A stretch of DNA of 64,000 nt. Source: Pavona decussata. Its lineage: Eukaryota. The notes below the pieces were generated by a model, which was not told where the DNA came from, did not search any database, and was given only the letters and a program-made list of their open reading frames with translations. The stretch spans positions 3,596,001-3,660,000 of the forward strand of contig CDRNST010000006.1 in NCBI GenBank assembly GCA_977016875.1, written 5' to 3'. Every line of letters starts with the position of its first letter. Positions within the stretch are counted from its first letter, which is position 1. The translations under genes were made by a program, and so were the position numbers. This document shows, one piece after another, positions 1 through 64,000 of this stretch.

Positions 1-34929: not shown

Positions 34930-35779
34930 AGTTTCCCTCTAATGAACAACTTATCTGGTTGTGATTTTCTGAAGAAAGCAGGGATTCTTCCTCTCTTTGT
35001 CTCTTTTAAAGCCTCCCGAATTCAGTGTAGCTTTCGTCTTCTGACGATCTCCGTTGGGAAGTCTTGGAAAATTTGAAAATGGTTGTCTTTTTTCTGCGCC
35101 CCAGCGAGAATATTTCAGTGTTAAAAGTCCTTGTACCTAAGAAAGTGCGTAAGGATTAGACGTGCTTTTCCATCTTTACTTTTGCCAACACGATGCATGA
35201 ACTCTTTCTCTTTGGATTTCAACGTTTCGGGCTTCAGTGAAACCAAGCTCACGTTCCAAGGAAGCTCTAACAATTTCCTCAATGTCTTCGTTCCCGGCTT
35301 TTGGACCCTTTTGATGCTGATAGTTCTTCGGCTATATTCATATATTTAATGTTTTCTCGCCGGGAGTATGCTCGTAAGTATAAAATCTTTGCGTGGATTA
35401 GTTTCATCAATCCATCATGTCTTCATTGGATTTTGGTTTCGTTGATAGTTCTGCCAAATCAAAGTTCCTCTTTTTGGAAGGCTTCAACTTCCTCCTTGAA
35501 ATCCTTCCCAGAGAAGTAAGGGCTGGTTTTCAGATCATCTAGGTCTTACTTGTCTGTCGTTTAGAACCTTTCCAATTTTACTATTCTCTAACTTGGTTTC
35601 GATTTTCTTCCGGAAGGTTTCAATAGCTTTTTCAATATTGATTTTAACGTTGAAGCGTGCGATGGAGAGTTGGATTCCTGGGATTTTTTGGCTATTGGTG
35701 AACAGGAAATTTCATCAGAGGAGGACGATTCTAGTCTAGGCCTTCTTTTGTTCAGAAGATGGTCCAGACAAACAGCCAT
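34930..35779 (-). pseudogene. Degenerate LINE ORF1p (L1/Tx1-like RRM) relic
   Basis: Frameshifted minus-strand translation gives LYLRAYSRRENIKYMNI, LERELG..VEIQR..VH, GKSKDGKARLIL..FLRYKD and QIFQDFPTEIVRRRK. Confidence 0.75.
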
Positions 35780-38664
35780 TTTCCACTCAGTATGGTAGAG
35801 AGAAAATTGGCTGAAAATTGGCAGACGGCCGCAACCAACGTCTTAAGTTTTTTTTTTTTTTTTACATGATCAACATAAAAGTTTTGGTACGACAAATATC
35901 TGGCCAGTTGAGGTAACGGATGGACGCAAGTTCTAGTTTTTCGTCTGTTTTTATTGTAGCTTAATTTATACAAATCTTGATGCAATACAGTATAACTGAA
36001 CTCTTGTTCTGGAGATACGTGTGCCACATACAAGGCTGGCACTTCGGGAAAGGACAGTTTTATGTACTTAACAATGGAGGCGGCGGGGAGGCCTGGCAAA
36101 GACAGGGCACTTAAAGAAATGAACCAAGCTGAGATGTTTTCTTCAAATGCCCCACAGCAGGGCATTTGTGGATCAAAAGACTAAAAAGTGTCTATTGAGG
36201 GAAGGTAATTACTACCAAATCGCCTACTGCCAATGCCCCCCCCCCCCCCCCCACCACGCTTTCTTCCTTAGTGACTTTAACATTAATTAATAGGTGCTCG
36301 ATCATGCCAACAATCATATAACCAGCACAACTCGTATTTTCAACGCCCAGGGCTTCACCAGATGTCTAGCTATTTTACTTGTGATAATAACTCACTGTTA
36401 CGTTAGACATCAGTACCGAGATCGAAATAAGCTTCTTACGCGCCATCGAATTACATGTACGTAAATGTTTTTCGGTCTAACGCGCACTTCACGAGATAAA
36501 CACGCGAGTTAAATGACAAAAAAAGTTTATCAGAGACAGCAAATAATAAAGGAGACATGGTTAGGTGTTTTTCGGCCAAGTTTTTGTTTGGTCTTTAATT
36601 TTGTGGTTTGCATTGAATGGTGTGGTTAACCGAACGGCGGCAAATATGAAAGTAGTAAATAATGCCGTTGGGCATCATTTAAATCATGATTTTGCCGGAG
36701 GTCTATTTACTTTAATCGATATAATTCTTAATGACTTTCTAGTGCCTTCTGTTTTCTTCTGCCACCAAGCTCGCAAGCTGTATAGATTCCAAGGTTGTTA
36801 AATCGAAGGTCAGCAAGAAATAGCGTTAATGTTCACTATTGACTCTAGCACTACATTGACTCTGATGATGAGAAAAAACAAGCCCTTATTTCTATAATGA
36901 CCAATAAAAAGGATCGATATATTGTTGCGCATACCGTCACAGAAGTGCTGCATGAATCCTAGTTGTTAAAGAGAATTTATATAACAAGCTTTACATTATT
37001 GGTAATATTATTAATTTGTCTGGCGTTTAAATTAGTTCACCATTCCACTTGGCTCTCTTGATTCCGGAAAGATGAGTCGCCCTTTGCTAATATTTATTTA
37101 GAAATTAAAGCTGAAAATAGACTGTAAACAATATATTTGCTTTATTGTTATCTCAAGCAACTCCGACACAATATTAGCATGGCAAATGGCCACCGACAGC
37201 AAACTGTAGGCCTTATATAAAGACGATATTTCCGAACAAAAATAGAACTATTGGCTCCTATAAGGTTTTTAATGTCGCACATATTAAGACGGTCATTAAA
37301 CTATGACCCACACTACACGTCTTGCGAAAAGTTTTTTGTCTGAAAAAATTCTCAGGAATGTTAATGTTTGCTCGTAAATGATCTGGTTGAATCACTGATT
37401 GAAGTGGAATGTGAACTATACTGGGAAATATAGCTTTTGCGGTTTCTAGGATCTCTTTACAGATTTAAGGCTTTTCTCTTCTACAGTTCGGTTTTATTAT
37501 ATTTGCTGCTAATATTTTTATGCGCAAGTGAGCATTTTTCCATGGAACATGCGTAAAACGTGTAAATTATTATGATTAATTAATGAAATAAGCTTTTTAG
37601 ATGGTAGTCAATCTCGCAATTTTGTTCCGTTGTCGTTAATGTCACTTGGTAAGCTGAAAAAGAGAGCTGAGTCAGTGATTTCTAAGCTGGTAAGTTTTAG
37701 ATTCTCGAAAGCACCATGTGAATGTATGCTCGACTTACCACACAAACCACAATTAATAACAGGAAGGAGTTTTAATAAATGGAATCCACGCAAATAATTG
37801 AACTTCATTGCTCCGCTGATGCTCTTTTATTGAGTCACCAGAAACGAGAAAACCACAGAAATTTCAAATGTAATATTTGAGCTATTATACCTTGGTATTT
37901 AAAGATCGACTTTTGAATTTTAAATGTTCCGCAATTAATTTGTATAGCTGGTAGAACACTGTTTCAAATTCACCAACAATCTTTAACATCGCCGCACTTC
38001 TTCGCTCCTGTTGTGTTCAGTTTTTGTATCGGGTGAGACTGAATTGAGGGCAGTTTTTATTAGAATCAGTGTGCGGCAGCAAAAATATAACATCTTGAAA
38101 AAAAAAAAACGTTTATGATGTTTCAATATACTTTGTATTCGAATGAACTGCAACTAAAGAAAACTTTTAGGCGCATTTTTTCACCATTGCAAGTTTGTAT
38201 TGTGTCACGATGGAATAAAGCGATGCAGGTGTTTCTAAACAACTTACTGCAATCCGCATAAATACTCCGACGAGTGCCAACATTATTCTAAAAGTTCTAT
38301 CGTAATGTGTAATTTTGATCTTTGTTTTGCTAGACGTTTCTATGGTTAAGAGTGCTGTCGCGTTAAACAGTGTTGTTATGCTGGAGATCTTGGACTCGTA
38401 AGCGTTCAACATCGCCAAATATTCCAAATATTCAACATTCAATAATTTCATTGTAATACAAAAGTCAGCGAAGCGGTAACACTATCCGACCAATCAGAGT
38501 ACAGCCGTAGCTCGGTAATTGACATATTCAATTCTAGACATTTAATAAGTATGTTTCTCCAGGGAATCCGGATACTTCTTTGACGTACTGCGACTCAAAG
38601 GTTTACGACGCTAAGGTTCGAGATTACAAATTTCATGGCGCTGGCGACCTAGTCACTTGTCAAC

Positions 38665-41600
38665 ATGGCGTTTAAAAGCACGTTAGTGTTCTTGTTCGCC
38701 TGCCAGCACATTTGCTGTGTTATGGCCGCCGAGTGTACCACGGCTATTATAGCTTCCATATTTGGAACGATCGGAGTGCTGCTTCTTATCGCTGCCATTG
38801 TGGCGCTTGCTTGGTATTGCTACAGGCGTCGACAGGCAGGTAAAAAATTGTTAACGGTGATGTTACTTACGAGGCTGTGCAAAACACTTTTTATTTTACC
38901 ACCAATTTTAAAGGGCGCTGCTCATATTATTCATTTTGTTTTTACAGCGTCATTTGCGTCCACATCTTCAGCCGACTCTGTTAGCGACCCTGAATTTTCC
39001 TTTGGTGGAAAGGCGAAAGGTGGTGACATTGGACTGGATGGAAGTGGAACACCTGTTACTTTTTCACACCACTACAGCGAAAAAGCACCTTCAGTTGGTA
39101 AGAAGCTGCAAATACAAGCCACGCAGTATACAATTACGAACAAAACATTCCTGTGATAGTTTTAAATAATTGTTTCGGATACACATTACGCTGCACGAAC
39201 TTTACTATTTAATATTCTTCGTCGACTCCTTTACCAGTCAACAGCAAAAGGTAAAAGTACATGTGTTTTCGTTTAGGAAATACCGAACAATTATTTGTCT
39301 TGCCGTGTCCACAGGCGTTGAGCTATAAGTCTTGTATTGGATTGCCTCCGTATTTATAAATGTAATGCAACAATAAACTTCGGAGCTATTTGTTGTTGAA
39401 GCGGCGCAAGCGATTAACAGCCACTTTATAACGCACTCAATTCCAGCTCATTCTTTATCTCTTTTGAAAAATTAGCTGCGTTTTTTAGCAGGGAAAACTG
39501 CCATGTTCTCGTATGGACAGAATGTATATTTTTACCATGCAGCAGTCAACCATGTCGACGTCTTTTCCAGTCAGTTCATGAGTTTTAAAATCCTTTTACC
39601 TGTCAGTTTGTCTTGTTCCTCGATGACATCAAAAAATTGGAGTATAAAACATTCCCGTAACTCACAAAAAAATCATTGACAGGTTTAATTTTCTAACAAC
39701 ACAAATCGCGCATAATTAAGAAGATTAGTAAGTGGATTATTTGCATAAAAACCACAACTCTTTTGCGAGATCACTCGAGCAGAGAAAACTTGAATAATCG
39801 AGAATGCACGTTGCAGTGAAGAACTGTTGATTATTTATCTCTTATCACGCACGGCATGTAATAAAACTACGTATCGCCTCTGGCAGTATTATATGATAAA
39901 TAAGGTTAGAAAATTTTCACAGATTTATTCTCCAGGAATGCAAACAAAATAAATATCAAATGAAATTATCAACAGTTTTCTTTGTACTGCTACATTTAAA
40001 AACCTCCATGTAGTTCTAAACATGTTTTGTTTCTTTGAACGCGTACAGCATGTAATGAACTACTGCCTCTGGCAATATTTTTTAACTTAATTTGAAATGA
40101 TTTATCACACACATCTCCAGGAATGTTTATAAAGTAATGGAATAAACCTGTGTGAGAATTTTCGTTAAACTAACAAAAGCTCATCCGGAATATTCTAAGG
40201 TTCTTAGTCTATCCACACACCGCATATCGGTCATATTTTCCGCATTGTGTCATTCCCTTTTAAATACTGTGACCTCTCGAAACAGATCATTCGCGTAAAG
40301 CGCAGAGAGTACTTAACATTCTCGAAAGCCACATAATTAAAGCTACTCTAGCTTTTAAACTTTTCTCTCTCTCAAATTTTCTAGAACAAACCCATCATTT
40401 ATCCATCCAAACTATTCGACAGAGCGCACTGATTAGGCGATGGCAGAACTGATCCGAACAATAAAGATAGCTTCCCATAAAACTTCAATATGTTTCAAGC
40501 TGTTTGCTGTTTGAATAGCCAAGCAGTTACCATTGTTTGCTCCCTTTTGTTTTTCAAAGTGGAAATCGACAAGTAATGGAAAAAAGGAACCTTTATTTTC
40601 CTTCAAAGACGCGATCGCCGTGATGTCAGGGCTGTGGATTTTTTTTACCCATTACGACGTAGTTTGTTGATCTTAAGAGTTCAAAAGTAATTGAAGTAAT
40701 AACAATACAAGTGGTAAAAAGAATGAAGAAAATTATCAACAAAAGCGGAAAATGTGTTGAAATTTGAACAATTTCTCATGATTAGTGCCATACAAAATTT
40801 ATAAAGTAAAAAATGGATTTTCACACTGATATAACAACGGCACTGGGTGTGAGCAATATCAAGGTGTTTGGTGGATGCAAACCGTCTTATGTAAATGTTT
40901 CATTTAGCGACTTGACAAAGAGTATAGTTCTTTGCTATTTGACTGCCCTCCAACGGTGAGCAAAATCCTGATGAGGACTGGATTAAACTTTTGAACGACA
41001 CAAGCATCGTGCAAGCAAGTCAGTTTGCGTTAATTTCAGTGATCCTTATGCGTGAGCCATACTAGCTGAAAGGCTCCCTTGGAATGGCGCATGTTTTACA
41101 AAAAGGCTTTTTATATTGAGCTATGTAATGACCATACGATTTAATTGCTCCTGTTGCTGCGGGGATATAAGGCCTCTAAGATTTTTTAAAAAAACCTTTT
41201 TAGTCTGTGTTTGCTTGTTTGTGTTCCGGCTGCGAGCGGTCTCTATTTCGTAGTTTTCGTTCGTATTTTTGCTACCTGCGATCATAGCACCAATTTCTGT
41301 TGTGTGTTTAATGTGTGCGAATGCTATGGCAGATTAATCGTTTACTGCAGTCGATTCGAGAAACAAAAATTGTCGGTTGTCACCTTGCTTTAAGCGTTTT
41401 TCTCTGAGTTTTCCGGTTTAACTGGCTAATCAAAAACCAACATTTCCAAATTCCATTTCGTATCGGATGTAGAGAACATGACTGTAAAACAACCTGCAAA
41501 GTATGTTGCTTTATTTAGAAGAATAATTCTCAGTTTCATCCATATGAACCTGAATTAATCGGCCTATTCCATGCATGGTAATGAGGAACTACGAGGACAT

Positions 41601-44600
41601 CTGAAGATTCGAGAAGATATTAGTAACAGCAAATTACAAATACATGGAGGAAGGTTTTGAAAAATAACTCGTGAAAGTGTCACTAGACTTTAAGAAGAGT
41701 TAGATAGTCAGTCTCTAAAATCGATTAAGTACTCTTCAGCTGAGGTGTTCAACTTTCAACTTACTTTAAATTTTTCAGAAATTATTACTGCTACCCGTAA
41801 ATAGCGAGAATTGCTAATGGTGGCGGGTGTGTGTGTGTGTGGTTTCGAACCTTATATGTTTAGGTGATTACATGAGCAAGTGGAAGACACTTGATGGCTC
41901 GTCCGTTATTTACTCTTCTTACTGGACAACGTATATTCTCAGATACGCCTCTTTAACTGTTGCGACTATCTTGTGGTAGCAAAGACCTATGTGCTTGATT
42001 ATATACGTACCTTTGTTGAGAGGAGATTTGTTTATTTTTTTGTAGCTCCCGCTGATTTGTTTTGTCTTGTCTACAAGAACAACTAATGTTCAGTGATGTT
42101 CAACGCCCAGATAACATCAGACTGCAAATTGATTCAATATAACAGACAGTATCGTATTGACTGTACAACAAGCTGTTTTAATTAAAAAAAAAAAAAAAAG
42201 AAACATTGGGCGGCTGTCTGAACAGCGTCCGTTCTCCTCTGAAAAACAGCATGAATCAGCCATATTGCATTTAACCTGCTTTTAGTGGAAAACAAACAGT
42301 TGTATGCTCAAGCTTTGCGTACCAATTTAAAAATCTGTGGAAACGAAAATAATTGGCACATTTTATTTGTAGTGAAAACATTTTTACTTACGATAAGAGG
42401 ACATATTTCAAAAAATTGTTCATCTTCACAGAGTTAGGCCCCAATCCACCCTAATGTGTTTTCAAAAGTGTCTGTTTTCATCTCGGCGAAAACGAAGCAA
42501 AATATTTTCATCCACACTAGCGTTTTCGAACCGAAAACTGAAATGCTTGGAAACGATGAAAACGACTGGAACCTGGGATTGCGCATGGTTAACATCACAA
42601 GACCATCCACCATCTTGGATAGATACTCCGATTTGGACTCTAACCGATGGCATGTGACGCTTTTTACTTCACCGTTTTCAAAAGTCTCCATTTTCACCTG
42701 TCCACACTAGAAAGGAAGTGTTTTCAAAAGTCTCCACTTTGAAACCATTTTTAAAAGTCTGTTTTTCATCGGCGTATTCTGGCGATTTAATGTGGACGAT
42801 AGGCAAACGAAAACGCACAAGAGGAACAGACCAAATTTCGGAAATATCAGATGCACCAAGGAGGCAATCGAACCCATGACCCCGCAATAGTACCGATGAT
42901 GCCCTGAGCTGAGGAGGAAAGCATGGTGGGCTAATTCGAATATTTGCTTTAGTGCTGGATAATCATTGTTCCCATGTTCAAATTAATCCACAGCTCTGGC
43001 TTCCTCGGTAGCTCAGCGGTTAGAGTATACGCCATGAGAAGGAGGTGTCATGGGTTCGATTTCACCTCAGGGTATTTGATTTTTCTGACATTTGTCCAAG
43101 ATTTCTTCTCTAAAGATGAATGTTTTCACTTTTTTGAAAATCTCTTTCACTGGGTGAAAATGAGAACAAATTGGCCGAGAGCCTCGTGCTTTCTGGCGAG
43201 AGCCATATTTGACATACTTGACAAACAAAGAACGGCAACCACGGTATGTGCATCTTAAATAACGCTTGCGTCATTTTAATATTGTTTTTACAGCTTACAA
43301 CACATCAGGTGTTGTAAATCCAGCATTTGGTGGCAGTCGTGAGTTTCTGATTGACATGCCTCCCGACAACAAAGGAGAAGTCAAAATTGATATGGAAGGA
43401 GATTCTTCAATGAGGCCTGCTGCTTATAACGGAGACGTCAAGATTGATATGAATGGGGAGTCAGACATTAAAACTCCTTCAGGTACGGGGAATGTAAAGT
43501 TGGATATGGAATGGGATCCTAGGAAAAATGTTGGTCTTCCAGATGGAAATCACGTGGAAACGAATCTTCCCGCTGTAAGTGGTCCTGCCATAGATCTTCC
43601 GGATGACAAACCTTCAGGAAGTTGTCTTCCAGGTGCTGATGCTGAAGTGATAATCAATGATCCTTCCAAGCCGAAGTTAGACATAGGAGGGGTGGGAAGT
43701 TTGGTAAGAAGATGTTATGATTCAGTTGTCTTTTTTTTTTTTTTTGAAGTGTTGTTTATTGAGTCGGGCGTAAAAATTGCACTGGAATTACAAGCCCCCT
43801 GATAGTGAATTTAATTCCCACCTGTTTTGGTAACAGCCTCGTTCGCTTGATATCTCTTTAAACAAAGTGACGCTAAGCTACGCTGTCAATCAGTACGTAG
43901 TCTTGTTAAAAAGAATCACATATTGTCTCCAAACCTCCGTTTAACCTGCTAAGTTAACTGATGCTCAGTCGGCAACACATCGTGTTGTTTATTGTCCTTT
44001 TTTATTATTGCTATTTTAAACCTCCAATTTGCATTAAGGTGTAGGTGATTAGTTTGAATATGTAGGCGATTGACATCCTTCATTTTTTCCTTTACTTCAA
44101 ATTCGTCGCCTTCCATGAACAGTCTGGAAAGAGTTTAAGAAATTGTACTAACTTAGGATAAGTTCAAGAAACGTTTATGAGGACGTCGCCTCTCAGAACA
44201 TGTTAAGTTAGTCGAACAGAAATGTAACCCTTACATCAGAGCGGAAACGGAATGGTCTGTAGACCCATTTGTTTTCCTTTTTTCCTATCAAAGAAAAGCG
44301 AAGACGTCTTTCTTGAGCGCCCTGGACGTGGGGGGTTTGGGTTGCTGATAGCGAGGGACAAAACCTTACCACCTCCTGCCTTGTTTGTTAGAGAAGTCAC
44401 TCCTGGCGGCATTGCAGCCAAAACAGGACGCATTGATAAAGGTCAGTAAAAACTAAATTCCTTGTGTAATGCTAATCGTAGTATAGTTTATCCCTGAAGT
44501 GGGCAAAATAATTTCTGTGAAGTTTGTAAATGCATAGCGAGATGACTGTTTCAAGCGAAAGATTGGACCAGGTTAAGATATAAGTGAAAGACAACCCTTG

Positions 44601-47600
44601 ACAGAGAGTTGTTATTGTTCAATCCTGATGCAGGACACAATGCAAAATTATTGATTGATTTTTTTGGTTTACATGTGGATTTCGAATTCGTCTCGTTCCA
44701 CTCGTTAATCAAGAAAATACCGAGGACAACATAGCCTATACTATACAGTCGAACCTCTTTATTATGGACCCCAAGGGGACAGGAATAAGTGTCGGTATTA
44801 TAGAGGTGTCCGTTTTAGAGAAATAGAATCTATATGGATTTTGGTCTCTCTGACACATAATGAACTGTCCGTAAGGAGAGGTTCCACTGTACTTAGTGCG
44901 TATAAGCTTGATAAATAAGATTTTTGTTATTTCCTCAAACAACAACAATAAAACACCTGAAAAAAGGACTCCGTGTGAGAGGACCGTTTTTGCAAATAAT
45001 CAGACAGCATAATTCAGTTAATCTGGACCTCAAACGTTTGTAGGTGACAAGATCGTGGGAATCAATGACGCCTCCATTGAGGGCATGCCCCACGATAAAG
45101 CCATGGAGCTTCTTCGAGATGACGAGAAACCAATGCTGCATCTAAAGCTACTGAAAAAGGCCCTGTATAGTGAAAAGGGTATGTAGTACTGTTAGCTTTG
45201 TTAAGAGTTGAAATCTGATAATGAGATGGTTAAGTGCGTAGTTGGAAAGATTTTCTCGTTAATATGGATGAAACACGTCAACGTCAATAGGAGCTACACC
45301 TTACATCTTTCGCTGATTTTTTTTATCATACAGATAGCTCATTTGAACTACCTGGAGGGTCCATGGAGGAGACCTGCAATGTCGAGTTAGAACCTGTGCT
45401 ACAAGCGGGAGTCCCGTCGGTAGATGTTGAAGGTATGCGACGTGACGCTCCTGATTTTGGATCAATGGACATTTCTGCGAGGAAGCCAAGAGTAAACATG
45501 AGTGAGCCTCAAGTGGATATGCCTGGAGGAACACTGAAAACGCCAATTTCTGATCCAAATGCATTTTCAGACGTTGATCTTAGTGGTCCATCGACTGGTT
45601 TGGATCTGCCTTCAACGAAAAAGAAGAGTGGTGGCTGCTTTTCCTGCGCATCGACTGGAGACAAAGAGGAGCCTTACAGCAAGGGCAGGGCAAACGCCGG
45701 ACTGTACTTAGACAGGCCAAACATGAAAACCGACCGAAAAGTTAAAGTGAGTGGGGCCCCTCCTGAAGTTTCTGTACCTTCGGCGAATACGGGTGGAACA
45801 CTTTCAGGACCGTCGGTAAATAGCGAAGATTTTGATTTTGATTCAAGCTGCCCAGATGTAGATACTTCTAAAAGACCAAAGGCGCATTTAGATACCAATA
45901 CCCCAAGTATTAAAACACCACAAGGCAATCTGGCGGCCCAAATCTCGCAGCCGGAAGTTGACCTTTCGACGGAAAAACGGCAAGCTCTGCAAGGAAAATT
46001 TGACGCCCTTCCTACCGAGCGAGACCTGCCGCCGAAAAAGAAAAAGAGTGGAAACTGTCTTTCGTGTATACGTGACATCAATAAAGACCAGCCCTACAGA
46101 AAGAGCAGAAAAAATGTTGATTTAGATATTGGTGGACCAGGTGGCTCAATGGAAATGAGCACTGGTGGGAAATTTGACCTTAGAGGATCTGGTCCTAGTA
46201 TTCAAGGAGCAGAGGGACGAATTCCACAGAAGGAATTGGGACTCCGTGCATCTGCCCCAGACAGAGATTTAGACGTCGATAAAGAACAAAACATTGACAC
46301 TTCTGCTCCAGATCTCTTCCCGCCTTCCTCAAGCGCAGAAATAAAGACCGGTAAACTTGACTTTGATGGATCTTGTCCTACGATTCAAGGAGCGGAAAGA
46401 AGACTTTCACAGAAGGAATTTGGACTCCGTGCTTCTGTCCCGGACGTAGATTTAGATGTCGATAAAGAACGAAATATTGACATATCCGGTCCTGATGCCT
46501 CCCTGCCCTCCTCAAGCGCAACTGCAAAGATTTCTAGGCCCTCTTTCGGTGGTGACGATGACTTTGAGCCTAACCTAGACTTTAAAGGAAGGAAACCAAA
46601 AGTAAAGATAGGCGCCAATGGTCAGGACTTCACAGCACCAGACCTGAGGCCAGAGATTGACGTTTCTTCCGATAAAACGAAGGATACTTCAGTGAAACTT
46701 GGTGCTCCATCTGCCCAAATGAATTTGCCTTCTTCAAAGAAAAAGCGTGGAAATTGTCTCAAATGTACAGGAACGGGTGGAAAAGAGGAACCTTACAGAA
46801 AGGCGAGTGATGTAGGATACACTTTCGATGAGCGCGAAGCGGATGGCTCTATTGAAATGAAAAAAATTGCTGGGCCTGGCTTTAATGTCCATGGAAGAGA
46901 AGGCGGTGTTTCTGGGCCCGAATCGGACGTCCTTGGTTCTGGTCCTGACTTTGGTGTCCAGGGATCGCATGCAGATGTTTCTAGACCCGACTATAATATC
47001 GGTAGACCGAATGTAAGATCTGACTTGGGAGTCCGTGGACCGAACGCCAATGTTTCTGGGTTGGATATCAGTGCACCAAAGACCAGTATTTCTGGGCCCA
47101 CATCCAGTATATCAGGGCCTGACTTAGATGTGCGTGAACCGAACGTGGGAATTTCTGGAGGAAAGCCGAAGATGGGATTAGACACAAACATCCCAAGCGT
47201 CAACGCACCAGAAGGAAAAATAGATACAAAAGTGTCTGGACCGAATGTCGACGTTTCAACAGGAAACATAAAGGACTCTAAAGTTACAGTCGATATGCCA
47301 TCTGCTGGAATACATTTGCCATCTAAGAAGGCGAAGGGTGGAAACTGCCTGTCATGCACATCTAGTCCTGACAAAGATGAGCCATATCGCACGAGTAAAG
47401 GAAATGCAGACTTTGCTTTCGACGGACCAGATGTTTACACGGAGGGACCTGACGCAGACATCGAAGGACTTAAGAGAAAAAGTGAAAACGCCTTTAATTT
47501 GAGCACCGATACACCAGGTACAGATAATCTCAACTTAGAAGAAGACGCAGGTATCTCTTTCACAAATGCGTCCTTCCCATCAACGAGTGGAAGGGGGGAA

Positions 47601-50600
47601 TTCGATGTGGGTGGCAGTGGACCTGACCTAGGTATTAGAACGAAAGCAACAGGTGTAGAATATGATGCGAACGGTCCAAAGCTCAAAAATCCAAAAGGGA
47701 AACTACAAACAGAAATATCTAGCCCAGGTGTTGATGTTTCGACTGGCAATGTCCAAGGCCCCCCCTCTGATGGACGCTTACCATCCAGAAAGAAGGCTCG
47801 CGGAAACTGTCTGTCGTGTGCAGGAGACGCGGATAAAGACGAACCATACGGAAAATCTTCAGCAAGTACTGAGTTTAAGCTCGAAAAACCAGACATTGAT
47901 GGATCTTTGAAAATAGAGGAAGGCGGCAAATTTGATCTTGATAAGCCTAGTGTCAGCATTAATGATCCAGATTTTGAAGGAGCTTCTCCAGTAATCGACC
48001 TCCCATCAGACAAGGCCAAAGTTGGCTTTAAGTCCCCTGAATTTGACATACCAAGCATCGAAGGAAACAGAGAAGTACAAATAACTAGACCAGGGTTATC
48101 CCACGGAAAACCAAAGATATCGGGACCTTCATTTGACCCAGGAGACAAAGAGTTTGCCATCGGGGGCCCAGACCTAGACATTGATACAGCACTGGGTGAA
48201 GGAAAATGGGGTGTTTCCAAGCCAGATATCGCAGGCCCCAAAGGCAAAATTGACCTTGATGCTAATAGACCGAGTGGTTGGGGGGAATTTGATGTTGGTG
48301 ACAGTGGACCTGACCTAGGTATTAGAACTAAAGCAACAGGTTTAGAATATGACGCGAACGGTCCAAAGCTCAAAAAGCCAAAAGGGAAACTACAAACAGA
48401 AATATCTAGCCCAGATGTTGATATTTCGACTGGCAATGTCCAAGGCCCCTCCTCTGATGGACGCTTACCATCCAGAAAGAAGGCTCGCGGAAACTGTCTG
48501 TCGTGTGCAGGAGACGCAGATAAAGACGAACCATACGGAAAATCTTCAGCAAGTACTGAGTTTAAGCTCGAAAAACCAGACATTGATGGATCTTTGAAAA
48601 TAGAGGAAGGCGGCAAATTTGATCTTGATAAGCCTAGTGTTAACATCAATGATCCAGATTTTGAAGGAGCTTCTCCAGACATCGACTTCCCATCAGACAA
48701 GGCCAAAGTTGGCTTTAAGTCCCCTGAATTTGACATACCAAGCATCGAAGGAAACAGAGAAGTACCAATAACTAGACCAGAGTTATCCCACGAAAAACCA
48801 AAGATATCGGGACCTTCATTTGACCCAGGAGACAAAGAGTTTGCCATCAGGGGCCCAGACCTAGACATTGATACAGCACTGGGTGAAGGAAAATGGGGTG
48901 TTTCCAAGCCAGATATCGCGGGCCCCAAAGGCGAAATTGACCTTGATGCCAATAGACCTAATCTGGATTCTGCAGCAACAGAACCTCAATTTGGAGTAAA
49001 AGGATTACACATTGACTCACCAGAACCAGATAACCATATAGGTGATCTCCGTTTCGGTGGCAGTTTACCAAAGATATCGGGACCTTCATTTGACCCAGGA
49101 GACAACGAGTTTGCCATCAGGGGCCCAGACCTAGACATTGATACAGCACTGGGTGAAGGAAAATGGGGTGTTTCCAAGCCAGATATCGCCGGCCCCAAAA
49201 GCAAAATTGACCTTGATGCTAATAGACCTGATCTGGATTCTGCAGCAACAGAACCTCAATTTGGAGTAAAAGGATTACACATTGACTCACCAGAACCAGA
49301 TAACCATACAGGTGATCTCCGTTTCGGTGGCAGTTTGCCAGATCTTGGTGTTTCTGAAAAGAAACCAGAAATTGGACTGGACAAAAAGGCAAATGGACCC
49401 GAAAGAAAACTAGACCTTGATTTCAAAAGACCTGGCTTAGATGTTTCGAAAACAAAACCACGATTTGAAGTAAAGGGGTTAGACACCGATACATCTGATC
49501 GAGACATCAGTGATGGTGATCTTGGTTTCACCGGCAGAATACCAGATCTTGGTTTATCGGGAAAGAAACCAGAAATTGAACTGGGTATGGATGGACCAGA
49601 TAAGAACGTAATAGAACCGACGGGAAAGTTTGATTTTGATGTCAATCGACCTGGTCTAGACGATTCAGGAACAAACCCACAATTTGGAATAAAAGGATTA
49701 GATATGAACACACCAGAGCCAGTCATACCTGCTGACAATCTCCGTTTTGGTACCAGTAAACCAGATGTCAATTGGGGAGTGAAGACCTCAACACCAAAAG
49801 TACCACAGCCATATCCTGAACTAGACGTAGAGACTAAACCTCTTGATGGTAACATATCGGTGGCTAACGACTATAACTTTGAACTTCAAAGCGCCCCAGA
49901 CACATTTCCTTCATTGGATTACGAGAAGCCACGAAGTCTTCAACGCTATGATGAGATTCGCCCCGACATGGAACTGAGACTGTTGCCTCCAAAAACGACG
50001 GAACACCCAGATAACAGGTTCGATTTTAACAGCAGTCTTGATATGGAACAGAGCGGTGAGCAACTTAAGCCTGGTGAGATGACTCTTGTTAAAGTTGAAG
50101 AAAATGTCACAGTCTGTTCAGCGTCAATTGAAGAAGATGATTCTCCTTCTCCAAGAAATAGGACATTGACTCTGGACCGAGAAATTAAACAACAAATTGA
50201 AGTTGTATTCCCAGAAGAAGAGGGCTCAAACGAAAAACGGAAGATTTCAAGCAGCTCATCTTCATCTTCCCCCTCTGATGCAGATGCTGATGGAGAGAAA
50301 CCTTCAAAGCGAAAGAAAAAATCGCGACTGCTTAAGGCATTCAGAAAAAGCTCAACGAGCTCAGCATCTTCCAAGGAAGATGGAAGTACAGTTAAGAAGA
50401 TAAGAACTAAAAGAAGGTCTTCAACAAGTTCTTCCTCATCCGACGACGAGAATAAAAGAAAAAAGGACACAAAGAAAGGTTCATCTACAGATGTGGCCCT
50501 TCCAACAGCGAGAACAGAACAGAAGAAGACAGCAGCAAGTTCGTCCTCTTCCTCATCAGATGAAGCACCAGATGTAGAAATCGTGAGCTCTATAAAACGT

Positions 50601-53330
50601 CCTGAACCAGATGTCTCCTTAGACGCTGTTACCACAGACACTCCGTCCCTACGAATAAAGACCGAGAAGCCAAAGGAACGAAAGGGTTCTACTAGCTCTT
50701 CGTCTTCGGATGAGGACACTGGAAAAGAGAATACTATTCAGAAAAAAGAACCAATAGAACGTAAATCTTCGACAAGCTCAACATCCTCGACAGACAAGGA
50801 CGACTCTAAGGATATAAAGGTTTCAAAACTAACTAACGCCGCTGATGGACCAGTGGTAAACATGCCTAAAACAGTGTCCCACACAGTTAAACCAACGGAC
50901 CCAGACCTAACGATTGGGTTGAAGAAACCAGAAGACAGCACAGAACCAAAACATCGGAAAACGTCTACAAGCTCTTCATCAGATGCAGAAGTGCCAACCA
51001 ACAAGATGGCTTCTGACGATTCTAAGCCATCGATGCTGTACCAAGTAGAGTACTTCACTAACCAGCAAACGTATATTATAGAACCACATGAAGATCTGGA
51101 TAATCCAGTTTTAAGTGTTGCAGATGTCCCTAAAGAGGAGTTCCATTCCGTTGATCCCAGAGACCCAGAGTTGTCGTTCATAAAACCATCGGAGCGTAAA
51201 AGGTCAACAAGTTCGTCATCTTCCTCGGACGAGGAAGCCACTGATAAAAAGAAAGAAGATCCAGTAAGAAAACGTTCAACAAGTTCTTCATCCTCAGACG
51301 ACAGTGGTCGTGTCTCTCCTAAACTAGACACAACATTATATAGGTATGAGACGGTGCACCATATTTTGACTCCCACTTACCCCTTTGTGGATCAAGCAAA
51401 CCCCAAAATAATACAGGAACATCCAGTGGTGGTCGTTTCTCGCTCCTTCAAGAATCCAGTATCAGAAAAAATAAGCACGGTAGCAGAAGACCAAGATGAA
51501 CCACAGAATGTGGAAACCCAGTTCAGTGAACCTTCAGTGGACATGACCCACCATCTTGAATATCCGTACAATATCCCAACAGTTAGAGCGGACAGTGACA
51601 AACACGCAAAAGAAAAAGATATTGTACCCGTCGTGAAATTAAAATCAGACTTCTTAGTTGAGTTGGAGCCGGACAAAAAACCGTCAGAAGATGAAGACAG
51701 CACTGAGCATTCGAAAACAGCTGGCAAAGAAGACCGCGATTCTCCTTCACTGAACATACAAGCACATACCTTTGAGACAGTGTACCACGTGAATATGCCA
51801 GAAAATCCAGCCGTGGATGGAGATAGCTTAGAAATTCGAGAACATTCACCCATTGTGGTGTCTCGTTCAAGAATCCAGAATCCAGTATCAGAAAATGTTA
51901 GCACGGCAGCAGACCAAGATGAACCACAGAATGCGGAAGTCCAGCTCAGTGAACCTCCAGTTGACATTACCCACCATCTTGAATATCCGTACAATATCCC
52001 AACAGTTAAAGCAGACAGTGACAAACACGCGAAAGAAGAAGATATTGTACCCGTCGTGAAATTAAAACCAGACTTCTTAGTTGAGTTAGAGCCGGACGAA
52101 AAACCATCAGACGACGAAGACAGCTCTGAGCATTCGAAAACAACTGGCAAAGAGCGGGATTCTCCTACACTGAACATACAAACACACACCTTTGAGACAG
52201 TGTACCACGTGAATATGCCAGAAAATCCATCCGTGGATGGCGATAGCTTAGAAATTCGAGAACATTCACCCATTGTGGTGTCTCGTTCTATTAAAAGAAT
52301 ATCTCTTGAAGATGTTGACCAAGAAGAGGAGCCTCCATTATTTACAACCAACACAGACGTTCAATTCAGTGAGCCTAGTAGTGACTTCCAACTGGAATAC
52401 CCAGAAGGAGACAACGTTTTCACCACTGGTGAACACGATTTGAAGATGACAGATGAAAAATGGATAGTGGGCCACTCATTACAAAAGGAGGAACCAGACA
52501 TCCCAGCCCTGGTAGCTTCACTTGACCGCCCTGCAGAAAAAACTCAGCCAACTAGTGATCCCAGTAGAGATGAAGGAGACAAAGCGACATCCCCTCGTGA
52601 GAAGAGTGCTAAGGATACGAGGAGACGAAGCTCTAACTCTCGCCTTTGGGAGTTGATGCAGGGATACTTAATAGAGAAACCCATCACAGACGACGATGAG
52701 ACTAAAGCTGATGACACAGAAGTGGAAGAATGTAAGGAAGAAATAGCTAAGCCAGAACCGAAAAAGGAAAAAATAGTATCTCGCGTATCCCTTAAACCTG
52801 CAAAATTCGAAACATTGAATGCTCCAGTTCAAGTTGTTGACAAAGAACCTGCAAAAGAGGTGATCACCTCAGGTCCGAAGGTGGACGATGTCTCAAAAGT
52901 AGTACCCAGTGTTTTACAAATTGATCCTGTCGCATTTCAAGTTGATCTTGGTGGCAAAAAGGCTGAAGTTAAAGAGCATGATGCTGAGTTGAGAAGACAA
53001 CCATCGCTTCCTGTAGATGAAGACGACAATGAAGATGATCCATGGATGAGGCACTATTCCAAAGGTCTTCAAAGAGGCCAGCGCCAGCCAGCATCTACAA
53101 AATCTCCAGAAAAAGAATCAGGCTTTAGCTTCTCTAAAGTACCACACGTGAGAGGAATAAGAACCTCTGCTGACAGGGAACGTGAAAGGCCGAAATATAC
53201 CATCGAGGGACTAACTCGGATAGAGCCAAGGGCTTCTCGAAGCAGCACAGGACAAGACCAGGCTAGGAAAAACATAGACGAGGTTGGTAGACAATCGGTC
53301 AGCAGTTTACGTTCCTTTTGGGATAAATAA
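38665..53330 (+). CDS. Giant single-pass membrane protein with PDZ domain and AHNAK/periaxin-like repetitive tail (~3004 aa)
   Basis: Exons 38665-38839, 38948-39097, 43294-43703, 44294-44441, 45044-45178, 45334-53330; all GT-AG and phase-compatible; 9015 nt in total. Signal peptide plus TM (AIIASIFGTIGVLLLIAAIVALAWYCY-RRR). PDZ: RPGRGGFGLLI..LFVREVTPGGIAAKTGRIDKGDKIVGIND..HDKAMELLR. Confidence 0.85.
39100..40263 (+). repeat. ~1.15-kb interspersed repeat, copy 2 (intron 2 of PDZ gene)
   Basis: Same family as 24593-25568 with ~170 extra nt around 39620-39795. Confidence 0.8.
42436..42810. mobile_element. Partial Harbinger-type MITE
   Basis: ggcccca.tccac start with recurring tccacacta..gttttc(a/g)aa motifs. 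The right end is incomplete. Confidence 0.5.
42829..43097. mobile_element. Inverted pair of tRNA-derived SINE-like heads
   Basis: The + head at 42998 has A box TAGCTCAGCGG and B box GGTTCGATTTC. A diverged mirror copy lies on the minus strand at 42829-42922. Confidence 0.6.
44746..44889. mobile_element. Tc1/mariner-type MITE
   Basis: TA|CAGTCGAACCTCT ... AGAGGTTCCACTG|TA. Confidence 0.8.
47584..48957 (+). repeat. In-frame 687-bp (229-aa) tandem duplication in giant exon
   Basis: Near-identical units offset by 687 nt, followed by a 270-nt duplication (48798 vs 49068). Confidence 0.92.
51450..52290 (+). repeat. In-frame ~423-bp tandem duplication in giant exon
   Basis: NPVSE...HHLEYPYNIPTV...HTFETVYHVNMPENP...REHSPIVVSRS occurs twice. 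Confidence 0.9.
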
Positions 53331-55934
53331 ATAAATGGGGGCGTCGAATAAAAAAACTATTAATGATGTGGATTCAAGATTACAACTACCTTCATAAGGA
53401 TATCCTCGTCATGAAGACAAGACGTTCAAGCACTTTGAGTTACGAGAAGGTGAACATGTTCAATGAGACTGTTAAAGAAGCTCGAAGGACGGAACAAATT
53501 TGCAAACTCAATACAGATTTAATTTTAAAAATTGGTTCATGCTCATTCAAATATTCAACATACAGCTATAAGATCGGCGGTTCTACGTTTCAACTTAGCC
53601 AGTATTAAATTAAGTTTTTCTATAAATTTTAATTTTTACCCTTAGGAACTAATGTTCCTGCTATCACACCAAAGAAATGGTCAAGCTAGGGCACTTAACA
53701 TCCAACCGAAGGAGCGTTGCCGAGAGAAAAGTAGAAGCCGTGATAGATATGACCCAGTGGCTTTCTGAAAAGCAGAAAACATATATTATATCTTCACATA
53801 TTATCCAAATCATAATAATACAGCATGCCTAAATTATTTTCTGAGGCACGTTGGAATAAATGAATTTTAACATGCCTGCCGGTGCAGGGCAGCTTTACCG
53901 ATAACACATTGTGTTCTATCGTTGACGGTTGATACTTTTCAATGCCTCTTCAACTAGGCGTACAAGAAGTAGCTCTAGATAATTGAAATGCACAGAACAC
54001 TAGAAATTTGAAGTAAGTCAGTTTTTACGTTTTAACGAGGAGTTTTCAAATGATTCTCAAAGTAATAGTGGTGTGTTTAATTCATTTCAATAACTGTTAC
54101 ATTCAGTGATGTTTTGTGCCTTTGGACGCTTAGGAAACCATTGCATTATCGGAAGTGGCTTTGAAAACAACAAAACACACAAAGTTATCTAGAATGCAGT
54201 AACTGCAAGCGTTTGTTCACATCCAATGTACGGAATATTATTCTGTCTGATTGCATGTCCGTGCGTCATGCGCAAAGGACGCGTTACATCACTGACTGAC
54301 TAAGATACTAAGATTCAGTCGTTTATCAGCACGTGGCCATTGTTTGATTCAAGATATTTCGAAGACACAAGTAAGTTTTATAAAGCAATTGCGTGGGCAA
54401 AGGCAAAGAGAAAAACAACTTTTTCCTAACTTAAATGGCCTTTTCACTGATTATTTCAGTGTCTTTGAGATAAATGAAAATTCTAGCTTTAGGAAGAGCA
54501 AACTTTGAGGACTTCAAAGGGGCACCGTCCCCTGCATCTCAACGAATTAAAGCGTACCGTAATCACCAAGTACTCGAACATTTACAGGACCCGATCAAGA
54601 GTCCATAGAAAGACAAAATCAACATAAATACGTAATTACTTTGAAATTAAACCCTGTTGCACCATTGACCGTCCGGAGCAAATTGCGTGCTATTGATACC
54701 AATGTTGCTAAGGGTTCTACTTTATAATATGAGGGAATGTTCATTTTTAAGGGACGGCAACCTCTAATAAATAAAAATAACAATTTTAATTTTTTTTTTT
54801 TTATATAAACAAGTGATCGTCGCTAATGGGCCATAACGGTGAGAAAATATTTCATCTCAATGGAGACTTTTGTTTTTAGGCTAGAGTTTTTACTTTTTGA
54901 TATGGCCAAACATGTTATACGTCTATTAATAAAAAAAAGGGTCATTTGATTTGACGTTTTTTTTTTGTTGTTGCTGTTTTTCTAAGCTTATCCCCGCAAG
55001 GTGATGATGACTGAATTGAAAGTACAGAATTAGGTCAGATTAGTCCAACTTGGTCAGACGTTAGTTCGAAGCTAGAATCCAGTAAATTAGAAATAATCTA
55101 CATATTTATCCAATCTTGGACAAAGTTCGTCGAGACTAATGGAAAACGTGCATGGGTTTCTCAATTTTCCTGAAGGAAAACAGGCAAGATCGTAGAAATT
55201 CTTTCCCTCCCCTTGATTTATCAGATGATTTAACAGGCTTCTCAACTTTTATTCGCGAAAACGGTATCTAGTACACTTCTAAGAATGCAGAGTGCATCTC
55301 TCGAGACTCACTGTTCATTAATCCTTTAGATGTGAAAAACACGCGAGGTCGACTGAGGGCTCAAGTATTCACTCCTTATTACTTAGCAAACGGAAGCAAA
55401 ATAGATTTAATCGATGTCAGTATTGCAGGGATAAAAAGAACGGTATCAGATCAAAAACGAAGTTTATTACTATGCTACTCTACTGAAAAATCGTATTAAC
55501 CTAGCCTGCTCGGTCCACGTGTGGAAAAAGTGCGCTCGTTGTTTTCTTTGTTCCTCGGTCCGCACGTAAGCAAAGAAAACAGGTTACTAATTAATAAACC
55601 TGGACCTCACCTTTGGTCGGTGGCAATAATGCCGCACGGATCAGCAAGCAAAGTTTTGTGACAAGCAGTCCGCTGGTGAGGGCAAGCTTGAACTTTGTGA
55701 AAATGGGTTTTTGTGTGAACTAACATTCAACCCTGACTGTGAAAGGTACAAGTCCTTATCCCTGTGGTGTGTGGAGCAAGTATAAATACTTTACTTGCTT
55801 ACTTCTCTTGCTTTCTTTCTTGTTTTTTCTGTATGTCTCAGTTCTAGAAATTGAACAAATGTCCCTTCTAAGACAGGCATCTCTCTACAATTGACAATCT
55901 GCTCTGGCGTGGGTTTCACACGCGTCCCAAAAAC

Positions 55935-56040
55935 TAGTCTCCTACGCAGCCGGTTTGAGGCTCGTCCCGCAACACTCCTACTCACGTTTGTGGGGAGGAG
56001 CGTTGCGTGACGAGCCTAAAAACGGCTGCGTAGGAGACTA
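55935..56040. mobile_element. Short palindromic TAG..CTA MITE with 9-bp TSD
   Basis: tagtctcctacgcagccg...cggctgcgtaggagacta flanked by cccaaaaac on both sides. Confidence 0.85.
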
Positions 56041-56082
56041 CCCAAAAACTGGACCGCGGTAAAAAAAAAATAATAATAAAAA

Positions 56083-56143
<61 letters not shown>

Positions 56144-56508
56144 TTTTCAATAATAATAATCTCTATTAATATATTCCAAGTAAAATGTTATTGCGTTCGA
56201 CGAAGGAGAACGCAAGCCTAATTTCGTTTTTGCGTCCTGTGTCTTTTGAGTTGGTGTGCCTGTGTACGGCTATGCAGAACTTTTCGAGATTGCTGTAAGG
56301 ACACCCAAATAGCCCCCCGCTTGAGTTTTGCAGGGGCATGTGTCGGCCGGGAAACTGGTGCGAACTTATGACGACTCTGACCTCGTTTTCGCGCTAGAGC
56401 CAAGCCATCTTTTTAGTCCCGTTTTCGTATAAGAGTCGCCCCCTCGTTTTCGCGCTAGAGCCATCTTTTAATGTTGCTAGCGGGTCGAGTTTCACGTTTT
56501 GCGTGCTT

Positions 56509-57723
56509 GTTGGTGTGCTTGCTTGGGAGTTTGACCTTTTCTTGGCGTTTGGTGTGCTTGCTTGTCGAATTCTGGACTGTGCTTCCTGGCTGTGTGGACT
56601 GTTATCAGATAAGTTGTGTTGTTTACGCTTGAAGTTAGAGTTACTGGCATTTGGAATCTTGCGAAATTATTGCGAAAGCTTATCGATGTTCAGTTCCTTC
56701 GTTTCAGCGGGAGTGGAGTTTCACGTTCTTGCATCGCTTATGGTGTGCTGGCTGGACGGCTGTGCTTCGTTAGGGAAGTTGCGTTGTTTAAGTTAGAAAA
56801 AAATACTTTCGGGTTAAATTTGCATTTATCAACGCCTTCACGAAGTGTGTACGACTGCGAAGACACATGGATAAGTTCAGCGTAGTGTTGTTTACCCGTT
56901 TCCGCCAACTTTGTTTGCGTTTTTAATTTTGTTGGAGCGATGGATGTGCGCACGTGTATGCTCGGGCTGGAAAGAGTTCGCTCTTCAAGCGTTTTCTCGC
57001 TTCTTTCCCAATTACAAGCGAAAGTATTGTGCGTTTTTTAATCAAGGAAATGCTGTTTTCGAGGGTTTGATTCAAAAGATTAAAGCATAATTATGTGCAG
57101 CGTACTGGTTTAGCGAGGTTAAAAGCGATCGCGCGTGTTTCAATTCTCGGCTTGTGAATTATTAAACAGCGGCCAAAAAGTCGCAATATTTAAGTTTCGC
57201 TTCATTCACTGTTAAAACTGGGTTTAGTGAACAAGTTATCCAGTCATCTATCAGTGGAAGACACGGTTACAATCTAAATCAGTTGATAGAAAATGGAGAA
57301 AACGTGACATTGCCTTTTGAGATGATCTCAATAATATTTATGCAAATTTGTAACGCTACGCCGAAGATGTCTCGTGGCGGCTTTCAATGTCTGCTCAAAG
57401 GCAATGGCATATGAACGGCCACGTTAAAGTTTCCCCAGTTCCTTGCCGAATTCTACCGTAAATGTTGTACGCTTTAAAATAAGATCAATGTTTTGGCTTT
57501 TATTCCTCTATTAACGTGAAACTCAACTCCCGCAATAAACGAAGGAAATGAACATATCGATATGCTTTCGCAAGATTCCAAATGCCAGTAACTCTAACTT
57601 CAAAAGTAAACAATGCATCTTCCCTGATAACAGTCCACACAGCAAGGAAGCACACTCCAGAATTTGACAAGCAAGCACACCAAACGTGAAGAGAAGGTCA
57701 AACCCGACAAGCAAGCGCACCAA
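56509..57723. repeat. ~210-bp inverted repeat pair (56509-56727 / 57513-57723) between (AAT)n tracts
   Basis: The arms are diverged reverse complements. (AAT)n tracts lie at ~56070-56160 and ~57939-57997. Confidence 0.75.
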
Positions 57724-57938
57724 ATATCCATTATATTATAAACACTGGGTTATACAATGATAACATTTTTTTGCGATTTAAATAAACATGTGAAAAACAT
57801 CTGGCAGTTAATGTAACTTTCTTTTCCCAAATGGTCGAACGCATCTCACTAATCTCTGATTACTACTAGTTTACAGGTTAAAAGTAGCTTAAAAGTAGCA
57901 GTAGTAGGTTAAAAAAGGAAGTTAAAAGTAGTAGTATC

Positions 57939-57982
<44 letters not shown>

Positions 57983-59433
57983 TAATAATAATAATAAAAG
58001 GTCCGTTTAAGATAAGGATTTTACTTTGAAACTCAAAGCTGATAAGTTTTCAGTGAGTGTGTACGGTTTACCAAAAATGTTTCAAGTTTTTCAAAAGCGA
58101 AGTATATGGCGACTGGTCGGCGCTGTCTTTGTTTTCTGTTTCAATACGTGGCCAATTCAAACCCGGCTTCCAGGTTCTCTTGTACGACTAATTACCTCGT
58201 TTACGTCATCACTTATCCTGCAGGTTCTCATGGTTCTTGAAACTTTATCATTAGTACATCGTAAAATGATTAAGTTAACTCACAGACTCACAAAAAAAAT
58301 TATAAGCTTTGGGTTCTCAAAATACGACCACATTTGACCGCGGTTAACCCAAAAATATTAACGGAATGCACCGAGGTACTGTATTCCGGATTCCAACCAT
58401 TTGAATTCAGGAATATATAACCGTTCCCAGTACCAATAGTAAATGAGGAAGTAGTAGTTTCCTTTGGGCGCTGATAATTATTTAAAACGCACAGACGTAT
58501 CGGATTACTGTCCTTCATCAATGAAATGCGCCGTTGAACTCTATGCTCATACCGTGGGGTTGTAGGTTTCTGCAGCCAAAATTTAGACGGCCCTCCGTGC
58601 AACTCTTTCCGTGGTGTTACGTAAGCCTGCTCTCACCACAGACGCCATCATGTCTTCCGTTGTGTGACCGGGAGATCTTCACTCCGACACAAACACGGAC
58701 GATGCCTTATTCAAGACCTTTCCCTGCCACCGCTCACGATGAAAGACCTGCGTCCATACAAACCCGGCTTCCAGGTTCTCTTGTACGACTAATTACCTCG
58801 TTTACGTCATCACTTATCCTGCAGGTTCTCAGTCGTACATAGCGGGCGAAACTGGACGCAGACCCGGTGATAGTTTTTGCGACACCTGCGATTTGTCACC
58901 AATTATAAAGAAAGCGGACCTAACAGTCGCGAAACCCAACGGAAAACATGACGGTGTCCGTGGTGAGAGCAGGCTTCCGCAACACCACGGAAAGGCGTCG
59001 CGCAGTGTTTGAAACAGAAAAGTAAAAAAACAAAACGTTTAACGTGGTAAAAGTGAACACAAAGGAAGCAAATGTATACAGCGGTCGTAAAAGAAAAAGA
59101 GGGAGAGGCAAAACAATATTTAATCATTTTATGTGAAAAAAATGAGGGAACTATTACACTGCGTAATGGGATGTAAAAAAAATTTTGTTCTCCTTGTCAT
59201 TATTTTTGATGAAGGATCGAGAAACTCTTTCCGGTTTTTGACCAGCGGGGAGCCAAATAGTAATAACTGCGAACTATCCCGTAGAGAAGAGGTTCTTGTG
59301 GCTGCAACACAACCGACCTCTCCTGCAACATTGTCCAGCATTTGTTCCATTGGGTTTTGACCAAACTGCTGCTGGTGTTCTTGTCCTGTCTGCAGTGACA
59401 GCAGCGTTCTCACGTTAAGTGGCTGCAGCTGAC

Positions 59434-64000: not shown

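Follow-up and report, generated by a model that had tools for sequence, protein, structure and literature searches.

Periaxin is a membrane-cortex scaffold in whose gene (PRX) small exons encode an N-terminal PDZ domain and a large last exon encodes Pro/acidic/basic repeats. Vertebrate AHNAK and AHNAK2 combine an N-terminal PDZ, small 5′ exons and a single giant exon with repeat units of 128 or 165 aa; AHNAK loci give rise to small and large isoforms, and the PDZ protein periaxin has a cytoskeletal and myelin role (PMC10682155). In the coral Acropora tenuis, AtAHNAK was detected by RT-PCR in planulae, with staining in TUBB3-positive neuron-like cells of the aboral ectoderm, in a paper that mentions neither a transmembrane (TM) segment nor a PDZ (Kawamura et al, 2025; PMC11997738). 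The coral gene family is already auto-annotated, RefSeq naming its orthologs "AHNAK" or "AHNAK-like", and its TM architecture, common to stony corals and a sea anemone, is undescribed within the literature searched.

We analysed a window of 64,000 nt from Pavona decussata (GCA_977016875.1, contig CDRNST010000006.1, positions 3,596,001-3,660,000 of the forward strand), in which a gene of six exons spans positions 38665-53330 on the + strand (Table 1). We consider it likely that this locus is a single-copy ortholog of a hexacorallian AHNAK-like family, encoding a type I membrane-tethered cortical scaffold that is a probable homolog of AHNAK. Every intron is GT-AG with a polypyrimidine tract, the phases at the exon junctions agree (1, 1, 0, 1, 1), and the conceptual CDS of 9,015 nt reads without internal stops into 3,004 aa, predicted to form a type I membrane protein; an AATAAA/ATTAAA hexamer lies 17 nt 3′ of the stop codon. 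With the queries used, the gene is single-copy in the 602-Mb assembly. All elements listed in the first-pass annotation (exons, signal peptide, TM helix, NPAF, PDZ and giant exon) were recovered where it had placed them, and the repeat strings it had quoted, GPDLDV, PDVDISTG and KPKISGP, are all present in the giant ORF (45363-53330; 2,655 aa).

Table 1. Exons and sequence features of the P. decussata gene (positions within the window).
Feature	Position	Strand	Description
Exon 1	38665..38839	+	ATG at 38665; signal peptide aa 1-21 (predicted cleavable), ~5-residue ectodomain AECTT, TM helix about aa 27-53, juxtamembrane Cys, RRRQ stop-transfer; donor G/GTAAAA, ends phase 1
Exon 2	38948..39097	+	Ser-rich linker, predicted cytosolic (SFASTSSADSVSDPEFSFGGKAKGG...SEKAPSV); 150 nt; begins and ends in phase 1; acceptor and donor read
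Exon 3	43294..43703	+	YNTSGVVNPAF, then short GDVKIDM-type D/K-rich repeats; ends phase 0
Exon 4	44294..44441	+	PDZ N-terminal half with carboxylate-binding loop R-G-G-F-G-L; Pfam PF00595 positions 2-43, 19.3 bits
Exon 5	45044..45178	+	PDZ C-terminal half; Pfam PF00595 positions 47-80, 23.4 bits
Exon 6	45334..53330	+	Giant terminal coding exon, 7,997 nt; acceptor 45332-45333, in frame with exon 5; stop TAA 53328-53330
AHNAK-like repeat half	45363..50040	+	~19 matches of a ~90-aa unit whose consensus is based on SGPD-x-D-x elements
Six polybasic-CxxC-acidic-Tyr modules	45606..48545	+	L-P-S-x-K-K-K-x-G-N-C-[LF]-S-C ... D-K-D-E-P-Y; 45606-45686, 46026-46106, 46725-46805, 47316-47396, 47778-47858, 48465-48545
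Recent internal duplications	47584..49803	+	687-nt unit x2 (96%), 270-nt unit x3 (68-97%), 190-nt family x4
Ser/acidic-rich region	50064..51318	+	Ser >20% in 100-aa windows; S runs then D/E, K/R flanks; CK2-type phospho-acceptor texture
Duplicated ~140-aa C-terminal segment	51483..52288	+	HHLEYPYNIPTV...; DNA identity 92-95%
Conserved C-terminal motifs	53037..53327	+	DDPWMRHY 53037-53057; FSFSKVPHV 53124-53150; terminal SLRSFWDK 53304-53327

Within the giant ORF, the unit HMM matches at aa 18-1467 (composition G12 D11 S10 P10 K9), and the repeat units are 61, 90 and 229 aa long. The CxxC modules contain 12 of the 17 Cys of the giant exon and are present in 4-19 copies in coral orthologs, with none in the two fish AHNAK proteins checked. 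The C-terminal motifs occur in all coral orthologs inspected, and 46 coral homolog clusters were found for exon 6. AtAHNAK (aten_s0052.g99.t1) and the RefSeq "AHNAK-like" proteins of A. millepora, A. palmata and Montipora capricornis are orthologs (giant-exon E = 0) that share the N-terminal architecture of the Pavona protein, whereas their giant exon is only 27-30% identical and longer (3,868-4,231 aa), with 11-18 CxxC modules instead of 6.

The gene had been proposed at first pass to be either an early-branching homolog of AHNAK or a convergent analog. Likeness to vertebrate AHNAK extends from the gene layout to the G/P/D/K-rich repeats and a Ser-rich C-terminal part. Aligned directly, the coral and fish AHNAK proteins score 164 bits, a value owed to a short SGPD-x-D-x type element and multiplied by its reiteration, and an HMM built from coral repeat units only scores 807 and 397 bits against fish AHNAK; reversed or window-shuffled controls give at most 0 and at most 9 bits, respectively. 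The repeats thus share a profile similarity with AHNAK that is specific to residue order, since reversing or locally shuffling the sequence abolishes it. Beyond the repeats the coral protein showed no resemblance to AHNAK, and none was detected between the C-termini.

A profile search found a Nematostella vectensis protein that connects both sides (XP_048586500.1, P0142; 4,189 aa), named "neuroblast differentiation-associated protein AHNAK". It shares with the coral protein a signal peptide, an ectodomain of about 5 residues with Cys-Thr-Thr, the TM helix (55% identity over 33 aa, E 3e-11), the PDZ region (33% over 126 aa, E 5e-20), split at a matching position, a giant exon (9.6 kb), polybasic-Cys-Tyr modules in a related form (K-rich-CC-...-Y-S-Y), following each PDZ, and a C-terminal DPWMRHY...SK[IV]PHV block (42% over 67 aa, E 5e-9), which reads DDPWMRHY...SKIPHV in Nematostella. 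It differs in having two PDZ domains, only 2-3 of these modules, with CC rather than CxxC, two extra 3′ exons, no NPAF, and a C-terminus of the class I PDZ-ligand type (-FTEI) where the Pavona protein has -SFWDK. Its repeats are much nearer to vertebrate AHNAK: the comparison with fish AHNAK yields 502 bits, with a best stretch of 165 bits and reversed or shuffled controls at or below 0, and is collinear over about 700-900 residues (G-P-G-W-K-F-K-G-P-K-M-P-K-F versus G-P-K-G-G-F-K-M-P-K-F). The fish protein is a genuine member of the AHNAK family, since its PDZ first matches those of periaxin (4CMZ) and AHNAK2 (4CN0). Because Nematostella bridges the two groups, the balance leans towards homology, and we conclude from these sequence comparisons that true homology of the coral family with vertebrate AHNAK is probable.

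The PDZ is uninformative on this point. The canonical-looking PDZ with a GFGL loop proposed earlier was confirmed as a Pfam PDZ over two exons, and the intact domain of the Montipora ortholog scores 50 bits against Pfam. The intron interrupts the Gly codon preceding D-K-I-V-G-I-N, as in Nematostella PDZ1, and the alpha-B helix begins with M-P-H-D-K-A, its His being typical for class I PDZ. The coral domain is canonical, with best matches LIN-7B (47 bits), PTPN13 (42 bits) and DLG4, compared with 24 bits for the fish AHNAK PDZ, which, like that of periaxin, belongs to the divergent AHNAK/PRX subtype. In the PDZ tree, the cnidarian (SH-aLRT 97) and fish AHNAK (96) clades are not sisters and both fall inside one unresolved group of 24 rows. 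Neither searches nor tree revealed a specific AHNAK/PRX affinity, and the tree showed no robust grouping with an unrelated family either.

This missing affinity is one reason to consider convergence, in which a cnidarian-specific TM-PDZ scaffold with low-complexity G/P/D/K repeats reached AHNAK-like motifs independently and shares with AHNAK and periaxin only the generic PDZ fold. Convergence would further fit a coral unit consensus made of one reiterated element of ~9 residues and unit lengths that differ from those of AHNAK; the fish AHNAK proteins checked contain nothing equivalent to the CxxC modules, TM helix or C-terminal motifs, and the searches run found no intermediates from other phyla. 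We nevertheless regard convergence as unlikely, though deserving some weight, in view of the order dependence of the repeat similarity, the collinearity of the Nematostella protein with fish AHNAK and the layout of small 5′ exons, N-terminal PDZ and giant repeat exon common to both (PMC10682155).

Compared with a relative ~90% identical (L005), the six exons display no indel column at 94.7-99.3% identity (exon 2, 99.3%), as opposed to 341 indel columns at 89.5-93.5% identity in the introns and 5′ flank, so that the gene structure exceeds chance; codon differences comprise 30 synonymous and 24 non-synonymous changes. The identical six-part order 5′ of the giant ORF is found in four further coral genomes (L001, L002, L003 and L005), order and phases thus being retained across five, and exons 1, 3, 4 and 5 are 60-78, 52-65, 76-90 and 68-84% identical, respectively, to their counterparts in L001-L003. 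TM, linker, PDZ and giant region are combined in five coral gene models annotated by three pipelines (M. capricornis, A. palmata and A. millepora, RefSeq; Porites lobata, CAH3167575.1; Desmophyllum pertusum; labels P0006, P0040, P0042, P0062 and P0056), and in P0006, P0040, P0062 and P0056 the exon 2 peptide follows the TM exon and precedes the NPAF exon; exon 3 was also found by profile search as stand-alone exon ORFs in other corals (P0104, P0109, P0114 and P0158). The predicted joining of exons 1-6 in P. decussata, supported by conservation and by models from other species, agrees with the single transcript assumed in the first-pass annotation. That exons 1-3 instead make up a gene of their own for a small membrane protein, with a soluble AHNAK-like product of the PDZ and giant exon arising from its own promoter, is very improbable: there are in-frame ATGs at 44252 and 45363, and the isoforms of vertebrate AHNAK loci (PMC10682155) make alternative products plausible, but ATG 44252 falls inside the acceptor polypyrimidine tract, exon 3 ends without a stop in phase 0 at a GTAAGA donor and exon 4 begins in phase 0, and the coral genomes and models above, together with the Nematostella RefSeq model, keep the parts together.

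At the N-terminus, the ATG opens MAFK and a hydrophobic stretch, followed by VMA/AECTT, a hydrophobic helix of 27 residues and RRRQ. A hydropathy scan of the 3,004 aa gave a single segment over threshold, within residues 6-54, with a maximum KD19 of 2.77 at aa 28 and a next best of 0.99 elsewhere; every cnidarian member has one such segment (KD19 2.3-2.8), whereas fish AHNAK has none (at most 0.76) and, like vertebrate AHNAK, periaxin lacks a TM segment. In exon 1, E-C-T, ASVFGT.G and W-Y-.-C are invariant among corals, the TM helix is strongly conserved with small-xxx-small positions (A-S-V-F-G-T-I-G), and the small residues at -3 and -1 of the signal peptide are maintained (V-M-A/A, A-A-S/E, V-Q-G/A). 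The AF2 model of the N-terminus is poor (pLDDT 31.5). The combination of signal peptide, near-absent ectodomain (~5 residues) and TM helix proposed earlier is thus borne out by hydropathy and exon 1 conservation, cleavage and topology being rule-based readings of the sequence. Cleavage is favoured because the Nematostella h-region, with ~9-10 residues, is too short for a membrane span. The NPAF motif is present, yet not strictly juxtamembrane as had been claimed, the 50 residues of exon 2 separating it from the helix; as exon 2 (150 nt) begins and ends in phase 1, its skipping would hold the frame and put NPAF beside the helix. NPAF is missing in the Acropora and Nematostella members.

An uncleaved first stretch forming a two-helix hairpin, or a type II signal-anchor that would make the giant region lumenal or extracellular, is highly unlikely. 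In its favour are the rather long coral h-region (about 15-17 residues) and its distance of only 4-5 residues from the TM helix. Against it stand the conserved -3 and -1 residues, the short Nematostella h-region and the higher net charge after the helix (RRRQ; CRKR/KHRQ in orthologs); a cytosolic location is usual for PDZ domains, poly-Ser/acidic runs and polybasic-Cys motifs, and even a hairpin would leave the giant region in the cytosol.

With type I topology, signal peptide cleavage would leave ~5 extracellular residues with one conserved Cys, and the juxtamembrane Cys and basic stop-transfer would place all remaining parts in the cytoplasm, in the order Ser-rich linker, NPAF exon, one class-I-type PDZ, AHNAK-type G/P/D/K repeats (about 1,500 aa) broken by the six polybasic-CxxC-DKDEPY modules, and a tail of about 1,100 aa of Ser/acidic-rich sequence closing with the DPWMRHY, SKVPHV and SFWDK motifs. 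We infer a role as membrane-tethered cortical scaffold. The TM helix would anchor the N-terminus in the plasma membrane, possibly as a dimer through the helix and the extracellular Cys, the PDZ could bind C-terminal tails of membrane proteins, and the polybasic-Cys modules may, through charge and probably S-acylation, tie the repeat region back to the inner leaflet. The LAT, PAG/Cbp and NTAL adaptors have a minimal ectodomain, a juxtamembrane CxxC acylation motif, a long unstructured cytosolic tail and acidic Tyr motifs. The analogy is functional only and no sequence relation is claimed: they have no PDZ and no AHNAK-type repeats, and are about ten times smaller. Note that the AtAHNAK antibody peptide, exact in P0045 and with 2 mismatches in A. 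palmata, maps to the coral family.

The coding sequence was read from the DNA as six exons on the forward strand, which encode the transmembrane (TM) helix (e1), a Ser-rich segment (e2), the NPAF motif (e3), the two halves of a PDZ domain (e4 and e5) and the giant repeat region (e6). All introns are GT-AG with a polypyrimidine tract and have compatible phases (1, 1, 0, 1 and 1), and the 9,015 nt obtained by concatenating the exons (local script; 3,004 codons) read through without an internal stop. Note that the joined coding sequence was used for the frame, stop and hydropathy checks only; the database searches were run with single exons, and the spliced protein was represented in them by annotated orthologs. 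Both open reading frames of the first-pass annotation were recovered, one of 2,655 residues (45363-53330) and one of 163 residues starting at 38665, and ORF-level calls indeed lose the N-terminus, as it had said of the TM helix and the PDZ domain.

Coordinates of the exons and of other features in the window
Feature	Position	Strand	Remarks
e1	38665-38839	+	read from DNA
e2	38948-39097	+	read from DNA; 150 nt, phase 1 at both ends
e3	43294-43703	+	read from DNA
e4	44294-44441	+	read from DNA
e5	45044-45178	+	read from DNA
e6	45334-53330	+	read from DNA; 7,997 nt
Dispersed repeat	42430-42820		~390 bp, in intron 2
Antisense ORFs	45674-52354	-	over e6; up to 505 aa (47435-48952)
Run of N	5714-5842		assembly gap or masked stretch

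We infer the e1-e6 joins from conservation and from the annotated models of other species, which support them well. At three matching loci in other coral genomes (L001, L002 and L003), tblastn placed the TM exon, the Ser-rich and NPAF exons, both PDZ exons and the start of the giant exon ahead of the giant ORF, in the order seen here and with exon identities to the window of 52-90%; the neighbour gene downstream of the L001 locus is not present in the window. A closer locus, L005, is ~90% identical to the window throughout. Between these two, the six exons contain no indel column and are 94.7-99.3% identical, the introns and 5' flank contain 341 indel columns and are 89.5-93.5% identical, and the codon differences (30 synonymous and 24 non-synonymous) indicate purifying selection. 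The parts are also joined in annotated proteins from three pipelines: the Montipora capricornis, Acropora palmata and A. millepora models of RefSeq, the Porites lobata protein CAH3167575.1 and a Desmophyllum pertusum model that is truncated and carries the wrong name 'lin-7 C'. The queries used found one copy of the gene in the 602-Mb assembly, and its close homologs are all coral proteins. Skipping of e2 would preserve the frame and bring YNTSGVVNPAF directly after the TM helix, which makes this exon a candidate for an alternative isoform. The dispersed repeat in intron 2 has 331 candidates in its own genome, and the 40 scored, spread over many contigs, are 78-88% identical. This SINE/MITE-like element accounts for the small ORFs on both strands at this position.

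Hydropathy analysis identified one membrane-grade segment in the 3,004 residues (KD19 score of 2.77 at residue 28, the next best elsewhere being 0.99), preceded by a signal-like segment ending V-M-A/A-E-C-T-T. The combination of signal peptide, TM helix and nearly absent ectodomain noticed at first pass thus stands, the ectodomain being ~5 residues long. This short ectodomain and the Cys in it are invariant across coral families, and so are the helix core (A-S-V-F-G-T-x-G) and the boundary W-Y-x-C; together with the signal peptide, the ectodomain consensus x-E/A-C-T-T and a C-terminal DDPWMRHY ... SK[VI]PHV block, they characterize a hexacorallian family whose signature the window protein carries. 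The NPAF motif is present in most corals and is missing from Acropora and Nematostella. An AF2 model of the N-terminal 470 residues of the Montipora ortholog, computed from a 4-row alignment, was unusable (mean pLDDT 31.5).

The PDZ domain, described at first pass as canonical-looking with a GFGL loop, is recognized by Pfam PF00595 over e4 (positions 2-43, 19.3 bits) and e5 (positions 47-80, 23.4 bits), and the intact domain of the Montipora ortholog (P0006) scores 50.1 bits. It carries an R-G-G-F-G-L carboxylate-binding loop and a His opening helix alpha-B, features that we take to be of the class I type. In the window and at L001-L003, its intron interrupts the Gly codon that precedes D-[KE]-[IV]-[IV]-G-I-N. 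At L003, the PDZ exon pair and the start of the giant exon are tandemly duplicated (L003:6162-7418 and L003:7680-10063), a parallel to the Nematostella protein described below, which has two PDZ domains.

The giant exon encodes two distinct halves, a repeat half (ORF residues 1 to about 1,560) and a half rich in Ser and acidic residues. Recent duplication units of 183, 270 and 687 nt (61, 90 and 229 residues) occur in the former, where the ~90-residue unit has about 19 matches; full-length unit matches number only 23, an alignment too shallow for AF2. The Ser/acidic half holds a duplicated segment of ~140 residues and the terminal motifs DDPWMRHY, FSFSKVPHV and SLRSFWDK. The exon further carries six copies of a module, L-P-S-x-K-K-K-x-G-N-C-[LF]-S-C-...-D-K-D-E-P-Y, which contain 12 of its 17 Cys and are found 4-19 times in coral orthologs and not once in the two fish AHNAKs checked. 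Pfam gave no match above noise on the exon, searched in three pieces, and an ESM Atlas feature search with the C-terminal 376 residues stayed at noise level (best 0.83, all below 0.9). The Pfam matches of orthologs to PF22430 (Ago N) and PF21300 (ice-binding beta-roll) were short or sub-threshold, lay within the repeats and were discarded as spurious. The antisense ORFs over this exon are without homolog support as genes and look like a by-product of its skewed composition (AT skew up to 0.27).

We then compared the coral protein with vertebrate AHNAK. In a word search returning 46 coral clusters, the only non-coral matches were two fish AHNAK clusters (E 7.6e-38 and 1.7e-15). Since repeat proteins inflate search scores, the comparisons were controlled with reversed, window-shuffled and fully shuffled sequences. 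The coral repeat half matched fish AHNAK with 164 and 87 bits in phmmer (controls about 0 or below) and with 178 bits in BLASTP (controls 28 bits or less), and a unit HMM built from corals only scored 807 and 397 bits, with 9 bits for the best control stretch. Native scores so far above those of the controls indicate that the similarity depends on residue order, and the AHNAK-like repeat texture pointed out in the first-pass annotation is confirmed as an order-specific match. The HSP displayed by BLASTP of the whole of e6 against fish AHNAK falls inside the repeat half, and no dedicated C-terminal comparison matched an AHNAK-type C-terminal domain. The gene layout agrees as well: the five small exons followed by the giant one reproduce the small 5' exons and single giant repeat exon of vertebrate AHNAK (PMC10682155), as had been claimed, and an N-terminal PDZ domain is common to AHNAK, AHNAK2, periaxin and the coral protein. 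The repeat units differ in length, about 128 residues in AHNAK and 165 in AHNAK2 as opposed to the 61, 90 and 229 of the coral. Fish AHNAK, unlike the coral protein with its helix at 2.77, is without a hydrophobic segment (KD19 maximum of 0.59-0.76), and the AHNAK review nowhere mentions a transmembrane region (PMC10682155).

Whether this resemblance reflects common descent or convergence, a choice that the first-pass annotation had left undecided, depends on more than the coral repeats: their consensus is a short, reiterated S-G-P-D-x-D-x element, so that the repeat similarity alone would be compatible with convergence. The PDZ domain does not help with the AHNAK relationship at the sequence level. 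The coral domain scores 24 bits with the fish AHNAK PDZ, 47 with LIN-7B and 42 with PTPN13, and neither PRX nor AHNAK2 is among its best 60 PDB matches; the first matches of the fish AHNAK PDZ are periaxin (4CMZ) and AHNAK2 (4CN0). A search of the coral's own genome with the fish AHNAK PDZ returned no candidates at its initial filter and is uninformative. A quick ML tree built from 118 PDZ domains places the cnidarian clade (SH-aLRT 97) and the fish AHNAK clade (96) within one unresolved group of 24 rows, but not as sisters; the suggested PDZ phylogeny thus yielded no robust grouping with unrelated families, but no specific link to AHNAK either.

The link comes from Nematostella vectensis. We built a profile from the first 470 residues of four coral models and searched 1.84 billion representatives with it. 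Most matches were multi-PDZ proteins; the informative ones were single-exon coral ORFs and XP_048586500.1 (P0142), named 'neuroblast differentiation-associated protein AHNAK'. As in the corals, a short signal peptide and A-C-T-T-E are followed by a TM helix. The helix is 55% identical to the coral one over 33 residues (E 3e-11), and the protein also matches the corals in the PDZ region (E 5e-20) and in a DDPWMRHY...SKIPHV block (E 5e-9). Its giant exon measures 9.6 kb, and the exon of its first PDZ domain ends in ...V-L-E-R-G, the same break as between e4 and e5. It has two PDZ domains, and each is followed by a K-rich-CC-...-Y-S-Y module, a CC variant of the polybasic-Cys-acidic-Tyr module that it shares with corals. 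Its repeats align with those of fish AHNAK collinearly (502 bits, best stretch 165 bits; 0 or less when reversed or shuffled). The chain from coral to Nematostella to fish AHNAK leads us to prefer homology over convergence, and the coral protein is probably an AHNAK homolog. The TM helix common to corals and Nematostella makes the membrane anchor at least hexacorallian-wide. The C-terminus is -F-T-E-I in the Nematostella protein, which is of the class I PDZ-ligand type, and -S-F-W-D-K in corals; binding of the C-terminus to the protein's own PDZ domains, in cis or in trans, is conceivable for the anemone only.

The coral protein would be pictured as a type I membrane protein almost without ectodomain, whose conserved helix and extracellular Cys suggest dimerization or a specific partner within the membrane. 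Its cytosolic PDZ domain may dock membrane proteins by their C-terminal tails, the polybasic-Cys modules could tie the long repeat region back to the inner leaflet through charge and probably S-acylation, and the Ser/acidic half is likely a phospho-regulated platform. Alternatively, the CxxC motifs might pair through zinc bridging instead of being S-acylated. More speculative, and in our estimate rather unlikely, is the scenario that AHNAK arose as an integral membrane protein in the eumetazoan ancestor and that both the TM exon and the Cys modules were later lost in vertebrates. The ancestral protein would have combined a signal peptide and a sequence-specific TM helix with a near-zero ectodomain bearing a dimerizing Cys, and a series of polybasic, S-acylated Cys modules would have stapled its giant repeat region along the inner leaflet; indirect membrane recruitment would have replaced the lost anchor in vertebrates. 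If so, the cnidarian protein would be the first natural 'hard-wired' giant cortical scaffold and would offer a direct handle on how AHNAK repeats act at membranes.

AHNAK proteins, which are among the largest of vertebrates, have been connected with membrane repair, with the regulation of calcium channels and with the architecture of the cell cortex (PMC10682155). What is already known of the coral gene is its automatic RefSeq name, 'AHNAK-like', and its use as a marker in one paper (PMC11997738): AtAHNAK of Acropora tenuis, which we recognized as an ortholog via its antibody peptide, is expressed in planulae, with staining of TUBB3-positive neuron-like cells of the aboral ectoderm. That paper names neither a TM helix nor a PDZ domain, and no membrane anchor was described in what literature searches on AHNAK in corals or Nematostella brought up. 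We rate the coral gene as a probable branch of the AHNAK family that is anchored in the membrane. Since stony corals and a sea anemone share this probable homolog, with its signal peptide and TM helix conserved, the origin of the family would date back to the cnidarian-bilaterian ancestor, with a hint that its original workplace was the plasma membrane. The gene also provides a simpler, single-copy system in which repeat function can be tested, and for its Acropora ortholog a presence in neuron-like cells of the larva is already reported (PMC11997738).

Of the deposited models, at least one carries a wrong name. The Desmophyllum pertusum 'Protein lin-7 C' (P0056, 566 residues) corresponds to the N-terminus of the hexacorallian TM-anchored AHNAK-like family, and 'Hypothetical protein OS493_018112' (P0119, 515 residues), on the same contig of 2,292,076 bases, corresponds to a piece of the giant region; the Desmophyllum gene therefore appears to be split as well as misnamed.
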